From the NCBI GenBank assembly GCA_041905165.1, contig JAYRLR010000002.1:235859-299858 (forward strand): a stretch of DNA of 64,000 nt, given 5' to 3'. This DNA is from Mucilaginibacter sp. (GTDB lineage: Bacteria; Bacteroidota; Bacteroidia; Sphingobacteriales; Sphingobacteriaceae). Below are positions 1-64,000 of the stretch, one piece after another (positions within the stretch are counted from its first letter, which is position 1; each line of letters opens with the position of its first letter). The notes under the pieces are model-generated. The model ran no database searches. It saw only the letters and a list, made by a program, of their open reading frames with translations, and had not been told where the DNA came from. Both the position numbers and the translations under genes were made by a program.

Positions 1-1
1 T

Positions 2-586
2 GCTTACCAGAACCAGCATCGACGGTACGACGATTATCAACGAATTAAAGTGGGTATTACCGGTGGCCTAAACATCGCTAATGCTGTTGAATCATCCAAC
101 TCATGGGACAATTGGAGCACCGGCACCATCACCGGGGCCAATGTAGGCTTTACACTGGATGTGCCTATCTCTTACCCATTATCTTTCGCGCCGGAGATAT
201 TATGGTCGCAGAAAGGGTATAGTGCTTCAACCATTGATGGCGACTTTAAGCAGCGGAACAACTATATAGATGTGCCGTTGCTGGCTAAGCTTAAGTTGAC
301 ACCTGGGTTTAACGTGGTAATCGGTCCGCAGTTGTCATTTCTGGTATCATCAAAGAATATTTACCGCAATGACTTTGCTACCGTAGTGGAAGACCGCTAT
401 GATTATGATGGCAATAAAACACTTGTTGGTGGTGTGGCCGGTATCAGCTTAGATTTGAGCCGTTCGGTTGAGCTACGTGCCCGTTATACGATTGACCTGC
501 AGGATAGCAACACCGACCGCTTCTCGGCCATCCCGGATTACCGGAACCAAGTATGGCAGATAGGCCTCGGCTTTAAATTGCAGTAA
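2..586 (+). CDS. Outer-membrane beta-barrel (porin-family, OMP_b-brl_2-like) protein, 5' end outside the window
   Basis: The frame is open from nt 2 with no stop, so the listed GTG at 50 is probably internal. It shows an alternating beta-strand pattern and a hydrophobic C-terminal strand QIGLGFKLQ. It is a paralog of the porin at 27477-28046. Confidence 0.75.
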   Translation, partial: AYQNQHRRYDDYQRIKVGITGGLNIANAVESSNSWDNWSTGTITGANVGFTLDVPISYPLSFAPEILWSQKGYSASTIDGDFKQRNNYIDVPLLAKLKLTPGFNVVIGPQLSFLVSSKNIYRNDFATVVEDRYDYDGNKTLVGGVAGISLDLSRSVELRARYTIDLQDSNTDRFSAIPDYRNQVWQIGLGFKLQ

Positions 587-612
587 CTATAAATCGATCG
601 TATGATACAAAT

Positions 613-641
613 AAAGACCGTGCTGATATCAGGCGGTCTTT
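613..641. terminator. Hairpin between convergent genes, a possible bidirectional terminator
   Basis: AAAGACCG (613-620) pairs with CGGTCTTT (634-641). On the minus strand it is followed by TTTATTTGT. It overlaps the stop codon of the minus-strand glycosyltransferase gene. Confidence 0.45.
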
Positions 642-1591
642 CCTGTAAATATGGATTTCACCCAGCGCTTAAAGCGCCTTTTAGGTTTATTATACCGGCG
701 CCTACGGCGGGTGATATGAAAGTCCTTATCGATGGTATAAAAGTCGGCCTTTTTTTCGGGCAGCATATAAGTTGGATGAATAATCTCGGTGATATCTTGC
801 AGAGGCACATTGGCATTGTCATTATTGCTGTCGTGCGTGTGGGTAGCACCCGCACCAAAACCAATGTTAGATATAAGGTTATAATTAGGGATAACCGATA
901 GGCTGTTGTTAAAAAAGTTCATGAACGCAAGCTGATAGTCCCAGGTGTCTATCTCGCCCATTTTCATCCGGCCAAAAATATCCGTCCAGTCGGCGGCTGC
1001 CATGTCATCATTGAATACCTTTAATAACTGCTCATATACTTCGCTGGTTTGGTAGCGCGACAGGTTCTTATCATAGTCTTTCCAAACCCTGCGCCATCCT
1101 GCCCAACCCCATACGTGGGTCATGTTAGAGAAATAATAAGTGCCATCGCCCCATTTTTGTCCACCTTGCAGGTTAGAACCACCTACGTGGCGTACCCGTT
1201 CGTCGTGCCGGTAGCGGCTTAACATTTCATCACAGAAGTAAAAGAAGGAAGGGGCCGGCAGGCAGTCATCTTCCAGAATAATGCCTTCTTCTTCGTTTTC
1301 AAAAAACCAGGTTATCGCAGTGGACACGCCGTCGCGGCAACCCAGATTTGTGATTTGAAAAGCTGTGTTTACCTCACAATCCCAATCCACCTGGCTGGCA
1401 ATTGCGCGTGTTTGCTCGCAAAGCTGTTCCTCGCCCGGTTTTGTTGCCCGCGGGCCATCGGCAGCTATGTAAAGCTTTGGCGGACGAGCAGCTCTGATGC
1501 GCTCGAATACTTTCTGAGCTGGCTCCGGGCGGTTAAATGCAATAAATAATACGGGAGATTTTGCCTGATAATCTGAGGTGAATTTGTTCAT
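629..1591 (-). CDS. GT-A fold nucleotide-diphospho-sugar glycosyltransferase (GNT-I/HlpA-like)
   Basis: 320 aa. N-terminal SPVLFIAFNRPE and the acidic motif ILEDDCLP are typical of GNT-I-like transferases. It is the last gene of a minus-strand glycosyltransferase operon. Confidence 0.75.
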   Translation of the reverse strand: MNKFTSDYQAKSPVLFIAFNRPEPAQKVFERIRAARPPKLYIAADGPRATKPGEEQLCEQTRAIASQVDWDCEVNTAFQITNLGCRDGVSTAITWFFENEEEGIILEDDCLPAPSFFYFCDEMLSRYRHDERVRHVGGSNLQGGQKWGDGTYYFSNMTHVWGWAGWRRVWKDYDKNLSRYQTSEVYEQLLKVFNDDMAAADWTDIFGRMKMGEIDTWDYQLAFMNFFNNSLSVIPNYNLISNIGFGAGATHTHDSNNDNANVPLQDITEIIHPTYMLPEKKADFYTIDKDFHITRRRRRYNKPKRRFKRWVKSIFTGKTA

Positions 1592-1624
1592 GAAAGATCT
1601 GGGTTTAATATCAGCGGATGAAAA

Positions 1625-3463
1625 TTACTCGTTAAACGTTTGCATCTCTATAAGCTTACGATACAAGCCATTCTTCTCTATCAATTCTGTATGACTGCCT
1701 TGCTCCACTATGCGACCTTCCTCCAATACCATAATAATATCGGCATTTTGTATAGTGCTCAGTCGGTGGGCAATTACCAGCGAGGTATGGCTTTTCATCA
1801 GGTTGTTCAGCGCATCCTGAACCAGTTTTTCAGATTCCGTATCAAGTGCAGAGGTTGCTTCATCAAGCAACATAATAGGCGGGTTATTTAACACCGCTCG
1901 GGCAATACAAACACGTTGCCTCTGTCCGCCCGAAAGCTTGGTGCCGCGATCGCCTGTATTGGTTTGGTAACCTTCGGGTTTTTCCATAATAAAGTTATGG
2001 GCATTGGCGATCCGGGCTGCTTCCTCTACGTGCTCGGGTGTAGTGTTGGGTTTGCCAAAGGCAATGTTATTATAAATGGTATCATTAAATAATAGCGACT
2101 CCTGGTTTACGATACCCATCAGTGCGCGTAATGAGTGCGCGGTAACCTGCTTGACGTTGATGCCATCAATCAGCACTTCTCCTTCCTGTGGCTCAATAAA
2201 GCGGGGGAGCATATCCATCAAGGTTGATTTGCCACCGCCAGATGGTCCCACTAACGCTACCGTTTTACCCTTAGGTACAGTTAGATTAATGTTTTTGAGC
2301 ACAACTCGTTCGCCATAGGCAAACGACACATTTTTAAGTTCAATGCTTTCTTTAAAGTCCTGCAGTTCGGTTGCATCTTCAGCGTCAAAGATCTGTGGTT
2401 TTTCGTCAATTAAATCCAGTATGCGTTCGCCTGCCACCAAACCGGTATGTATGTTGCTGAAGGCATCGCCAATTGCTTTTGCAGGGCGCATTAATTGTGA
2501 AAACAAAGCAATATACGCGATGAACTGCCCGGCGGTAAGGTCCGACTCATTGTTGAAAAGTAGATAACCACCATATAACACAATGAACGATATCATGATA
2601 ACTGATAGCGCCTCAGATACCGGCGAAGCAAGTTGCTGCCTGCGAGACATGGCCTTACCTATGCCGGAGTAATGAATGTTTTCATCATTAAACCTATTAG
2701 TAACGAAATTGGTAGCGTTAAATGCCTTTATGATTTTGATGCCCGACAATGCCTCGTCAAGGTAACTTACCATGTTGGCATATGAGTTTTGCAGATCGAC
2801 GGCCTGTGCGCGCAGCTTTTTTACGATACGTGAAATAATTAGCCCGGCTATAGGTATTACCAATAACGATATAAGCGTAAGTTTGACTGATGTGGCAAAT
2901 AATACCACCAAATAAGCAATCAATAGCAAAGGCTCTTTAAAAACCACTTGCAAGGTGCCTGTAACAGTATATTGTACGGTTTGCACTTCAGATGCTACCT
3001 TCGAAATGATATCGCCTTTGCGCTCATTGCTAAAAAAACCAACATGTAAATTCATTACATTTTCAAACACGGCCTTGCGTATACGCAACAAGGTGTGTAT
3101 GCGCATATTTTCCATAGTGCGTAGAGAAAGGTACCTGAACAGGTTGCCTAAAATTACGGCGGCCATTATTACAGCGCAAACAAATTGCAAAGCTCCAAAC
3201 TGACCATGTTTTTCAACAAAATCATTTAAGTAGAATTTAAACCAGCCCGCAACATCAAGGGTTGAAATCTGTTCCGCTTTTTTTGCTGCCTTTTCGGGCA
3301 CACAGTTGTTTACGTTGAACAAGGTATTTAAAAGGGGCCCAAGTAACGCTAAAACAGAAGTGCTGAATATTACATATAGAATAGTAAAGAATACATAGGG
3401 TATTGCAAATTTTTCGATTGGTTTAGCGAACGATAAAAGCCTGAAATATGTCTTCATCAACAA
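1625..3463 (-). CDS. ABC transporter with fused permease and ATPase, MsbA-like lipid/LPS-precursor exporter
   Basis: 612 aa with an N-terminal six-helix TM domain. Walker A GPSGGGKST, signature LSGGQRQR and Walker B IMLLDEATSALD are present. It is embedded among glycosyltransferase genes. Confidence 0.9.
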   Translation of the reverse strand: MLMKTYFRLLSFAKPIEKFAIPYVFFTILYVIFSTSVLALLGPLLNTLFNVNNCVPEKAAKKAEQISTLDVAGWFKFYLNDFVEKHGQFGALQFVCAVIMAAVILGNLFRYLSLRTMENMRIHTLLRIRKAVFENVMNLHVGFFSNERKGDIISKVASEVQTVQYTVTGTLQVVFKEPLLLIAYLVVLFATSVKLTLISLLVIPIAGLIISRIVKKLRAQAVDLQNSYANMVSYLDEALSGIKIIKAFNATNFVTNRFNDENIHYSGIGKAMSRRQQLASPVSEALSVIMISFIVLYGGYLLFNNESDLTAGQFIAYIALFSQLMRPAKAIGDAFSNIHTGLVAGERILDLIDEKPQIFDAEDATELQDFKESIELKNVSFAYGERVVLKNINLTVPKGKTVALVGPSGGGKSTLMDMLPRFIEPQEGEVLIDGINVKQVTAHSLRALMGIVNQESLLFNDTIYNNIAFGKPNTTPEHVEEAARIANAHNFIMEKPEGYQTNTGDRGTKLSGGQRQRVCIARAVLNNPPIMLLDEATSALDTESEKLVQDALNNLMKSHTSLVIAHRLSTIQNADIIMVLEEGRIVEQGSHTELIEKNGLYRKLIEMQTFNE

Positions 3464-3514
3464 TTATAAAGGGTACAAAGCTAACAACAAATTAGCGGGT
3501 ATTAAAGAGCTCAT

Positions 3515-4657
3515 TTACTGCTGCGGCAAAAGCGGCTTAACCGCTTGCCATACCTGCTCTGTACTTACCGATTGTATGCAAGGGAAAGCTTCTCCTTTCA
3601 CCGTCGTATAAATGCAATTCCAGTTACAGTAATAACACTCCATCTTATTAAATACACAAAACGGACTGTATACAATATCAGCAGGGTAGGGTACAAACCG
3701 GCTGAAATGCCCTCCGCCAACTATGCACACAGATGGTGTTTGCGTTGCTGCCGCCAAGTGTATAGCCCCGCTGTCATTCGCTACAACCAAACTTGCGGAC
3801 GCGATGCGCATGGCAAGTTCAGTCAGCGTTGTTTTGCCTGTTATATTAACTAATTGTGGTGTGCTAAATTGTGCAGCGATGGAATCATTTAAAGTCAGGT
3901 CACTCTGGGCACCTGCCAGATATACTTTTGCGCTGGTGTAAGTGAGTATGTTGCTAATAAGATCAACAAACTTCTGCGCCTCCAATGCACGCTTGTTTAA
4001 ACCCGCTGCAGGTATAATGACGATACCGTTTCGCTGCTCTGTTAAAAAAGGTAAAATGGGTTGCTTAATATTTGCGCATTTCCCCAGAACCTGCTCAAAA
4101 TAAAAGCAATGACGATGAAATTCAAAGTTAATATTGGCAGGGAGTTCAAGTAGTTTAGTATAAAACTTATCGGTTTTTCGTTTAAATTTTTCCGGAATTC
4201 CTTCTGTGTTGCTTTGGTATCCTATTATTTGCGGCGCTGCGCTAAGGCCGGCCATGCCATCAGTAATAAAGGTGCGGGTGGAGTTGGGATTCAGCACCAC
4301 TTGGTAGCCTGCGCGAAAAAGCTGCCAACCCAGTTTTAAAACATCACGCGGACTGTAATACATGCTATTTGGCTTCGCAAAAAGGAAGCGGCTTACAAAC
4401 GTACCATCAACATGGCGGGCAAGGTCGGCCCAAATAGTGTTACCCAGCAGGTGAATCTCGTAACCCTTGTATTTAGATGAATTTTTTACCTCTTCAATAA
4501 AGTTACGAAAGAGTACGTAGTCGCCAATTGCATCAGGCTTAATTATGAGCAAGCGTTTACGCACAGGCCTTAAATAAGCCAGTAAGCAAAACAAATATGG
4601 CAATTTAAGTAATACAAAACGTGTAAGACGGTATAAATTTCTGCTCCTTATCTCCAT
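3515..4657 (-). CDS. Glycosyltransferase family 9 (heptosyltransferase-like)
   Basis: 380 aa. The C-terminal motif VVANDSGAIHLAAA and the N-terminal LIIKPDAIGD are typical of GT9. It abuts the upstream gene with no gap. Confidence 0.85.
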   Translation of the reverse strand: MEIRSRNLYRLTRFVLLKLPYLFCLLAYLRPVRKRLLIIKPDAIGDYVLFRNFIEEVKNSSKYKGYEIHLLGNTIWADLARHVDGTFVSRFLFAKPNSMYYSPRDVLKLGWQLFRAGYQVVLNPNSTRTFITDGMAGLSAAPQIIGYQSNTEGIPEKFKRKTDKFYTKLLELPANINFEFHRHCFYFEQVLGKCANIKQPILPFLTEQRNGIVIIPAAGLNKRALEAQKFVDLISNILTYTSAKVYLAGAQSDLTLNDSIAAQFSTPQLVNITGKTTLTELAMRIASASLVVANDSGAIHLAAATQTPSVCIVGGGHFSRFVPYPADIVYSPFCVFNKMECYYCNWNCIYTTVKGEAFPCIQSVSTEQVWQAVKPLLPQQ

Positions 4658-5833
4658 TTACTTAAAAGCACTATCTAGTTCACTGTAAAGCACTTCTTTA
4701 CTAAAACTGCTCCGGATAAAATCAAGGGCCTGTATACGCAGCCTGTGATAAAATACATTATCGTTTAGCAGGATAGTAATATTTTCCGCAAATTTAGTCG
4801 CGTCATCGCTAACCAAACAACCGTTAAGACGTTTATTTGGCAAACCATCAACTCCTCGCGTGGTACTTACTACCGGCAAACCGTAACCCAATGCCTCAAC
4901 CACTTTTACCTTAACACCCGTTCCAGTAAGCATGGGGCACAAAGCAATTCTGGCATCGGTATAGTATGATTCAAGGTTTTCAGCATAAGCAATTCGGGTA
5001 ACATCGATATCTTTCGAAATGAACTTGTTAATCAGCCCAATAACACATATACGAATGCCTTTTGGCAGCAGCGGATAGACATTGTGAAAAAACCAGTTTG
5101 AAGAACGTTGATTATGGACGTTATCGCTAGCCACATAAATTAAATCGTACTTTTTTGCTTGCAATGTCGGCGATGCTTCAATTTCTTTTTCAATTATAAA
5201 CGGGACCAACCTGACTTGCTTTTTTATAAACTGGCTAAAAACATATTGCTCCTCACTAGATATAGCCCACACTTCATCAAAGGTATTGAGCCTGCTTATT
5301 TCATCCTCAAATGTCGCACCTAAACTAAAGTTTCGCTTGTTTTTAAGCTGGCCAGTGATAAGATCATGCGTATCAATTATTGTGCGCGAGCCCTTAAGCA
5401 ATGCGCGGTCATCAATAAGTCCGGCACACTGCACATAACTTATTACTATATAATCGTAATCGTTTTGTTTAAGCACCTTGTTGAAAGCATGCTTCAATTT
5501 AATGGTTAAATAAGGCGGTATATTTGATCGTAACGGATATTTTATCCAATGGTAAAATAAATCACTCACCTTATAGCGAAAAAAATACCATAATAGGTTA
5601 CCCTTGCCTGGTTTGCGGGGTAAAAGGTGAACGTTAGTGGCAAGCTTGCTACTAGTTAACATTTCGATTGTTTCCTGCTCAGTACCACGATCTGTTTTTT
5701 CGTGCATCAAGCTTACATAATCAACCGCAAAGCCCCTGTTTTTGAAATAATGCAAAAGCTGCAAAGCGCGGGTTTTATTACCTGCATTTTGTTTACCCAC
5801 ATTGTCCGGAAAAAAGTAGAGAATTTTTTTCAT
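4658..5833 (-). CDS. Glycosyltransferase family 4 (GT-B, group 1)
   Basis: 391 aa. The C-terminal GT-B motif is GTGVKVKVVEALGYGLPVVST. It overlaps the upstream GT2 gene by 4 nt. Confidence 0.85.
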   Translation of the reverse strand: MKKILYFFPDNVGKQNAGNKTRALQLLHYFKNRGFAVDYVSLMHEKTDRGTEQETIEMLTSSKLATNVHLLPRKPGKGNLLWYFFRYKVSDLFYHWIKYPLRSNIPPYLTIKLKHAFNKVLKQNDYDYIVISYVQCAGLIDDRALLKGSRTIIDTHDLITGQLKNKRNFSLGATFEDEISRLNTFDEVWAISSEEQYVFSQFIKKQVRLVPFIIEKEIEASPTLQAKKYDLIYVASDNVHNQRSSNWFFHNVYPLLPKGIRICVIGLINKFISKDIDVTRIAYAENLESYYTDARIALCPMLTGTGVKVKVVEALGYGLPVVSTTRGVDGLPNKRLNGCLVSDDATKFAENITILLNDNVFYHRLRIQALDFIRSSFSKEVLYSELDSAFK

Positions 5834-6714
5834 TTAAGAAGCTTATAGTTGCGGTACTCTGTTACGCGCCACCCAGTCAAATCCTCTACCTTTTGCAACA
5901 CCCTACGTCTAAACGTCATTCTTTTTCGGAGTTCTTTGAGATCGATATCAAGGTTCCAGTTAATAGCAGCCACACGCTTTTGCATTACTTCCGGATGCGT
6001 GCCGGTAAATTTTTCAAGCTTGTCCGGGTTCTTATAGGTATAGTCAAACTGAAAACTATCAGGCAGATTTTGCTGCATCCAATCATCATCATGATAAAAA
6101 CGATTGAAGTTGCGCACTTTATTAGTGAGCCCCGACGGCGGCTTTACCCAACCGTAATGATATATATAAGCATCAATAAGCTTTACATTAAGCTTGCGAT
6201 TTTGCCACCTGAAACCCTGCGCATCTCGATAAGAATGTATGGCAGCATTATTACGCACTATCCTTATCTCTCGTCTGTACCAACGGCGCGAATTGCCATA
6301 GTAATCATAAGAACCATAAAAGTGCAGGTATTTAAACAACAGCCCTTCAACCTCAGGTTTTGTTAGATTAACATACATGGCCTTTTTTATAATAGGGAGA
6401 TATTTTTCATGGACACATTCATCTCCCTGTATATAAAAAGCCCAATCGGCATCCGCAGCAATGGCGCCAAAAGCTTTATCTGTTTCAGCAGCAAACACAG
6501 TACCGCCATCACGCAGGCTTTCGTTCCAAACAGTATGTATTATTTTTATTTTAGGCGATTTAATACTTAAAATGAGCCGTTCGGTTTCATCCTCATTATT
6601 GCCGAGGGCTATCACAAATTCGTCACATATTGGCAATATAGAAGTGATGGCCTCGACAATAGGATAGTCGTTTTTCACTGCATTGCGTATGAAGGTAAAT
6701 CCTGAAACTTTCAT
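5830..6714 (-). CDS. Glycosyltransferase (GT2-like)
   Basis: 294 aa. The N-terminus VSGFTFIRNAVKNDYPIVEAI and the acidic motif YIQGDE resemble GT2-like LOS/LPS transferases. It is the first gene of the minus-strand operon. Confidence 0.7.
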   Translation of the reverse strand: MKVSGFTFIRNAVKNDYPIVEAITSILPICDEFVIALGNNEDETERLILSIKSPKIKIIHTVWNESLRDGGTVFAAETDKAFGAIAADADWAFYIQGDECVHEKYLPIIKKAMYVNLTKPEVEGLLFKYLHFYGSYDYYGNSRRWYRREIRIVRNNAAIHSYRDAQGFRWQNRKLNVKLIDAYIYHYGWVKPPSGLTNKVRNFNRFYHDDDWMQQNLPDSFQFDYTYKNPDKLEKFTGTHPEVMQKRVAAINWNLDIDLKELRKRMTFRRRVLQKVEDLTGWRVTEYRNYKLLK

Positions 6715-6839
6715 TTAAACTCATTTTAGCTATTTAACAAATTATCCTTTACTTTGTAAAAAGTTGCGTGCGTGGCCGCTTGCCAAATATACACCAACTG
6801 TTTATAAATATTTCTATTTAAAGTTTGCCATAGTATATA

Positions 6840-7550
6840 GTGACTCTCAAGGGCTCAAAAATATCCATTATTATAGTTACTTATAACGCTGCTCAAACGC
6901 TTGAGGTATGTCTGCAAAGTATATTTAAGCAGCGATACACCAACGTTGAAATAATAGTGATTGATGGACAAAGCACCGATGGCACTATTGATATACTAAA
7001 ACGATATTCAGCGCAAATAGCTTTTTGGAAAAGCGAGAAAGACACGGGTATCTATGATGCCATGAACAAGGGACTGAAACAAGCTACCGGCAAGTGGATA
7101 TATTTTTTAGGTGCTGATGACATGCTATTTGCTGAGTTTAGCGATTTAGTTGATGAACTGGATGATGAACATTGCATTTATTACGGCCGGGTGATGACGC
7201 TTGGCGGGCCGACTATACCGGCAGATGCCTATGCGTTCGCCAAATACGGGCTGTGCCATCAGGCCATGATATACCCGATCGGTGTCTTTGACAAACGCCG
7301 TTTCAATACAAAATACCGCATATCAGCTGATTACGCCCTTAATATGACGCTTTTCAAAAACAGTGAATACCGATTCCAATTTTGCGATCACTTAATTGCA
7401 AACTTTAACCACACGGGTATTTCAAGCACCACTGTTGATGCTGCCTTTGAGAAGGATCGCCCTGCATTGGTGCGCAAATATTTTGGCAATTTTATATGGC
7501 TGCGCTTTATGTTCTGGCGTTTAAAAAACAAATTGAAGAATAAAAAATAG
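6840..7550 (+). CDS. Glycosyltransferase family 2
   Basis: 236 aa with a GTG start. Motifs ISIIIVTYNAAQTLEVCLQSI, IDGQSTDGT and the DxD-like GADD are present. It is divergent from the GT operon. Confidence 0.85.
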   Translation: MTLKGSKISIIIVTYNAAQTLEVCLQSIFKQRYTNVEIIVIDGQSTDGTIDILKRYSAQIAFWKSEKDTGIYDAMNKGLKQATGKWIYFLGADDMLFAEFSDLVDELDDEHCIYYGRVMTLGGPTIPADAYAFAKYGLCHQAMIYPIGVFDKRRFNTKYRISADYALNMTLFKNSEYRFQFCDHLIANFNHTGISSTTVDAAFEKDRPALVRKYFGNFIWLRFMFWRLKNKLKNKK

Positions 7551-7562
7551 AATTATACGAGT

Positions 7563-8618
7563 TTATTCTTCCAGACATTCTTTGTATAGCTGCATATACT
7601 GTCGCGCCGCAATTTGCCACGAAAATTTCTTGGCCTGCTGTTTTATGCTTTCTTCGCGGCAATTGGCCTCATAATCTGCCATCCCGGCTGTAAATACCTC
7701 TTGCATATGAGCAGGTTCGAAGTTATCAAAGTAATAGGCCACGTCGCCCCCAATTTCTGGCAAGCAAGTGAACCTTGACAAAAATACTGGCTTGCCGAAA
7801 TGCATGGCCTCAATTACCGGCAGGCCAAACCCTTCCGCAATTGACGGAAATGCAAAGGCGCTGCAATTTGAATAGTACCACGCTTTGTCATCATCGCTCA
7901 CCGGGCCAGTAATTATAAGCCTGTCCAGGCATCCTGCCTTTATAGCTGCATCAATGATATTTTGTTTGTGCGGCGTTTCAATACCTGATATTATAAGCTC
8001 GTAATTATTACCTGCCAACAGAGCCGGCAATAAGTGAAACCCCTTTTGAACGGATAATAGCCCAATAGTAAAAATGAATTTTTTTTGAGGCAGATAGTGT
8101 GGCAGATGCCCATTAGGTACTGTCAGTTTATCTGCACCATTGTATATGACACTTATTTTACCACGCACTTCAGGAATAAAATGTATTACGTCATTGGCAA
8201 CAAAGCTTGATATGGCAACAACGCGGTCGCAGTGTGCTATAAATCTTTTTAGTTTGCGAATATGCTTTTTAACCTTGTATTTAGATTTAAAAGCGAGGTG
8301 CGCATTGTTAATGTCATGAATGGTCATAATCTTTTTAGCATTCAAGCGGTACGGCCTCAGGCGACAGGTTTGATCAGAAAAATGCACCAAATCAAAACGT
8401 TTGTAAAATGGAAAAAACAACCGGTGCGCACGATATAGTCTTATGATATTCACCAGGCCATTAAAAAGCGTAGTAATCTTAAACAGGTAAAAAGTGAAAT
8501 TGAAACGCCCCTTGTTCTCACGTAGCAAGGCTTCGCCAAGTCCTTTTCCAAAATAAAAATATCCGGAATTAGGGTTTTTCATCGAATCAAAGGTTATTAA
8601 TACTTTATGTTGGCGCAT
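7563..8618 (-). CDS. Glycosyltransferase family 4 (GT-B, group 1)
   Basis: 351 aa with the motif FPSIAEGFGLPVIEAMHFGKPV. Confidence 0.85.
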   Translation of the reverse strand: MRQHKVLITFDSMKNPNSGYFYFGKGLGEALLRENKGRFNFTFYLFKITTLFNGLVNIIRLYRAHRLFFPFYKRFDLVHFSDQTCRLRPYRLNAKKIMTIHDINNAHLAFKSKYKVKKHIRKLKRFIAHCDRVVAISSFVANDVIHFIPEVRGKISVIYNGADKLTVPNGHLPHYLPQKKFIFTIGLLSVQKGFHLLPALLAGNNYELIISGIETPHKQNIIDAAIKAGCLDRLIITGPVSDDDKAWYYSNCSAFAFPSIAEGFGLPVIEAMHFGKPVFLSRFTCLPEIGGDVAYYFDNFEPAHMQEVFTAGMADYEANCREESIKQQAKKFSWQIAARQYMQLYKECLEE

Positions 8619-8645
8619 AATGTAAATTAATAAACATACTTAAAA

Positions 8646-9935
8646 TCAGCTATTCATTATCTCTTCTATATGATCTGCTTCAACCGGTATGTCGGCCATC
8701 AGGTCAACATTGCCGTCAGGAGTAATCAAAATGTTGTTTTCTATGCGGATGCCCAAACCTTCTGCCGGAATATAAATGCCCGGTTCGCAGGTAAGGATGT
8801 TGCCTACCTCAAAAGGTTTGTAACGACTGGCATAATCATGCACGTCCAGCCCTAAATGGTGGGAAGTGCCGTGCATAAAGTATTTTTTATATGCAGGCCA
8901 GGCCGCATCTTGCTTTTCCACGTCATGTTTGGTGATCAAACCTAAGCCTATGAGTTCGCTGGTCATAATTTTGCCAACCTCTTCATGATAATCGTTCCAC
9001 ACCGTTCCGGCTACAACCATTTTGGTAGCCTCACGCATCACTCGCAATACCGCATTATATACATCGCGCTGGCGTGGAGTAAAGCGTCCGCTTACCGGAA
9101 TGCTGCGGCTCATATCGGCATTATAATTACCATACTCTGCTCCAAAGTCAAATAATATTACATCGCCGTCCAGGCAAGGCTGGTTATTATCATTATAATG
9201 CAGTACGATTGCATTTTTACCCGAAGCAATTATTGGATTATAGGCATGGCCTGTGGCGCGCTGCCTTAAAAATTCGTGTATAATTTCAGCTTCAATTTCA
9301 TATTCTGTTACGCCGGGCTTGGTAAAGCGTAATACGCGTACAAAGGCGTCGCGGGTAATTTCACAAGCTTTTTTAGTCAGCGCTATTTCTGCTGCAGATT
9401 TAACAGGGCGAAGATCGCGCAGTATCGGTGCAGAGCGCTCATAGTGATGTAACGGATATTTAGTTCGAAGGGTATCCAGCATACGCAGGTCACGGTAAGG
9501 TACCGTGTGCAGATAGCGGTCGTTTTCGTTAGTATTAATATATATATGCTCGGCATAATTAATAATACTATGTAATATGGTATCAAAATCACTAAGCCAA
9601 TAGATGCTTTCTATGCCGGAAACGGCTTTGGCTTCCTCTTTAGTGTATTTGTGGCCTTCCCAAATGGCAATGTGTTCACTGGTTTGTCTTAAAAAAAGTA
9701 CTTCTCTGTATAATTTATTAGGACAGTCCGGATATAATAATAAGATACTTTGCTCTTGATCTATGCCTGATAAATAAAAAAAATCGGGGTTTTGTTTGAA
9801 AATAAACGTCTGGTCGCCATTTCTTGGGAACTCGTCATTTGAATAGAACAGCGCAACAGAATTAGGTTTTATACGTGCAACGAAATTTTTTCTATTATTG
9901 ATAAACAGCTCATTATCAATTGGAAGGTATTTCAT
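8646..9935 (-). CDS. pepP: Xaa-Pro aminopeptidase (M24B, aminopeptidase P family)
   Basis: 429 aa with M24 metal-site contexts DFGAEYGNYNADMSR, HGTSHHLGLDVHD, CEPGIY and RIENN. Confidence 0.9.
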   Translation of the reverse strand: MKYLPIDNELFINNRKNFVARIKPNSVALFYSNDEFPRNGDQTFIFKQNPDFFYLSGIDQEQSILLLYPDCPNKLYREVLFLRQTSEHIAIWEGHKYTKEEAKAVSGIESIYWLSDFDTILHSIINYAEHIYINTNENDRYLHTVPYRDLRMLDTLRTKYPLHHYERSAPILRDLRPVKSAAEIALTKKACEITRDAFVRVLRFTKPGVTEYEIEAEIIHEFLRQRATGHAYNPIIASGKNAIVLHYNDNNQPCLDGDVILFDFGAEYGNYNADMSRSIPVSGRFTPRQRDVYNAVLRVMREATKMVVAGTVWNDYHEEVGKIMTSELIGLGLITKHDVEKQDAAWPAYKKYFMHGTSHHLGLDVHDYASRYKPFEVGNILTCEPGIYIPAEGLGIRIENNILITPDGNVDLMADIPVEADHIEEIMNS

Positions 9936-10085
9936 GAGGTAATAGTTAATATTTCAAAAAAATAAAACAATTGTTCAATCCGGCATGTTAAGCCTTTAAT
10001 TTTTGGAACAAAATTTGGTATTCTTTTCAAACATAATTAGTATTTTTGAAAAAAATCACAATTAAAATCGTTTAATCTTAAAACT

Positions 10086-11417
10086 ATGAACTATTCTACA
10101 TTGAAGAAAACAGTCGCATTCTCGTTCGCTTCTTTGATGGCTGTTAGTGTGGCTTTCGCACAAACAGATTCAACCTCAACAGAGACTTCGACCGAACCTA
10201 CTACTGCCAAGGTATTTGGTGGTTTGGGCCAGTACAGAACATTCAGCATCGGTGTAAACGGTGGTGCTACTTCACCGTTCAGCGCACTTGGCGGTTCAAA
10301 TGACTTCCAGAAAGCCGACATCAACATCGGTTACGGTCTGTCATTCCGTCAGCAACTTTCTCACAGCTTTGGCTTAATCCTCGATTTACACGGCGGTAAA
10401 GTTGGCGGTAACAATGACGAAGTTGAATTTGCAAATTCTGCATCTTACGACGTAAAATCATTTGAAACTAAATTCTGGTCTGCTACTTTAGGTGGTGCCT
10501 GGAATTTCGGTAGCATCGATTTCTTACACCGCAAAAACGCAGTTAATTTCTTCGCAACAGCTGGCGCAGGTTTAGCTTGGTACAAACCACAAATCAGCAC
10601 AACTGTAAACACTGATCCTAACACTGATTATAGCAGCGATTACATCTCTGAATTAATCATCCCTGTTGGTGCAGGTGTTAAATTCCGTTTAAGCGACGGT
10701 GTTGCCTTAAACTTTGGTTATACTATCAACTTTGTTGACGGTGACAACTTTGACGGCTACAAAAGAGGCTATCCTACTAAAGATAAATACTCTTACGGTT
10801 GGGGTGGTTTAGAGTTCACTCTGGGTTCTTCATCAAAACCAAACCTGGACTGGGTTAACCCAATCGCAGTTATGTATGATGAGTTGAAAGATCCTACTTT
10901 ACGTCAGGAAGTTGAAGCTTTGAAAGGCCGTGTATCATCTGTTGAAACTGCAGTTAGCGACCTGAAAAAAGATTCAGACGGTGACGGTGTATCTGATCAG
11001 TTCGACAAATGCCCTAACACTCCTGCTGGTACAGTAGTTGACGGTGCTGGTTGCGCTATCGTGTTCCCTAAAGGTGACACTACTGCTGCTGGTACTGCTT
11101 ATTCTAACATCCAGTTCGAATTTGACAGCTCAGTATTGAGAACTTCAGCTTACCCAGCTCTTGATGCTACTTCATCTGATCTGCGTTCATCTGGTGCTAC
11201 TGTAACTATCAAAGGTTACGCTTCATCAGAAGGTACTGCTGCTCACAACATGCAACTTTCAAAAGACCGCGCTAACTCAGTAAAAACTTACTTAGTTAAC
11301 TCTGGTGTTGCTTCATCACAATTGAAAGTTAAAGGTTACGGTGAAACTAACCCAATTGCTGACAACTCTACAGAAGAAGGTCGTATCCTTAACCGTCGTG
11401 TTGAATTCACCAAATAA
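10086..11417 (+). CDS. OmpA-family outer membrane protein
   Basis: 443 aa. It has a signal peptide ending AFAQ, an N-terminal beta-barrel region, the Asp-rich TSP3-type repeat DSDGDGVSDQFDKCPNTP and a C-terminal OmpA-like domain ending NRRVEF. Codon use is strongly biased. Confidence 0.9.
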   Translation: MNYSTLKKTVAFSFASLMAVSVAFAQTDSTSTETSTEPTTAKVFGGLGQYRTFSIGVNGGATSPFSALGGSNDFQKADINIGYGLSFRQQLSHSFGLILDLHGGKVGGNNDEVEFANSASYDVKSFETKFWSATLGGAWNFGSIDFLHRKNAVNFFATAGAGLAWYKPQISTTVNTDPNTDYSSDYISELIIPVGAGVKFRLSDGVALNFGYTINFVDGDNFDGYKRGYPTKDKYSYGWGGLEFTLGSSSKPNLDWVNPIAVMYDELKDPTLRQEVEALKGRVSSVETAVSDLKKDSDGDGVSDQFDKCPNTPAGTVVDGAGCAIVFPKGDTTAAGTAYSNIQFEFDSSVLRTSAYPALDATSSDLRSSGATVTIKGYASSEGTAAHNMQLSKDRANSVKTYLVNSGVASSQLKVKGYGETNPIADNSTEEGRILNRRVEFTK

Positions 11418-11449
11418 TTTTAATATCGCTTAAGATTTAGATATTAAGT

Positions 11450-11484
11450 GAAGGCCCCGGATAACCCGGGGCCTTCTTTTTTTT
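11450..11484 (+). terminator. Rho-independent terminator of the ompA-family gene
   Basis: The 11-bp stem GAAGGCCCCGG / CCGGGGCCTTC has a 5-nt loop and is followed by T8. Confidence 0.85.
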
Positions 11485-11498
11485 ATTAAATTTGCGCT

Positions 11499-11642
11499 AT
11501 GTACTTCTTCCGGAAAAAAGACCCGAACAGGCCAACCAGCTTTAATTTAAAGGTGATGCATACCATTAATGCTATTGCTATACTGATGTTTTTGGCAGGT
11601 ATTATCTGGAAGCTTATCGATTGGTTTATACTCAAAAAATGA
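11499..11642 (+). CDS. Small (47 aa) single-TM protein, absent from the ORF track
   Basis: It translates to MYFFRKKDPNRPTSFNLKVMHTINAIAILMFLAGIIWKLIDWFILKK, a basic N-terminus followed by one hydrophobic helix. Its stop overlaps the ATG of ridA (ATGA). From memory it resembles the ~50-aa DUF6728-type proteins of Bacteroidota, unverified. Confidence 0.5.
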   Translation: MYFFRKKDPNRPTSFNLKVMHTINAIAILMFLAGIIWKLIDWFILKK

Positions 11643-12016
11643 AGACAATAGTAAATACATCAAATGCGCCTGCACCTATCGGGCCATATAGTCAGGCCGT
11701 AAAAGCCGGCGGTTTTTTATTTATATCAGGTCAGGTAGCTATAAACCCGGCAACCGGTGAATTGGTGTTGGATGACATAAAAACTGAAGCTACGCAGGTT
11801 ATGGAAAACATCAAAGCAATATTAACAGAAGCCGGTGTAGACTTTAGCCATGTGGTAAAAACAGGCATCTTTTTAAAAGATATGAATGACTTTGCTGCGG
11901 TAAATGAAGTGTACGGCGGTTACTTTACTGATAACTTTCCGGCGCGTGAGACTGTTCAGGTAGCTGCATTGCCAAAGAATGTGAACGTGGAAATATCAGT
12001 CACTGTGTTATTATAG
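11639..12016 (+). CDS. ridA: RidA family reactive-intermediate/imine deaminase
   Basis: YjgF/UK114 family motifs APAPIGPYSQAV and PARETVQVAALP are present. I chose the ATG at 11639 (MKTIVNT...) rather than the upstream in-frame start at 11621. Confidence 0.9.
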   Translation: MKTIVNTSNAPAPIGPYSQAVKAGGFLFISGQVAINPATGELVLDDIKTEATQVMENIKAILTEAGVDFSHVVKTGIFLKDMNDFAAVNEVYGGYFTDNFPARETVQVAALPKNVNVEISVTVLL

Positions 12017-12041
12017 TACACTTAAATTACGTTAACGTATT

Positions 12042-14150
12042 TTGAGCACAAACGCTTTTGACACACCTATTGAGTATTTAAAAGGCGTTGGCCCGGTCAG
12101 GGCCGAGGTGTTAAAAAAAGAGCTTGCCATTTACAACCATGCCGATTTACTTCGGCATTTTCCGTTTAAATATATTGATCGTACCCGGTTCTATAAGGTA
12201 AAGGATGTGCACCCAGACATGCCATACGTGCAGCTCATCGTTCGCTTAAAACATAAAGAAATAGCGGGCGAAAAGCGTAACCGCCGCCTGGTGGTTGTGG
12301 CGCAGGATGATACAGGGCAGATTGAGCTGGTATGGTTTCAGGGCGTGAGCTGGGTAGAGAAGAGCTTGCGCGTAGGCAAAGCTTACATCATATTCGGTAA
12401 GCCGGGTATGTTTAACGGGCGGCCGCAAATGTCGCACCCGGAGATGGAGCAATATTCGCCGGAGGTGCTACAACGAAAAGGAAACCTTACTTTGCAGCCC
12501 GCCTATAGTTCAACAGAAAAACTAAAGCAATTCGCCCTTGATAGTAAAGGATTGCAAAAACTGGTTGCCATACTTTTAGAACAATATGCGCGCACCGTTA
12601 CAGAAAATCTTCCGCAGTATTTATTAAATAAGTACCGGTTAATGCCACGTGAGGCTGCTTATAGAAATATCCATTTCCCGACGGATGCAAACGCGCTTAA
12701 CGAAGCCCAGCACCGGCTTAAGTTCGAAGAGCTTTTCTTTTTGCAGTTTAGACTGCTGAAGAGCAAAGTGCACAGAACGCAAAAGTTTAAAGGCAATATA
12801 TTCGATCGCGTAGGCGACTATTTCAATACTTTTTACGAGCATAAATTACCGTTTGCACTCACCAATGCGCAGAAGCGGGTGCTACGCGAAATAAGGGTAG
12901 ATACGCAACGCGGTGTACAGATGAACCGTCTGTTACAGGGCGACGTGGGCAGTGGCAAAACCGTGGTAGCCTTGATGAGTATGCTGATTGCCATTGATAA
13001 CGGATTTCAGGCTTGTATGATGGCTCCTACGGAGATACTGGCTAATCAGCATTACCAGACCATACAGGGACTGGTTGGCGATGGATTTGTCGAGGTAGCT
13101 TTACTCACAGGCTCGACACCAAAAAAACAACGTAAAGTATTGCATGAGCGATTGTTAAGCGGCGATCTTAAAATATTGATTGGCACACACGCACTCATTG
13201 AGGATGCCGTACAATACCGTAACCTTGGTTTTGTGGTAATTGATGAACAGCACCGCTTCGGTGTGGAGCAGCGCGCTAAGCTATGGCGTAAAAATGTGAT
13301 ACCGCCCCATGTGCTGGTCATGACGGCGACACCTATACCACGTACACTGGCCATGACGTTGTATGGCGACCTGGATGTATCGGTTATTGATGAATTGCCG
13401 GCTGGCCGTAAGCCCATACAAACCGTGCATTTCTACGAAAGCCAGCGCCTGCGTATGTTCGGTCTCATGCGTGAGGAGATAGCTAAAGGCAGGCAGGTTT
13501 ACGTAGTTTATCCGCTAATTAAGGAAAGTGAAAAGCTCGACCTTAAAAACCTGGAAGATGGAATAGAGGTAATGCGGCACGAGTTCCCATTACCTAAATA
13601 CCATATCAGCGTGGTGCATGGTAAAATACCGGCGGCCGATAAGGAGTTTGAAATGCAGCGCTTTATCAAAGGCGAAACCCAAATCATGGTGGCAACAACG
13701 GTAATAGAAGTAGGCGTAAATGTACCCAACGCTTCTGTGATGATTATTGAAAATGCGGAACGTTTCGGTCTTTCTCAATTACACCAGTTGCGCGGCAGGG
13801 TGGGCCGTGGGGCGGAACAATCATACTGCGTACTAATGAGTAGCAATAAGCTGAGTAATGACGGTCGCATACGGTTGGACACCATGGTGAAAACCAATAA
13901 TGGTTTTGAAATATCAGAGATAGACCTGCAATTACGCGGGCCGGGCAACATTGAGGGCACACAGCAAAGCGGTGTGCTCGACCTTAAAGTGGCTAATCTT
14001 GCTACAGACCAGGAACTGTTGGTAATGGTACGGCATTGTGTAGAAGAAATATTTGAAAAAGACCCACAGCTTGCCTTGCCGGAGCATAGTATCCTGCACC
14101 AGGCGACCGAAGCAAAAGGCACCGGATTAACGTGGGATAAGATATCGTAG
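12042..14150 (+). CDS. recG: ATP-dependent DNA helicase RecG
   Basis: 702 aa with a TTG start. It has an N-terminal wedge/OB region, Walker A GDVGSGKT, the DEQH box VIDEQHRFG and motif VI QLHQLRGRVGRG. Confidence 0.95.
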   Translation: MSTNAFDTPIEYLKGVGPVRAEVLKKELAIYNHADLLRHFPFKYIDRTRFYKVKDVHPDMPYVQLIVRLKHKEIAGEKRNRRLVVVAQDDTGQIELVWFQGVSWVEKSLRVGKAYIIFGKPGMFNGRPQMSHPEMEQYSPEVLQRKGNLTLQPAYSSTEKLKQFALDSKGLQKLVAILLEQYARTVTENLPQYLLNKYRLMPREAAYRNIHFPTDANALNEAQHRLKFEELFFLQFRLLKSKVHRTQKFKGNIFDRVGDYFNTFYEHKLPFALTNAQKRVLREIRVDTQRGVQMNRLLQGDVGSGKTVVALMSMLIAIDNGFQACMMAPTEILANQHYQTIQGLVGDGFVEVALLTGSTPKKQRKVLHERLLSGDLKILIGTHALIEDAVQYRNLGFVVIDEQHRFGVEQRAKLWRKNVIPPHVLVMTATPIPRTLAMTLYGDLDVSVIDELPAGRKPIQTVHFYESQRLRMFGLMREEIAKGRQVYVVYPLIKESEKLDLKNLEDGIEVMRHEFPLPKYHISVVHGKIPAADKEFEMQRFIKGETQIMVATTVIEVGVNVPNASVMIIENAERFGLSQLHQLRGRVGRGAEQSYCVLMSSNKLSNDGRIRLDTMVKTNNGFEISEIDLQLRGPGNIEGTQQSGVLDLKVANLATDQELLVMVRHCVEEIFEKDPQLALPEHSILHQATEAKGTGLTWDKIS

Positions 14151-14416
14151 GGGGTAGTTATTAGTAGGTAGTGATTAGAGATTAGTTATATTGATCTTGA
14201 AAGTCGTTTCAAAGGAAGATAACTGCTGAAATAACTTACTGCTAAAGTGGCTGATTGACAGGGTTCACTTTCAGGAGTTAAGTGAGCTTTCTTCTTTATT
14301 CTTTTCGCTCCTAGCCCTTTCCCCTTTGAACTATAACCTTTCTGCGCTCACCTTTCTGCTTTTCGCTTTTTCCTTTCCCCTTTTGCCTTATATTTGTTAA
14401 AACTGACTCCACGACA

Positions 14417-15796
14417 ATGAAAAAAACTTTACTCTCGCTGGCACTATTGGGTGCCATGTTCAGCGCAAAGGCACAGGACTCTGTGATGATGCGTAAAATA
14501 TATGACGAAGCGCTTGTTAACGGACAAGACTATGAAAATCTTCGTTATCTCTGTAAAAAGATAGGCGCAAGGCTCAGCGGCTCACCAAATGCGCAGAAGG
14601 CAGTTGAGTGGGGCAAAAAGCTGATGGAAGATTACGGCTTTGATAAGGTATACCTGCAGGAAACCATGGTGCCGCATTGGGTACGTGGCGAAAAGGAACA
14701 AGCTTTTATCATTGATGGCAAAAAGAAAATACCTGTGCCTATCTGTGCTTTGGGTATGTCTGTTGCTACGCCTGCAGCGGGTATAACCGCCAGCGTTATT
14801 GAAGTAAAGGGTATTGACGAATTAAAACAGTTGGGAGAGGCAACGGTAAAGGGTAAGATAGTTTTCTTTAACCGTCCGTTTGATCCACGTTTTATTGAAA
14901 CAGGGCATGGCTACGGCACTGCCGGCGATCAGCGTTTTATTGGTCCGGCGGAGGCAGCTAAACTCGGCGCTGTCGGCGTTATAGTGCGCTCAATCACACC
15001 AGCGCATGATGATTTCCCTCATACAGGCGGTACGTTAACGCCTGAAGGTGTTAAAGCCATTCCGGCAGCAGCTATATCAACTGTTGCTGCAGACAAGCTG
15101 AGCGCAATGTTAAAGCTGCGCAAATTCCCGCAGGCTAAATTCTGGTTTAAACAAAGCTGCCAAACCTTGCCTGATGTTAAGTCGTACAACGTGGTAGGAG
15201 AACTTACCGGTACGGAGCATGCCAACCGTGTTATTACTGTAGGCGGTCACCTTGACTCGTGGGACTTAGCCGAGGGTGCACATGATGATGGTACAGGCAT
15301 TGTACAATCGGCCGAAGTGCTGCGCATTTTCAAGGCATTAGGGTACAAGCCTAAAAATACGGTGCGTGCGGTGTTCTTCATGAACGAAGAAAACGGTACA
15401 CGCGGTGGTAATACTTATGCTAAGCTCGCTGCGCAGAACAAAGAAGAACATATTGTAGCTATAGAAACCGATGAGGGCGGTTTTGTTCCGCGTGGTTTTG
15501 GTTTTGATGCCTCGCCGGATGTGGTAGCCAAAATCAACAAAAACTGGAAAAAGCTTTTTGAGCCTTATGAAGCCGACCGTTTAGTGGTAGGTGAAGGTGG
15601 TACGGATATTGAGCCGCTTAAAGAAAGTGTACCGGGTATCACATTGGTCAGCTTCCTGCCAGATTCACAACGTTATTTTGATATACACCACACAGCAAAC
15701 GATGTGTTCGAGAACGTAAACCGCCGCGAGCTGGAGTTAGGGTCAGCAGCTATGGCATCATTAATCTATTTGATTGATCAGCATGGGTTAAAATAA
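14417..15796 (+). CDS. M28 family metallopeptidase (secreted aminopeptidase)
   Basis: 459 aa with a signal peptide and the zinc-site contexts GGHLDSWDLAEGAHDDGTG and FFMNEENG. Confidence 0.9.
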   Translation: MKKTLLSLALLGAMFSAKAQDSVMMRKIYDEALVNGQDYENLRYLCKKIGARLSGSPNAQKAVEWGKKLMEDYGFDKVYLQETMVPHWVRGEKEQAFIIDGKKKIPVPICALGMSVATPAAGITASVIEVKGIDELKQLGEATVKGKIVFFNRPFDPRFIETGHGYGTAGDQRFIGPAEAAKLGAVGVIVRSITPAHDDFPHTGGTLTPEGVKAIPAAAISTVAADKLSAMLKLRKFPQAKFWFKQSCQTLPDVKSYNVVGELTGTEHANRVITVGGHLDSWDLAEGAHDDGTGIVQSAEVLRIFKALGYKPKNTVRAVFFMNEENGTRGGNTYAKLAAQNKEEHIVAIETDEGGFVPRGFGFDASPDVVAKINKNWKKLFEPYEADRLVVGEGGTDIEPLKESVPGITLVSFLPDSQRYFDIHHTANDVFENVNRRELELGSAAMASLIYLIDQHGLK

Positions 15797-15820
15797 TTAA
15801 CCACTGAATGTAAAAATACC

Positions 15821-15857
15821 AAAGGCAGAGCGTTACACGGCTCTGCCTTTTTCATTT
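15821..15857 (+). terminator. Rho-independent terminator
   Basis: GGCAGAGC (15824-15831) pairs with GCTCTGCC (15840-15847) and is followed by TTTTTCATTTT. Confidence 0.75.
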
Positions 15858-15890
15858 TATCGCTATTTTTGCATAAAATTAAAATACCAC

Positions 15891-17228
15891 GTGCCCGACG
15901 CTGATAGTACAATCCCCCCTGTAAAACCCGACCCATACGCCGCGCTGCGGTTCAAAGATTTCAGGTCATACCTGGCCATGCGCTTCTTTTTTACTTTTGC
16001 TTACCAGATGCAGAACGTTGTGCTGGGCGCTTATATATACGATGTTACACATGACAAGTTTGCGCTTGGCCTGATAGGATTGTATGAGGCCATACCGGCT
16101 ATGGGACTTGGATTATACGGCGGCTACATTGCGGACAAGCTGGAGAAAAAGCGTATGCTGCTGCTCATTTTTGCAACTGTGCTGGTATCTTCATTCGTGA
16201 TGCTCACAGTTACTCACAGCAGTGCAGGTAACTTTGTGCAGATGCATCATGCCGTGTATGTAATTTATGGCATGCTGTTTTTAAATGGTATTGCACGGGC
16301 ATTTTATGCTCCGGCCGCCTTTTCGGTGTTGGCCAACAGCGTACCGCGTGAGGTTTATACCAATTCAAGCACCTGGAATAGTTCCAGTTTCCAAACGGCA
16401 TCTATTATAGCGCCGGTTATAGGTGGATTTATCTATGGTTTTTGGGGGATAACCGCATCATTTATTGCCATTCTTTCTTTCCTGGTAATTGCTTTTGTTT
16501 CGGTAGTGCTGTTGAAAAAGGTGCCGCCTGTTTTTGCTGCAAAAGAAAATCTTTGGAAGAGCCTGTCAGAAGGTATCAGGTTTGTATTTAAAACCAAAAT
16601 GCTTGTAGGAGCACTTAGTCTTGATATGTTCTCCGTGTTTTTTGGCGGAGCCGTAGCGTTGCTGCCCGTGTTTGCTAAGGATATCCTGCACGTTGGTCCC
16701 GAAGGGCTGGGTATAATGCGAGGAGCCGCCTCACTAGGGGCTGTGCTTACCATGTTTGCAATGACGCGCTTTTCGCCGATGAACCGCCCATGGCGAAACC
16801 TGCTCATTGCTGTAGTAGGCTTTGGGCTTTCAATAATTTGCTTTGGTCTGTCTACCAATTTTTACCTGTCCTTGTTTTTCCTTTTCACAGAAGGAGCTTT
16901 TGACAGCGTGAGTGTGCTGATACGCGGCACCATTATGCAGTTACTCACGCCGGAGAATATGCGTGGCAGGGTGTCGTCCGTAAATCAGCTCTTCCTTAAT
17001 TCGTCTAACGAAATTGGTGAATTTGAATCAGGCGTGGCTGCCAAACTGCTCAATACTGTGCCAGCAGTTGTTTTTGGCGGAACCATGACCTTGATAGTAG
17101 TCTTCATCACCTGGCTTAAAACTAAAAAGCTTGTACCTGTTACTTTAAATGATATTGTGCAGCAACCCGCACCGGTAACAGTGTCGGCGGAGCAATCATC
17201 TACTTCACACTCCGCTTCAGCAGAATAA
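15891..17228 (+). CDS. MFS transporter
   Basis: 445 aa with a GTG start and about 12 predicted TM helices in a typical MFS_1 layout. The low-complexity C-terminal tail overlaps the convergent gene. Confidence 0.85.
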   Translation: MPDADSTIPPVKPDPYAALRFKDFRSYLAMRFFFTFAYQMQNVVLGAYIYDVTHDKFALGLIGLYEAIPAMGLGLYGGYIADKLEKKRMLLLIFATVLVSSFVMLTVTHSSAGNFVQMHHAVYVIYGMLFLNGIARAFYAPAAFSVLANSVPREVYTNSSTWNSSSFQTASIIAPVIGGFIYGFWGITASFIAILSFLVIAFVSVVLLKKVPPVFAAKENLWKSLSEGIRFVFKTKMLVGALSLDMFSVFFGGAVALLPVFAKDILHVGPEGLGIMRGAASLGAVLTMFAMTRFSPMNRPWRNLLIAVVGFGLSIICFGLSTNFYLSLFFLFTEGAFDSVSVLIRGTIMQLLTPENMRGRVSSVNQLFLNSSNEIGEFESGVAAKLLNTVPAVVFGGTMTLIVVFITWLKTKKLVPVTLNDIVQQPAPVTVSAEQSSTSHSASAE

Positions 17229-18006
17229 AGTAACCTGCAAAAAACACTACAGCGGCCACAGCAAGGCTTACGTATACATCATCCGTAAGAATATTAATCA
17301 CCAATTCTTTGGATGCCGGACCGCCTTTGCTGCTGCGCGGCATCATGCTCGTAAGGGCCAGCATGGGGTGCGCATAGGGAAACAGGTAAGCATACTTCCA
17401 GTTCATGGACGCCATTATCACGCCGGAAATGGTGCCCACGAAGCCCAGGCCCATCGGTTTCAAGAAATCCTTCCATAACAGGCTTAAGAAGAATTGTAAA
17501 GACAAAATACCTAATCCAGACAGGAAGAGCTTGAAGTATACCTCAAACAACGTCTTCTCCATGTGGTAGTCGCCAAATTTAAGTTCTGGTTTTAAAGCGC
17601 TTAAAAGGTTAGCGAAGCCAATAGTGAACACCACGAATAGCAGCAGGCTCAGAAAAAGCAGTAACAGAGCGTAAAAGTATTTGGCTGCATAAACGGATAG
17701 TTTTGGCAACGGCAGGCTGAACAGGGTTTTCCAGGTATCGGCCCGGTGCTCAATGTTATTTACCGAGTAAGCCAGAAATACTACAAACATGGGTAATAAC
17801 AAAACGCCCATAATATTGAGTACACCACCTGTAAACCGTATCCAAAGCAACATGCCCGGCATGCCAGCCATCTTATCGCTATTAGCAAAAAAGCCTATGG
17901 ACATTAGCAGGCATATTACAAGCGGCAGCAATATGGCACACCAAAAGCCAAGCGTTTTGCGGCTTTTGTAAAACTCCGACCATAGAGAGAGGAAGAATGC
18001 TTTCAT
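17200..18006 (-). CDS. ABC-2 type transporter permease
   Basis: 268 aa with about 6 TM helices. It lies immediately downstream of the ABC ATPase. Confidence 0.8.
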   Translation of the reverse strand: MKAFFLSLWSEFYKSRKTLGFWCAILLPLVICLLMSIGFFANSDKMAGMPGMLLWIRFTGGVLNIMGVLLLPMFVVFLAYSVNNIEHRADTWKTLFSLPLPKLSVYAAKYFYALLLLFLSLLLFVVFTIGFANLLSALKPELKFGDYHMEKTLFEVYFKLFLSGLGILSLQFFLSLLWKDFLKPMGLGFVGTISGVIMASMNWKYAYLFPYAHPMLALTSMMPRSSKGGPASKELVINILTDDVYVSLAVAAVVFFAGYFILLKRSVK

Positions 18007-18013
18007 GCTTATA

Positions 18014-18913
18014 TCAGGCTTGTTGAGTGATGGTTAAGAACAATTTTTCCAGATCCTGCTGTTGTTTGCCAATGCTGTAAACGGTATAGCCATTGGTAAC
18101 AAGAAGTGTATTAATTTGTCCGGCTTGTTGTTTTGATAGGTAGGGTAGGGTAATAAGGGTATCTGTAACCTGAGTTACATCGTATTGGTTACGTTTAAGC
18201 AAGTTAGCAGCGTCAACGGTATTGTCAGCTTCAATCAAAATCAGGGGCTGACTTATTGCTTCCAGTTCGCTGATGCTTCCCTGGAATAGCATTTTACCTT
18301 TGTTAATGATGCCTACGTGAGTAGCCATGCGTTCAATCTCCGAAAGTAGGTGACTGCTGATGAATACCGTTTTACCATGTTGTTTGGTTAAGCGTATCAG
18401 TAGCTCTCTTATTTCAATGATTCCGTTCGGGTCGAGACCGTTGGTTGGTTCATCAAGTATAAGCAATTCCGGATCGGTCAGCAGTGCCAGCGCAATGCCC
18501 AACCGCTGTTTCATACCCAGCGAATACTGTCCTGCTTTTTTTGCTGCGGCATTTTCCAGACGCACCAGTTGCAGCATTTCATCCACCCTTGCTAAAGGCA
18601 CCTGCAGTAAGCGGGCACGGTTAATCAGGTTTTCCCGGCCGGTGAGGTGCTGATAAATAGCGGGCTGCTCAATAAGCGAACCTATTTGCGAGAGTACAGC
18701 TATACGGTGTTTTTTTAAATCGCTGCCAAAAACAAAAATGCTGCCTTCATCTGTCTTTAACAGATTAAGCAGCAGTTTAATGGTGGTTGTTTTGCCGGCG
18801 CCGTTTGGCCCCAGGAAACCATAAATGCTTCCTTTAGGTACTTCCAGCGAGAGTGAATCGACAATCTTTTGGTCGCCGTAGTAAAAGGTGAGGGCTTCCG
18901 TGCGGATTACCAT
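18014..18913 (-). CDS. ABC transporter ATP-binding protein
   Basis: Walker A GPNGAGKTT, the signature-like YSLGMKQRLG and Walker B LLILDEPTNGLD are present. I chose the start at MVIRTEALTFYYG (ATG 18913) rather than 18937. Confidence 0.9.
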   Translation of the reverse strand: MVIRTEALTFYYGDQKIVDSLSLEVPKGSIYGFLGPNGAGKTTTIKLLLNLLKTDEGSIFVFGSDLKKHRIAVLSQIGSLIEQPAIYQHLTGRENLINRARLLQVPLARVDEMLQLVRLENAAAKKAGQYSLGMKQRLGIALALLTDPELLILDEPTNGLDPNGIIEIRELLIRLTKQHGKTVFISSHLLSEIERMATHVGIINKGKMLFQGSISELEAISQPLILIEADNTVDAANLLKRNQYDVTQVTDTLITLPYLSKQQAGQINTLLVTNGYTVYSIGKQQQDLEKLFLTITQQA

Positions 18914-19122
18914 ACGTTTTCCTGGCTTATACCGCAAACGGTTTTAAATAATGTTACGCCTTTTACAAACAGTGATGTTGCCTGTTTGGCTTGTTGTATA
19001 TTGTTGCCTTGTACAAAATTCTGTTTTGATGAAAACTGATATGCTACGCCCATAAACATGGCAAACACAACAGGTACCAGCATCAGTACGAAAGGGTTTG
19101 AGTGATTGATTAACTTTTTCAT
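18907..19122 (-). CDS. Small (71 aa) membrane protein, hypothetical, first gene of the ABC operon
   Basis: It has one N-terminal TM helix (FVLMLVPVVFAMFMGVAY). Its stop lies 1 nt before the ATPase ATG. No recognisable domain. Confidence 0.45.
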   Translation of the reverse strand: MKKLINHSNPFVLMLVPVVFAMFMGVAYQFSSKQNFVQGNNIQQAKQATSLFVKGVTLFKTVCGISQENVW

Positions 19123-19349
19123 TGCGATTGATTTTGATACAACAAAGGAATATTAAATAATCAAGCCCTTAAAATGTATTAGACCAACGCCAATTATTTA
19201 TAGATGAACAGGCCACTGTCGGTTCGTCGGTAAAAAAAGGCAGTTCATCGAACAAAAGGGTGTTTGTATATAATAGGTGGCCGTTTGACGCCAGCCGTTG
19301 CTGATTTAGGTGAGTAAACACGTATTTTTATCACAGAATAAATACCCTT

Positions 19350-20363
19350 ATGAAGAAAGGATGGCAAATTTTCTGGCATGTGTTTGTGTGGTGCTGCCTC
19401 ATCTCTTTCTTTGTGTTTTTGGCGCATGCCAATAGCAAAATAACACCAAAGGGCCTGGCGGTCATCTTCGTGCTGTTTGGTGGAATCAATATCAGCCTGT
19501 TCTACTTAAACTACCTGGTGTATATTCCGTTATTGCTTGACCGGAAGCGTTATGCATGGTATGGACTTGCCGCCATGGGCTCCATTGTATTGTTCTGCTT
19601 CCTGAAGTATGGAGTAGCGCTTATTTATAAGGAATATGCTCTTACACATATGAATGGTAAAGCCATCCACTTTGCCGACTATATGTGGAGCGCTTTCTTC
19701 ACCGGTCTCATATTCGTATTTTTAAGCAACGTGCTTAAATTCTCTATCGACTGGTTTTTGAACGAACGTATTCAGCGTGACCTGGAAAACCAGCGATTAA
19801 CGGCTGAGTTATCCTTTTTGAAATCGCAGATCAATCCGCATTTTTTATTCAACTCGCTTAACAGTATTTACTCACTGGCGTATCAGCGTTCCGAAACTAC
19901 CCCGGAGGCAATCCTCAAACTCTCGGAAATTATGCGTTATATGCTGTATGAAAGTAATGACAACAAGGTTGATCTGGAAAAAGAGATACATTACCTGCAA
20001 AACTACATCGATTTGCAAAAGATACGTTTTGGCTACAGGGCCTTTGTGGAGTTTGAGGTAACTGGTGATATAAGCGGACAACGCATAGCGCCGCTGCTGC
20101 TGATATCTTTTATTGAAAATGCTTTTAAACATGGGGTGGCCAACGATCCTGCGACGCCAATAAAAATGTCGCTTGCGGTAAAAAGCGATGAACTGTTGTT
20201 TCATATCGAGAATAAAAAACATAACAATAACCGGGACGCTGTTGGCGGCATTGGGTTAATTAATGTGCAACGCAGACTTAACCTTTTGTACCCGGGCAAG
20301 TATGTGCTCGATATTAAGGATACGGAAACCTGCTATGTTTGTAACCTGAGTTTAAAACTATAG
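19350..20363 (+). CDS. Sensor histidine kinase, LytS/YehU-type (His_kinase PF06580)
   Basis: 337 aa with about 4 N-terminal TM helices, the H-box NPHFLFNSLNSI and the C-terminal ATPase-like motif GGIGLINVQRRL. Confidence 0.9.
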   Translation: MKKGWQIFWHVFVWCCLISFFVFLAHANSKITPKGLAVIFVLFGGINISLFYLNYLVYIPLLLDRKRYAWYGLAAMGSIVLFCFLKYGVALIYKEYALTHMNGKAIHFADYMWSAFFTGLIFVFLSNVLKFSIDWFLNERIQRDLENQRLTAELSFLKSQINPHFLFNSLNSIYSLAYQRSETTPEAILKLSEIMRYMLYESNDNKVDLEKEIHYLQNYIDLQKIRFGYRAFVEFEVTGDISGQRIAPLLLISFIENAFKHGVANDPATPIKMSLAVKSDELLFHIENKKHNNNRDAVGGIGLINVQRRLNLLYPGKYVLDIKDTETCYVCNLSLKL

Positions 20364-20412
20364 CATGGCAATGCTTTTTTTAAATAACAATTAAAGATTT
20401 AGTTTTGTAATA

Positions 20413-21147
20413 ATGATAAGGTGCCTTGTAGTTGATGACGAGCCGTTGGCTTTAAACATATTGGAAGATTATATCTCCAAAATGCCGTTTTTAGAACTGG
20501 TAAAGGCTACTACCAATCCTATTGAGGCGCTCACCATGGTGCAGCAAGGCGATGCCGATCTTGTTTTTCTGGATGTGCAGATGCCGGAGCTTACCGGTAT
20601 TCAGTTCCTGAAAATTGCAAACGGAAAAGCCAAGGTAATACTTACTACTGCTTACCCACAATATGCTTTGGAAGGTTACGAACTCGACGTGGTTGACTAC
20701 TTGCTAAAGCCGATTGCCTTTGACCGTTTTTACAAGGCCGTACAAAAAGCACAGGGTATATTACAGCCGGCCGCTAAAGGTACGGTTGCCGAACAGGCGC
20801 CTCAGGTGCAGCAACAGCAGGACTTTAATAACGATTTTATTTTCGTGAAAACGGAGCACAAAATACAGAAGGTGTACCTACACGATATCTTATTTATTGA
20901 AGGGCTAAAGGACTACATATCCATCTTTACCACAACAGAGCGTATCATCACTCTGCAGAATATGAAGAAGATGGAAGATGCTCTGCCCGAAAGGTATTTT
21001 GTGCGCGTGCATCGCTCATACATTGTATCATTAGACAAGATTGACAGCATTGAGCGCAGCAGGATATTTATTGGAGATAAGATTATACCTGTAGGTGATA
21101 CTTACCGCGATGAATTCTTTAAAATTATTGATGGGAAAAATGTGTAG
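20413..21147 (+). CDS. LytTR/AlgR family response regulator
   Basis: 244 aa. The receiver domain reads VVDDEP...DLVFLDVQMP...LLKP and the C-terminal LytTR DNA-binding domain reads FVRVHRSYIV. Confidence 0.9.
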   Translation: MIRCLVVDDEPLALNILEDYISKMPFLELVKATTNPIEALTMVQQGDADLVFLDVQMPELTGIQFLKIANGKAKVILTTAYPQYALEGYELDVVDYLLKPIAFDRFYKAVQKAQGILQPAAKGTVAEQAPQVQQQQDFNNDFIFVKTEHKIQKVYLHDILFIEGLKDYISIFTTTERIITLQNMKKMEDALPERYFVRVHRSYIVSLDKIDSIERSRIFIGDKIIPVGDTYRDEFFKIIDGKNV

Positions 21148-21196
21148 TTGACTCACCCAACTCTTCAGAAGACAGGGCTAAAACTCACACCACTCA

Positions 21197-21928
21197 CTAA
21201 AACACCCTTGCACGGATTCTTTCTTCGGCCAATTTAACCAGCTCATCAATAGGGCCGCTGGTTGGCTCAATAGGCTCCAGTACCTCCCAGGTCATTTTAT
21301 TGAAGGTGTCGAGGGGATACTTCCCATAGCGCACCAACTTCCACGAGTTATTAATGGCTACCGGCACTAACAAAGCATTAGGGCATCTTTTTAGCAGGGT
21401 AGCAATACCGGCTGACTGAAAAGTTTTTACTTTACCATCTTTTGAGCGTGTACCTTCAGGGAAAATCATTGCCGACCAATTATTTTCTTTAATGCGGGTG
21501 CCCAACTTTGATAGTTCCATAATAGACTGTCGCGGATCCTTACGGTCTATATTGGCGCCGCCCCCAACCTGCAGGTTGTAGGATATAGAAGGGATGCCTT
21601 TTGCAAGCTCGATTTTGGAAATAAATTTTGCGTGATACTTCCTGAAAAAGTAAATCATCGGCGGTATATCAAACAAACTCTGGTGGTTGGCCATAATAAT
21701 CATCGGCCTGTTTACAGGCAGATTGTGATGATTTATAAACTTAACCGTATTGAACAGGAGGTAGTAAGTGCTTAATAAGCACAGATTAAGTAGATCTACA
21801 GAACGTTTATGAGCAGCATAGCCGAAAGCCTTATAACATATCCATTGTATAGGTTGAAATATAACCAGCACCAGAAAAAATGCCAGGGCGGCAATCGGAG
21901 TAAAAATGTAGCCTAAAAACTTTTTCAT
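21197..21928 (-). CDS. plsC: 1-acyl-sn-glycerol-3-phosphate acyltransferase
   Basis: The HX4D motif NHQSLFD and FPEGTRS are present. I chose the start at MKKFLGY (ATG 21928) because the longer ORF runs through the upstream terminator. Confidence 0.85.
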   Translation of the reverse strand: MKKFLGYIFTPIAALAFFLVLVIFQPIQWICYKAFGYAAHKRSVDLLNLCLLSTYYLLFNTVKFINHHNLPVNRPMIIMANHQSLFDIPPMIYFFRKYHAKFISKIELAKGIPSISYNLQVGGGANIDRKDPRQSIMELSKLGTRIKENNWSAMIFPEGTRSKDGKVKTFQSAGIATLLKRCPNALLVPVAINNSWKLVRYGKYPLDTFNKMTWEVLEPIEPTSGPIDELVKLAEERIRARVF

Positions 21929-21990
21929 TAATCGGTAAAGATACGATTTAAGGCGAAAGGTGTGCAGTGTTACGCTAAGCTGTAAATCAC

Positions 21991-22019
21991 TAAAAAAAAG
22001 AAAAACCCACCCAAGTGGG
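21991..22019 (-). terminator. Rho-independent terminator of the BSP-like peptidase gene
   Basis: The minus strand reads CCCAC-TTGG-GTGGG followed by TTTTTCTTTTTTTT. Confidence 0.7.
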
Positions 22020-22052
22020 CAGGTCTTTACTATTACAAACAAAAAACAATTA

Positions 22053-22730
22053 TTATATGGCCGGGTTTTCGGCATATTTTTTCCAAAGGTCTTCTACGGT
22101 GTAACCCGTTACGTCTTTCCAGGTATTGTCGTTATAAGTATGTGCACGCATAATTGCATCAAGCTTTTGCACGGTACCTGCTTTAACATGCTTTTCTATC
22201 CAAGCTAAAAAGCGCGCAGTAACGCGGTAGCTGTTGTCAAAGTTTTGTGTTGATTTAAATTCAGGCAATGCCCAATGGCCTTCTTCGTTAGCCACGCCAA
22301 ATTTAAAGCGGGCATAATCAGCAATACCTTCAGTTACCCACCATGGGCCGTTGGTATTGCCATAATCCTGCACAATGTGCATTACTTCGTGCGTTACCAC
22401 ATCAATATCAGTAGGGTGTTTGCGCATGTACTCGGCGCTGAAAACTACACGGCCGTCGGCAGTTGCGGCCACACCATCATAAGCAGTATCCACAAAAAAC
22501 TTCACTTCTTTTAAGGTTTTCTTGTTGTACTCCTTTTCTAATTTAGGGTAAACCACAAAAAAGGTGTTGATGAGTTTTTGTTTAAGGCCTTCATCAAAGT
22601 TGGCATCGTTACCAGAAAAGGTAAGTGTATAGCCGTTCTTTTTAATGGTTTCGGTTTTTTGTGCGTAGCTAAAGCTGATGCCGAACAAGGCAAGCGCTAA
22701 TAACAGTACTGTTTTTTTCATTGGATTCAA
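22053..22730 (-). CDS. Secreted basic-secretory-protein-like (PF04450-type) putative zinc peptidase
   Basis: 225 aa with a signal peptide, the HExxH motif HEVMH and a downstream EGIADY. Confidence 0.7.
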   Translation of the reverse strand: MNPMKKTVLLLALALFGISFSYAQKTETIKKNGYTLTFSGNDANFDEGLKQKLINTFFVVYPKLEKEYNKKTLKEVKFFVDTAYDGVAATADGRVVFSAEYMRKHPTDIDVVTHEVMHIVQDYGNTNGPWWVTEGIADYARFKFGVANEEGHWALPEFKSTQNFDNSYRVTARFLAWIEKHVKAGTVQKLDAIMRAHTYNDNTWKDVTGYTVEDLWKKYAENPAI

Positions 22731-22943
22731 GTGGCTTTAATCAGTGTGATTTGTAAATGCTAATCTATAAAATGATAATTTAATAAAACGTTTTACCAAC
22801 AAAGATAGTAAATTAGTTACAATGTGTTTACCGGCGTAAAATATAAATTGATTATCAAGATAATAGGCCAACCGGTCACCTATATTTCTATCCTGCTTTG
22901 GATATATGAGCGAAGAAAAGGAACTTCGCTGTCCGAAATTTAA

Positions 22944-25205
22944 ATGCTTATGCAATCTCATTTTAAAAAAATCGCCGCAGAGCTTTCTATCGCTGAAAGG
23001 CAGGTGAGTGCAACTGCCAACTTGCTTGACGAAGGGGCTACGGTGCCATTTATATCGCGTTACCGTAAGGAACTTACCGGCAGTTTGGACGAGGTGCAGG
23101 TAGCCGCCATCCGCGATCGTATGCAACAACTGCGCGATCTGGACAAGCGACGCGAAGCAATTTTAAAATCCTTAACGGACATGGGTAAGCTTACGCCAGA
23201 ATTGGAAGTAAGCTTAAACGAGGCAGAAACCATGGTAGCGCTGGAGGATTTATACCTGCCTTACCGCCCCAAACGTAAAACGCGCGCTACTACTGCCCGC
23301 GAAAAAGGTCTGCAGCAGCTGGCAGATGCGTTGCTCGCTCAGGACCGGTTTGATGTAGAAGCAGAAGCCGAAAAATACGTCGATACGGAAAAAGGTGTTG
23401 CCGATGTAAACGAGGCACTGGCAGGTGCACGCGATATTATAGCTGAGTATGTAAGTGAGCATGCCGAAACCCGTACCAAAATGCGGGAGCTTTTTATTAA
23501 CCACGGTACTATACAAAGCAGGGTAATAGAGGGTAAAGAGCAGGACGGTATCAAATACAAAGATTATTTCGACTGGACGGAGCCGGTGAAAACGGCACCA
23601 TCACACCGTATACTGGCTATGCGCCGCGGCGAAAAAGAAGAAATACTTTGGCTCGATATAAAACCTGAAGAGGAAGCAGCTATGGGGGTGTTAGAGCAGG
23701 AGTTTGTAAAAGGTGGTAATGCTGCCTCTCAGCAGGTAAAGCTGGCTTTAACGGATGGCTATAAGCGCTTGCTTAAGCCTTCGATGGAAACAGAGGTGCG
23801 CTTGTTTACCAAAAAGTCGGCCGACGATGAAGCTATCCGCGTATTTGCGGAGAATGCGCGGCAGCTGTTACTTGCTGCTCCGCTCGGTCAAAAGCGCGTA
23901 ATGGCTATTGACCCAGGTTTCCGCACAGGTTGTAAAGTGGTTTGCTTGGATGAGCAAGGCAAACTGTTGGAGAATGCCACTATTTATCCGCACACCGGTG
24001 CCGGAGGTGTAAAGGAAGCGGAAAAGACAATTGAATACCTCACCGACAGGTACAAGATACAAGCCGTTGCCATTGGTAATGGCACCGCAGGTCGCGAAAC
24101 GGAGGTGTTTGTGCGTAAGCTGAATTTAACTGCTGTAACCATAGTGATGGTTAACGAAAGCGGTGCATCAATATACTCCGCTTCTGAGGCTGCACGCGAA
24201 GAGTTCCCGGATAAAGATGTTACCGTAAGAGGTGCCGTGTCTATTGGTCGCCGTTTGATGGATCCTTTGGCCGAGTTGGTCAAGATTGATCCAAAATCGA
24301 TAGGTGTAGGTCAGTATCAGCACGATGTGGATCAGAATAAGCTGCAAACCTCGCTGGATGATACAGTAATCAGCGCAGTGAATGCTGTGGGCGTAGAGCT
24401 GAACACTGCATCCAAACAAATTCTTTCCTATATATCAGGGCTTGGTCCGCAGCTGGCGCAAAATATTGTGAGCTACCGCGACCAAAACGGGGCTTTTACC
24501 CGTCGAGATCAATTACGCAAGGTAACTCGCCTGGGCGATAAGGCTTATGAACAGGCCGCTGGCTTTTTACGCATCCGCGATGCCGAGAATCCTCTTGATG
24601 CCAGCGCGGTGCACCCGGAACGCTATCCGGTTGTAGAGCAAATGGCCAAAGACCTTAATTGCACCGTACGCGACCTAATGACCAACGACAAGCTGCGCAA
24701 AAGCATCCCGCTGCAAAAGTACGTTACAGATACGGTGGGTTTACCTACATTAAATGATATCGTGGCAGAGCTGGCCAAGCCAGGCCGCGACCCGCGTGAG
24801 CAATTTGAAGCTTTTAGTTTTACAGATGGCGTTAACGCTATTGATGATTTGAAGGTAGGTATGAAGCTGCCAGGTATTGTTACCAATATAACTGCCTTTG
24901 GCGCTTTTGTAGATATTGGCGTTCATCAGGATGGCTTGGTGCACCTGAGCCAGATTACCAATCGGTTTATAAAAGACCCAAACGAAGTGCTTAAAGTGCA
25001 CCAGAAAGTAGAGGTTAGGATTACTGAGGTAGATGTAAACCGCAAACGCATTTCACTATCCATGAAGGATGAAGAAAAAAGCAACAGCGCTAAGCCGCAA
25101 GCGAGGCGAAGTGATAACAGGAACACGGCCACACAAAAAGCAAGGCCCGAGCCCGAAACGGATATGGCCCTTAAACTGGCAGCATTGAAAAATAAGTTTA
25201 AGTAA
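22944..25205 (+). CDS. tex: Tex-like RNA-binding transcriptional accessory protein
   Basis: 753 aa with an N-terminal Tex domain (VPFISRYRKE), a YqgF-like region, HhH motifs and a C-terminal S1 domain (GIVTNITAFGAFVDIGVHQDGLVH). Confidence 0.95.
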   Translation: MLMQSHFKKIAAELSIAERQVSATANLLDEGATVPFISRYRKELTGSLDEVQVAAIRDRMQQLRDLDKRREAILKSLTDMGKLTPELEVSLNEAETMVALEDLYLPYRPKRKTRATTAREKGLQQLADALLAQDRFDVEAEAEKYVDTEKGVADVNEALAGARDIIAEYVSEHAETRTKMRELFINHGTIQSRVIEGKEQDGIKYKDYFDWTEPVKTAPSHRILAMRRGEKEEILWLDIKPEEEAAMGVLEQEFVKGGNAASQQVKLALTDGYKRLLKPSMETEVRLFTKKSADDEAIRVFAENARQLLLAAPLGQKRVMAIDPGFRTGCKVVCLDEQGKLLENATIYPHTGAGGVKEAEKTIEYLTDRYKIQAVAIGNGTAGRETEVFVRKLNLTAVTIVMVNESGASIYSASEAAREEFPDKDVTVRGAVSIGRRLMDPLAELVKIDPKSIGVGQYQHDVDQNKLQTSLDDTVISAVNAVGVELNTASKQILSYISGLGPQLAQNIVSYRDQNGAFTRRDQLRKVTRLGDKAYEQAAGFLRIRDAENPLDASAVHPERYPVVEQMAKDLNCTVRDLMTNDKLRKSIPLQKYVTDTVGLPTLNDIVAELAKPGRDPREQFEAFSFTDGVNAIDDLKVGMKLPGIVTNITAFGAFVDIGVHQDGLVHLSQITNRFIKDPNEVLKVHQKVEVRITEVDVNRKRISLSMKDEEKSNSAKPQARRSDNRNTATQKARPEPETDMALKLAALKNKFK

Positions 25206-25223
25206 AGATTGCCTTTATAAACC

Positions 25224-25257
25224 AAAAGCGGGGTCAGTAGCTGACCCCGCTTTTTTT
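25224..25257 (+). terminator. Rho-independent terminator of tex
   Basis: The 10-bp stem GCGGGGTCAG / CTGACCCCGC is followed by T7. Confidence 0.85.
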
Positions 25258-25365
25258 ATGTCTTTTAAATGAATCGGGAAGACTTACAGAAATAGAGATT
25301 ATCTTTTAATTCCTGATGACGTTATTCCCGATAAACGAAAGTTTGTGTATCAATTGTCGATAGCC

Positions 25366-25842
25366 TTATTCTAATGTGATTTGTCTTCTGATGCTTTCTT
25401 CCAAAGAGATAAACGTCTCGGTGCGTTGTATGCCCGATACACTTTGTATCTGCTCATTTAATACCTCGCGCAGGTGGTTGGTATCATGACAAACGATTTT
25501 TGCAAAAATGCTCCAGCTGCCTGTGGTGTAATGCAGCTCAACAATCTCGTTTATTTTCTTTAACTGTGTTACAGCATCCTGATACTGAGAGCCTTTCTCA
25601 AGGTAAATGCCGAGAAAAGCGGTGATGTCATAACCTAATTTTTGCGGATCGACCTCAAGGCTTGCGCCCTTAATAACACCCATTTCTTCGAGCTTTTTCA
25701 TACGTACGTGTATGGTTCCGCCCGAAACAATCAACTCCTTTGCTATCTCGGTATAGGGGGTAGTCGCGTTCTTCATCAGGATCGATAATATCTGAATATC
25801 GAGATTATCAATTTCTAAATTTTGAGCTTTTTTATGGGGCAT
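25366..25842 (-). CDS. Lrp/AsnC family transcriptional regulator
   Basis: 158 aa with an N-terminal HTH (LDIQILSILMKNATTPYTEIAKELIVSGGTIHVRMKKL) and a C-terminal RAM/AsnC-type ligand domain. Confidence 0.9.
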   Translation of the reverse strand: MPHKKAQNLEIDNLDIQILSILMKNATTPYTEIAKELIVSGGTIHVRMKKLEEMGVIKGASLEVDPQKLGYDITAFLGIYLEKGSQYQDAVTQLKKINEIVELHYTTGSWSIFAKIVCHDTNHLREVLNEQIQSVSGIQRTETFISLEESIRRQITLE

Positions 25843-25939
25843 AAAATGAAAAATCTATATTTTAATACAAGTTTAATTAAAATCTGAATAAAAATAAAAT
25901 TATTTCTTTGAAATATTTGCAAGAAATTCACAACTCCTT

Positions 25940-25947
25940 TAAATTTG
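25940..25947 (+). promoter_or_regulatory. Putative Bacteroidota sigma-A -7 box (TAnnTTTG) for the tRNA-like unit
   Basis: TAAATTTG lies at 25940-25947, with a TTG at 25916-25918 about 21 nt upstream. It sits about 50 nt before the first tRNA-like gene. Confidence 0.4.
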
Positions 25948-25995
25948 TATCAAGCAAATGACAAAATGCTTAACGTTCTTTAAAGAAAAAAACAC

Positions 25996-26111
25996 TGTTG
26001 GGTGGTGAAATTTTTGGCAGACACACCTCCTTGTCCCGGTGGCGGAGATCATGGGAAACTCTTAGCAATAAGAATAACCACTCTGTGAAGGTTCGACTCC
26101 TTCCCCAACAG
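25996..26111 (+). tRNA. Atypical tRNA-shaped gene, copy 1 (116 nt, GUC anticodon loop, ~44-nt variable region); not a standard decoder
   Basis: Acceptor stem TGTTGGG / CCCAACA with discriminator G. Core nucleotides U8, A14, G18G19, A21, U33 and G53-TTCGACT-C61 are all present. The D arm is GTG-AAATTTTTGGCAGA-CAC and the T arm is GAAGG-TTCGACT-CCTTC. The putative anticodon arm is CCTCC-TTGTCCC-GGTGG. The 44-nt variable region contains the GNRA hairpin TCTTA-GCAA-TAAGA. CCA is not encoded. Confidence 0.7.
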
Positions 26112-26135
26112 CACCCGAGCAATTCGGTTATATCC

Positions 26136-26250
26136 TGTAGGATGGTGAAATTTTGGCAGACACACCTCCCTGTCCCGGTGGCGGAGAACAATGGGAAATC
26201 TTAGCAATAAGAATAACCACTCCTTGAAGGTTCGACTCCTTCTCCTACAG
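26136..26250 (+). tRNA. Atypical tRNA-shaped gene, copy 2 (115 nt), paralog of copy 1
   Basis: Same architecture as copy 1. The acceptor stem TGTAGGA / TCCTACA differs from copy 1 at pairs 4:69 and 7:66, and both changes are compensatory. The anticodon loop is CTGTCCC. A 24-nt spacer with a small hairpin separates the copies. Confidence 0.7.
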
Positions 26251-26285
26251 CTCTTCTCATAATTTAGGTTTATAATTGGTTAGTA

Positions 26286-26318
26286 AAGGCCCCTGCCCAT
26301 CAGGGGCTTTGCTGTTTT
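26286..26318. terminator. Rho-independent terminator after the tRNA-like pair, possibly bidirectional
   Basis: GCCCCTG (26289-26295) pairs with CAGGGGC (26301-26307), the stem is extended by AAG/CTT, and it is followed by TTTGCTGTTTT. It lies between the plus-strand RNA genes and the 3' end of the minus-strand gene at 26353. Confidence 0.75.
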
Positions 26319-26352
26319 ATAAGGTTTCGTGTTTTTAGGTAAACCTGTGTTA

Positions 26353-26877
26353 TTAGGGTAACAGCCAAAATCGCCAGCCATTCCAATATTCATCGTAATA
26401 TGTATAAAATGTTTTGAATTGATATGTCAGCGGCAGGTTATGAGTTGATGCATAAGCTTCATATTCTTGCACACTGTTATATCTGACCCAATCACCGGTT
26501 GGTAATAGATAGTCGTAGTAACCAGTTTCAGAAGCTAAGCATAGGTGCTCATTGTATACAAAAAAACTTTCTACGGGCACTTGTTTTCGGCCGATATCTA
26601 AATAGGCATAGCCATCCGAGCTTCGCATAGTCTTATTATGTCCCAAGGGTAGTTTTGCCTCGTCGCCAAGGCCATGATTGCCATAATAGGTAAACGAGAA
26701 GATAAAAAGCAGAGTGGCTGTGGCAAGGTATATAGCTGTAAATCTGAGCCGATTTAAATGAGTATTACCGGTTAACCTTCCAATAGCAGTTAGTACAAAA
26801 AATATTATTAATGAATAAATACCGGATTGGAGTGCTATCTTAAAAATTAGGAATCCGAAATGAAACAGCGTAAACAT
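26353..26877 (-). CDS. Hypothetical membrane-anchored protein
   Basis: 174 aa with three predicted N-terminal hydrophobic helices and an aromatic-rich C-terminal domain. No recognised motif. Confidence 0.6.
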   Translation of the reverse strand: MFTLFHFGFLIFKIALQSGIYSLIIFFVLTAIGRLTGNTHLNRLRFTAIYLATATLLFIFSFTYYGNHGLGDEAKLPLGHNKTMRSSDGYAYLDIGRKQVPVESFFVYNEHLCLASETGYYDYLLPTGDWVRYNSVQEYEAYASTHNLPLTYQFKTFYTYYDEYWNGWRFWLLP

Positions 26878-26962
26878 AACGTGATAAAGTGTTGGTATGC
26901 GGTTGACGCTATAAATATCAGAATAAATGACTAATAATCGTATATCAGGACTACACGAAAAT

Positions 26963-26992
26963 CGTCATTGCGAACGGAGTGAAGCAATCTCA
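26963..26992. repeat. Palindromic-element repeat, unit 1; the partner arm is degenerate
   Basis: CGTCATTGCGAACGGAGTGAAGCAATCTCA is identical over 30 nt to 27203-27232. Confidence 0.85.
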
Positions 26993-27085
26993 ATAGGATT
27001 ATTAGCTTTTCGGTTCACAAACCTCGCTTAAAAGTCTTTTCAAAGGTAGAGGACTTCGGAAAAAAAAGCATCAAACATACGTGTT

Positions 27086-27142
27086 GAAGCAATCTCAATG
27101 TGAATAATTAGATTGCTTCTTCCTGCCGCCTCACAATGACGC
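27086..27142. repeat. Palindromic-element repeat, unit 2 (hairpin form); the left outer arm is degenerate
   Basis: GAAGCAATCT (27086-27095) pairs perfectly with AGATTGCTTC (27110-27119). The right arm continues as ...CTCACAATGACGC, the inverse of the GCGTCATTG... motif. Confidence 0.8.
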
Positions 27143-27202
27143 AGTTGGATGAGCTGTCTGCGGACCTCGCTAAGATTTTTCCGAGGGAGAGGAATAAAAA
27201 AA

Positions 27203-27232
27203 CGTCATTGCGAACGGAGTGAAGCAATCTCA
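27203..27232. repeat. Palindromic-element repeat, unit 3
   Basis: This 30-mer is identical to 26963-26992. Confidence 0.85.
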
Positions 27233-27305
27233 GTTGGTTAAGTGGGCTTGTGGTTTTTAAATCTCACCTAATCCTCTCCAAAGGAAAGGACTTTTTAACA
27301 GATAA

Positions 27306-27379
27306 CGTCATTGCGAAAGTAGTGAAGCAATCAATGTGAATAATGATAAATTGCTTCTTCGTGCCGCATTACAATGACG
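27306..27379. repeat. Palindromic-element repeat, unit 4 (complete inverted repeat)
   Basis: CGTCATTGCGAAAGTAGTGAAGCAAT ... ATTGCTTCTTCGTGCCGCATTACAATGACG forms a long imperfect hairpin. Confidence 0.8.
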
Positions 27380-27406
27380 CTTTGGTTTTGCTGTTTGCAC
27401 AGCTGT

Positions 27407-27450
27407 CCTAAAAACAAAGAGCGATGGGTTTTAAACCTATCGCTCTTTGT
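27407..27450 (-). terminator. Rho-independent terminator of the porin-family gene
   Basis: The 12-bp stem ACAAAGAGCGAT / ATCGCTCTTTGT is extended by GGTTT/AAACC. On the minus strand it is followed by TTTTTAGG. Confidence 0.8.
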
Positions 27451-27476
27451 TGCAATGATTTATTAATCAATCCTGC

Positions 27477-28046
27477 TTAGAAGAACCTGAAGCCTACGCT
27501 CAAAGCCCATAGGCTTTGTTTCTGATCGAAGTAGTCGCTAACCTTGGTAAGGCCGCCTTCGTAACGCAGGTCAACAGTGATGTTGCCTATATCAACACCG
27601 CCACCGGCCTGGAAGCCCAAAGAGCTACTTTTGTAGTTTCTGAATGCGTCGCCAACGTTCTCTCCAAAACTACGGCTGTCACTTAATATAGCACTGTAAA
27701 CCGGGCCAGCAACTAGGTGAAGGTTTAAGTCTTCCTGGCCGAAAGATTTACCCACCAGCACCGGCACGTTTAATGTAGTGAATCGTACCTTGCCTTCTGC
27801 CGTGTTGTTTTCGTTGGCTTTAAATTTGCCGCCGCTGCTGCCCAAATATAGCTCGGGTTGTAAAAACCAGTTGCTGCCTACACGAACGAAACCGCCCACC
27901 TGGTAACCAGTAATGCTTGATTCTTTTAATTCATCAGCGTTAAGTTTAGAGAACGTAACGCCTGCTTTTGCTCCAACAGATACTTGCGCCTTGGCACCGA
28001 TAACGCCTGCCACCAGCACTGCAACAGATAAAATAAACTTTTTCAT
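27477..28046 (-). CDS. Outer-membrane beta-barrel (porin-family, OMP_b-brl_2-like) protein
   Basis: 189 aa with a signal peptide ending AKAQ, an alternating beta-strand pattern and the C-terminus ALSVGFRFF. Confidence 0.85.
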   Translation of the reverse strand: MKKFILSVAVLVAGVIGAKAQVSVGAKAGVTFSKLNADELKESSITGYQVGGFVRVGSNWFLQPELYLGSSGGKFKANENNTAEGKVRFTTLNVPVLVGKSFGQEDLNLHLVAGPVYSAILSDSRSFGENVGDAFRNYKSSSLGFQAGGGVDIGNITVDLRYEGGLTKVSDYFDQKQSLWALSVGFRFF

Positions 28047-28150
28047 TTTTGTATAATTTGGTTGAACATCTGGTTTAGATGCACCTTACCTAACAAACGT
28101 TTAATATTTTTGTGTTAAATTTAACCGGCTTTAACATTATAAACTCAACA

Positions 28151-28366
28151 ATGGCAGAGATAAGCATTAGCAATAAAGACTGGCAACGCGTTAAAATTAA
28201 GCTTCAGCGTAAATACAATCACCTCACCGATTCGCAGCTACAATATAACGAAGGGCAGGAGGATGACCTGATTAACCGGGTAATGCAACTGGTAAATCGC
28301 GACCGTGATTATGTGGTGTTCACCCTTAAAAAGGCGCTGGTGAATATTGATACCAACCGCTTATAA
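28151..28366 (+). CDS. Small hypothetical protein (71 aa)
   Basis: I chose the ATG at 28151 (MAEISISNKDW...). The protein is hydrophilic and the gene is followed directly by a strong terminator. Confidence 0.55.
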   Translation: MAEISISNKDWQRVKIKLQRKYNHLTDSQLQYNEGQEDDLINRVMQLVNRDRDYVVFTLKKALVNIDTNRL

Positions 28367-28374
28367 AAACTCAG

Positions 28375-28403
28375 GCCCTCCGGAAAAAGCGGAGGGCTTT
28401 TTT
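28375..28403 (+). terminator. Rho-independent terminator
   Basis: GCCCTCCG / CGGAGGGC with loop GAAAAAG is followed by T6. Confidence 0.85.
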
Positions 28404-28438
28404 GTACATTTATATTTTATAATCTGCACGTTGTTGAA

Positions 28439-30187
28439 ATGAGTACCGGACTAGCCAAAAACAAAAAATATAAAGTACAGCTGATCTGCGCCACCCTTAT
28501 CGCTGTTTGCATTGCTACCTGGAGCTTTAAGGATGACCTGTTCCAGATATCAAAAAACCTGGATGTTTTTGCCTCGCTCTATAAAGAAGTAAATATTAAC
28601 TATGTTGATGATATCAACTCCGCATCAATGATGAAGACCGGGGTAGATGCTATGCTGGAAAACCTGGACCCGTATACTGAATTTGTGCCTGAGTCAGAAA
28701 TTGAGGATTACAAGCTTCACTATGTGAGCACACAATATGGTGGTGTAGGTGCAAGTATTTTCACGAGAGATAACAAGGTTTATCTGTCTGACGTTTTCGA
28801 GGGTTTCCCAGCCCAAAAAGCCGACCTGCGTGCGGGCGATCAATTAGTGAGCATTAATGACATCATACTTAACGGAAAAAATAACGACGAGGTTAGCCAA
28901 CTTTTAAAAGGCCCTAAGGGGGCTGCGGTGAAGCTTACTATAAAACGTGGTGATGCGGCACCTTTTGTAAAAAATGTTGTTCGTGACGAGATTAAGCAGC
29001 CCAATGTAAGCTACTATGGCATGATGGCTAATAACACAGGCTACATTAAGCTGGATAAGTTTCTGGAACGTTCTGCCGAGGAAGTTACCAATGCACTTAC
29101 TGCTCTTAAAAAAAATAACCCCTCCGCCATTATCCTTGATCTGCGGTCAAACGGTGGCGGTATATTGCAGGAGGCTGTAAAGATTGTAAACCTTTTTGTT
29201 GGGCGCGATGTAAAGGTGGTATCGCAAATAGGTAAGGTGAAGGAAAAGAATTTTATTTACACCACGCAAAATGAACCACTGGAGCCTAACCTGCCGTTGG
29301 TTGTATTGGTAAATAACCGTTCGGCTTCTGCTTCGGAAATTGTGGCGGGTACATTGCAGGATCTGGACCGTGCCGTAATCATAGGGCAGCGCAGCTTTGG
29401 CAAGGGCTTGGTACAACAATCCTTTGGCTTGCCATATAACAACCTGGTTAAAATAACGGTAGCGAAGTATTACACCGCTTCAGGGCGGTGCGTACAGGAA
29501 CTGGATTATGCTCATCGCTCAAATGACGGCAGCGTGCTTAAGGTTGCCGATTCGCTCATTCACGAATACAAAACCAAAAACGGGCGCTCTGTTTTTGATG
29601 GCAGCGGCGTATACCCCGACCTGATGGTAGAGCGCGAAAAATTTGCCAGGGTAACCCAGGCATTGGTGGCCAAATTGCTGGTTTTCGATTATGCTACCTT
29701 ATATAAGAGCACCCATCCCACTATCACCAATGCCAAAGCATTCAGCTTGAGCGATGCGGAATACGATAACTTTGTAAAGTATGTATCGGGCAAAGATTAC
29801 AGCTATACCACTGTTAGTGAAAAATTGCTCAACAGCTTAAAGGAAGAAGCTACCAAGGAAAAGCAATTTAATGAGATTCAGGGTGAATATGAGGTGTTGC
29901 GCACTAAACTGCTTGCCAGTAAAAAGAATGATCTGACGCAGCACAAGCAGGAAATAAAGGAATTGCTGGAGAACGAGATTGCATCGAGATATTACTACGA
30001 AAAGGGCCGTTACGAAACCCACTTTAAATACGATAAGGAATTGGCCGAGGCATTGAAAGTACTGGGCAATCAGCAAACGGTGGCTGCCATACTTAAGGGC
30101 GAGGGAGCATATAAAACGATCGGCAAGCCTCGTGCTGATCTCGTAAAAAAGGATGCCCAAAAACAAGACGAGGAAGACGAAGATTAA
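28439..30187 (+). CDS. S41 family C-terminal processing (tail-specific) peptidase with PDZ domain
   Basis: 582 aa with an N-terminal TM anchor, a PDZ region (PAQKADLRAGDQLVSIND), the catalytic context NNRSASASEIVAG...GQRSFGKGLVQ and an acidic tail. Confidence 0.9.
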   Translation: MSTGLAKNKKYKVQLICATLIAVCIATWSFKDDLFQISKNLDVFASLYKEVNINYVDDINSASMMKTGVDAMLENLDPYTEFVPESEIEDYKLHYVSTQYGGVGASIFTRDNKVYLSDVFEGFPAQKADLRAGDQLVSINDIILNGKNNDEVSQLLKGPKGAAVKLTIKRGDAAPFVKNVVRDEIKQPNVSYYGMMANNTGYIKLDKFLERSAEEVTNALTALKKNNPSAIILDLRSNGGGILQEAVKIVNLFVGRDVKVVSQIGKVKEKNFIYTTQNEPLEPNLPLVVLVNNRSASASEIVAGTLQDLDRAVIIGQRSFGKGLVQQSFGLPYNNLVKITVAKYYTASGRCVQELDYAHRSNDGSVLKVADSLIHEYKTKNGRSVFDGSGVYPDLMVEREKFARVTQALVAKLLVFDYATLYKSTHPTITNAKAFSLSDAEYDNFVKYVSGKDYSYTTVSEKLLNSLKEEATKEKQFNEIQGEYEVLRTKLLASKKNDLTQHKQEIKELLENEIASRYYYEKGRYETHFKYDKELAEALKVLGNQQTVAAILKGEGAYKTIGKPRADLVKKDAQKQDEEDED

Positions 30188-30255
30188 TAAGCCTATAAAC
30201 CCTATCGTAAAACATTTAGAAAGTCGCACGATTTTAGGTGTAAGCTAATAAAGGC

Positions 30256-32097
30256 TTAGCGAGATAGCAATTTCAGTATTTTCTTGAATATCTCTATGTT
30301 TTGATACGTACCTGTAAATTCATTGGCGTGTGGGCCATAGGCAAATACCGGTACGTTAACACTTGTATGATCGTTTGTGCTGAAATTACCGAGCACTCTG
30401 CCTTCTTTAACCGACACATCAAGTAAACTTAATCCACCGGTTTCATGGTCGGCAGTGATAATTACCAGCGTTTCACCATCCTGATCGGCATAGCGCAGCG
30501 CTTCGCCAACGGTCCTGTCAAAGTCAAGCAACTCGGTAACCAGAAAAGGTAGGTTATTGGCATGACCGCCATGATCTATCTGGGCACCTTCGGCCATGAT
30601 GAAAAATCCTTTTTTGTTAGATGATAACAAGCGGATGGTCTCTTTTAGAGATTGGCTAAGCATATCGCCCCGGCCTTCCAATACCGGCCGTGTTGCAGCA
30701 TTATTAAGTAATACCGCGTGTTTGCCTGCATTGGCTTTACCGAGGTCGGCCAGGGTGGTGTCGACGCTGTATCCTGCATTATTTAATTGCGGGCGAAGGT
30801 CGCCTGCAGGATTGCTGAAAAAACTTTTTTGGTTAGAGCCTATTAATACATCAACATGGCTTTTTAAAAAGTCTGCAGCAATGGCAGCTGATGATGAACG
30901 CTCAATGTTATGTGCATAAAAGGCCGCAGGCGTGGCATCGGTAATATCACCAACACTTATAACACCACTTTTAAGGCCTTTGCTTGCTAATAAATCGGGC
31001 AGGTTAGCTAAGGATTTGCCCTGTGCATCAACACCTATATAGCGGTTGTTTGTTTTTTCGCCACATGCCATAGCGGTAGCACCGGCGGCAGAATCGGTAT
31101 TGTCGGAGTTAGATGCCCATGTTTCCGAAAATCCGCTGAAGCGGCATTGCAGTATGTTGAGTGCACCACGGTTGGCAGTTAAGCCGGCCTGTATTTCGGT
31201 TAGGCCCATGCCATCACCTATCAACAAAATTATGTTTTTAATTCTTTTTGCGGAGCCATCACTTTTATAAGTGGGCTCGTAGACAGGGTATGGTTTATCA
31301 TTAACAAAATCCAGCTTATCACGGTTAACCAAAAAATCATGCAGTTGAGCAGGATGGTCGGTATTCAGCCAGTCGACGCCCAACTTATTTAACTGTATCC
31401 ATGTGTTGGGGCTATCCTGCGTAGCCCAAAAGCGAAACGGTTTGCCTTTGGCATGTGCGGCGTCAACCAGTGCTTTCAGTTTTGCGGCATCGGGCGGCGT
31501 AGGTGTGCCTTTGCCGTTCCATTCGGTATAATCACTCAAAGCATCGCTGATCATGGCTACCCGGCTTAACTGGTCATCTGTGTAATTGATATTCGGCCGT
31601 CCATCAAAATAAATATAAGCCGGATAGTTCTTAAACTTGATAGGCTGGGGCATATCACCGCTGAGCACTATGCGTACGGTATGTTTGTTGTTCGCATTGG
31701 CAAAAACATCCTGATAAGGAGCCAGCTCCTTCAGCAGTTCTGGTATTACGTGCGCACGGTTTTCCTTAATGTCTATCACCAATTGCAGGTTTAACGTGCT
31801 GTCGGCATAGGGCCTTCCTCCGTTTTTGCGGAAGCGCTCGGCAAGCGGTTTCAGGTACATTTCGGTAAGTGTACGCCCGACCTCTATCTCTTTACGTTGG
31901 TGGGCTACGTAAAGCGTATTGTCCAGATAAAATACATCCGCTTCAATAGAGCCAGCACCGGCATAATAAGCCTGCAGAAAAGGAATGTTCTGCTTATAGT
32001 CGTTATGGCTGTGACCATTATTAAATGTGAGCCGTTGTGCCTGGCCGCCAAGGACGCCGGCCAATAACATACAAAGGGAAAGGTATGCGCTTTTCAC
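30256..32097 (-). CDS. Fusion protein: N-terminal PLC/GDPD-like phosphodiesterase domain plus C-terminal alkaline phosphatase domain
   Basis: 613 aa with a signal peptide. The N-terminus has HSHNDY...SIEADVF, a PLC-like phosphodiesterase signature. The C-terminus has alkaline phosphatase motifs DSAAGATAMACG (nucleophile Ser), IDHGGH and ADHETGG. Confidence 0.85.
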   Translation of the reverse strand: MKSAYLSLCMLLAGVLGGQAQRLTFNNGHSHNDYKQNIPFLQAYYAGAGSIEADVFYLDNTLYVAHQRKEIEVGRTLTEMYLKPLAERFRKNGGRPYADSTLNLQLVIDIKENRAHVIPELLKELAPYQDVFANANNKHTVRIVLSGDMPQPIKFKNYPAYIYFDGRPNINYTDDQLSRVAMISDALSDYTEWNGKGTPTPPDAAKLKALVDAAHAKGKPFRFWATQDSPNTWIQLNKLGVDWLNTDHPAQLHDFLVNRDKLDFVNDKPYPVYEPTYKSDGSAKRIKNIILLIGDGMGLTEIQAGLTANRGALNILQCRFSGFSETWASNSDNTDSAAGATAMACGEKTNNRYIGVDAQGKSLANLPDLLASKGLKSGVISVGDITDATPAAFYAHNIERSSSAAIAADFLKSHVDVLIGSNQKSFFSNPAGDLRPQLNNAGYSVDTTLADLGKANAGKHAVLLNNAATRPVLEGRGDMLSQSLKETIRLLSSNKKGFFIMAEGAQIDHGGHANNLPFLVTELLDFDRTVGEALRYADQDGETLVIITADHETGGLSLLDVSVKEGRVLGNFSTNDHTSVNVPVFAYGPHANEFTGTYQNIEIFKKILKLLSR

Positions 32098-32170
32098 GGT
32101 GTAAAGGTTAATGATGTTGAAAATTGGCAGTTTAATTTTAAATGCTCCTTAATAAGGCCAATCTAAATTG

Positions 32171-32818
32171 TTACTTTAGGCTTTTTTCAATTGAGCCACC
32201 GGTGCGCGATTGGATATGCAACGTTTTTGTACTCCCGGTACGGATGATATTAAAACTTAGTTCTCCTTCCAAACTATCAAAACCCTCTGGTGAATAATAA
32301 AATATAGATTTGTCTATTCTTAGCTCTATCGGCAAATAGTCGAATGTTCTGTAAGTTTCAAAACTATAAGTGGTACCTTCGTTACCTAAGCCGTATATGT
32401 AGCGGCGTACTTCATAACTACTTTCGTTACTCACAAACTGGAAAGAACGTTCAGTCTCGTATTCGCTTGAGGCAGTAGCAAAAATTAGCAGGCCGGGTAT
32501 TGCGATAATTATACCGGCGACCCAGCAGACAAAGGCTCCTGCCTTAAGTAAAAATGTAAAAGTATTTCTCCGTGCGTTTCTGTACGATTCTATTAAAATC
32601 GTTAGAAATAAGTATTCCAATCCAAAAGCTGTATAGTCAAAGTAGTCGCCTTTAACCGATACGCCGAATGCAAACAGTACGTTATGAATAACAAAGAAAG
32701 TAGCCAAGTAAACAAATAATCGTTTAGGTAGCACTAAAGAAAAGCCGTTTGCAATATATAGCCCTATAAATGGGAAAAATAACAGTGCTCCCTCAATTAG
32801 GTAATAAGGAAAGTTCAT
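32171..32818 (-). CDS. Hypothetical polytopic membrane protein
   Basis: I chose the start at MNFPYYLIEG (ATG 32818), 4 nt after the upstream stop. It has 4-5 TM helices and a C-terminal soluble domain, with no recognised motif. Confidence 0.6.
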   Translation of the reverse strand: MNFPYYLIEGALLFFPFIGLYIANGFSLVLPKRLFVYLATFFVIHNVLFAFGVSVKGDYFDYTAFGLEYLFLTILIESYRNARRNTFTFLLKAGAFVCWVAGIIIAIPGLLIFATASSEYETERSFQFVSNESSYEVRRYIYGLGNEGTTYSFETYRTFDYLPIELRIDKSIFYYSPEGFDSLEGELSFNIIRTGSTKTLHIQSRTGGSIEKSLK

Positions 32819-32822
32819 GTGA

Positions 32823-33227
32823 CTATGCCTCCATAGCGTCATATACTATTACCTTTTCCCACAAATGGCTGTAGTTCTTCACAAACTCAACATGTACAGG
32901 ATGGGTTTGGTAGGTGGCCTGCCCGGCAAGGTCGCTAAAGAAGATCAGTTCTGATACGCCCCAGCTGTTGTCTACCACATCGCGCTTCTCCGTTGCGGCT
33001 ACTACCCCCACATGCAGCTCGCGAACTGTCTCTATTTTGGAAAGTGTTTTTACGCCTTCCACCAGCTTGTTTCTATCTTCTACCGATGTCGGGTTTTTGA
33101 GCCAGAAAAATACGTGATGCACTATCGGATATTTATCTTTCATGGAAGGTAATGTTTTTGCAGATGCGGCCGCACCAGCCACCAAGGCTGATGCAGACGC
33201 TATAAATTTACGACGGTTGGCTGGCAT
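32823..33227 (-). CDS. Dabb (stress-responsive A/B-barrel) family protein with a twin-arginine signal
   Basis: 134 aa. The N-terminus NRRKFIASASALVAGAAASA is Tat-like. The rest has Dabb-like length and pattern (VHHVFFWLK...HVEF). Confidence 0.75.
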   Translation of the reverse strand: MPANRRKFIASASALVAGAAASAKTLPSMKDKYPIVHHVFFWLKNPTSVEDRNKLVEGVKTLSKIETVRELHVGVVAATEKRDVVDNSWGVSELIFFSDLAGQATYQTHPVHVEFVKNYSHLWEKVIVYDAMEA

Positions 33228-33235
33228 GCGGTTAA

Positions 33236-33727
33236 CTATTTTACGTAAACAAATTTAACACTGTCCTTTACGGTAACGCCGCTAATGTTTTGGCCGTTGT
33301 AAACGATAGTATAAGTACCCGGCTCGCTGATGGTGTAGCTGCGTAAAACATCGGCGGTGGTGCTTACACTATCATGCGGATTCAATTTGATGTAGCTGCT
33401 TTCTGGTGGCGGCATCATTCTTTTAGCCATCGCGCCCTGATAAGCCATTTCTGTTCCGTTCTGATCTTTAATATCAAGGTAACGGCTCATTGGCGGCTCA
33501 AACGGCGTATGCCATTGGCAAAAGCGCATAGCAGTATCTGCAGGGTTTTTTACCGTAAAATGTAGTATCACCGAATCGCCTATTTTGATGGTGTCTTTAA
33601 TAGCCATAGTACCTATAAGTGCAGTGTCTGCATTGGTGCTATCGGTTTTGCTGGCTGATTTGTTGCTTACGCCGCATGAAGCTAAGGCAAGTAGGGCGGC
33701 AGGTAACAGTAATTTGATGCTTTTCAT
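33236..33727 (-). CDS. Hypothetical lipoprotein
   Basis: 163 aa with the lipobox LLALASC. No recognised catalytic motif. It lies directly downstream of the TonB-dependent receptor. Confidence 0.65.
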   Translation of the reverse strand: MKSIKLLLPAALLALASCGVSNKSASKTDSTNADTALIGTMAIKDTIKIGDSVILHFTVKNPADTAMRFCQWHTPFEPPMSRYLDIKDQNGTEMAYQGAMAKRMMPPPESSYIKLNPHDSVSTTADVLRSYTISEPGTYTIVYNGQNISGVTVKDSVKFVYVK

Positions 33728-33783
33728 GCAACAAAGGTATTGCTTTTGTTCGATGTGTTTAAGCGGTGCAATGTTAAATTAAA

Positions 33784-36231
33784 CTAAAAACGCCATATTG
33801 ATTTCAGGCTCACGTTGCGCCCCATGTTGTAGATGCCCAGTCTGCCATTTGGCGAGGATTGATAGTACTCAAAATATTTTAGCCGGTTAAGGTTGGATTG
33901 GTATACCTTGTCAAACAAGTTAGCCGCCTCGACAAAAACATCTACCTTTTTTTGATTCGTGATTTTAATAGAAGAACCGAGGTTGATGTTAATGAGTGTA
34001 TAGCCCGGCGTAAAAGTTTCCGTATTGTCGAGCGCATAGAATTTATCCTGTTTGGCATACATATCGCCTTCTATGCCTGCATATAAATTAGAGAAAGCAC
34101 CGTATTGTCCGCTCAGTTTAAAACGTAACTCGGACCGCACATGCAGCGGCGGTATAAAAGGCAGGTACTTCGCTGCGCCGTTGGATTGCTCAATTAACGG
34201 CTTGTTTTTATTTATACCCCGCACAAAAGCCAGGCTGTTATTCAATTCGAGCCAGTTTAGTGTCTCTGGGTGTAGATTAAGCGTCAGCTCGGCGCCGTAA
34301 AGCCGTGCTTTCGACTGCTGGTATTGATAAGTGCTATTGCCTTCAACAATCACCACCGGGTTACCATTGGCATCGGTTAAGCGGGCCTGATAAATGTAGT
34401 TATCGATATTGTTGTTAAATACTTCTACCTGAATGTCGACGTTTCGCAGGTAGGCTATGAAACCAGCATCCTGTTGCAGGCTGAATTCGGGCTTAAAGCT
34501 GCGGTTACCAAGGTAAACAATGTGCGCACCAGGATCTAACCCGTTTGATCCTATCTCGGTGATATTTGGTGCACGGTAACCACGGGCAATGTTGGCTTTA
34601 ACCAAAACGCGGGAGGTGATGTTGTAGGTTAACCCGAAACTGCCCGAAATTCCAGTATAGTTGTGGTTAAACGCCGGGAATTGCAAATTTGCTCCTGGTG
34701 TCCTGGCGTCGGCCTTTTGGCCAAAGCCGGTTTGGGTGTTGGTACTTACATAGAAGTTGTTCCAATTAATATGGCGGTTATCATAGCGGATGCCACCTGA
34801 GAGGTCAACCTTACCAAGGCTCTTCTTAGCAAAAAGGTAAGTGCCTATATCGAAAAGGTTGTAATCCGGGATGGGAAAGTCAGTTGCTTGTTTATTGCGG
34901 TTGGTTTGGTAAAAGCCGTTGGCGCCGATAGTGCTTTCAATACCTGCGAAGGCAGGCAGGTTATACCGGGCCTCGTAGTTGCTGGTGTTAAGTACAATGT
35001 CAAGCGCGGCTTGCTTAATAGCTGTAGGGTGGGTGTATTCGCGGCGAATGTTTTGCTGCCAGCCAAATAGGGTGTTAAGGCTGCCGCTGCCAATCTTTAC
35101 CTGGTTTTGAGCATACACCCGGTAATGCTTTATGCTTTGTCTTAAGGGTGAAAGGCGATAAGTGCTTAGCTCATCATCAGGCACAATTGGGCGGTTCTTG
35201 ATGTCGTCGTTTTCGGCTACTTGTTTTGTAAACCGGCGACTAAGCGAATCGCGGCTTCCATCGGGTATTTCCTGGCTGTTATGGTACAGTGTTGCACCCA
35301 GCTGCAGGTAACCCCATTTTTTATTTGTGCGGGCGATGCCAGTAAAGTTCAGCTCGCGAAAGCCACTGTTGTACACATAGCCATCAGTTGCATTTCGGTA
35401 ATCATGCGCGGTTTTACCTGTCCCGCGGAATACATATTTCCAATCGTTGATTTTGTAACCTAAGCCGAGCGAGGTTGCCGCCATGCCATTGTTGGTATGG
35501 TATTCCGTCGTGAGGTCGCCCATCAGTCCGGTGCTGTCCTGCGAAACGTCAGGTATCATATTAATTACCCCCGCTAACGCGTCGGAGCCATAAGTTAAGC
35601 TTGCCGGACCCTTAACCACCTCTATGCGGCCAAGGCCATAAGCGTCTACCTCAATGCCATGTTCATCACCCCATTGCTGACCTTCCTGGCGTATGCCATC
35701 ATACAAAGTGAGCACACGGTTATAACCTAATCCGCGAATAAATGGCTTTGATATATTAGGCCCCGTAGTAACTGCATTTACGCCCGGAACGCCTTTTACA
35801 ACGCTTTCAATAATATTAGTACTAAGCTTACGCTCCAGGTTCTTCTTTGATAGCACCGCAACCGGCACCGGGTTTTTGCGTAGCTCCGTAGCACGCGATA
35901 CACCTGTTACTACTACTTCGTTAAGTTTTGACTCTATGGGCTTTAAATTGACGTTTAGTGAAGCGGTCCTGTTAGCCGTAATGCTTACTTCATGTACCTG
36001 CTGCTCGTAACCAATGCCCGAGAAGCGTATGCGATACCTGCCCGCCGGAAGATCCACTATTTTATAAATACCGCTGCCGTTGGTTGAGGTACCTGTGTTT
36101 TTTCCTACTACAGTTACGGAAACATTAGCCAAGGGAACACTATCGAGAAATACTTTTCCTTGTATGCCAACTGTTTGAGCATTGGCTACATGTGATGATA
36201 GTCCAAATACTACTAGTAAGATGTATTTCAT
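33784..36231 (-). CDS. TonB-dependent receptor with N-terminal carboxypeptidase-regulatory-like domain
   Basis: 815 aa with a signal peptide, a CarboxypepD_reg-like N-terminus (GKVFLDSVPLANVSVTV), a plug region (VEVVKGPASLTYGSDALAGVIN) and a C-terminal beta-barrel ending SIWRF. Confidence 0.92.
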   Translation of the reverse strand: MKYILLVVFGLSSHVANAQTVGIQGKVFLDSVPLANVSVTVVGKNTGTSTNGSGIYKIVDLPAGRYRIRFSGIGYEQQVHEVSITANRTASLNVNLKPIESKLNEVVVTGVSRATELRKNPVPVAVLSKKNLERKLSTNIIESVVKGVPGVNAVTTGPNISKPFIRGLGYNRVLTLYDGIRQEGQQWGDEHGIEVDAYGLGRIEVVKGPASLTYGSDALAGVINMIPDVSQDSTGLMGDLTTEYHTNNGMAATSLGLGYKINDWKYVFRGTGKTAHDYRNATDGYVYNSGFRELNFTGIARTNKKWGYLQLGATLYHNSQEIPDGSRDSLSRRFTKQVAENDDIKNRPIVPDDELSTYRLSPLRQSIKHYRVYAQNQVKIGSGSLNTLFGWQQNIRREYTHPTAIKQAALDIVLNTSNYEARYNLPAFAGIESTIGANGFYQTNRNKQATDFPIPDYNLFDIGTYLFAKKSLGKVDLSGGIRYDNRHINWNNFYVSTNTQTGFGQKADARTPGANLQFPAFNHNYTGISGSFGLTYNITSRVLVKANIARGYRAPNITEIGSNGLDPGAHIVYLGNRSFKPEFSLQQDAGFIAYLRNVDIQVEVFNNNIDNYIYQARLTDANGNPVVIVEGNSTYQYQQSKARLYGAELTLNLHPETLNWLELNNSLAFVRGINKNKPLIEQSNGAAKYLPFIPPLHVRSELRFKLSGQYGAFSNLYAGIEGDMYAKQDKFYALDNTETFTPGYTLININLGSSIKITNQKKVDVFVEAANLFDKVYQSNLNRLKYFEYYQSSPNGRLGIYNMGRNVSLKSIWRF

Positions 36232-36277
36232 GTTTTATGGTTGATTTGACAAATATATATTTTTATATAAACTATAA

Positions 36278-36307
36278 AAATAAAATTAGGTTTGTCTAAT
36301 TTTATTT
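36278..36307. promoter_or_regulatory. Perfect 12-bp inverted repeat, a candidate DtxR/MntR-type operator in the divergent promoter region
   Basis: AAATAAAATTAG-GTTTGT-CTAATTTTATTT. The core TTAGGTTTGTCTAA resembles DtxR/IdeR-type boxes (recalled consensus TTAGGTTAGCCTAACCTAA). It lies between the receptor start (36231) and the repressor start (36347). Confidence 0.55.
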
Positions 36308-36346
36308 ATTCTAACTTATAAGTATGTTTGTTCACTCGTTTTAGCA

Positions 36347-37000
36347 ATGCATACATTATCAGAAGAGAATTATCTGAAAGCCATTTACAGGCTCTCGCAG
36401 GAGGAAGGGGTGAAGATTTCGCCTACAGCTATTTCCGAGCTGCTTGGCAATAACCCTGCTTCCGTGGTGGACATGATACGCAAGCTTACCGAGAAGCAGC
36501 TGATAGAGTATGAAAAGAAAACAGGCGTAAAGCTTACCGCTCAGGGGCAAAAAGATGCAGTGCTTATTGTGCGCCGCCATCGTTTATGGGAGGTTTTCCT
36601 GCTGGAAAAACTGGGCTATGAGTGGGACGAAATTCATGATATTGCCGAAGAGCTGGAACATATAAGCAACACCACGCTGGCCGACAGGCTGGACAAGTTT
36701 TTAGGTTTCCCTGAATATGACCCACACGGCGATCCTATACCAAAAGCTAACGGTAAAATGGCAAAACCTTATTCGGTCACATTGGCGGATATGAGTATTG
36801 GCGCTACCTGCCGTGTGGCTGCCGTTCGCGATACAAGCAGCGCTTTTCTGCAATACCTGCTTAAGCTCAATATTGGCATAGGTACACGCATTGCTTTATT
36901 GGAAAAGATCAGCTATGACAATTCTTTAGTAATCAGTATTGATGGAAAGGAAAGTACCACTGTTTCGCAAAAATTTGGAGAAAACATTTTGGTGGAGTAG
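36347..37000 (+). CDS. DtxR/MntR family metal-dependent transcriptional repressor with FeoA-like C-terminal domain
   Basis: 217 aa with an N-terminal winged HTH (SEENYLKAIYRL...PTAISELLGNNPASVVDMIRKL), a dimerisation/metal region (RRHRLWEVFL...HDIAEELEH) and a C-terminal SH3-like FeoA domain. Confidence 0.9.
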   Translation: MHTLSEENYLKAIYRLSQEEGVKISPTAISELLGNNPASVVDMIRKLTEKQLIEYEKKTGVKLTAQGQKDAVLIVRRHRLWEVFLLEKLGYEWDEIHDIAEELEHISNTTLADRLDKFLGFPEYDPHGDPIPKANGKMAKPYSVTLADMSIGATCRVAAVRDTSSAFLQYLLKLNIGIGTRIALLEKISYDNSLVISIDGKESTTVSQKFGENILVE

Positions 37001-37078
37001 CTTATAAATCAATATCTTAAAACTAATAGCTCTTAATAAGATACTGCAAGCTATTAGTATGAGTATTTTATTATTTTT

Positions 37079-38047
37079 ATGCTGATTATGCCAGCAGCAA
37101 TCACCAACAAATTATTTAGTCTTTACGTAAGGCTCAAATACCCTAAAGTCCCCCCAGCACTCAGATATTTTTATCGCGACACATATAATTGCGAAATGGT
37201 GCAGTTAAAATATATCTGGCCGGATTATGTTACCAAAAAGCCTTATAAGGATATCTACTTTGATGGTGAGTTTGCACCCGAGCTGGAATTTGTGCTTCCT
37301 TTTGCTTACTGGCATTATAAAAATGGCACTTTGCGCAGCACGCATTCGTCTAAATTTACCCGCGAGCTTTATTTTTTCTCTCCCGAACACCACGAGGATT
37401 TTGAAGTGCGTACTAACGAGGGTAACTATAATTATGAAACGCCCCGCATTTTATACAGCCATGATTACGATATGAAAAAGTGGCTGGCTGTGCCGCTTAA
37501 GCAACACTATAGTAACGATGTATATGTGTATGATAAGCCTATACTGATTATAGCCAACCGTTACAACATGGAATGGGACGGCCCGCCTATCAGTTTTTAT
37601 GATATACCTACGCTTGATTTCATCATATCTAACCTCAAAAACGATTTCACGATCATTTATAACCGTCCGCGCCCGGAGCATATCACCGGTGATAATAGTG
37701 CTATTTATGATCTGGGAGAATTTGAGTGGCTGGAGCAACATCACCCGGAGGTGCTGCTGATGCAGGACTTATGGAAAGAGAACAAAGGCAAGGCAAATAA
37801 CTTTAACCATCTGCAGTTGATGGTATATGCCAATGCCAGTCATTTTATATCGGTACACGGCGGTACTGCAGCATTGGCCAGTTATTTCGGCGGTGTAAAT
37901 CTTATCATCTCTAAGCAGGGGCCCGAGCACCATTTCGGCTGTTTCCATACCTTATTCCCTAAACTTTCGGGTGCCAGGATATTGCTGGCAAAATCTAACG
38001 ATGATGTAAGGCAGCATATTACAGAACACTACATTCGCCGCTCCTAA
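37079..38047 (+). CDS. Hypothetical protein, possibly an uncharacterised glycosyltransferase
   Basis: 322 aa with no signal peptide. The only hint is the C-terminal FISVHGGTAALASYFGG, reminiscent of GT61/DUF563-type motifs. It lies immediately upstream of a Wzx flippase. Confidence 0.6.
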   Translation: MLIMPAAITNKLFSLYVRLKYPKVPPALRYFYRDTYNCEMVQLKYIWPDYVTKKPYKDIYFDGEFAPELEFVLPFAYWHYKNGTLRSTHSSKFTRELYFFSPEHHEDFEVRTNEGNYNYETPRILYSHDYDMKKWLAVPLKQHYSNDVYVYDKPILIIANRYNMEWDGPPISFYDIPTLDFIISNLKNDFTIIYNRPRPEHITGDNSAIYDLGEFEWLEQHHPEVLLMQDLWKENKGKANNFNHLQLMVYANASHFISVHGGTAALASYFGGVNLIISKQGPEHHFGCFHTLFPKLSGARILLAKSNDDVRQHITEHYIRRS

Positions 38048-38052
38048 CACAC

Positions 38053-39399
38053 ATGGCGCAAAAAAAGGATATTTACTGGCTTAAATCGGCCATACTTACC
38101 ACGTTGCAAAGCTTGTCGGGCGTACTGTTCGGCTTTGGTAGTTTTTATTTTCTGGTTAGGCTGCTCTCTAAATCCGACTTTGGCGTATGGACGCTCTTCA
38201 CAGCTACCACCACTATACTGGAGTTCATCCGCAATGGTATGATACAAAGTGCGCTGATACGCTTTTTGGCTGGTGCCGATGAAAGCGAGAAGCCACATAT
38301 TATTTCGGCATCTTTCTCCCTGAGCGGTATCATCACTGCGGCTATTATAGTAGTAAACTTTTGCTTTGCAGGCTTGCTGTCTCACTTATGGAAAACGCCT
38401 GTATTGGTGCCCATGCTGTTTTGGTTTAATGCCCTATTCCTGTTCTCGGGCTTGCTTACGCAGTTTCAGTCAATTGAGCAGGCCGGACTAAAATTTAACG
38501 GTATTTTTTTAAGTACCATGGTAAGGCAGGGCGGTTTGTTTGTTTATGTTTTAGCAGCACATCTGTTAGGTTTTAACTTGGAGCTGATTAACCTGGTTTA
38601 TGTGCAGTTAATCTGCACAGCGCTTAGCGTACTGGTATCTTATGCCTTTGTGCATAATGCCTTTAAAGTGGCAAGAGGCTGGCATCGTAACTGGATAAGT
38701 AAACTGTTTCATTACGGTAAATATGCTTTTGGTACCACCCTTAGCGCTATGCTATCAAACAGCATCGACCAAATGATGCTAGGCGGAATGCTCTCTGCAG
38801 CATCAGCCGGGGCATATAATGTCGCTGTACGAACTATCTCAATGGTCGAGATTCCTACTAGTTCTATTGCAACGATCGTATTCCCGCAGAGCGCCAAAAA
38901 GATGGAAACCGAAGGTATTGCTGGCGTGAAGTATTTGTATGAAAAGTCCGTAGGCGCTGCGCTGGCAGTACTGCTGCCCGGATTAATCCTCTTGTTTGCC
39001 TTTGCCAACCTGGTGGTCGATTTTGTCGCCGGGCAAAGCTACGCCGAAAGTATACCGGTGTTGCGTGTTACTGTAGTTTATTGTTTATTGATGCCTTTCG
39101 GGCGGCAGTTTGGTACTATACTTAATGCCATAGGCAGACCTAAGATAACCTTTTATGTAGTATTAATATCCGGAGCTATAAACGCCTTGTTCAATTATTT
39201 TTTCATCATACAGATGGGCGTAATGGGTGCGGCATGGGCAACGCTTTGTGCTGCGTTTATAGGCTTTGTGATAGGGCAGGTTATCCTTAAGCGTGAGCTT
39301 GGCATTAGCACCTGGGCGCCGTTCCGGTATGCCTTACTTTTTTATCCTGAATTTTATACTAAGTACTTTAAACGGTCTGCTCCTCCGCAGGAGGCATAG
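38053..39399 (+). CDS. Oligosaccharide/polysaccharide flippase (Wzx, MOP superfamily)
   Basis: 448 aa with about 12 TM helices. The N-terminus has a pattern typical of polysaccharide biosynthesis proteins. Confidence 0.8.
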   Translation: MAQKKDIYWLKSAILTTLQSLSGVLFGFGSFYFLVRLLSKSDFGVWTLFTATTTILEFIRNGMIQSALIRFLAGADESEKPHIISASFSLSGIITAAIIVVNFCFAGLLSHLWKTPVLVPMLFWFNALFLFSGLLTQFQSIEQAGLKFNGIFLSTMVRQGGLFVYVLAAHLLGFNLELINLVYVQLICTALSVLVSYAFVHNAFKVARGWHRNWISKLFHYGKYAFGTTLSAMLSNSIDQMMLGGMLSAASAGAYNVAVRTISMVEIPTSSIATIVFPQSAKKMETEGIAGVKYLYEKSVGAALAVLLPGLILLFAFANLVVDFVAGQSYAESIPVLRVTVVYCLLMPFGRQFGTILNAIGRPKITFYVVLISGAINALFNYFFIIQMGVMGAAWATLCAAFIGFVIGQVILKRELGISTWAPFRYALLFYPEFYTKYFKRSAPPQEA

Positions 39400-40636
39400 C
39401 TAAATCAATCTTTACAGCTGACGGCCGTACTGAGGGTGGTACAGGTGTAAGTTTTGCTGCCAGTATACTGGCAAAACGCTCTGCACGGTTAGCCCACGAA
39501 TTTTTGCCTGCAAGTTCAAGCCGCTCACCAACCTTGTCGGGCGTATTCTCTGCCAGTGCGAGTTCAATACCTTGACTAAACGATGCCGCATCGCCACAAT
39601 AGGTTACTGCATCTTCGGTAAAATCTTTCAGGTCCTGGTTAAATTCGGTTATTACAACCGGTTTACCTGCGCTTAAGTATTCAAATAATTTAAGCGGGAA
39701 TATGGTGTTGCTTACCTCGTCGGTTTTAAAGGGAATAATGGCCACATCAAAACCTTTAACCATCATTGGCGCTTCGCTGTAAGGGATATGCCCCAGCATA
39801 TGCACGTTAGTATATTCGCGTAAAGGGTCAGAAAGGTAGGCGTCCCAAACGGGGCCGGCAAAAACAAATGACTTATCCGGATTTTGCTTTACTACCTCTT
39901 CCATCAACTCATAATCTATACGCCGCTCTATAGTTCCCAGGTAGCCAACTACCGGTTTGGGCAGGTCTTTTATTTTTTCGTGAACGGGCAAACGCTCGTC
40001 TAACGCAGTGCTGAAGTGTCGTATCTCACCGGCATTCGGCACAAAATATGTTTCGGGGTTAATCTGTTTCTTTTCCTGATAGAGAGCTTTGCTGGTGCAT
40101 ATTACCAAATCGCTTTCTTTTACGAGTTTATACTCCGACGGCACACCGTGCTTAATGTCATAACCCACAATAATAGGGTCCACACAATGATAAACATTCA
40201 GCCTCGGCTTTAATGCTTTGGCCAGGTTAGGGTAATGAAACTCAAAGGAATTGATGTAAATAAAGTCCTTTATTTTATCTTTTTTAATGAAGCGCTTTAT
40301 GCGCCACAGCAATATGCGCTCGTTAAGCTTAAGCAGCGTACGGAAGAAGTCGCCCTCTGGCAAAAAGTTGATAGGGAATACAGGCGGCATTATTACCACC
40401 TTTAAATTAGCAATATCGGTATTGATGATACCATCCGACAATGGTCTTAATTTGCCCCGTCGCGAACGGTCTATTTTGCGCTGATGGAGGTAATCTTTTA
40501 TGGTAAAAGGATGGTCAATAAAATACACCTTGTTGTGCCTGGCCAGCTGCCGCGCCAGGAAAAGCGAGGTTGCCATAATCTCGCTGTCAAAACGGGCGTT
40601 GGCAAGAATAACAATGGTTTGGTTCTTTAAGTCCAT
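39368..40636 (-). CDS. Glycosyltransferase (GT-B, family 1/4-like)
   Basis: 422 aa with the C-terminal GT-B motif IIPFKTDEVSNTIFPLKLFEYLSAGKPVVITEF. The tail overlaps the convergent flippase gene by 32 nt. Confidence 0.8.
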   Translation of the reverse strand: MDLKNQTIVILANARFDSEIMATSLFLARQLARHNKVYFIDHPFTIKDYLHQRKIDRSRRGKLRPLSDGIINTDIANLKVVIMPPVFPINFLPEGDFFRTLLKLNERILLWRIKRFIKKDKIKDFIYINSFEFHYPNLAKALKPRLNVYHCVDPIIVGYDIKHGVPSEYKLVKESDLVICTSKALYQEKKQINPETYFVPNAGEIRHFSTALDERLPVHEKIKDLPKPVVGYLGTIERRIDYELMEEVVKQNPDKSFVFAGPVWDAYLSDPLREYTNVHMLGHIPYSEAPMMVKGFDVAIIPFKTDEVSNTIFPLKLFEYLSAGKPVVITEFNQDLKDFTEDAVTYCGDAASFSQGIELALAENTPDKVGERLELAGKNSWANRAERFASILAAKLTPVPPSVRPSAVKIDLAMPPAEEQTV

Positions 40637-40799
40637 AAAGTGCCCTGAAATTAAGAGTTTTATGGTTATTTATCTAAAAATCAGCTTAGTATATTAAACA
40701 AATTAGGAATGCTTTAATTAATGATTACACTATTTAATTAAAGCTACTTAATTTAAAGTATGCGAAAATAATGCTGGAAGGTATAGCACTAAACAGACG

Positions 40800-41816
40800 T
40801 TAATTTTTAGTAATAAAGAGGTCTGCCAGTAGTTTGTAAGAATTTAATCTGTCCTCAAAATCTTCAGTAATTGTTACTGCTACTATTTCTTCCACATCAT
40901 ATTCTTCAGCAAGGGCTGTAAGCCTTGTTTTTACGTGATCCGGAGTGCCTGCAATAATCCGTTTGGAATGATATGCCAGTCGCTCAGTTTCTGCTGGTGA
41001 ATAATATATATCCTTTACGTCGTCATAGGAGAGCGGCACAATAGGTCCTCCTTTATCGAACTGTAAAAAGCGGTGTTGCATAATAGCGCGGTGCTGTTTT
41101 ATCTTCTCTTCATCTTCGGAGCAAAAAACAAATATGGCTACGTTGGCCTCTGCAACAGGCATATCTTCTGATGGCTGATAGCGCTCGCGATAAAGTTTTA
41201 CTGCGGCTGGGCCACCGTTGGGGTTGATGAAGTGTGCGTATGATAAGCCCATACCAAAATGTGCTGCAAACAAACCGCTTTGTCCGCTGGAACTGAGCAG
41301 CCACATAGCAGGTACGGTTTGCACCTGTGGTATAGCACGTATTTTTGATTGAATGGTACCGGGCTCGCCGCGGTCATGAAAATAGTTGACCAGATCAGAT
41401 AATTGCTCTATAAAATCCTGCTCGTGGAATTGGTTGCTCGGATTGAGTATGCTCGCGGTAATGCGGTCGGTGCCCGGCGCGCGGCCCATACCCAGATCTA
41501 TGCGGCCCGGGAAAAGCGCCTCAAGCATGCGAAAGTTTTCAGCCACTTTTAAAGTACTATGATTAGGCATCATAATACCGCCCGAACCTATGCGCAGGTT
41601 TTTGGTGACACCTGCAAGGTGCGCCATCAACACCTCGGGCGTTGAGCCTGCAAGAATGCCAGTGTTGTGGTGTTCTGATACCCAATAACGGTAATAGCCC
41701 AGTTCGTCAGTAAATTTGGCAAGGGTAATGGTTTCTTGTACAGCTTGCTCGGCTGTAGCGCCTTTACGAACGGGTGACTGGTCTAAAACACTTAAACGGA
41801 TATTTCTTGCGCTCAT
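40800..41816 (-). CDS. LLM-class (luciferase-like) flavin-dependent oxidoreductase
   Basis: I chose the start at MSARNIRLSVLDQSP (ATG 41816). The pattern matches luciferase-family group 1 (YWVSEHHN...GSGGIMMPNHS...GRAPG). Confidence 0.85.
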   Translation of the reverse strand: MSARNIRLSVLDQSPVRKGATAEQAVQETITLAKFTDELGYYRYWVSEHHNTGILAGSTPEVLMAHLAGVTKNLRIGSGGIMMPNHSTLKVAENFRMLEALFPGRIDLGMGRAPGTDRITASILNPSNQFHEQDFIEQLSDLVNYFHDRGEPGTIQSKIRAIPQVQTVPAMWLLSSSGQSGLFAAHFGMGLSYAHFINPNGGPAAVKLYRERYQPSEDMPVAEANVAIFVFCSEDEEKIKQHRAIMQHRFLQFDKGGPIVPLSYDDVKDIYYSPAETERLAYHSKRIIAGTPDHVKTRLTALAEEYDVEEIVAVTITEDFEDRLNSYKLLADLFITKN

Positions 41817-41982
41817 AACTATGTTTTCTGTGGTGCAAAAGTAAAGCCGCAAGGCCGTTGTGGAGCGATGCCACGTGGTTTATGGCATTAAGATTATGAT
41901 TCCCCAATATGAAGCCGCAGACTTCGTGCAGCTATTGTTGGTTTTTGTAGGATTTATACATTCCAAATCGAACGTTATACCC

Positions 41983-42019
41983 ACAACAAAAACGCCCCCG
42001 GTTTTTTACCGGAGGCGTT
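41983..42019 (-). terminator. Rho-independent terminator of pdhB
   Basis: AACGCCCCCGG / CCGGAGGCGTT forms a stem with one mismatch. On the minus strand it is followed by TTTTTGTTGT. Confidence 0.75.
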
Positions 42020-42042
42020 GATATCTTAATTAAAAGCCTTAA

Positions 42043-43026
42043 TTATTTCGTAACGTACATTACCTGTTTTACAGCTTTTACTACTCTGTCTGCATTTGGC
42101 AAATATTCTTGTATCAAAGTAGGAGCATAAGGCAATGGCACGTCGCCGCCCATAATACGTTGTATAGGAGCATCCAAATAATCAAATGCATCTTTTTGTA
42201 CCTTAAAGGCAACCTCAGTAGCAATTGAACCCAAAGGCCAGCTTTCTTCAACTATTACCAGGCGGTTGGTTTTCTTTACTGAATTGATAACGGTAGCGTA
42301 GTCAATCGGGCGAACGGTGCGCAGGTCAATTACCTCAGCGTTGATGCCTTCTTTTGCCAGTTCTTCGGCAGCGGCATTAACCACTTTCATTATCTTACCA
42401 AAGCCTACCAGTGTAACATCAGTACCTTCTTTGGTTACTTTTGCCTTACCTATTTCTATATAGTAGGTTTCTTCAGGCACTTCGCCTTTGTCACCATACA
42501 TCAACTCCGATTCCATAAAGATAACCGGATCCGGATCGAGGATAGCTGATTTTAATAAGCCTTTAGCATCATACGGGTTTGATGGAACAACCACTTTTAA
42601 ACCAGGGCAGTTAGCATACCAGTTCTCAAAGCACTGGCTGTGCTGAGAGCTTAGCATACCTGCGTTACCAGTAGGGCCACGGAAAACGATAGGTACAGAA
42701 AACTGACCACCGCTCATGCTCATCATTTTTGCTGCAGCGTTGATCACCTGGTCAATAGCAACTAATGAGAAGTTGAAGGTCATGAACTCGATGATTGGTT
42801 TTAAACCGTTCATTGCCGAGCCAATACCAATACCTGCAAAACCCAATTCAGAGATAGGCGTGTCAATAACGCGTTTAGCGCCAAATTCATCAAGCATACC
42901 CTGGCTTACTTTGTAGGCGCCGTTATATTCAGCAACCTCTTCGCCCATAAGGTATATTTTATCATCATTGCGCATTTCTTCCGACATGGCCTCGCGAAGC
43001 GCTTCTCTGAATTGTATTTCTCTCAT
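42043..43026 (-). CDS. pdhB: Pyruvate/2-oxoacid dehydrogenase E1 component, beta subunit
   Basis: 327 aa with a transketolase-like pyrimidine-binding domain (RVIDTPISELGFAGIGIGSAMNGLKPI) and a C-terminal domain. Confidence 0.9.
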   Translation of the reverse strand: MREIQFREALREAMSEEMRNDDKIYLMGEEVAEYNGAYKVSQGMLDEFGAKRVIDTPISELGFAGIGIGSAMNGLKPIIEFMTFNFSLVAIDQVINAAAKMMSMSGGQFSVPIVFRGPTGNAGMLSSQHSQCFENWYANCPGLKVVVPSNPYDAKGLLKSAILDPDPVIFMESELMYGDKGEVPEETYYIEIGKAKVTKEGTDVTLVGFGKIMKVVNAAAEELAKEGINAEVIDLRTVRPIDYATVINSVKKTNRLVIVEESWPLGSIATEVAFKVQKDAFDYLDAPIQRIMGGDVPLPYAPTLIQEYLPNADRVVKAVKQVMYVTK

Positions 43027-43232
43027 TGTTCTTTTAAAAATGATTTTTTACGGGGCAAATATAACGCATAATGTTTGAAATACAACGCCTCGCACACATG
43101 CATATTTATTTTACAGCTTTGTTACAAATGTGGGTTTTAAGTAATAATCCAATGTAGATACGAAACCTGTCAGGCCGCGCTTAAACCCAATAACTTTATT
43201 ACTTTAGTGCCACAAACTTTATCGCGCTCAAC

Positions 43233-45116
43233 ATGAAATTTCCTTCTATAAAAAATCTCGCCTCTGATGCACTGTCTACTATAAAACGTTTCCCTTTAGA
43301 GCTGTTTTTTGCTTTAACGGGCACTGTAGCTGTAATAGTGAACATTGAGCTTGACGACATTAACCGCCTGGCAGAAACATGGTGTATACGTATTGTCGCC
43401 GTTGCTAATCTGGGTTTGCTGCTTAGCTTAGCTGCCACGCTGTTTGCAGAAAGTAAGCAATGGACAGGCTTAAAGAAAATGCAGATCAGGGCGGTGGCGG
43501 GCATGCTTGCCGTTTTGCTCCTTTTTGTTCTTAACCCCGTTGCGCGGCAGGCAGATTCTTTTCGGTTCTTTTTGCTGAGCATTGCTTTCCATATGTTGGT
43601 TGCTTATGCCGCTTTTTTAGGTAAGGACAGTATACAAGGCTTTTGGCAATTTAACAAAACGCTTTTTCTGCGCTTTTTAGCGGGTGCTTTATATAGCCTT
43701 GTATTGGGTGCAGGTATATCTGCAGCTATCGGGGCAGTGAACTATCTTTTTGGTGTTGATTTTGAGTTTGATACATACAAGATATTATGGACATGCATCG
43801 CCGGTATTTTTAGCGTAATGTTCTTTTTAACGGGTGTGCCGGCAGACACGGCATCGCTTAATAACGATTATGCTTACCCCAAGGGGCTTAAGGTATTTAC
43901 CCAATACGTGCTTATACCTTTGGCTACTATATACCTGCTCATTCTGCTGATGTATGACGGTAAGATATTGGTGGAATGGAACTTACCTAAAGGCAACGTG
44001 GCCTACCTTGTATTGGGTTACAGTATTTTTGGTATACTATCGTTACTCTTGGTTTACCCGGTGCGTGAGCAAGCAGAAAATAAATGGCTTAAAACCTATA
44101 CCCGCAGCTTTTATTTTTTACTGATGCCCCTGCTTGTATTGCTATGGGTAGCTGTCGGCGCGCGCGTTATTAAATACGGTGTTACTGAATTTCGCTATAT
44201 CCTGATTTTGCTGGCAGTATGGTTGCTTTTTATCAGTGTGTATTTCTTGTTCTTCAAGAAGCAAAACATCAAGCTTATTCCTGTATCATTAAGCATATTG
44301 GCATTGCTGGCGTCATATGGTCCGCAGAGTGCATTTTCTATATCTGAGTCGTCTCAACGTCGCGAATTAGTAAATATCTTCAAGCGTAATAACGCTTTCA
44401 AGGACGGGCATTTTGAAGTCATCAAAAAGATAAGTAAAAAAGATGGTTCACGCGCGGTGGCCGTAATGCAGTATCTGGTTGATAAGCATGATATGAGCTC
44501 CCTGCAGCCTTATTTTAAAACAGACCTTAATGCCATAAGTGATTCATTGAGCAAACAAAAAAGCGAATACGGGCCTGGATATGTGATAGAACGGCATGAG
44601 TTGCGCAGAAATAAATTGGAATGGTTGCAAAAGCAAACGGGTTTAATTAATTACTCACCATATGGCGAAGCATATGAGGTAAAAGTGTCAGAGCAATATT
44701 GGTTTGGCGCCAGAGAAAATGTTGTAAATGTACAAAATTATGATTTTATCGTTTTCGCCATTCCGACTGACACTACCTATAAAGTTTACAAAGGTGTTTC
44801 ATTTAAAAACGAGGCGCCCGAAACCTATATGGATATGCAGCAATTTAAGCTGACGGTAAACGGGCAGCAAGCTGTATTTAATATGGATATAATAGCTGCA
44901 AAGGTGCTAAAAAGCTTAAAAAAAGAGCAGTATAAAATTGCAAAGGGTAGTGCATATAATTACGAGGTGCCTGCCGATTCGTTGGTGTTTCATAAGCAAT
45001 TAAATGGCTTTTTGGTATCTTTTGCTGTGAGCAGTATTAGTTTTGAATATACTGATCATAAAGCAAGCAGCGTAAATGTATCGCAAGGCGTTTACCTGGT
45101 AAAAAAGTTAAAATAG
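43233..45116 (+). CDS. Large polytopic membrane protein (DUF4153-like) with a C-terminal soluble domain
   Basis: 627 aa with about 10-11 TM helices in the first ~370 aa followed by a hydrophilic domain. The family assignment is from memory of similar Bacteroidota proteins. Confidence 0.7.
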   Translation: MKFPSIKNLASDALSTIKRFPLELFFALTGTVAVIVNIELDDINRLAETWCIRIVAVANLGLLLSLAATLFAESKQWTGLKKMQIRAVAGMLAVLLLFVLNPVARQADSFRFFLLSIAFHMLVAYAAFLGKDSIQGFWQFNKTLFLRFLAGALYSLVLGAGISAAIGAVNYLFGVDFEFDTYKILWTCIAGIFSVMFFLTGVPADTASLNNDYAYPKGLKVFTQYVLIPLATIYLLILLMYDGKILVEWNLPKGNVAYLVLGYSIFGILSLLLVYPVREQAENKWLKTYTRSFYFLLMPLLVLLWVAVGARVIKYGVTEFRYILILLAVWLLFISVYFLFFKKQNIKLIPVSLSILALLASYGPQSAFSISESSQRRELVNIFKRNNAFKDGHFEVIKKISKKDGSRAVAVMQYLVDKHDMSSLQPYFKTDLNAISDSLSKQKSEYGPGYVIERHELRRNKLEWLQKQTGLINYSPYGEAYEVKVSEQYWFGARENVVNVQNYDFIVFAIPTDTTYKVYKGVSFKNEAPETYMDMQQFKLTVNGQQAVFNMDIIAAKVLKSLKKEQYKIAKGSAYNYEVPADSLVFHKQLNGFLVSFAVSSISFEYTDHKASSVNVSQGVYLVKKLK

Positions 45117-45143
45117 CGCGAGCTTGTTATGCTTATTCCGGGC

Positions 45144-46043
45144 TCAATCCTGGCTCACCTTTTTAAATAACTGTTCAAATACTTCGGGATGATCTGAGTA
45201 TTTGTAATAAGCGTCATTTCTTAATATCGAACCCAGCATCACCTGTTGCCGCTTTTCCGTCTTGTTCTTTTTAGCGAGACAATAGCCATGGTATAGCAAC
45301 GTATTAAGGTACTTGTTAATGTAGTATTTTTTAAAGCTTTCTTTTGGCTTGGTTTTATCAAGCGTGAGGTTAAAATCCGTGAAATTCAGGTCGTGGAACT
45401 GGTAATAAGGCATCCCATTAAATTTCGGATATTTTTCAATGTACTTATAGGCTTCTTTATAGTTCGGCGGGTTCACAATATTCATGTATCCCCATATGTA
45501 AGTGCCGCACATATTCATTGCTTCCAGAAAGAAGATACCTTTCTCCGTATCATCAGCTAAGTTATATCCATCCAGGTTAAAATCATTGTGGGATAGGTTA
45601 AACGGACGATTCTTGTTCCCTACCGAAGTAAATATCATATTGTAATAGCAGGAGACATATTCATAGTTACTGGTGGGATGACTGTTAAGGCTATCAATCA
45701 CGGCGTTATAATCAACAGGCTTATCTTCAAACATCTTCCAGTTAAGCATACGTATGGTATACAAATGTTTAAGCGTGGCGGTATCAGGCTTGGTCAGATA
45801 TTTCTTATCAGTAAGGTTATTATTGCTCTTTATCGCTTCGGCTACGAAGTCGCGGGCAGTACTTAAATCTGTAGTGGTAACGCTGTTTAATTGTTCAGTA
45901 ACCGCACCCGGCGAATTGTTAAATGAATGGAAATTACGGTATATGCGGGCAAGCTTTATAAGATCGGCGTTAAGAGACTGTGCTTTGCTGGCAGCACAGG
46001 CAAACACGCAAATAACTGCGGTAAAAAGAAACTTTTTGTACAT
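45144..46043 (-). CDS. Hypothetical secreted protein
   Basis: 299 aa with a signal peptide (FTAVICVFACAASKAQ). No recognised motif. Confidence 0.65.
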   Translation of the reverse strand: MYKKFLFTAVICVFACAASKAQSLNADLIKLARIYRNFHSFNNSPGAVTEQLNSVTTTDLSTARDFVAEAIKSNNNLTDKKYLTKPDTATLKHLYTIRMLNWKMFEDKPVDYNAVIDSLNSHPTSNYEYVSCYYNMIFTSVGNKNRPFNLSHNDFNLDGYNLADDTEKGIFFLEAMNMCGTYIWGYMNIVNPPNYKEAYKYIEKYPKFNGMPYYQFHDLNFTDFNLTLDKTKPKESFKKYYINKYLNTLLYHGYCLAKKNKTEKRQQVMLGSILRNDAYYKYSDHPEVFEQLFKKVSQD

Positions 46044-46090
46044 GTGATAAGAGCTGAGTAAAAAATGTATGCGTCAAATATAAATATTCA

Positions 46091-46123
46091 TAAACAAAGA
46101 AAGCGGGCTATTGCCCGCTTTCT
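46091..46123 (-). terminator. Rho-independent terminator of the S8 peptidase gene
   Basis: AGAAAGCGGGC-TATT-GCCCGCTTTCT. On the minus strand it is followed by TTGTTTA. Confidence 0.75.
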
Positions 46124-46140
46124 TCCTATATTCAAAAACC

Positions 46141-47781
46141 TTAGTTCTTTCTTTCACCTTTCATGGTGGCAGCAATTTCTAATGCGCGCTTTGCATTAAC
46201 AATACCACCTGATTTTGACAGTGTGGTAAAATCTACCAAGTCATGAGTACCTGGCTTAATAACCATGGTGCCTTTTAACGGAGTGGCCGATTGTATAATT
46301 ACCTGCTTTAATTGCGCTGCGCTCAGTTTAGGGTAGTACTCTAATACCAATGCAGCCACGCCTGCGGTGATCGGTGAGGCAAAGCTGGTACCATCGGCAG
46401 TATTAAACTCGGCGTCTTTGTCAATAGAAGTTACTTTTACGCCTGGCGCAAACACATCTACATTCTTTTGGCCGTAGTTGCTGAAAGAGCCAGCCAGTGT
46501 GCTGTCGTTTTTAGCGGATGAAGCGCCTACAACCAAAACGTTTGGCAGGTCGGTAACAGAGCCATCTTCAAACGTATCGTTCGGGAACTGAGGCTTGGCG
46601 TCAACATCCTGGTTATCGTTACCTGCAGCCTGTACAAGCAGTACATCTTTTGATGCAGCATATTTAAAGGCCTCATCTACCCATTTTTTGTGCGGAGATA
46701 TTTTCTTACCAAAGCTCATGTTGATAATTTTGGCGCCATTATCTACAGCGTATCTTATGGCCTTAGCTACGTCCTTATCGTATTCATCACCGTTAGGCAC
46801 AGCTTTGATACCCATAATGCGCACATTGTCGGCTACACCGTCTATTCCGTAACCATTGCCACGTACGGCGCCTATAAGACCCGCAACGCCTGTACCGTGT
46901 GACGCATCAGGGAATTTTAGAATGTTACTGCCATAAGGTTTGGTATCCCATACGTTTGGGTCATCGCCTACGATGCGCTGGCGCGAAGTAAGATCGGGGT
47001 TAACATCGTTGTTCAGTTTGGTGAGGTATTCGCTCAAATCTTTAATAATGGCCGCATTGTCCTGGTCGCCACCCTGCTGTGTAAATATTGACGTCCAGAT
47101 GGCAGTACTTTGTCTTACAGTATCATTTGCGCTGGTGATCTTCGCCAAGTCGCCTTTTTTAAAAGAGCCATCCGTAGGCAGGTTAAGCGCGCGTTTCACG
47201 TAGCCGCTGGTAGTCATCAGCACGTTTAGAATAGGCTGCAACTGCTCTAATTCACTTTTGGAGTGGTTTACAGTAGTATCGTGCGTAGCCTTTACCTTTT
47301 GCCAGTAAGCAAACTCTTTTTTATCCTGGGCCTGAGCTTCGGTAACGGCTGCATATTTCTTGCTAAGACGGGCATACTCGCGCACCTCTTCAGTAGTTTC
47401 GGTATAATCGGCTTTGCCGCCCGGGCCGCCTAAAAAGTTCCAGCCATGGGTGTCATCAACATAACCGTTTTTGTCGTCATCCTTTCCGTTAGCTTTTTCT
47501 TTAGGGTTTGTCCAAAGTATCGATGAAAGATCTTTCTGAGCAGTGTCAATACCGCTGTCAATAGTAGCAACTACTACGGTCTTGCTTTTTTTTCCGTTGA
47601 TGAGTTGATAGGCAGGCGCAAGGCTTATACCGAAATAACCATCAGTTTTCAAGTCAAGCTGGTGCCAGTTCTTAGGCAATTCGGGCTGTGCCGCCGGAGC
47701 AGATTGCGCTTGTGCGGACAGGTTAAAAAGTAAAGCCCCTGCCAACAGCGGCGCTATTATTAATTTGTTTTTTTTATGCAT
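46141..47781 (-). CDS. S8 family (subtilisin-like) serine peptidase, secreted
   Basis: 546 aa with a signal peptide. The catalytic triad contexts are VATIDSGID (Asp), SHGTGVAG (His) and DGTSFASP (Ser). Confidence 0.92.
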   Translation of the reverse strand: MHKKNKLIIAPLLAGALLFNLSAQAQSAPAAQPELPKNWHQLDLKTDGYFGISLAPAYQLINGKKSKTVVVATIDSGIDTAQKDLSSILWTNPKEKANGKDDDKNGYVDDTHGWNFLGGPGGKADYTETTEEVREYARLSKKYAAVTEAQAQDKKEFAYWQKVKATHDTTVNHSKSELEQLQPILNVLMTTSGYVKRALNLPTDGSFKKGDLAKITSANDTVRQSTAIWTSIFTQQGGDQDNAAIIKDLSEYLTKLNNDVNPDLTSRQRIVGDDPNVWDTKPYGSNILKFPDASHGTGVAGLIGAVRGNGYGIDGVADNVRIMGIKAVPNGDEYDKDVAKAIRYAVDNGAKIINMSFGKKISPHKKWVDEAFKYAASKDVLLVQAAGNDNQDVDAKPQFPNDTFEDGSVTDLPNVLVVGASSAKNDSTLAGSFSNYGQKNVDVFAPGVKVTSIDKDAEFNTADGTSFASPITAGVAALVLEYYPKLSAAQLKQVIIQSATPLKGTMVIKPGTHDLVDFTTLSKSGGIVNAKRALEIAATMKGERKN

Positions 47782-47835
47782 TGAGGTGTAATAAATATAT
47801 CGCGAATAAAGTAAATATATGCAAACTAAGCACTT

Positions 47836-48336
47836 TTAAAGGTAAATTATAAATGTACTTTTAGGACGCATGACACTAAACGAGGCTATTTTGTTTTGCT
47901 TTAACAAAAAAGGGACATTGAAACCCTTATCATTAGTAGCGATGTAAACATCGCCGTCACGGGTAGGCAGAACAAGATTGCCGTCTACATCAACTAATGG
48001 TTCCAGGCCAACTTTTTTCAATAATGCAAAATTGGCGTTACGATAGTGGATGTATCTTAAAGCAGATACATCTACTTTATTAATCGCAAGCTTGTTCTCG
48101 ATTTCTTCAATTTGTTGTTCGTGGAACTTGCCTATCTCTTTAACCACCTCGGGTTTTACTGCTGAATAATCAATAGTGATAAAATATCTGTTATCTATAT
48201 CCAGATGATTCCACTTCCCGCCTTGAAGACTGCTTAGGAAACCTTTAATCAGTGCTTCGTGCTTTGCGGTGTCCTGAGCGCTCGTGCTTAAAACGGCGGC
48301 GATGGCCAGCATACATGTAATTACATACTTTTTCAT
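47836..48336 (-). CDS. Hypothetical secreted protein
   Basis: 166 aa with a signal peptide ending TSAQ. No recognised motif. Confidence 0.6.
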   Translation of the reverse strand: MKKYVITCMLAIAAVLSTSAQDTAKHEALIKGFLSSLQGGKWNHLDIDNRYFITIDYSAVKPEVVKEIGKFHEQQIEEIENKLAINKVDVSALRYIHYRNANFALLKKVGLEPLVDVDGNLVLPTRDGDVYIATNDKGFNVPFLLKQNKIASFSVMRPKSTFIIYL

Positions 48337-48743
48337 GCCTTAGTGTAATGTGATTGTTGTTGGTTATAAGTTTTGTATTCGATTAAATATGAATAAAATA
48401 ACGCAAATAATGATATGAAAGTGTGTTGCATTTTGCCTTGTACCAAAAGTGTTGCAGTGTCGTTTATGTGTAAATGATTGGCTACATAGGCTGCCATTAG
48501 TCAAATTGTAGTATATTTGTATATATAACCTCCGCAACCGGCAACACCAATACCCGCTCAAAAACTGCCAAAATAATTTACGTTTATTATCAGACAGTTG
48601 TATTGAACCTGTGTTAATAATGTGTGTTTGTTGAAAACTTAATTGCCCGGCGGCGGCTTATTGTTGTTAACTTAAACGCAGTGAAGCCCTAAAGCGATGC
48701 AATATTGCTTATACGAGTGAATATGTTCTGCAAACAAAATTGA

Positions 48744-50147
48744 ATGGAAGAAGAATTTGAATTTGGTTTTACTGAGGACCCAAAGTTTTCGGTAGAACGT
48801 TACGAAGAGATGATTCGTAACCACGACCAGTACTTTTTTGATGCCCAGGCGTTTGAGGACATAATCGATTACTACATCGAAAAGAACGATCCACCTAAAG
48901 CATTACAGGTGGTTGAGTATGCCCGCGCCCAGCATCCTTTTGCTGCCGTTTTCTTGGTAAAACAGGCCCAGTTACTTGCCATTACCAATCGTGCCAGCGA
49001 AGCGTTTGCTGCATTAGAAAAGGCTGCTATGCTCGAGGCTTCGGACCCCGATATTTACATCATTCGCGGTAACCTGTACGAGAGTATGGAGCGCTATAGC
49101 GAGGCGTTGGAAAACTACGAGCGCGCGCTTGAGTTGTCTGACGATACGGACGAAGTGCTGCTCCATATTGCCTACGTTTACCAAAACATGGGCGATTATG
49201 AGCATGCCATAACGTACCTGAAACGCTGCCTGCGCCAGAATATGGAAAATCAGGATGCATTGTATGAGCTGGCATTTTGCTATGATGTGCTCGACAACCA
49301 GGAAGAAAGCATACAGTTTTACCAGCAATATATTGATAACGAGCCCTACAGCTACGCCGCCTGGTATAACCTCGGTAACGCGTATACTAAGTTAGGCTTG
49401 TACGAGAAGGCCATTGATGCGTATGACTACGCCATCCTGATTAAGGATAGCTTTGCGTCGGCTTATTTTAACAAAGGCAACGCACTGGTAAACCTGGAGA
49501 AATATGCAGAAGCAATTGAAGTATATCGCCAGACCTTTGAATATGAGCAGCCTAATGCCGATACCTATTGCGCTATTGGCGAATGCTACGAAAAGCTGGA
49601 GCAGATGGACGATGCTCGTGCATTCTATAAAAAGTCGGTAAAGATGGACCCTAAGCTGGCTGATGCATGGTTTGGCATAGGTGTAACGCTTGATTTTGAG
49701 GAACGCTACTTTGAAGCACTACACTTTTACAAAAAGGCACTTGATTTGGACATTGCCAATGCCGATTACTGGTTCGCTATTGCTGACGCAGAATACAAGC
49801 TTGGCCGCATAGAGGAATCAGAAAAAGCATATGAAAAAGTAGTAGAACTTAATCCGCTGGATGTGGATGCCTGGTTAGATTATTCATCCATATTGTATGA
49901 GCAGCAAAAGCTTGACGAAGCAATAGAAGTGATGACGCTATCCATCAAAAACAATCCGGATGCTGCTGAGTTATATTACCGGATAGTAGCTTACCTGTTT
50001 GCTCGCGGCGAGTATAACGAAGCGCTTAATCAATTGGAGATGGCCTTGGCGGCAGATCCTGAAAAGCACTATTTATTGTTTGATTACCTGCCGCAGTTGC
50101 AAAAAAACCAGGTGATCATCGATATCATTAACAAGTATATACGATAG
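48744..50147 (+). CDS. Tetratricopeptide (TPR) repeat protein
   Basis: 467 aa with repeated 34-aa A-x-x-x-Y / W-x-x-x-G patterns throughout, for example AWYNLGNAYTKLGLYEKAIDAYDYAI. Confidence 0.88.
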   Translation: MEEEFEFGFTEDPKFSVERYEEMIRNHDQYFFDAQAFEDIIDYYIEKNDPPKALQVVEYARAQHPFAAVFLVKQAQLLAITNRASEAFAALEKAAMLEASDPDIYIIRGNLYESMERYSEALENYERALELSDDTDEVLLHIAYVYQNMGDYEHAITYLKRCLRQNMENQDALYELAFCYDVLDNQEESIQFYQQYIDNEPYSYAAWYNLGNAYTKLGLYEKAIDAYDYAILIKDSFASAYFNKGNALVNLEKYAEAIEVYRQTFEYEQPNADTYCAIGECYEKLEQMDDARAFYKKSVKMDPKLADAWFGIGVTLDFEERYFEALHFYKKALDLDIANADYWFAIADAEYKLGRIEESEKAYEKVVELNPLDVDAWLDYSSILYEQQKLDEAIEVMTLSIKNNPDAAELYYRIVAYLFARGEYNEALNQLEMALAADPEKHYLLFDYLPQLQKNQVIIDIINKYIR

Positions 50148-50173
50148 TTTTAGATAAACGTTGATTTTACATT

Positions 50174-50207
50174 AGGCGACCTGAAAATGGTCGCCTTTGT
50201 TTTTTTA
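50174..50207 (+). terminator. Rho-independent terminator
   Basis: AGGCGACC-TGAAAAT-GGTCGCCT is followed by TTGTTTTTTT. Confidence 0.85.
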
Positions 50208-50227
50208 TCTTTAGGGCATCGTTTTTC

Positions 50228-50806
50228 ATGAAACATTTCCCGCTGCGATACTTTACCATACTTTTCTTTTTATCGGTACACCTGCAGTACTTCTGGCAAT
50301 ATTATTTGGGGCTAATAGGTGCCGCCATCAGCTTGTTTCTTGGTATCGCTTTCCTGGCACTATTCGCAGCTATGTTGTTCCAGTTTTACAAGGCTGTTCG
50401 TGAGCGGTTCGCAGTAAGAAGGAGGAATGTTAATATTATGCTGATATTGGTGGTACTGGTGATTACTTACTTTTTTCCGAGCGGGGTTGTCGATTTTAAA
50501 CAGTTCGAATCGCCGGCCATACTTACCGCTTATCAGGAAGGTACCGCCAACTGTTCCAAAACAGTGGAGCTTAAGGCTGATGGTAAATTTATTGAGAAAG
50601 ATATTTGTTTTTCATTAAGCAAGGCTGAAGGTAGCTATACCCAAAAGGGCCAAACATTACTGTTGCATTATGATGATAAGCATGAAAGTAAGGCGGTATT
50701 AAAAGAGGTTGGCAAGTACAAAATGCTGCTTTTGTATCATCATATGAAGGACACCGTTCCCTATCCCATGAAGATTATTTACCCAAAAGGAAGTACAGGC
50801 AAGTAA
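50228..50806 (+). CDS. Hypothetical membrane protein
   Basis: 192 aa with three N-terminal TM helices and a C-terminal soluble region. Confidence 0.6.
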   Translation: MKHFPLRYFTILFFLSVHLQYFWQYYLGLIGAAISLFLGIAFLALFAAMLFQFYKAVRERFAVRRRNVNIMLILVVLVITYFFPSGVVDFKQFESPAILTAYQEGTANCSKTVELKADGKFIEKDICFSLSKAEGSYTQKGQTLLLHYDDKHESKAVLKEVGKYKMLLLYHHMKDTVPYPMKIIYPKGSTGK

Positions 50807-50906
50807 TTTATAACTTGCAGTGCATCCAACAATTTAGCCCTAGCAGGGTTAAGTGTTTACAAGTGAATATTTATATTCGCCGTTTTTACTATCAAATCTC
50901 ACCGGC

Positions 50907-51695
50907 ATGAAAAAATACGGGCTGATCGGGTACCCGCTCTCGCATTCGTTCTCAAAAAAATACTTCACTGAAAAGTTTGAAAAAGAAGGTATCACCGATT
51001 CGGTTTATGAGCTTTACCCTATAGAAGACATCAGTAAATTCAATGACTTTTTGCTGGCTAACCCTGATCTTTGCGGCCTCAATGTAACTATCCCATATAA
51101 GGTAGATGTAATGAAGTTTATTGATTGGGTAGAGGCAGGCGCCCGCCATGTAGGCGCAGTAAATACCATAAAAATTAGAAAGGAATCGCCGGTGTCAGTA
51201 GCTTTTCAGGGCGAAGTGGCTTTCGGTAACGATCATTTCAGGCTCGAAGGATTTAATACCGATGTTTACGGTTTCGAAAAATCTCTTAAACCCTTGTTGA
51301 AGTCAAAACATAAAAATGCTTTGGTGCTGGGCAACGGCGGTGCTGCCAAAGCGGTTTTGTACGTGTTGGACAGGCTGGAGATTCCGCGCAAAATAGTTGT
51401 GCGTAAGCCTACGGCAGGCGCTTTGCTTTTTGATGAACTCACGGAGCAAATAGTTGCCGACCATCAGCTTATCATCAACACAACACCCATAGGCACTTAC
51501 CCCAACGTTGACGAATGCCCGCCGATACCCTACGAGGGTATAAGCAAAGACCATTTGTTGTACGATCTGATTTATAACCCGGAAGAAACGTTGTTTTTGA
51601 AAAAGGGCGCAGAACGTGGTGCCAAAACCAAAAATGGCATGGACATGCTGATAATGCAAGCCGAAAAAGCGTGGGAGATATGGAACGAGGACTAA
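50907..51695 (+). CDS. aroE: Shikimate dehydrogenase
   Basis: I chose the start at MKKYGLIGYPLSHSFS (ATG 50907). Motifs GLNVTIPYK, VNTI and the NAD(P) site VLGNGGAAKA are present. Confidence 0.9.
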   Translation: MKKYGLIGYPLSHSFSKKYFTEKFEKEGITDSVYELYPIEDISKFNDFLLANPDLCGLNVTIPYKVDVMKFIDWVEAGARHVGAVNTIKIRKESPVSVAFQGEVAFGNDHFRLEGFNTDVYGFEKSLKPLLKSKHKNALVLGNGGAAKAVLYVLDRLEIPRKIVVRKPTAGALLFDELTEQIVADHQLIINTTPIGTYPNVDECPPIPYEGISKDHLLYDLIYNPEETLFLKKGAERGAKTKNGMDMLIMQAEKAWEIWNED

Positions 51696-52282
51696 AATCC
51701 GCCTGTAAGTACTTAATGGTGTTGGCCAGCATGCTAACGCTATTTTCGGCGTGCAATAATCAGCCGGATTACTCGCCCAAGCCGAGGGGTTTCTTTCGTA
51801 TTTATTACCCTAAAAAGGCTTACCGCGACTTTAATGATGGTTGTGCATTTACCTTCAAATATCCGGTTTATGCTACCATTGGGCCAGACCCGCGTGCACC
51901 CGGAAAGGATTGTTGGCTGAATATGAATTTTCCTCAGTTTAAAGGGATACTGCATTTGAGCTATGAACCGGTTACATCTCCCAAAATATTTAACGAACTG
52001 GTAGAGGACGCACACACCTTTGCATTTAAGCATACGGTTAAAGCCACCTCAATAGATCAGGGGTACATCAACTACGCTGACAAAAAAGTTTATGGCCTAT
52101 ATTACACCATAGATGGTAATGCAGCTTCATCTGTGCAGTTCTTTTTAACGGATAGTACGAGGCATTACCTGCGCGGAGCATTGTATTTCAGCAGCGAGCC
52201 GCGACTGGACTCCATTCAGCCTGTGCTAGACTTTGTGAAGAAGGACGTAGATGTAATGATAAAAACCTTCCGGTGGAAGTAG
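51680..52282 (+). CDS. gldD: Gliding-motility lipoprotein GldD
   Basis: It has the lipobox LFSAC, and YSPKPRGFFRIYYP...CWLNMNFPQFKGILHLSY...ASSVQFFLTDS...RGALYF matches my memory of GldD (TIGR03512). The start is uncertain (51680 or 51716). With 51680 it overlaps aroE by 16 nt. Confidence 0.7.
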   Translation: MERGLKSACKYLMVLASMLTLFSACNNQPDYSPKPRGFFRIYYPKKAYRDFNDGCAFTFKYPVYATIGPDPRAPGKDCWLNMNFPQFKGILHLSYEPVTSPKIFNELVEDAHTFAFKHTVKATSIDQGYINYADKKVYGLYYTIDGNAASSVQFFLTDSTRHYLRGALYFSSEPRLDSIQPVLDFVKKDVDVMIKTFRWK

Positions 52283-52366
52283 GGACAGCTTAAAAATTCT
52301 TAACTCTAAATTCTGAAACCTAAGTCCGGGGTTCTGATATCCGAAATCAAACACTACTTTTGAGCT

Positions 52367-53005
52367 ATGGCTGTGATACAAACTTTTGTAAACAATCCTT
52401 TTCAGCAAAATACCTGTGTATTGTATGATGACAGTGGAGAGTGTGTTATTATAGACCCCGGGATGTATACCGGAGTGGAGCAAAACGCTGTGGTTAATTT
52501 TATCAGTGCAAACCAGCTTAAACCTGTCATGCTGTTAAATACCCACTGCCATATAGATCACGTGCTGGGCAATAAGTTTGTTTATGAACAGTGGGGGCTT
52601 AAACCGCAGTTTCATGTTGGCGAAACTGTGGTGCTTAATTTCGCACCCGTACATGCCATGCAAACCGGGCTGCGTTATGATAATTCGCCCCTACCCGATA
52701 AGTACTTGCCAGAGACAGGCTCAGTAACTTTTGGCAATACTGTGCTCGAGCTTATATTTGCACCAGGCCACTCACCTGCACACCTTTGCTTTTATGACCG
52801 TGAAGCCAATTTACTGGTAGGGGGCGATGTTTTATTCAGGGGAAGCATAGGTCGTACAGATTTGCCGGGTGGTAATTATGATCAGCTCATACAAAACATC
52901 AGGGAAAAGTTATTTGTTCTTCCGGATGATTGTGTGGTTTATCCGGGGCATGGCCCTGAAACCACCATCGGTTTTGAAAAAGAGCATAACCCGTTTTTTG
53001 ATTAG
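52367..53005 (+). CDS. MBL-fold metallo-hydrolase (glyoxalase II-like)
   Basis: 212 aa with the motif THCHIDH and a downstream PGHSPAH and GD..F. Confidence 0.88.
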   Translation: MAVIQTFVNNPFQQNTCVLYDDSGECVIIDPGMYTGVEQNAVVNFISANQLKPVMLLNTHCHIDHVLGNKFVYEQWGLKPQFHVGETVVLNFAPVHAMQTGLRYDNSPLPDKYLPETGSVTFGNTVLELIFAPGHSPAHLCFYDREANLLVGGDVLFRGSIGRTDLPGGNYDQLIQNIREKLFVLPDDCVVYPGHGPETTIGFEKEHNPFFD

Positions 53006-53035
53006 TATTTCAAATTAATCTACCCAAACACTACG

Positions 53036-54262
53036 TTGAATACCTCAGTATACATAGCGCGTCGTTACCTCTTCTCACGAAAGAGCGTGCATGCCATCAA
53101 TATTATTTCGGGTATATCTATGCTTGGGGTATTTGTGGGCAGCGCAGCGCTGATCATCATCCTGTCGGTTTTTAATGGGTTTGAGAAGGTTATACTTTCA
53201 TTATACAGCAATTTCAGTCCTGAATTAAAGATAGAGGCCAAGCTGGGCAAAACTTTCGACCCGCGTACCGCTTATTTCCAGTCGCTGCGGAAGGATAGCC
53301 GCGTATTTTCTTCTACCGATGTATTGCAGGAAAAGGTACTTATCCGTTACGGAAAGAAGCAGTTCATTGGTACTATAAAAGGGGTTAGCGATGACTTTCT
53401 GAAAAACAAAGACCTGGATAGCACCATAATCTCAGGCTCTTTCACGCTGCATGCCGGCGGGCGCGATTATGCCGTTGCCGGCGCCACCATACAGGGTAGC
53501 CTGGGTGTTAATGTGAACGACCCCTTGGCCATGCTGCAAATATATTCGCCGAGGAGGGGAGGTGCAGTCGGTGTCAATCCTTTGAACGAGTTTGTGGTAC
53601 GCAGCATAGCCCCGTCTGGAATTTTCGCCATTCAGCAGGATTTTGATGATATCGTAGTAACGCCTATCAGTTTTACCCGGGATTTGCTTGATGAACCAAC
53701 TAACGTGTCTTCCATTGAGCTTAACCTAAAGCCGGGTACTAATGTAAACCGTTTAGAAGAGGAGATAAGGCAGCATCTAAGTAAGGATTTTTACGTGCGT
53801 AACCGCGCGCAGCAAAATACGGAGCTTTATAAAACGTTGAACTATGAGCGGTGGTCAGTTTTCATGATTCTTACGTTTGTACTTATCATCGCTATATTTA
53901 ATATTATCGGTTCGTTAACCATGCTGGTTATTGATAAGCGGAAGGATATTGCCATACTAACCAGCTTAGGTGCCGGTCGCCGGCTGATACAAAGCATATT
54001 TTTTGCAGAAGGTATGATGATATCGTTAGCGGGTTGTATAGCCGGTATGTTGGTAGGATTAATATTTTGTGTATTACAGGAACAGTATGGCCTGGTAAAA
54101 ATAAACGGCACACTAACGGTTATTGATGCCTACCCTGTAAGCATTCAGCCTGGTGATTTTATACTGGTGTTTGTAACGGTAACCGTCATCGCCATGATTG
54201 CATCCGGCATTAGTGCACGCCTGAGTGTGAAAAATATGGCCGATATAAAACAAGATTTATAA
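53036..54262 (+). CDS. FtsX-like ABC transporter permease (LolC/E-like)
   Basis: 408 aa with a TTG start. It has an N-terminal TM helix, a large periplasmic MacB-like domain and a C-terminal FtsX domain of 3 TM helices. Confidence 0.85.
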   Translation: MNTSVYIARRYLFSRKSVHAINIISGISMLGVFVGSAALIIILSVFNGFEKVILSLYSNFSPELKIEAKLGKTFDPRTAYFQSLRKDSRVFSSTDVLQEKVLIRYGKKQFIGTIKGVSDDFLKNKDLDSTIISGSFTLHAGGRDYAVAGATIQGSLGVNVNDPLAMLQIYSPRRGGAVGVNPLNEFVVRSIAPSGIFAIQQDFDDIVVTPISFTRDLLDEPTNVSSIELNLKPGTNVNRLEEEIRQHLSKDFYVRNRAQQNTELYKTLNYERWSVFMILTFVLIIAIFNIIGSLTMLVIDKRKDIAILTSLGAGRRLIQSIFFAEGMMISLAGCIAGMLVGLIFCVLQEQYGLVKINGTLTVIDAYPVSIQPGDFILVFVTVTVIAMIASGISARLSVKNMADIKQDL

Positions 54263-54684
54263 TGATGAAAGCAAAATACATCAGTTTAATAATTGCATTA
54301 TTGTTGGCAGGTATAACACTATGGTCATCATGCTCATGCAATGGTAAAAAGAACGACAAAGGTAAAGACACTACAGGCCAGGTTACTACAGCAAAGCCGT
54401 TGAATACATCTTTTAAGGGCCTGTACAGCTTTGGGCCGGAGGTGCGCAGCTTTCAGGAATGTGGTAAAAATCAGGAATTTTGGGTGACCGACAGCTCCGC
54501 GCAATTGGAACTGCAATACTCTCAGCTAGACTTTGAAAAGCCTTACGAGGCCGTATATATCATAGTTGAGGGTAATAAAGTAAGATCCGAAGGGCAGGGC
54601 AAGGCAGCCGGTTATGATAGTACGCTTGTTGTAAAAAAGCTCTTAAAAATTAGCCGTACTATTCCGCAGGATAGCTGCCGTTAA
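54262..54684 (+). CDS. Hypothetical lipoprotein (possibly NlpE N-terminal-like)
   Basis: 140 aa with the lipobox-like LWSSCSC. Its ATG overlaps the upstream stop (TAATG). Confidence 0.6.
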   Translation: MMKAKYISLIIALLLAGITLWSSCSCNGKKNDKGKDTTGQVTTAKPLNTSFKGLYSFGPEVRSFQECGKNQEFWVTDSSAQLELQYSQLDFEKPYEAVYIIVEGNKVRSEGQGKAAGYDSTLVVKKLLKISRTIPQDSCR

Positions 54685-54795
54685 TAATATACCATCGCGC
54701 ACGGCAGTACCTGAAACAAAATGCGCGTATTTATCTTTTTTAAATAATAGCTTTGCGCGGTGGTTTAACCGGCAACGGCTAATAAACTTCTTATC

Positions 54796-55170
54796 ATGGA
54801 ATCAAAACGTCAGCAAAAATTTGCAGGAGTAATACAGCAAGACCTCGCCGCTATTTTTCAGCGAGAGGGAGCTGCTTACCTGCCTAATACACTCGTTACT
54901 ATAACTAAAGTACGTGTTACACCAGACCTGGCAATCGCAAGGGTGTTTCTCAGCTTTTTAAATACCAACAATACTGCGCAATCGCTGCAGCAGATAAAAT
55001 CACACGCGTCTGAAATACGTTATAAGTTAGGTGCGCGTATTAAAGACCAGGTTCGCATTATTCCGCAACTGGAGTTTTTTGTGGATGATACTAACGAGTA
55101 CGTGGAGCGTATGGACAAGCTGTTTGAGAAGATTGCCCAGGAACCACGTCAACCTGATACTGAGGAATAA
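54796..55170 (+). CDS. rbfA: Ribosome-binding factor A
   Basis: 124 aa. RQQKFAGVIQQDLAAIF...VTITKVRVTPDLAIARVF is typical of RbfA. Confidence 0.9.
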   Translation: MESKRQQKFAGVIQQDLAAIFQREGAAYLPNTLVTITKVRVTPDLAIARVFLSFLNTNNTAQSLQQIKSHASEIRYKLGARIKDQVRIIPQLEFFVDDTNEYVERMDKLFEKIAQEPRQPDTEE

Positions 55171-55184
55171 CGAATAATGCCGTT

Positions 55185-55889
55185 ATGGACGCTTCAGCAA
55201 AACTGGCTGCATATATGCTTGTTGCACCTGTTAAGGTGCAGCAGGTAGTGGAGTTTGATGCGGAGAACGATAAAGTTTTCCGTTTAAACCTTACTGCAAC
55301 AAATGAAAGCCTAACTCCCGGCATGCTTGCGGATAGTAACGCTTTTGGCCAGTGGATAAATGAACAGCTATCTCTTCACGAATGCCGTTATGGCGTAGGC
55401 GGATACCTGGAAAACCGCACCATTTACAACGGCAAGGCGCTTTTCGCCAATAAAGAAGAACCACGTAGTTTGCATTTAGGCATTGATGTGTGGGCACCAG
55501 CAGGCACTGCGGTGAGGGCACCATTAGATGCAATAGTACACAGCATTGCCGACAATAATAATGTGGGTGATTACGGGCCGACCATTATATTGCAGCACGA
55601 TGTTAACGGGCTGCAGTTGTTCAGTCTTTACGGTCATCTCAACCGTTCCTCGATACAAAATTTGAAAAAGGGGGACGCCATAAAGGCCGGCCAAAAAATA
55701 GCCTCATTGGGCCAGCCGGAAGAAAACGGTAACTGGCCGCCGCATTTACACTTCCAACTGATGCTGGACATGGAAGGCCACGCAGGAGATTATCCGGGCG
55801 TTTGCCGCCCATCAGAGAAGGCGCAATACCTCAATAATATCCCCGACCCGGCAATTTTGCTGCCATTTCCCGAAATCGCCTTTATTTAA
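55185..55889 (+). CDS. M23 family metallopeptidase
   Basis: 234 aa with HLGIDVWAPAGTAV and PHLHFQL zinc-ligand motifs (HxxxD / HxH). Confidence 0.88.
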   Translation: MDASAKLAAYMLVAPVKVQQVVEFDAENDKVFRLNLTATNESLTPGMLADSNAFGQWINEQLSLHECRYGVGGYLENRTIYNGKALFANKEEPRSLHLGIDVWAPAGTAVRAPLDAIVHSIADNNNVGDYGPTIILQHDVNGLQLFSLYGHLNRSSIQNLKKGDAIKAGQKIASLGQPEENGNWPPHLHFQLMLDMEGHAGDYPGVCRPSEKAQYLNNIPDPAILLPFPEIAFI

Positions 55890-55894
55890 TTTCC

Positions 55895-57058
55895 CTATAA
55901 ATAGCTTAGCCACCACTGCTTGTGCGTCATCTTATATTTCATATACCAGCGACACGGGAAGTATAAGAGGGTGACTGCTGCAAGCCATATCAGGTAAACC
56001 ACATAAAGCGGCGCACTGGGTGATGCCTGACCTGGTGTATTTGCTGACGGCGCGTGCCCAGTAACCGCCAGGTAAGTTATTATACCCATTAAATGCAGCA
56101 GATACAGATGGAGTATGTAATAAAATAACGGAACCCTGCCAAACACCAGCATAATCCTCGTAAACCAGTTGCTTGCATATTCAAACGCCGCCAAAAGCAG
56201 GTTACACATGCCTAGAGTAATCAATAAGTAATCAAGCGACGGAGGATATTTCTGTACATTAACAAAAGAAAGTACGGTTCGGTGCCAAACGCCCTGGTCA
56301 ACCCAGTTATCCGGATCGCCATAGATGTTAAAGTAGCGCAGCACAATAAACAATAACCATGATGACAAGCCTATACCGATAAGGATAGGTTGCCTTTTAG
56401 CAGCATCCATTTTAAATATACCGCCAAAAACATATCCTAAAGCCATAACGCCTATCCAGGGGATGAGCGGATATAAAATAAACGCCTGAGAATGTTCGCC
56501 GAGTTTAGCTATACCCTGTACGTGTAGTATAGTCCATATACTGTTCATAGGATACGCAAATGATGACGGTTTTATACCGTCGAGCGCGTTATGCCCGAAA
56601 ATAAGTATAAGCCCGAATGCGGCTATTACAGCACGAGGCAGAAAGATGAGGCCAGATAACACTACCATGCTCACGCCCAATGCCCATATTACTTGCACAA
56701 AAATAAAATGATAATCAATATTAACGGCCCAGCCAAATTGTATAATGGTAAGCTCCAGCAAAATAAGCCAAAGCCCCCGGGTAAATAAAAATCGTGAAGC
56801 TTCCGCTTTGGTTTTACCGCGACTAAAGGATAGAAAAGCCCCCGTTCCCGCTAAAAAAACAAAAGTAGGCGCGCAAAAATGCGTTACAAAGCGGGTAAGG
56901 AAAAGTGCAGTTGAAGCTTTGGTAAGGTCTGTAGGATTAAAATTTTGCGGCATAAAAAAGTCGCGGGTATGGTCCAGCGCCATAATAGCCATTATCAGCC
57001 CGCGAACGATGTCTATAGACTCGATGCGCTTTTTAGGCTGAACAACAAAGTTGGTCAT
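55895..57058 (-). CDS. DUF1624 / heparan-alpha-glucosaminide N-acetyltransferase-like membrane protein
   Basis: I chose the start at MTNFVVQPKKRIESIDIVRG (ATG 57058). It is polytopic, and the RI.SIDI.RG...DH N-terminal pattern is typical of this acyltransferase-like family. Confidence 0.75.
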   Translation of the reverse strand: MTNFVVQPKKRIESIDIVRGLIMAIMALDHTRDFFMPQNFNPTDLTKASTALFLTRFVTHFCAPTFVFLAGTGAFLSFSRGKTKAEASRFLFTRGLWLILLELTIIQFGWAVNIDYHFIFVQVIWALGVSMVVLSGLIFLPRAVIAAFGLILIFGHNALDGIKPSSFAYPMNSIWTILHVQGIAKLGEHSQAFILYPLIPWIGVMALGYVFGGIFKMDAAKRQPILIGIGLSSWLLFIVLRYFNIYGDPDNWVDQGVWHRTVLSFVNVQKYPPSLDYLLITLGMCNLLLAAFEYASNWFTRIMLVFGRVPLFYYILHLYLLHLMGIITYLAVTGHAPSANTPGQASPSAPLYVVYLIWLAAVTLLYFPCRWYMKYKMTHKQWWLSYL

Positions 57059-57257
57059 TGTAAATAAAGTTTCTGCAACATACAAAAACCGGCTTGTAAA
57101 TGCAAGTATCAAATTGGCATAAACGGTTGATATTAAACTGTATCCGTCTGTAAATCAAATTACACAATTCTCACTCAAACCAAATTTGGTAATTAGCACG
57201 AAATATTTTTATTTTTATACAACTTTAAACTATTGATTTTACTCAGTCACTTATCAC

Positions 57258-57347
57258 ATGAAAAAGATTTATCTGAATCTTATGCATATGCTGTATTTCT
57301 ATCGGCATTGTGAATACCAAAAATTTTTACTGACGCTGCATACATAG
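57258..57347 (+). pseudogene. Decayed duplicate of the 5' end of the downstream DUF3857 gene
   Basis: ATGAAAAAGATTTATCTGAATCTTATGCATATGCTGTATTTCTATCGG aligns with ATGAAGAAGATTTACCTGAATCTTATTGGCGCAATGCTGTCTTTTACCGC at 57474. An indel shifts the frame and a stop follows after 29 codons. Confidence 0.5.
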
Positions 57348-57473
57348 GTCAATAACCCTTGGTCTTCGTATTTCAACAAGTTCACTCTGTTGCTTTCACG
57401 GCTGTATAATGCCAGTTAGGCAATAACATATTACCACCATCACATACGTATTAGAATTAAGCCCCTTAACACA

Positions 57474-59444
57474 ATGAAGAAGATTTACCTGAATCTTATT
57501 GGCGCAATGCTGTCTTTTACCGCTGCTGCCCAAACCCCAACTCCGGTTCAACCTTACGGCAAGGTAGATGTTGCCGACCTTGAATTAAAACAATGCGACT
57601 TTGAGCCCGACGCCAACGCAGAAGTTTTATTTGACAAAGCCGACGTTTATTTTGATTTCGATTTTAACGTTGTTAATGAACGCCATAAACGCATCAAAAT
57701 ATTTAACGATAACGGTAAAAAAAATGCAGACATCCGTATTGAGTTTTACAGCATTAGCCGTCTGGAATATATCACCGGCCTCGATGCCCAAACCATCAAT
57801 TTGGTAAATGGAAAACCGGTAATCACTAAAATAGATAAGAAACAGATATTTACGGAGAAGATTGACAAGATACGCTCGGCGCTTGTGTTTTCTTTGCCGA
57901 ATGTAAAGCCAGGGTCAGTGATTGAGTACCGGTACAAATGGACAACCACTTCGCTTTATAACTTCCCTGAATGGTTTTTCCAGGAAAAAATACCGGTAAG
58001 GTATAGCGAGTTAAATACCTCAACGCCTGAGTATTTTTACTACAAGCCGCAAATGCACATCAAACAGATGTTTGCCGTAAATAAGTCATCTACAGCCTCG
58101 GCAAGCCTTGGTTCCGGGCCGGACGCGGTAATGTATACTAACAACATTTCTACTTGGGGCATGAAGGATGTGCATTCCTTACCGGATGAGCCTTTCATGA
58201 GTTCGGACTTTGATAACCTGCTGAGTATAACGTTTACGCTTACACAGATACGTCCGCCGAGAGGTTTTATACAGCAGGGTGCCGATTCATGGCCGCGTAT
58301 AGGCGGAATGATTGCAGAGGATGAAGATTTTGGCAAGCAGTTAAAACGTAAGCTGGAAGGGGAGGAAGCTTTAATTACTAAAGCAAAGGCGATGACGAGC
58401 AACGACCAGAAAATAGCCTACCTTTTTAACGAGGTGAAAAATACCATGAAGTGGAACGGTAACGATCGCTGGTATACTAATGACGGTACCGCTAAAGCCT
58501 GGGAGAAAAAATCGGGTAACGCAACCGAGATAAACCTGATTCTTTATCACTTGCTGGACAAAGCAGGTGTGGAGGCACTCCCAATGGTAGTGAGCACTCG
58601 TGACCATGGCAAGGTAAATCCGTACACGCCATTTGTGCATCAGTTTAACCGTGCAGTGGTAATGATACCTGTTGATACTGCAAAGTATTATATACTGGAT
58701 GCCTCCGGCAAATACAATCTTTACAACGAGATTCCTGACAATTTGCTTAATTCGACTGGGTTGTATTTGAATATGGCTGCCAAGACATACGATTTGGAAT
58801 ACATCGAGCGTAACGATGCCGTTCGCCGGTCAATGTTTGTAAATGCCGAGATTAAGCCAGATGGTAAAGTTACAGGAACTACCCAGTCTAGCCTTCTAGC
58901 CTATAACAAAATTGACGCGATGAACAGGTTTAAAACCGATGGCAAGGACAAGTACATAGAGTACTTGCGCAATAAGGATAATAATCTCAAGATCACATCA
59001 GTAGATTTTGAAAATATGGACGTAGATACGCTGCCATTGGTGCAGAAGGTTGCGTTTGATCTTTCTCTACCCGGCGGTGATGACAACTACATTTATTTTA
59101 ATCCTGGCGCTTGGTCTGGTATGCAAACCAACCCTTTTATCGCCGAAAATCGCTTTACCGACATAGAATTCGGATACCGCAATAACCTGTTTTACACAGG
59201 TATGTTTAAAATTCCTGCCGGGTACAAAGCTGAAACACTGCCTAAAACATTAAGCATAGTAATGCCTGATAAGAGCATCACTTTTAAGCGCATAATTAAC
59301 GCTACAGACCAGGCCATATCCGTACGCTATGTGATTGATTACAGCAAGGTTTCTTATTTTAAAGATGAATACCCGGATCTGCGCGAGTTTTGCCGCCAGA
59401 TGTATGAAATGATAAATGAACCGATCGCTTTAAAAAAATCGTAA
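57474..59444 (+). CDS. DUF3857 plus transglutaminase-like domain protein, predicted catalytically inactive
   Basis: 656 aa with a signal peptide. Its architecture parallels the next gene, but the transglutaminase core reads GNATEINLIL (Cys replaced by Ala) and FNRAVV (His replaced by Arg). Confidence 0.8.
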   Translation: MKKIYLNLIGAMLSFTAAAQTPTPVQPYGKVDVADLELKQCDFEPDANAEVLFDKADVYFDFDFNVVNERHKRIKIFNDNGKKNADIRIEFYSISRLEYITGLDAQTINLVNGKPVITKIDKKQIFTEKIDKIRSALVFSLPNVKPGSVIEYRYKWTTTSLYNFPEWFFQEKIPVRYSELNTSTPEYFYYKPQMHIKQMFAVNKSSTASASLGSGPDAVMYTNNISTWGMKDVHSLPDEPFMSSDFDNLLSITFTLTQIRPPRGFIQQGADSWPRIGGMIAEDEDFGKQLKRKLEGEEALITKAKAMTSNDQKIAYLFNEVKNTMKWNGNDRWYTNDGTAKAWEKKSGNATEINLILYHLLDKAGVEALPMVVSTRDHGKVNPYTPFVHQFNRAVVMIPVDTAKYYILDASGKYNLYNEIPDNLLNSTGLYLNMAAKTYDLEYIERNDAVRRSMFVNAEIKPDGKVTGTTQSSLLAYNKIDAMNRFKTDGKDKYIEYLRNKDNNLKITSVDFENMDVDTLPLVQKVAFDLSLPGGDDNYIYFNPGAWSGMQTNPFIAENRFTDIEFGYRNNLFYTGMFKIPAGYKAETLPKTLSIVMPDKSITFKRIINATDQAISVRYVIDYSKVSYFKDEYPDLREFCRQMYEMINEPIALKKS

Positions 59445-59450
59445 GATTTT

Positions 59451-61364
59451 ATGTTAAAAAGAATTTTATTGAAGGTTGTGCTGGTGGCAGCCGCCTCATG
59501 TGCTGCGGCGCAGGACATACCTAAAGACCTGTATGTAGCAGCATCCATACCAGAAGAGCTGAAGGGCGAGGCGAATTCCGTAAGGCGCTATGCATTGGAT
59601 GAAACTACCATAACAGCGCCTGGACATGTTGTAAACCACGTGCATACCGTGGTAACCGTTCTTAACGAAAAGGGTATAGCCTATACGGGGATGGCTATAT
59701 CTTATGATAAGGAATCATATATCAACTCATTTTTAATGAATGTATATGATGCCGATGGCAAACTGGTAAAAAAGTACCGTAAAAGTGATATGTACGATCG
59801 CTCTGCCGAGGATGATGTATCCATTGTTACTGATCAGCGTGTAAAAGCAGTAGGCCATACCGTTCCACGCTACCCAATGACCTTTGAGGTAGATTACGAA
59901 GTGGAATACAAATCTTCACTGGGCTCTGTTGCGTGGCGCTTGCAACTACCGCAGCAGGCCGTGCAAAATTCATACTGTAAGTACACGGTGCTACCTTCAG
60001 TTGGCTTTAAATACCGTGCAATAAATACCAATATAAAGCCTGCCAAAGAGCAAGTGAAGGGCAATGATGTATACAGCTGGGAGGTGCACAACCTTAAAGT
60101 GGAAAAGGAGGAGGAAGGTGCACCCTACTGGAAGGTTGTGCCCCGGATTGATTTTTGCACCGACAGTTTTCAATATGGAGGCAACGCGGGTAACATGGCT
60201 TCATGGGAAAACTTTGGTAAATGGATAGCAGGGCTTAACAGCGATGTGAATACCCTGCCGCCAGACCGGGCAGAAAAAGTGAGGCAGATGACCGCTAATC
60301 TTAAAACCGATAAGGAGAAGGCGCGCTTCCTGTATGAGTATCTGCAAAAGAACATGCGCTATGTTAGTATACAATTGGGTATAGGCGGCTTTAAGCCTTT
60401 CCCGGCCGTATTTGTGGATGATAAGAAGTACGGAGATTGCAAGGCGCTTTCTAACTATATGTATGCTATGCTAAAGGCGGTGAATATTCCTGCCTATTAC
60501 GCCATAATAAGAGCCGGCGAAAATGAAGAGCCTGCGGATCTTTCGTTCTCACAGAATCGGTTTAACCATGCTATTATATGTATTCCGTTTAAAAATGATA
60601 CTACCTGGCTCGAATGCACCAGCAGCACTCAGCCTTTTGGTGTGCTGGGCACGTTTACCGAAAACAGAAACGCTTTATTAATTACTGAGAGCGGTGGCAA
60701 ATTGGTGAATACCCCACGCAGCAAGGCTGCAGAGAACATGTTCGATAGCAAGGCGCATATTAAGCTAAATGCTGACGGAAGCGCCTTAGCCACTGTGGAA
60801 GCAGATAACACCGGCGAATACCGCTCACTGATGCTTGGTTTTGCGCACCGTAGTTTGGATGAACGTAAGGAGGCTATCATCAGAATGATGCATATGAAAC
60901 AGCCGTACGCTATCAATATAACAGATGTTGACGACAAGGACGGCATCAAGAAGATTAGGCTCGAGATGGATTACGATAAGTTTTGTGACATTATTTCGGG
61001 TAACAAGCAGTTTTATAAACCATCGGCTTTTCAACTATGGTCATTCACCTGCGACGCCGCGGAGCATCGAAAAAATGATTTTTACTTTGAGCATCCTTTG
61101 CAAAAAAGATGTGTAACAACCATTGATCTGCCTGAAGGCTTCGAGGTAGAAAGCCTGCCGGCAGCACAGTCCCTTAAATTTACCTATGGTAATTTTGAAA
61201 CCAGCTACGCCTATGATGCCGCGAAGAACCAGGTAACTGCTACAACAAAGTTTGTGCTTAACAATCATATTATACCGGCTGCTGGCTACAATGAAATGCA
61301 GCAGTACATGGATGCGGTAGCTAAAGCGCAGAATAAACGCCTGGTTATACGGCGTAAGGCGTAA
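59451..61364 (+). CDS. DUF3857 plus transglutaminase-like cysteine-protease-fold protein with intact core
   Basis: 637 aa with a signal peptide. The transglutaminase core is YGDCKALSNYMYAML (Cys) with a downstream FNHAII (His). Confidence 0.82.
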   Translation: MLKRILLKVVLVAAASCAAAQDIPKDLYVAASIPEELKGEANSVRRYALDETTITAPGHVVNHVHTVVTVLNEKGIAYTGMAISYDKESYINSFLMNVYDADGKLVKKYRKSDMYDRSAEDDVSIVTDQRVKAVGHTVPRYPMTFEVDYEVEYKSSLGSVAWRLQLPQQAVQNSYCKYTVLPSVGFKYRAINTNIKPAKEQVKGNDVYSWEVHNLKVEKEEEGAPYWKVVPRIDFCTDSFQYGGNAGNMASWENFGKWIAGLNSDVNTLPPDRAEKVRQMTANLKTDKEKARFLYEYLQKNMRYVSIQLGIGGFKPFPAVFVDDKKYGDCKALSNYMYAMLKAVNIPAYYAIIRAGENEEPADLSFSQNRFNHAIICIPFKNDTTWLECTSSTQPFGVLGTFTENRNALLITESGGKLVNTPRSKAAENMFDSKAHIKLNADGSALATVEADNTGEYRSLMLGFAHRSLDERKEAIIRMMHMKQPYAINITDVDDKDGIKKIRLEMDYDKFCDIISGNKQFYKPSAFQLWSFTCDAAEHRKNDFYFEHPLQKRCVTTIDLPEGFEVESLPAAQSLKFTYGNFETSYAYDAAKNQVTATTKFVLNNHIIPAAGYNEMQQYMDAVAKAQNKRLVIRRKA

Positions 61365-61374
61365 CTTTGGCCTG

Positions 61375-62004
61375 ATGATATTCAGGCTTGACGAAAGGCT
61401 TTTATTTCCGGATCCGGCTCTTGCCGAGGAAGATGGGCTGCTGGCGGTAGGCGGCGACCTGTCGCCCGAACGCCTTATACTTGCCTATGAAAATGGCATT
61501 TTTCCATGGTATTCTGACGAAACGCCCGTGCTGTGGTATTCACCGCACGAGCGTTTTGTGCTTTATCCGGCAAGGGTAAAGGTCAGCAAAAGTATGCGGC
61601 AGGTACTGCGCAGCGCTCGTTTTAAAGTAACATACGATACTGCGTTTGCCGAAGTTATTGCTGCATGTTCTGCCGTTGGCCGTCCCGGGCAGGATGGTAC
61701 CTGGATAACAGACGATATGATTGCCGCCTATGTAAGATTGCATGAATTGGGTGTTGCCCATTCGGTAGAAGTATGGGAGCATGGCAATTTGGCAGGCGGT
61801 TTATATGGCGTACAAGTGGGTGGCGTATTTTGCGGCGAAAGCATGTTCAGCAAAGTAAGTAACGCCTCCAAAACAGCGCTCATCAGCCTTTGCCAAACAG
61901 GCAGGTATAATTTGATAGATTGCCAGGTTTACACAGAGCATCTTGAAAGTATGGGAGCCGAAATGATAAGTCGCGACGAATACATGGCCGCATTACGGCA
62001 ATAA
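61375..62004 (+). CDS. aat: Leucyl/phenylalanyl-tRNA--protein transferase
   Basis: 209 aa. FPDPALAEEDGLLAVGGDLSPERLILAYENGIFPW...GGLYGV..G..F.GESMFS is typical of Aat. Confidence 0.9.
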   Translation: MIFRLDERLLFPDPALAEEDGLLAVGGDLSPERLILAYENGIFPWYSDETPVLWYSPHERFVLYPARVKVSKSMRQVLRSARFKVTYDTAFAEVIAACSAVGRPGQDGTWITDDMIAAYVRLHELGVAHSVEVWEHGNLAGGLYGVQVGGVFCGESMFSKVSNASKTALISLCQTGRYNLIDCQVYTEHLESMGAEMISRDEYMAALRQ

Positions 62005-62052
62005 AGGTTTACCTTCGTATTTTCAAATTTATTGGCCAGGCCGGTCCGCTTT

Positions 62053-62646
62053 ATGCTGCAGAACAACCAACAGGAACGTATTATATTAGGAATTGATCCC
62101 GGAACGGCGGTAATGGGCTACGGCTTGGTTAAACAGATCGGCTCAAAAATAGAACTCATTAGTTTAGGTGTAGTGAAGATGGACAACCTTGATGACCATA
62201 TGCTTAAGCTGCGCCGCATCTTTGAAAAAACCATCGCACTTATTGATAACTATCACCCGGATTGTTTGGCCATAGAGGCGCCCTTTTACGGTAAAAACAT
62301 ACAGGTAATGCTAAAACTGGGCCGTGCACAGGGTATAGCCATGGCTGCGGCCTTATCGAGAAGCATAGACGTGACCGAATACTCGCCCCGTAAAATAAAA
62401 CAGGCTATTACCGGCAACGGAAATGCCACCAAGGAGCAGGTAGCCGGAATGATACAGCGCCTGTTAAATTTCAAAGAAACGCCAGAGTTTCTGGACGCTA
62501 CCGACGGACTCGCAGTAGCGGTATGTCACGCTTTTCAGCGCGGCGTTGCTTCTGCGTCGGGCAGCAGTAAAAAATCGTATTCCGGTTGGGATACCTTTGT
62601 TAAAGACAATACAGCACGCGTTAGCGGGATAGCCAAAAAGAAGTAA
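62053..62646 (+). CDS. ruvC: Crossover junction endodeoxyribonuclease RuvC
   Basis: I chose the ATG at 62053 (MLQNNQQERIILGIDPGT). Motifs GIDPG, EAPFYGKN and DATDGLAVAVCH are present, with a basic C-terminal tail. Confidence 0.9.
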   Translation: MLQNNQQERIILGIDPGTAVMGYGLVKQIGSKIELISLGVVKMDNLDDHMLKLRRIFEKTIALIDNYHPDCLAIEAPFYGKNIQVMLKLGRAQGIAMAAALSRSIDVTEYSPRKIKQAITGNGNATKEQVAGMIQRLLNFKETPEFLDATDGLAVAVCHAFQRGVASASGSSKKSYSGWDTFVKDNTARVSGIAKKK

Positions 62647-62749
62647 ACTCGCCGTCTGATAATATTTGCTTTAAGCTATCTGCTTCGGCTTTTACTTTCG
62701 ACTTTGCTGCTTTGAGCTTTCACCTTTGAGCTTGCCGCCTAAAATCTAC

Positions 62750-63157
62750 TTATTCATCGTTATGACGTAGCGCTTCCTTAATTTTCTCTGCGGTAGCTTG
62801 CAGTTCATCATCTGTAAAAGAAAGCTTTGGTCGGGCAAAATTTATATCGTCAACCCTGTTTACCGGAATTAAATGTATGTGTGCATGCGGTACTTCTAAC
62901 CCGATAACCGCAACACCCACCTTTAAGCAAGGTATAGCTTTAGCAATACCGGTGGCTACAATTTTGGTAAACAGCTGCAGACCCGTATAGGTCTCGTCGT
63001 CCAGGTCGAACAGGTTATCAACTTCTTTTTTAGGGATAACGAGTACATGACCTTCGGCCAATGGGGATATGTCCAGGAAAGCTAAAAACTCATTGCTTTC
63101 GGCAACTTTGTGGGCAGGTATTTCGCCGGCTACAATTTTCGAAAATATCGATGCCAT
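62750..63157 (-). CDS. HIT family (histidine triad) nucleotide-binding protein
   Basis: 135 aa with the HxHxHxx motif HAHIHLIP and N-terminal IFSKIVAGEIP. Confidence 0.92.
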   Translation of the reverse strand: MASIFSKIVAGEIPAHKVAESNEFLAFLDISPLAEGHVLVIPKKEVDNLFDLDDETYTGLQLFTKIVATGIAKAIPCLKVGVAVIGLEVPHAHIHLIPVNRVDDINFARPKLSFTDDELQATAEKIKEALRHNDE

Positions 63158-63174
63158 TTTTCTTGATTTTAGGT

Positions 63175-63220
63175 AGATAAGAAAAATGAGCGGCTATTTG
63201 TTTTCAAATAACCGCTCATT
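63175..63220 (-). terminator. Rho-independent terminator of greA
   Basis: AATGAGCGG / CCGCTCATT forms the outer stem and TATTTG / CAAATA the inner stem. On the minus strand it is followed by TTTTTCTTATC. Confidence 0.75.
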
Positions 63221-63242
63221 TATGAAGTATGTATAAGCCTAT

Positions 63243-63716
63243 TTAGCGGCTTATTTCCAATATCTCGAACTGAATTTTACCGGCAGGTGCGCTTATTTCC
63301 GCAACCTCGCCAACCTTTTTGCCAAGTAAGCCCTGAGCTATAGGGGAGCTAACGGAAATTTTGCCGGCTTTTAAATCCGCTTCCGACTCTGATACTAATT
63401 GATAGCTCATAGTAGCACCGTTTTTGGTGTTTTTTATCTTAACTATAGAAAGCGCCAATACTTTTGATGTATCCAGTTTAGACTCATCCAGCAAGCGGGC
63501 GCCTGCAAGCGTTTCTTCCAACTTGGCAATTTTCGTTTCATGCAAACCCTGCGCTTCTTTAGCGGCATCGTACTCTGCATTTTCAGATAAATCGCCTTTA
63601 TCACGAGCCTCCGCAATTGCCTTGGCAATATTGGCGCGGCCTGTAGTTTTTAAATATTGTAATTCCTCTTTAAGTTTTTCTAAACCCTCTTTGGTATAGT
63701 ATGATACCTCTGCCAT
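63243..63716 (-). CDS. greA: Transcription elongation factor GreA
   Basis: 157 aa with an N-terminal coiled coil (GDLSENAEYDAAKEAQ) and a C-terminal FKBP-like domain (SPIAQGLLGKKVGE). Confidence 0.95.
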   Translation of the reverse strand: MAEVSYYTKEGLEKLKEELQYLKTTGRANIAKAIAEARDKGDLSENAEYDAAKEAQGLHETKIAKLEETLAGARLLDESKLDTSKVLALSIVKIKNTKNGATMSYQLVSESEADLKAGKISVSSPIAQGLLGKKVGEVAEISAPAGKIQFEILEISR

Positions 63717-63765
63717 AACGCACTTTTTGTTAAATGGTTAAATAGTTATTGTTTCAATTACTGTC

Positions 63766-63802
63766 AAAAAAAACCGCCCTTCCTTTTTTGGAAAGAAGGA
63801 CG
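63766..63802 (-). terminator. Terminator-like hairpin with a T8 tract on the minus strand
   Basis: CCTTC (63778-63782) pairs with GAAGG (63795-63799), extended by CG/CG. The A8 tract at 63766-63773 is a T8 tract on the minus strand immediately after the hairpin. Confidence 0.5.
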
Positions 63803-63811
63803 CCGCTGACA

Positions 63812-63857
63812 TTAAAAACAAACAAGACTATGGGAGGCCGTAGCTTGCATAGTCTTG
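63812..63857 (-). terminator. Terminator-like 10-bp hairpin with a T-rich tail on the minus strand
   Basis: CAAGACTATG (63823-63832) pairs with CATAGTCTTG (63848-63857) across a 15-nt loop. On the minus strand it is followed by TTTGTTTTTAAT. Confidence 0.5.
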
Positions 63858-64000
63858 CTTTGATGTAAAACGAAGATAAGAGATTTAAATTTTATTCTCC
63901 AAATTTTTATTCAGTAGGTAATATTATAGTATAGCCTGCATAGTCTACAAACCTTAATTGAAAGTTCTGTTAATATGCATATTGGAAATTTGATAGTGTA

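Follow-up and report, generated by a model that had tools for sequence, protein, structure and literature searches.

Class II tRNAs (Leu, Ser, Tyr, and Sec) carry between positions 44 and 48 a helical variable arm of roughly 25 nt or less, and to our knowledge no tRNA has a variable arm as long as those of the RNA family described here. Bacterial tRNA-Asp is recognized through G73, G10, G34, U35, C36, and C38, and its strictly kept G1-C72 pair adds to AspRS identity (PMC9976931). According to the same source, U1-A72 is an amidotransferase determinant of tRNA(Asn), and G1-C72 is an antideterminant in tRNA(Asp). In Escherichia coli, asnC and asnA are divergent genes facing each other across a 151-nt gap. 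A number of RNAs borrow tRNA modules for other purposes: the tRNA-like domain of tmRNA, YrlA, viral 3' tRNA-like structures, and mascRNA each lack some arm of the cloverleaf or are permuted. Relatives of the RNAs reported here are encoded by cyanophages, where a neighboring 'tRNA ligase' appears only in a gene table (PMC3037559), and both RNA and enzyme remain uncharacterized.

The window, the whole stretch of 64,000 nucleotides of Mucilaginibacter sp. DNA that was analyzed, contains two tandem tRNA-like units framed by a promoter and a terminator and read divergently from a regulator of the AsnC family. We consider it likely that these units and their chromosomal relatives form an undescribed class of tRNA that combines a class II shape, an anticodon loop of the aspartate type, a U1:A72 pair, and a structured long arm, although their expression and charging are inferred. 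The features of the locus are as follows.

25366-25842, minus strand: AsnC orthologue of 158 aa, divergent from the RNA operon, with 153 nt between its start codon and the unit 1 5' end
25916-25947, plus strand: Bacteroidetes-type promoter read from the sequence, -33 TTTG (25916-25919), 20-nt spacer, -7 TAAATTTG (25940-25947)
25948-25995, plus strand: 5' leader, of which about 40 nt would need removal to yield the conserved U1 end (processing inferred)
25996-26111, plus strand: tRNA-like unit 1 (Mucilaginibacter 'type A'), ending at discriminator G73 (26111)
25996-26002 and 26104-26110, plus strand: unit 1 acceptor stem, TGTTGGG/CCCAACA
26005-26024, plus strand: unit 1 D arm
26026-26042, plus strand: unit 1 anticodon arm, GUC at 26033-26035, C37, C38
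26043-26086, plus strand: unit 1 variable arm, 44 nt
26087-26103, plus strand: unit 1 T arm
26112-26135, plus strand: spacer between units 1 and 2, 24 nt
26136-26250, plus strand: tRNA-like unit 2 ('type B'), ending at G73 (26250)
26136-26142 and 26243-26249, plus strand: unit 2 acceptor stem, TGTAGGA/TCCTACA
26145-26163, plus strand: unit 2 D arm
26165-26181, plus strand: unit 2 anticodon arm, GUC at 26172-26174
26182-26225, plus strand: unit 2 variable arm, 44 nt, tip UCUUA-GCAA-UAAGA
26226-26242, plus strand: unit 2 T arm
26251-26285, plus strand: conserved 3' trailer, containing AGGTTTATAATTGGTTAG at 26266-26283
26286-26320, plus strand: intrinsic terminator hairpin from a terminator scan, with conserved loop (U)GCCCAUC(A) and U tract

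An earlier note made from the sequence alone had placed the two units at these boundaries and counted about 11 differences between them, three of them indels; global alignment gave 8 substitutions and 3 one-base gaps. Its other structural claims also held. Acceptor pairs 4:69 and 7:66 differ between the copies by compensatory changes, U8, A14, G18-G19, A21, U33, G53, T54-T55-C56, A58, and C61 are present in both units, the D arm is of the Leu type, and exactly 44 nt separate the anticodon stem from the T stem in each copy. Within the arm, the proposed TCTTA-GCAA-TAAGA hairpin varies with compensation across the family and is mostly GNRA-capped, and the closing helix, GGAG/CTCT in copy 1 and GGAG/CTCC in copy 2, is backed by covariation. 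The broader claim of selected, tRNA-shaped genes with a variable region far outside known tRNA dimensions is likewise supported by covariation across the family. That no such family had been described held for Rfam, ARAGORN, and the literature searched, but phage relatives reveal a continuum with tRNAs. The note did not mention that the anticodon loop is of the Asp type, nor the U1:A72 pair, the link to asnC, or the conservation of the 3' trailer.

Model R1 scores unit 1 at 115.7 bits and unit 2 at 112.1 bits; the first value is not independent, as unit 1 is a member of the R1 training set. Folding of the single sequences was uninformative, with unremarkable minimum free energy (MFE) z-scores of -0.3 and -1.0 and MFE structures that differ between the copies, so the structure rests on covariation. 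Pairs of one type A and one type B unit recur across Mucilaginibacter.

Homologous units were found in more than 120 genomes, with BLASTN orthologues of unit 1 in other genera, and the collection of distinct chromosomal copies exceeds 150, drawn from Mucilaginibacter, Pedobacter, other members of the Sphingobacteriaceae, and an uncultured lineage labeled Bacteroidaceae. Each genome carries only one or two copies, and additional copies located elsewhere in some genomes retain the full structure. Across 49 diverse sequences, the cloverleaf and two arm helices are 93.5% paired, with changes on both sides in 19 of 28 pairs; none of 500 shuffles matched the observed value on any of five measures, and slid controls were 44 to 63% paired. 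The four cloverleaf helices are 81 to 100% paired in both alignments, and the acceptor, anticodon, and T helices change on both sides. Invariance of the D stem in the alignments is partly imposed by the search pattern. In the two arm helices, pairing reaches 91% and 97%, with compensatory changes in seven of eight pairs. These data show a conserved, structured RNA family in which every testable helix covaries.

Outside the arm, the family keeps the standard 7/3/5/5 plan of acceptor, D, anticodon, and T stems, and the 150-sequence consensus holds the tertiary nucleotides U8, A14, G18-G19, A21, G53, T54-Psi55-C56, and A58, with U33 replaced by C in three members. The variable region spans 37 to 76 nt in 134 distinct chromosomal members (observed lengths of 37, 39 to 45, 47, 51, 53, 67, and 72 to 76 nt), where a tRNA is expected to have about 4 to 24 nt, and follows a conserved, modular design: a 5-bp stem, an A-rich bulge, a 3-bp stem, an RAAA/YUAA internal loop, and a distal hairpin. 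The internal loop putatively fits the UAA/GAN signature as it is generally known. A K-turn at the bulge was considered and dismissed by eye because tandem G-A pairs are absent beside it.

Measured against class II tRNAs, the window RNA shares the 7-bp acceptor, the 5-bp T stem, A15:U48, and the helical arm, and its 3-bp D stem carries a D loop of the Leu type (GGUGRAA..GGCAGACAC). It differs in the length of the arm, in the conserved bulge, internal loop, and cap that the arm contains, and in its GUC anticodon. Leu and Tyr are excluded by G73, since those tRNAs carry A73. Ser shares G73 but has C72, C11-G24, and G30-C40 where the window RNA has A72, U11:A24, and C30:G40. The family agrees with bacterial tRNA-Asp in its YUGUCNC loop, G73, G10, and G2:C71, whereas U1:A72, a class II body, a nucleotide other than A at position 37, a U-U mismatch, and the giant arm set it apart. 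It shares U1:A72, G73, and, through AsnC, a tie to asparagine regulation with the tRNA(Asn) and tRNA(Gln) of transamidation, but all chromosomal members have GUC rather than GUU, as well as a large D loop and the giant arm. Like the tRNA mimics, these RNAs may place tRNA-like acceptor and T arm modules outside ordinary decoding; unlike them, the window RNA has a complete cloverleaf in normal order.

The anticodon loop has the consensus Y-U-G-U-C-N-C, with G34-U35-C36 and C38 in all 150 chromosomal members. G73 and G10 are also invariant in these 150, completing the Asp identity set, and all 126 distinct chromosomal sequences compared at the 1:72 pair have U:A there. Position 37 is mostly a pyrimidine (U in 73 members, C in 49, G in 28, and A in none), compared with the purine expected of a tRNA, and the anticodon stem has a fixed U-U mismatch. 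From the combination of invariant identity nucleotides with a relaxed position 37, U33, and anticodon stem, we infer that the loop is kept for synthetase recognition and not for decoding. Such an RNA would be aspartylated by AspRS, an inference made without charging data; U1:A72 could weaken aspartylation, since G1-C72 contributes to AspRS identity.

The frame around the units is conserved along with them. When 13 intergenic regions from Mucilaginibacter, Pedobacter, Sphingobacteriales, and Bacteroidaceae metagenome-assembled genomes (MAGs) are aligned, neither TAnnTTTG nor the TTTG upstream of it varies, and across loci the TAnnTTTG motif peaks 54 to 59 nt 5' of the mature 5' end. Depending on the taxon, 17 to 55 nt of leader follow the -7 box, and the acceptor 5' end stays fixed. 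Second units in other genomes have no TAnnTTTG box in the 100 nt upstream; the 24-nt spacer in the window likewise lacks a promoter motif, and units 1 and 2 are therefore read as cotranscribed. After the last unit come the trailer motif AGGUUUAUAAUUGGUUAG and a hairpin with a conserved loop. The motif, invariant in a 12-taxon alignment, is kept as GGTTTATAATTGGTTAG with three or fewer mismatches in 76 of 119 distinct trailers, usually beginning 17 to 19 nt past G73, and the terminator stem covaries between taxa while its loop is conserved. Bacteroidaceae copies lack the trailer motif and have only a plain terminator. As in the window units, the host tRNA-Met, tRNA-Leu, and tRNA-Val genes encode no CCA and their trailers begin with C.

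A side observation concerns possible pairing between UGGUUAG of the trailer and CUAACCA of the arm: Pedobacter trailers with AGUUAG match CUAACUA in the last unit in 25 of 25 cases. This pairing is unproven, as the 25 belong to one clade and the variants AUAAGCA and AUAACUG are uncompensated.

The regulator opposite the RNA operon is 46% identical to E. coli AsnC over its full length and contains the Pfam HTH_AsnC-type and AsnC_trans_reg domains. It scores 179 bits (E value of 4e-53) against the NCBIfam AsnC model PRK11179, well over the Lrp models and under the 227-bit cutoff. Of 118 loci that could be assessed, 109 (about 92%) have a divergent AsnC orthologue at a distance of 124 to 223 nt from the RNA (median, 154), so that the E. 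coli arrangement recurs across nearly the same distance with an RNA operon in place of the synthetase-like enzyme AsnA. Searching from the protein gave RNA linkage at 67 of 76 assessable metagenome loci, a scan that reached only close relatives (71 to 93% identity). When AsnC of a 'Bacteroides sp.' MAG was used as a query toward model Bacteroides, only environmental sequences matched. Nine asnC-linked loci retain the promoter and trailer and have no tRNA-like unit, suggesting that AsnC may be tied to the transcription unit or the trailer and not to the tRNA-like RNA, a point against the carrier reading given below.

Standard tools do not see these genes. ARAGORN reported no tRNA gene in the whole window with intron mode on or off and recognized none of 158 native GUC-type members; it called unit 1 a tRNA-Asp(gtc) only after the arm was cut to 15 nt and three U residues were removed from the D loop. 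Searches of Rfam 15 gave no match at gathering score across the window (29 bits for RF00005), nothing tRNA-like at an E value of 10 or less on 25850-26400, no match of the window RNA to tmRNA or YrlA, and no RF00005 match at an E value of 1 or less for the relatives L084:498-604 and L002. Model R1, for its part, also gives ordinary tRNAs 20 to 50 bits over the full length of the model. The literature searched contained no description of the family, and neither the window pair nor two viral relatives had a BLASTN match in plasmid or cultured-phage collections.

Phage members of the family have GUU or GUC anticodons, arms of 17 to 54 nt, and R1 scores of 62 to 110 bits, and in U1..A72-G73, the D arm, and the YUGUY loop they agree with the chromosomal RNAs. 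They are located inside ordinary tRNA clusters, and a PF00152 class IIb synthetase core often precedes them by 7 to 50 nt; this core is nearest to AsnRS and lacks an anticodon-binding domain (265 to 300 aa beside the cyanophage RNAs). In cyanophages P-SSM2 and P-SSM7, the RNA lies 8 nt downstream of the 'tRNA ligase' (T4-GC 194, phrog_29758; gp198 in P-SSM2 and gp129 in P-SSM7) on the same strand and scores 62.7 and 67.6 bits with R1; the P-SSM7 copy is annotated as tRNA-Asn. These cyanophage RNAs have a body homologous to that of the chromosomal copies (U1-G2-U3...A70-C71-A72-G73, Leu-type D arm, YUGUY with U37, class II) but a 17-nt arm, a GUU anticodon, and an adjoining synthetase core, which the chromosomal copies do not have nearby. 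Short-armed phage relatives pass RF00005 (52.5 and 52.8 bits). The viral L071 and L256 RNAs are of the GUC type, score about 110 bits with R1, have a window-like arm architecture, and are coupled to the synthetase core. Arm lengths among the phage relatives grade down to 17 nt, so the family does not stand apart from tRNAs.

Canonical tRNA-Asn is missing from every locus with a GUU-type RNA, and canonical tRNA-Asp is present at a single GUC-type locus: phage cluster L275 encodes tRNA-Asp(gtc) together with a long-arm GUC RNA. In that cluster, at least, the long-arm RNA is not a plain tRNA-Asp replacement. With the phage synthetase as a TBLASTN query, neither the window nor any of 120 chromosomal loci of 8 kb gave a match, and no such core was found in plasmids. 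Starting from the enzyme, an R1 match was absent within 2.5 kb at five of six further loci (three of four distinct enzymes, those with 64 to 72% identity), so the coupling of synthetase and RNA is frequent but not universal. Gene neighborhood nonetheless lets us infer that the family is tied to aminoacylation.

The reading we favor, with a probability of roughly 0.4 and thus offered as a leading hypothesis that could well be wrong, is that the chromosomal RNA is a specialized, aminoacylated Asp/Asn carrier tRNA under AsnC control. The transcript would be cut by tRNA-processing enzymes and given CCA as on host tRNAs, a step inferred without expression or end-mapping data, and AspRS would charge it by recognizing the anticodon loop, again without charging data. 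It would then serve as a dedicated, mostly nondecoding aminoacyl carrier in asparagine and aspartate supply, a role inferred from the amidotransferase determinant U1:A72 and from the asnA-like position opposite asnC. In its simplest version, the RNA would support tRNA-dependent conversion of Asp to Asn with AsnC as the switch; the presence of GatCAB in these genomes is unverified. The giant arm, with its RAAA/YUAA loop and GNRA cap, may act as an identity tag that recruits a partner, holds the RNA apart from normal tRNA traffic, or both. Among the points against the carrier reading, the large Leu-type D loop may be an amidotransferase antideterminant, and the location of phage members in tRNA clusters, with short-armed ones resembling working tRNAs, favors a decoding role.

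A bolder version, which we regard as unlikely when taken as a single claim, makes the RNA a nondecoding scaffold for asparagine synthesis. AsnC would turn the operon on under asparagine scarcity, AspRS would charge the RNA via GUC, C38, and G73, and an amidotransferase would accept it via U1:A72 and make Asn. The giant arm, the non-A37 nucleotide, and the weak anticodon stem would bar the product from the ribosome, so that it supplies the pool of free Asn or some dedicated acceptor, and the phage relatives would represent the same scaffold made into portable synthetase/tRNA pairs that are blind to the anticodon.

Among the alternatives, it remains possible that the RNA is an ordinary elongator, a class II tRNA-Asp that reads Asp codons and whose long arm is tolerated. 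The arm might also, as a possible variant, be an identity or anti-identity element that resists anticodon nucleases or supports charging by a dedicated synthetase. Such a reading is helped by the retention of the tertiary nucleotides, the 7/3/5/5 cloverleaf, and the invariant GUC anticodon, by the phage relatives in tRNA gene clusters, the short-armed ones of which pass RF00005 at 52 to 53 bits, and by the absence of canonical tRNA-Asn from loci with GUU-type RNAs and of canonical tRNA-Asp from all but one of the GUC-type loci. Against it stand the lack of A37 in all 150 chromosomal members, the change of U33 to C in three, and the fixed U-U mismatch, as well as U1:A72 instead of G1-C72 and an arm two to three times that of any known decoding tRNA. 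Phage cluster L275 has a canonical tRNA-Asp too, and the genomes carry only one or two copies, under a regulator's divergent promoter.

An uncharged mimic seems unlikely, whether it would titrate a tRNA-binding protein as a decoy or sponge (for example, a nuclease or a modification enzyme recognizing the U33-G34-U35 loop) or serve as a handle through which RNase P or RNase Z would release the conserved 3' trailer RNA. The trailer that follows the last unit and outlives the tRNA-like unit at some asnC-linked loci fits this idea, as do the relaxed decoding features. However, the complete Asp identity nucleotides, G73, and conservation of the 7-bp acceptor would be superfluous in a mere handle or decoy, the phage coupling to a synthetase core is left unexplained, Bacteroidaceae copies lack the trailer motif, and extra copies elsewhere are structurally intact. 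Decaying tRNA pseudogenes, mobile-element remnants, or a coding ORF are all but excluded. Mechanical ORFs do overlap the units (25998-26204 on the plus strand and 25970-26191 on the minus strand), and the single-sequence z-scores are unremarkable, but the position is conserved across families with its promoter and terminator, six helices carry compensatory substitutions, and arm lengths ignore reading frame. Covariation and synteny already contradict this explanation.

Under the favored carrier reading, the RNA would add an Asp/Asn type as a fifth kind of long-armed tRNA beside Leu, Ser, Tyr, and Sec, and its place at the E. coli asnA position opposite AsnC connects a tRNA-like RNA with amino acid metabolism or its regulation in a way that can be tested. 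The phage scaffold, together with a synthetase core lacking an anticodon-binding domain, suggests naturally orthogonal, anticodon-blind pairs, which are of direct interest for genetic-code engineering. For annotation, the consequence is that a conserved gene of tRNA type escapes ARAGORN and Rfam throughout a bacterial family and in many phages. One viral candidate RNA mentioned in PMC10690425 overlaps an ARAGORN tRNA-Asp call, and it may be of the GUU type.

The tRNA-like gene pair stands divergent from an AsnC orthologue sharing 97% identity with proteins from Mucilaginibacter defluvii and M. sp. UR6-1, and the locus is laid out as follows.

25366..25842, minus strand: AsnC-family regulator gene
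25916-25919 (TTTG) and 25940-25947 (TAAATTTG): Bacteroidetes-type promoter upstream of unit 1
25948-25995: leader
25996-26111, plus strand: tRNA-like unit 1
26136-26250, plus strand: tRNA-like unit 2
26266-26283: motif AGGTTTATAATTGGTTAG of the conserved trailer after the last unit, within 26251-26320
26286-26320: terminator 3' of the trailer (hairpin 26286-26310), with a covarying stem and a conserved loop, (U)GCCCAUC(A)

Each unit combines an acceptor stem of 7 bp, U8-G9, a Leu-type D loop on a 3-bp stem, a 7-nt anticodon loop on a 5-bp stem, a variable region of exactly 44 nt, the T arm GAAGG-TTCGACT-CCTTC, and G73. Global alignment of the two gives 8 mismatches and 3 one-base gaps, and both acceptor-stem differences are compensatory. 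The earlier note, which had claimed a tandem pair of tRNA-shaped genes with an oversized variable region, proved accurate on every point that could be checked. ARAGORN called no tRNA in the whole 64 kb, Rfam 15 gave no match in the window at gathering score, and a search of the local 551 nt at E<=10 returned nothing tRNA-like. The sole matches in the window to R1, a covariance model built from family members including unit 1, were the two units themselves.

Every locus reached through regulator orthologues in other species had one or two homologous units immediately upstream. When one genome per species was scanned with a sequence pattern, at least 120 hits were obtained, with carriers in Mucilaginibacter, Pedobacter, Pelobium, Arcticibacter, Desertivirga, and Sphingobacteriales MAGs, along with seven MAGs labelled Bacteroidaceae or Bacteroides. 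Segment-wise parsing yielded 158 distinct sequences of the GUC type, the long-armed group named by anticodon to which the window units belong. Among 49 diverse members, the cloverleaf and two arm helices were 93.5% paired, with both-side changes in 19 of 28 pairs; slid controls were 44-63% paired, and for each of five measures all 500 shuffles fell short of the observed value. The structure was 94.7% paired in 150 chromosomal members aligned to R1, where the two arm helices reached 91% and 97% and 7 of their 8 pairs had changed in a compensatory way. Because R1 also scores ordinary tRNAs over the full length of the model (20-50 bits), the family fold is the tRNA fold. The search patterns dictated the D stem and some of the anticodon loop, whose invariance is thus in part an ascertainment effect, and the range across taxa is established only within reach of the pattern. 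Unconstrained sets (second copies beside pattern matches and the covariance model-aligned set) show the same picture.

Features with little or no variation among chromosomal members are U1:A72, G2:C71, U3:A70, U8, G9, U48, the T arm, G73, C74, the D arm GGUGAAA..GGCAGACAC, and the anticodon stem CCUCC/GGUGG with its fixed U-U mismatch; the stem is CCCUC/GGGGG in the Bacteroidaceae lineage. The tabulated anticodon loops are UUGUCUC (66 members), UUGUCCC (47), UUGUCGC (25), CUGUCUC (7), UCGUCGC (3), and CUGUCCC (2), among which G34-U35-C36 and C38 never vary, position 37 is never A, and U33 is now and then C. The variable arm spans 37-76 nt in 134 distinct versions and is modular, running from a 5-bp stem whose first pair is often open, through an A-rich bulge of 3-5 nt, a 3-bp stem (UGG/CCA, UAG/CUA, or CAG/CUG), and an internal loop whose 5' strand reads RAAA(Y) and whose 3' strand reads (C/A)UAA, to a distal hairpin of variable length capped mostly by GNRA (GCAA 47, GUAA 17, GAAA 8) or by UUCG. 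The internal loop bears what we take to be the signature of a UAA/GAN motif, on sequence likeness only. Mucilaginibacter has two paralogues, type A with acceptor UGUUGGG and type B with UGUAGGA, and the window holds one of each; the arm of the second Pedobacter paralogue is 67-76 nt.

At loci chosen by the RNA, a divergent AsnC-family gene was present in 109 of 118 assessable cases (nine of the 118 had been found via that gene), 124-223 nt away with a median of 154 nt, and encoded a protein 55%-100% identical to that of the window. Selection by regulator protein alone gave 80 metagenome loci, 67 with the RNA, 9 without, and 4 not assessable. Surroundings otherwise vary between genera. The window regulator scores 179 bits on the NCBIfam AsnC model, far above Lrp and other subfamily models and below the 227-bit cut-off, and shares 46% identity with E. 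coli AsnC over its whole length. The arrangement resembles that of E. coli, where asnC is divergent from asnA across a 151-nt gap. The nine RNA-less loci of the regulator-based set (L337:2265-2400, minus strand; L317, L340, L343, L347, L351-L353, L355), with regulators 75-77% identical to the window's, still have a TAnnTTTG promoter divergent from asnC and a hairpin in the leader, and they retain both the trailer motif (..CCCTCCCTCAATTTAATATAGGTTTATAATTGGTTAGCG) and a terminator; their next gene encodes a 347-371-aa protein without a Pfam match. A few genomes have extra RNA copies elsewhere, beside hscA-like, ribE-like, or glyS-like ORFs named by eye from N-terminal sequences only. In Pedobacter sp. 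SYSU D00535, five tandem GUC-type copies with a period of ~370 nt (L180:3983-5599) adjoin an hscA-like gene rather than asnC. In one Bacteroidaceae MAG (L130:5427-6866), the asnC beside the RNA is truncated to a 115-aa ORF, and across the RNA from it lies what we take, by eye only, to be an IS-type transposase ORF.

Across 13 taxa the promoter is invariant and the leader after it ranges in length between 17 and 55 nt, which implies, by inference, 5' processing to the conserved U1. Second units lack their own promoter in the upstream sequence checked across loci. Canonical tRNA-Met, tRNA-Leu, and tRNA-Val genes in the same genome set also lack an encoded CCA and have trailers starting with C, so the missing CCA is normal for the host. 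The trailer motif is kept in 76 of 119 distinct trailers, and the trailer may be a separate small RNA freed by tRNA-type processing. The window leader and its orthologues share short blocks between Mucilaginibacter and Pedobacter, GTATCAAGCAA right behind the -7 box and CGTTCTTTAA farther along, for which an operator or a processing signal are possible roles. Trailer UGGUUAG (within 26266-26283) is complementary to CUAACCA in the arm 3' strand (e.g., 26074-26080); in Pedobacter, each of the 25 operons whose trailer reads AGUUAG carries CUAACUA in its last unit, but these operons form one clade, and arms of other sequence show no compensation.

Scanning viral contigs with a pattern that left the anticodon free revealed GUC-type relatives and a large GUU-type group, in which the acceptor is UCUGGGG..CCCCAGA-G-CCA, the loop reads CUGUUAA, CUGUUUA, or UUGUUUC, and the arm measures 27-39 nt. 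A second scan gave 32 GUC-type loci with arms of 23-54 nt, four of which (three distinct genes, arms 23-26 nt) ARAGORN calls tRNA-Asp. At 38 GUU-type loci and at L071, of the GUC type, a median of 7 nt separates the RNA gene from a gene for a 265-300-aa protein that consists of the catalytic domain of a class IIb (Asp/Lys/Asn) synthetase (PF00152) without an anticodon-binding domain. This protein belongs to PHROG 29758, of unknown function, a very large uncharacterised family (phrog_29758, "tRNA ligase") with over 8000 database candidates. In NCBIfam it weakly resembles AsnRS, archaeal asparagine synthetase A, LysRS, EpmA, and non-discriminating AspRS; its closest solved structure is AsnRS (2xgt, E 1.8e-10), followed by AspRS, LysRS, and archaeal AsnA. 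Representative genes are as follows.

L073:426-1331: synthetase core, viral locus
L071:11716-12558: synthetase core, GUC-type locus
L250:1492-2289: synthetase core, P-SSM7
L249:1492-2295: synthetase core, P-SSM2

A class II-shaped GUU or GUC tRNA usually follows within 7-50 nt. Among cultured phages, the gene occurs under the annotation "tRNA ligase" in Prochlorococcus phages P-SSM2, P-SSM5, and P-SSM7. In P-SSM7 it is followed after 8 nt by an annotated tRNA-Asn of 85 nt, and P-SSM2 has the same RNA (L249:2305-2390, absent from the feature table shown), of class II shape with a 17-nt arm, loop CUGUUUA, and acceptor UGUGAGG/CCUCACA-G; its scores are 52.5-52.8 bits against RF00005 and 62.7-67.6 bits against R1. 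In L071 and L256, the latter also encoding a CHU_C-domain protein, the enzyme precedes a GUC-type RNA with a 39-nt arm and the window's architecture (R1 110 bits). Residues common to GUU- and GUC-associated enzymes include all class II motifs, from which we infer that both attach the same amino acid. Coupling is not universal, as three of four further enzyme homologues had no such RNA within 2.5 kb.

These data show a conserved, structured, asnC-linked gene of tRNA type that is independently transcribed, as read from promoter and terminator without expression data, and that is homologous to phage tRNAs travelling with a synthetase core. The RNA would be matured and charged as a tRNA. The bacterial Asp identity set, G73, G10, G34, U35, C36, and C38 (PMC9976931), is invariant in the family, whereas the decoding-relevant A37, U33, and fully paired anticodon stem are relaxed, so recognition by AspRS is inferred to fit better than decoding. 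Bacterial tRNA-Asp strictly keeps G1-C72, in contrast to U1:A72 in the family, the element by which amidotransferases accept Asp-tRNA(Asn) (PMC9976931); together with the position beside asnC, this suggests a specialised Asp/Asn carrier. With no expression or charging data, we hold the whole chain of maturation, charging, and specialised carriage only tentatively, at a probability of roughly 0.4. Our preferred version, tRNA-dependent Asp-to-Asn conversion on a scaffold held off the ribosome, is unlikely in that specific form.

It remains possible that the gene is a genuine decoding class II tRNA-Asp, given its complete tRNA core and invariant GUC, the phage members within tRNA clusters, and short-armed relatives that resemble working tRNAs. 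Against this stand the non-A37 and U33C variants, the fixed mismatch, the arm size, the low copy number, and a viral cluster of about 20 tRNA genes (L275; 907-1013 and 3967) where canonical tRNA-Asp(gtc) and a long-arm GUC RNA occur together; judged from that single cluster, the long-arm RNA does not replace tRNA-Asp. An uncharged mimic, or a processing handle for the trailer RNA, could account for trailers that persist where the tRNA-like unit is lost, but would leave the retained identity set and synthetase linkage unexplained and seems improbable. A pseudogene or protein-coding sequence, favored by overlapping mechanical ORFs and nothing else, is all but ruled out by covariation and synteny, and by arm lengths that do not follow a reading frame. 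No Rfam family, gene finder, or paper in the literature searched describes these RNAs; the cyanophage "tRNA ligase" is merely a gene-table entry in PMC3037559, and PMC10690425 reports generic tRNA-like candidates in viral contigs. We regard them as a new variant within tRNAs, themselves a known class.

Several further observations concern the viral contigs. L259, a cluster related to L275, has a long-arm RNA and no canonical Asp in the available part. ARAGORN flags a tmRNA* at L026:5460-5841, on a contig that also carries a synthetase core, a GUU-type RNA, and canonical tRNA-Asp. There are also many tRNA-like genes with a Leu-type D arm and 50-60 nt between D and T arms, outside both the GUC and GUU groups, along with dense arrays of R1 matches (L028/L081, L033/L066, L025/L062, L024, L095, L101). 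In tRNA-Leu-like genes with encoded CCA (L031, L097, L047, L088, L116, L021/L126), the anticodon loop is apparently split by a ~30-35-nt insertion, possibly a mini-intron or the mark of another unannotated tRNA variant.

Follow-up and report, generated by a model that had tools for sequence, protein, structure and literature searches.

The window, the whole stretch of DNA analysed here, comprises 64,000 nucleotides of contig JAYRLR010000002.1 from Mucilaginibacter sp. It contains two tandem genes on the forward strand, each encoding a tRNA-like RNA that we call X, and, divergent from them, a gene for an AsnC-orthologue regulator (Table 1). The other surroundings of X in the window are a convergent hypothetical open reading frame and, nearby, Tex, an outer-membrane β-barrel protein and an S41 protease. 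An earlier note on this DNA had considered positions 26026-26111, with the anticodon stem at one end and G73 at the other; copy 1 in full spans 25996-26112.

Table 1. Features of the X locus, in coordinates of the window
Feature	Position	Strand	Remarks
AsnC-orthologue regulator gene	25366..25842	-	divergent from the X genes; Pfam AsnC_trans_reg and HTH
Bacteroidetes-type promoter (presumed)	25916..25947	+	-33 box TTTG at 25916-19; 20-nt spacer; -7 box TAAATTTG at 25940-47
5' leader, inferred from promoter position	25953..25995	+	about 40 nt; RNase P would remove it
X copy 1	25996-26112	+	about 117 nt; cloverleaf -28.6 kcal/mol, minimum free energy (MFE) -31.7
X copy 1, acceptor stem	25996-26002 / 26104-10	+	UGUUGGG/CCCAACA, 7 bp
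X copy 1, U8	26003	+	
X copy 1, D arm	26005-24	+	G10 = 26005
X copy 1, anticodon-like stem-loop	26026-42	+	CCTCC 26026-26030 / GGTGG 26038-26042
X copy 1, loop TTGTCCC	26031-37	+	G34-U35-C36 at 26033-35; C37 at 26036; C38 at 26037
X copy 1, variable arm	26043-86	+	44 nt, structured
X copy 1, T arm	26087-103	+	5-bp stem, loop UUCGACU
X copy 1, G73 and C74	26111, 26112	+	CCA not encoded
X copy 2	26136-26251	+	acceptor UGUAGGA/UCCUACA
X copy 2, loop CTGTCCC	26170-76	+	GUC at 26172-74
Trailer motif AATTTAGGTTTATAATTGGTTAG	26261..26283	+	23 nt, exact in 77/129 loci
Intrinsic terminator	26286..26320	+	Rho-independent, also placed at 26286-26310; 10-bp hairpin with conserved CCCAT loop, then U tract

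Both copies form a 7/5 cloverleaf whose energy is at most about 3 kcal/mol above the MFE, and both carry G2:C71, G10, C37, C38, G73 and a U·U mismatch in the middle of the anticodon stem. The D stem has 3 bp and a large loop, and the anticodon-like stem has 5 bp and a 7-nt loop, YUGUCCC. The earlier note had read the loops TTGTCCC and CTGTCCC, the GUC triplet, C37, C38 and the CCTCC/GGTGG stem with its central U-U mismatch from the two genes, and each of these readings was confirmed in both copies. The copies are 91% identical, and their acceptor stems differ in a compensatory way at pairs 4:69 and 7:66; a 21-nt pattern of the anticodon arm matched the window twice, while 0.00 matches were expected. 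This count and the acceptor compensation, together with covariation among homologues (below), place the fold of X beyond chance. Nevertheless, ARAGORN called no tRNA in the window and recognised none of more than 200 X copies, and searches of Rfam 15, at the gathering threshold and then at E ≤ 10, gave no relevant match. By ARAGORN and Rfam, X thus had no match to tmRNA, YrlA (Y RNA-like) or other Rfam tRNA-like families, and neither the tag ORF of the former nor a Ro-binding helix was found.

Homologues were collected by an exact-pattern scan with one genome per species, which returned at least 120 loci. Among the matches listed, every host belonged to Sphingobacteriaceae or Sphingobacteriales, and the genera were Mucilaginibacter, Pedobacter, Pelobium, Arcticibacter, Pararcticibacter, Anseongella, Desertivirga, Hufsiella and Daejeonella, plus unnamed MAGs; X is present in at least 10 Sphingobacteriaceae genera. 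A hidden Markov model (HMM) recovered 32 extra copies at the same loci that the exact pattern had missed. A second pattern, consisting of the D arm and T loop only and leaving the acceptor and anticodon arms unconstrained, was applied to IMG/VR viral contigs and yielded 25 distinct, divergent members. Scanning metagenomes gave about 100 more loci of host type and about 20 of phage type. As analysed here, the family counts 184 distinct sequences, of which Sphingobacteriaceae chromosomes contribute 159 and phage contigs 25. A locus usually has one copy or two in tandem (five occur in one Pedobacter), and two paralogue types are kept in Mucilaginibacter and likewise in Pedobacter. When X was compared with cultured phages and plasmids by BLAST, only T-arm matches to ordinary tRNAs were obtained, and no prior description of the family was found in Rfam 15 or in full-text literature searches. 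X is a widespread and strongly conserved family, invisible to tRNA finders and Rfam and apparently undescribed.

In an alignment of 108 homologues, 95% of the cells were paired and double changes were seen at 10 pairs; none of 500 shuffles scored as high, and in slid-register controls on the same alignment pairing fell to about 55%. Covariation was found in the acceptor, anticodon, T and variable-arm helices, including acceptor pairs 3-7 and T-stem pairs 49:65 and 50:64. Pair 4:69, for instance, reads A-U in 98 of the 159 host sequences and U-A in 60. In the phage members, each of the five anticodon-stem pairs occurs as three to five pair types. The loop that the earlier note took for an anticodon loop is unpaired, and covariation is seen at each of the five pairs of the stem that closes it. 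An alternative D stem, GGUG/CACC, given by RNAalifold was inseparable in hosts from the 3-bp D stem and 5-bp anticodon stem; the covarying phage anticodon stems favour the cloverleaf. An 8-bp acceptor stem, as in a Sec-like or allo-tRNA reading, was rejected, since C, A and U all occur at base -1. The sequence CACCUCCUU is contained in a stem of host X, and mimicry of an anti-Shine-Dalgarno sequence was considered.

All 184 sequences carry U1:A72, G2:C71, U8, G10, G34-U35-C36, C38, G73 and C74. Conservation of the GUC triplet and G73 had been set in advance as one of the points on which the charging proposal of the earlier note would stand or fall, and both, as well as C38, proved invariant, even in the 25 phage members that were retrieved with a pattern blind to the anticodon. 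The positions of tertiary interactions (U8, A14, A15, U48, G18-G19 and the T loop UUCGA) are likewise invariant, and X has the features by which a canonical tRNA is recognised, i.e., a 7/5 cloverleaf with conserved U8, A14, R15-Y48, G18G19, T54-Ψ55-C56 and A58. Genuine tRNA genes of the same genomes and phages end in N73-C74 followed by A-rich sequence, with CCA not encoded; X thus bears the same 3'-end signature as real tRNAs. Other positions of the anticodon loop vary: position 32 is U or C, 33 is U, C or A, and 37 is any base (among the 159 host sequences, U in 69, C in 53, G in 35 and A in 2). Among decoding tRNAs, U33 and a purine at position 37 are near-universal. The variability of positions 33 and 37 therefore argues against ribosomal decoding of X, while the invariance of 34-36, 38 and 73 is the pattern that an anticodon-reading synthetase would impose. 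X lacks the features of a canonical decoder, namely invariant U33 and R37, recognition by tRNA finders and a variable region of at most about 21 nt.

The variable arm of X ranges from 31 to 77 nt across the family. In hosts it starts with a basal helix, P1 (CGGAG/CUCYG), which covaries to CGAAG/CUUCG, UAGAG/CUCUA and UGGGG/CCCCU. A 4-nt bulge separates P1 from a second helix, P2 (UGG/CCA), which covaries to UAG/CUA, CGG/CCG and UGC/GCA; beyond P2 lie an internal loop, GAAA/UAA, and a hairpin whose length varies. In phage members the arm is a plain long hairpin.

The regulator upstream of X matched the NCBIfam AsnC equivalog over its full length with 179 bits, as compared to 58 bits for Lrp. 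Aligned over its full length without gaps, it shows 46% identity to E. coli AsnC, and proteins from Mucilaginibacter defluvii and Mucilaginibacter sp. UR6-1 match it at 97% identity. The start codon of the regulator lay 147-166 nt from X in about 105 of the 129 loci from genomes and in about 80 of the 120 from metagenomes, and loci outside that spacing lay mostly on short contigs or at block edges. About 10% of the host copies are genuine second loci, beside dnaK, ribE, fpg and others, and no shared theme was found among these neighbours. In E. coli, asnC and asnA are divergent and separated by a spacer of 151 nt. With a divergent AsnC orthologue and a spacer of about 150 nt, as in E. coli asnC-asnA, X occupies the place of asnA. 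In E. coli, AsnC activates asnA under low asparagine.

The promoter boxes of X, which we assigned by the Bacteroidetes sigma-A consensus, both stand out when 101 intergenic regions are reduced to a consensus (TTTG, 20 nt, TAnnTTTG), about 40 nt upstream of X. A conserved AT-rich block lies between the regulator gene and X, and a generic sigma-70 scan found no promoter on the forward strand here. The trailer motif follows the last X copy, at second loci too, and phage copies have no trailer. In genera without X, the trailer persists behind the same promoter, divergent from asnC. As it is kept where X is absent, it looks like an independent small RNA that is co-transcribed with X, and since it is the trailer whose link to asnC is universal, AsnC may act on the trailer instead of X.

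Bacterial aspartate identity is defined by G73, G10, G34, U35, C36 and C38, with five elements graded as strong and evolutionarily conserved (Giegé and Eriani, 2023, PMC9976931). G2:C71 is a minor element for aspartyl-tRNA synthetase (AspRS), and G1:C72 helps positioning of the 3' end in E. coli (PMC9976931). The E. coli identity set that the earlier note gave agrees with this source, and all of its elements are present in both copies. Compared to the full AspRS set, X has everything but G1:C72, which is replaced by U1:A72 (184/184). Other synthetases match less well. LeuRS and TyrRS need A73 and AsnRS needs U36 (PMC9976931), while X has G73 and C36. The earlier note had pointed out that G73 and a long variable arm are also hallmarks of SerRS; both are there, together with G2:C71, but the SerRS determinants C72, C11:G24 and R4:Y69 (PMC9976931) are missing, as X has A72, U11:A24 and W:W at 4:69, and SerRS therefore fits poorly.

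For amidation of Asp-tRNA by the bacterial amidotransferase GatCAB, U1-A72 is the sole determinant, and the anticodon plays no part (Bailly et al., 2006, PMC1635274; also PMC9976931). A tRNA-Asp(U1-A72, ΔU20A) with a GUC anticodon was aspartylated and then amidated almost like tRNA-Asn in vitro, and natural tRNA-Asn with U1:A72 is still aspartylated by bacterial-type AspRS (PMC1635274). An extra D-loop nucleotide, U20A, is an antideterminant that lowers GatCAB efficiency 7- to 100-fold (PMC1635274). X follows the first-pair rule of GatCAB with U1-A72. However, its D loop, with GG-CAGA ahead of the 3' strand of the stem, exceeds that of tRNA-Asn and departs from the rule that no nucleotide 20A be present. 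Among the readings considered, the best fit to these sequence features is an AspRS-type RNA that would be aminoacylatable yet non-decoding. The suggestion of the earlier note that X could be an aminoacylatable RNA diverted from the ribosome thus survived the comparative tests; the precedents it named, peptidoglycan-dedicated tRNA-Gly and cyclodipeptide or lantibiotic enzymes, gained no support, as nothing in the context of X points to them. Beyond that note, the analysis brought up the invariant U1:A72, a D arm of tRNA-Leu type, the strict linkage to asnC and the phage homologues.

The distribution of asparagine synthesis genes was compared with that of X. According to Table S1 of Alperstein et al. 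(2014), Pedobacter heparinus and Solitalea canadensis DSM 3403 each have asnA 0, asnB 0, gatCAB 1, asnS 1 and glnS 1, while 'Sphingobacterium sp. 21' has asnA 0, asnB 1, gatCAB 0, asnS 1 and glnS 1. In the same table, Flavobacterium is given with asnA 0, asnB 3 and gatCAB 0, Bacteroides with asnA 1, asnB 1 and gatCAB 0, and Chitinophaga with asnA 0, asnB 3 and gatCAB 1, the other columns being 1 in all three. The authors asked why GatCAB is kept in organisms that have AsnRS and GlnRS yet no asparagine synthetase, and proposed that tRNA-Asn and a non-discriminating AspRS suffice (Alperstein et al., 2014). In that very genome of S. canadensis DSM 3403, X sits at the asnC locus (L403), and dozens of Pedobacter species carry it as well; no X was found at the asnC loci of Olivibacter, Parapedobacter and Pseudosphingobacterium. 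The match between X and the gatCAB/asnB pattern points in the predicted direction; it is small and rests on three published genomes from outside the genus of the window.

Phage-type X genes lie inside unidirectional, phage-like gene strings, often beside tRNA-Cys or within arrays of about 20 tRNAs. In three phages (L197, L185 and L168), a canonical tRNA-Asp(GUC) is encoded in the same array as X, and the loop of the phage tRNA-Asp (CUGUCAC) differs from that of X (CUGUCUC) at position 37 only. X is thus an additional species and not the Asp decoder. The earlier note had doubted normal decoding because of the pyrimidine at 37, the stem mismatch and the giant variable arm, and this doubt is strengthened by the freedom of positions 33 and 37 and by the co-resident tRNA-Asp. 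The idea that X supplies a tRNA-Asp that the phage lacks was discarded on account of the same three arrays. In another phage (L143), a 275-aa class IIb synthetase catalytic core, with AsnRS, AsnA and EpmA as its nearest relatives, ends 8 nt upstream of X. A general link of X to such truncated class IIb synthetases was rejected, as 79 other loci encode the protein without X within 3 kb; no homologue was found in the window or at host X loci.

Taken together, we tentatively favour, at somewhat less than even confidence, a reading of X as a non-decoding carrier that would be charged by AspRS and amidated by GatCAB to supply asparagine. X would descend from a tRNA whose D arm was of the Leu type, be transcribed from the Bacteroidetes promoter under the AsnC-like regulator and mature as a tRNA does, with RNase P acting at the 5' end, trimming past G73-C74 and completion of CCA. 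AspRS is predicted to aspartylate X because the complete bacterial Asp identity set is present, and GatCAB to convert Asp-X to Asn-X because the first pair, U1:A72, is the GatCAB determinant. The non-conserved position 33, the non-purine at position 37 and the variable arm of 31-77 nt would keep X off the ribosome. X may then be a dedicated carrier for tRNA-dependent asparagine synthesis in those Sphingobacteriaceae that have GatCAB and neither AsnA nor AsnB. In its widest form, which we hold to be possible but a little more doubtful still, X would be a natural non-decoding cofactor for amino-acid biosynthesis that addresses a discriminating AspRS via GUC, C38 and G73 and GatCAB via U1:A72, and replaces asnA divergent from asnC. 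This would explain the asparagine supply of Pedobacter, Solitalea and Mucilaginibacter without AsnA or AsnB, and the phage copies might be auxiliary metabolic genes.

Several observations count against such a carrier. We know of no route by which free asparagine would be released from Asn-X. The Leu-type D loop has extra nucleotides after position 20, and a supernumerary U20A lowers GatCAB efficiency; a clash of the very long variable arm with GatB may add to this. The pair G1:C72 used by E. coli AspRS is replaced in X; about 10% of the host copies lie away from asnC; and there is no obvious reason for phages to hold an asparagine carrier. Moreover, tRNA-Asn and a non-discriminating AspRS would already be enough according to Alperstein et al. 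Nevertheless, if the carrier reading were true, bacteria with AsnRS, GlnRS and GatCAB but no asparagine synthetase would make asparagine on a tRNA that never decodes, and the question left open by Alperstein et al. (2014) becomes testable through X. Whatever its function, the family shows which positions of a tRNA are held by synthetase and amidotransferase recognition and which by the ribosome. To our knowledge, an asparagine carrier of this kind would be the first tRNA paralogue devoted to the synthesis of a free amino acid and regulated like a biosynthetic gene.

The same Asp identity evidence would also apply if AspRS charged X, or merely bound it, for a purpose other than asparagine supply, with X as an aspartate donor to an aminoacyl-tRNA-dependent transferase, a sensor of charge state or a titrator of AspRS. 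The structured variable arm of the hosts, with its GAAA/UAA loop and covarying P1 and P2, suggests an extra dedicated protein partner, and the two paralogue types in Mucilaginibacter and in Pedobacter would be compatible with such a use. We consider it unlikely, as no linked transferase gene was found in about 250 host loci and as U1:A72, the AsnC orthologue and the match to genomes lacking asparagine synthetase would be left unexplained.

That X decodes GAC and GAU, either as a spare tRNA-Asp or as a mistranslating tRNA charged by SerRS like the allo-tRNAs, seems quite improbable to us. Its place within phage tRNA arrays, beside tRNA-Cys, the intact tRNA core with a 12-bp acceptor/T branch and the invariant GUC are what a decoder would have, and G73 with a long variable arm would permit serylation of the allo-tRNA type, for which GUC is a frequent anticodon (PMC5389517). 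But several members have C or A instead of U33, all four bases occur at position 37, and C38, for which decoding has no need, is invariant. Furthermore, canonical tRNA-Asp is present in the same arrays, the serine determinants C72 and C11:G24 are missing, and the 7/5 branch with a Leu-type D arm is neither 8/4 nor 9/3.

We regard it as still less probable that X is a decoy, i.e., a nuclease-resistant mimic of the tRNA-Asp anticodon arm directed, in conflicts between phage and host, against anticodon nucleases or other toxins that attack tRNA. X is indeed frequent in phage contigs (25 distinct sequences), and save for position 37 its loop is that of the phage tRNA-Asp. A decoy, however, would not need invariant U1:A72, G2:C71, G73 and C74, and the host copies are chromosomal, syntenic with asnC over at least 10 genera and outside defence islands. 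The least probable reading, in our view, is that X serves mainly as a tRNA-like processing module from which RNase P and RNase Z release the trailer as the real functional product: X and the trailer do travel together, at asnC loci or not, and the trailer is conserved at 23/23 nt across genera, but it is present without X in Olivibacter, Parapedobacter and Pseudosphingobacterium, phage X lacks it, and a processing handle would not keep GUC and C38.

Compared to known RNAs, X shares G73, G2:C71, G10, the loop YUGUC-C and the tRNA core with canonical tRNA-Asp(GUC). The latter differs by G1:C72, by A37 and invariant U33, by a variable region of 5 nt and by its detection with ARAGORN. With tRNA-Leu, X shares the A15-U48 pair, a long variable arm and a nearly identical D arm (GGUGAAAUUGGCAGACAC in X, GGCGGAAUUGGUAGACGC in Pelobium tRNA-Leu), so that X is a class II tRNA derivative; it departs from tRNA-Leu in having G73 instead of A73, in its anticodon arm and in the length of its variable arm, which is two to five times greater. 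Staphylococcal cell-wall tRNA-Gly and B. cereus tRNA-Other are chargeable tRNA paralogues diverted from translation. They resemble X in concept, whereas no sequence relationship to X is known and no Fem-type or MprF-type gene is linked to it. The tRNA-Asn of the AspRS/GatCAB pathway is similar in combining U1:A72 with G73, in an anticodon arm that AspRS can read and in its occurrence in organisms reported to have GatCAB without AsnA or AsnB. X differs from it in having GUC instead of GUU, a class II shape with a variable arm of 31-77 nt, a Leu-type D loop with extra nucleotides and a promoter divergent from asnC, and, lacking conserved U33 and R37, it is probably no decoder.

The closest described relatives of X are the allo-tRNAs (Mukai et al., 2017, PMC5389517), which are likewise bacterial and phage-borne, have a long variable arm, G73 and non-Ser anticodons including GUC, and are also missed by standard annotation. 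Allo-tRNAs have an 8/4 or 9/3 branch, a Sec-like D arm and 35 anticodons, and their hosts are Clostridia, Proteobacteria and Acidobacteria (PMC5389517). X, in contrast, is a 7/5 RNA (U8 follows the 7-nt acceptor strand, and 49:65 of the 5-bp T stem covaries) with a Leu-type D arm, invariant GUC and C38 and U1:A72, and its hosts are Sphingobacteriaceae and their presumed phages; it therefore differs from its closest relatives in every architectural criterion.

The tRNA-like genes of the window (GUC loop, G73, long variable arm) are followed by a trailer, composed of a conserved 23-nt motif and a terminator hairpin, which is kept across genera. Genera without the tRNA-like gene still keep this trailer divergent from asnC, the AsnC-orthologue regulator gene, and the trailer probably constitutes an independent small RNA, as yet putative. 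On the other side of the locus a Tex gene lies beside asnC, an arrangement kept in many relatives, though not in all, and further upstream a LytTR-type two-component pair is found. Contigs L001 and L002, which come from near-identical strains assembled independently in Logan, both end within the trailer motif (…TAATTGGTT), corresponding to window position ~26281. Since both assemblies break inside the motif, a repeat or strain-variable junction just downstream is suggested, possibly an integration site.

Features at the locus and in related contigs
Feature	Location	Description
LytTR-type two-component pair	window 19350-21147	His_kinase + Response_reg/LytTR; upstream
Tex gene	window 22944-25205	upstream
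Host anticodon-stem region	window 26022-26036 and 26161-26175	ACACCUCCUUGUC
Trailer motif and terminator	window 26261-26320	23-nt AATTTAGGTTTATAATTGGTTAG, then hairpin with conserved CCCAT/CCCAA loop
Trailer at other loci	L404:~2790-2860, L405, L406	reverse strand, upstream of asnC
Phage ORF, 275 aa	L143:11716-12543 (-) = L200:1995-2819	class IIb aaRS catalytic core alone (PF00152)

Across 159 distinct host copies the anticodon-stem region was invariant, and it includes CACCUCCUU, which is identical to the 3' tail of 16S rRNA (anti-Shine-Dalgarno). This stretch is not conserved in the phage copies; the match in host copies may be a coincidence or a second, host-specific constraint.

Host copies at secondary loci, and one degenerate copy, were also observed. 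In Pedobacter sp. SYSU D00535 (L062:3983-5620) the tRNA-like gene and its trailer form a unit repeated five times in tandem with a period of ~370-400 nt, divergent from dnaK; a dnaK-adjacent copy is also present in a second Pedobacter (L017), while further secondary loci adjoin ribE, fpg, a GH3 glycosidase and a class II aaRS. The first of two copies in PJUE01000007.1 (L314), whose host carries an AsnC just 70% identical, has an altered stem and the degenerate loop TTTTGGT versus YUGUCNC, and is probably a decaying paralogue.

Ten viral contigs (L130, L132, L134, L138, L142, L149, L163, L171, L181 and L194) contain odd genes with a tRNA-Leu-type D arm and a T arm. These genes have a pairing acceptor stem, mostly A73 as discriminator (U or C in a few) and, separating the D arm from the T arm, insertions of 30-65 nt. 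These genes are outside the family and may represent more unannotated odd tRNAs or intron-bearing tRNAs.

In one viral contig only (L143), a member of the family is preceded by an aaRS-core ORF, which stops 8 nt upstream of it. The encoded protein belongs to a family found in at least 599 viral stretches, and its nearest relatives are AsnRS, archaeal-type AsnA and EpmA.
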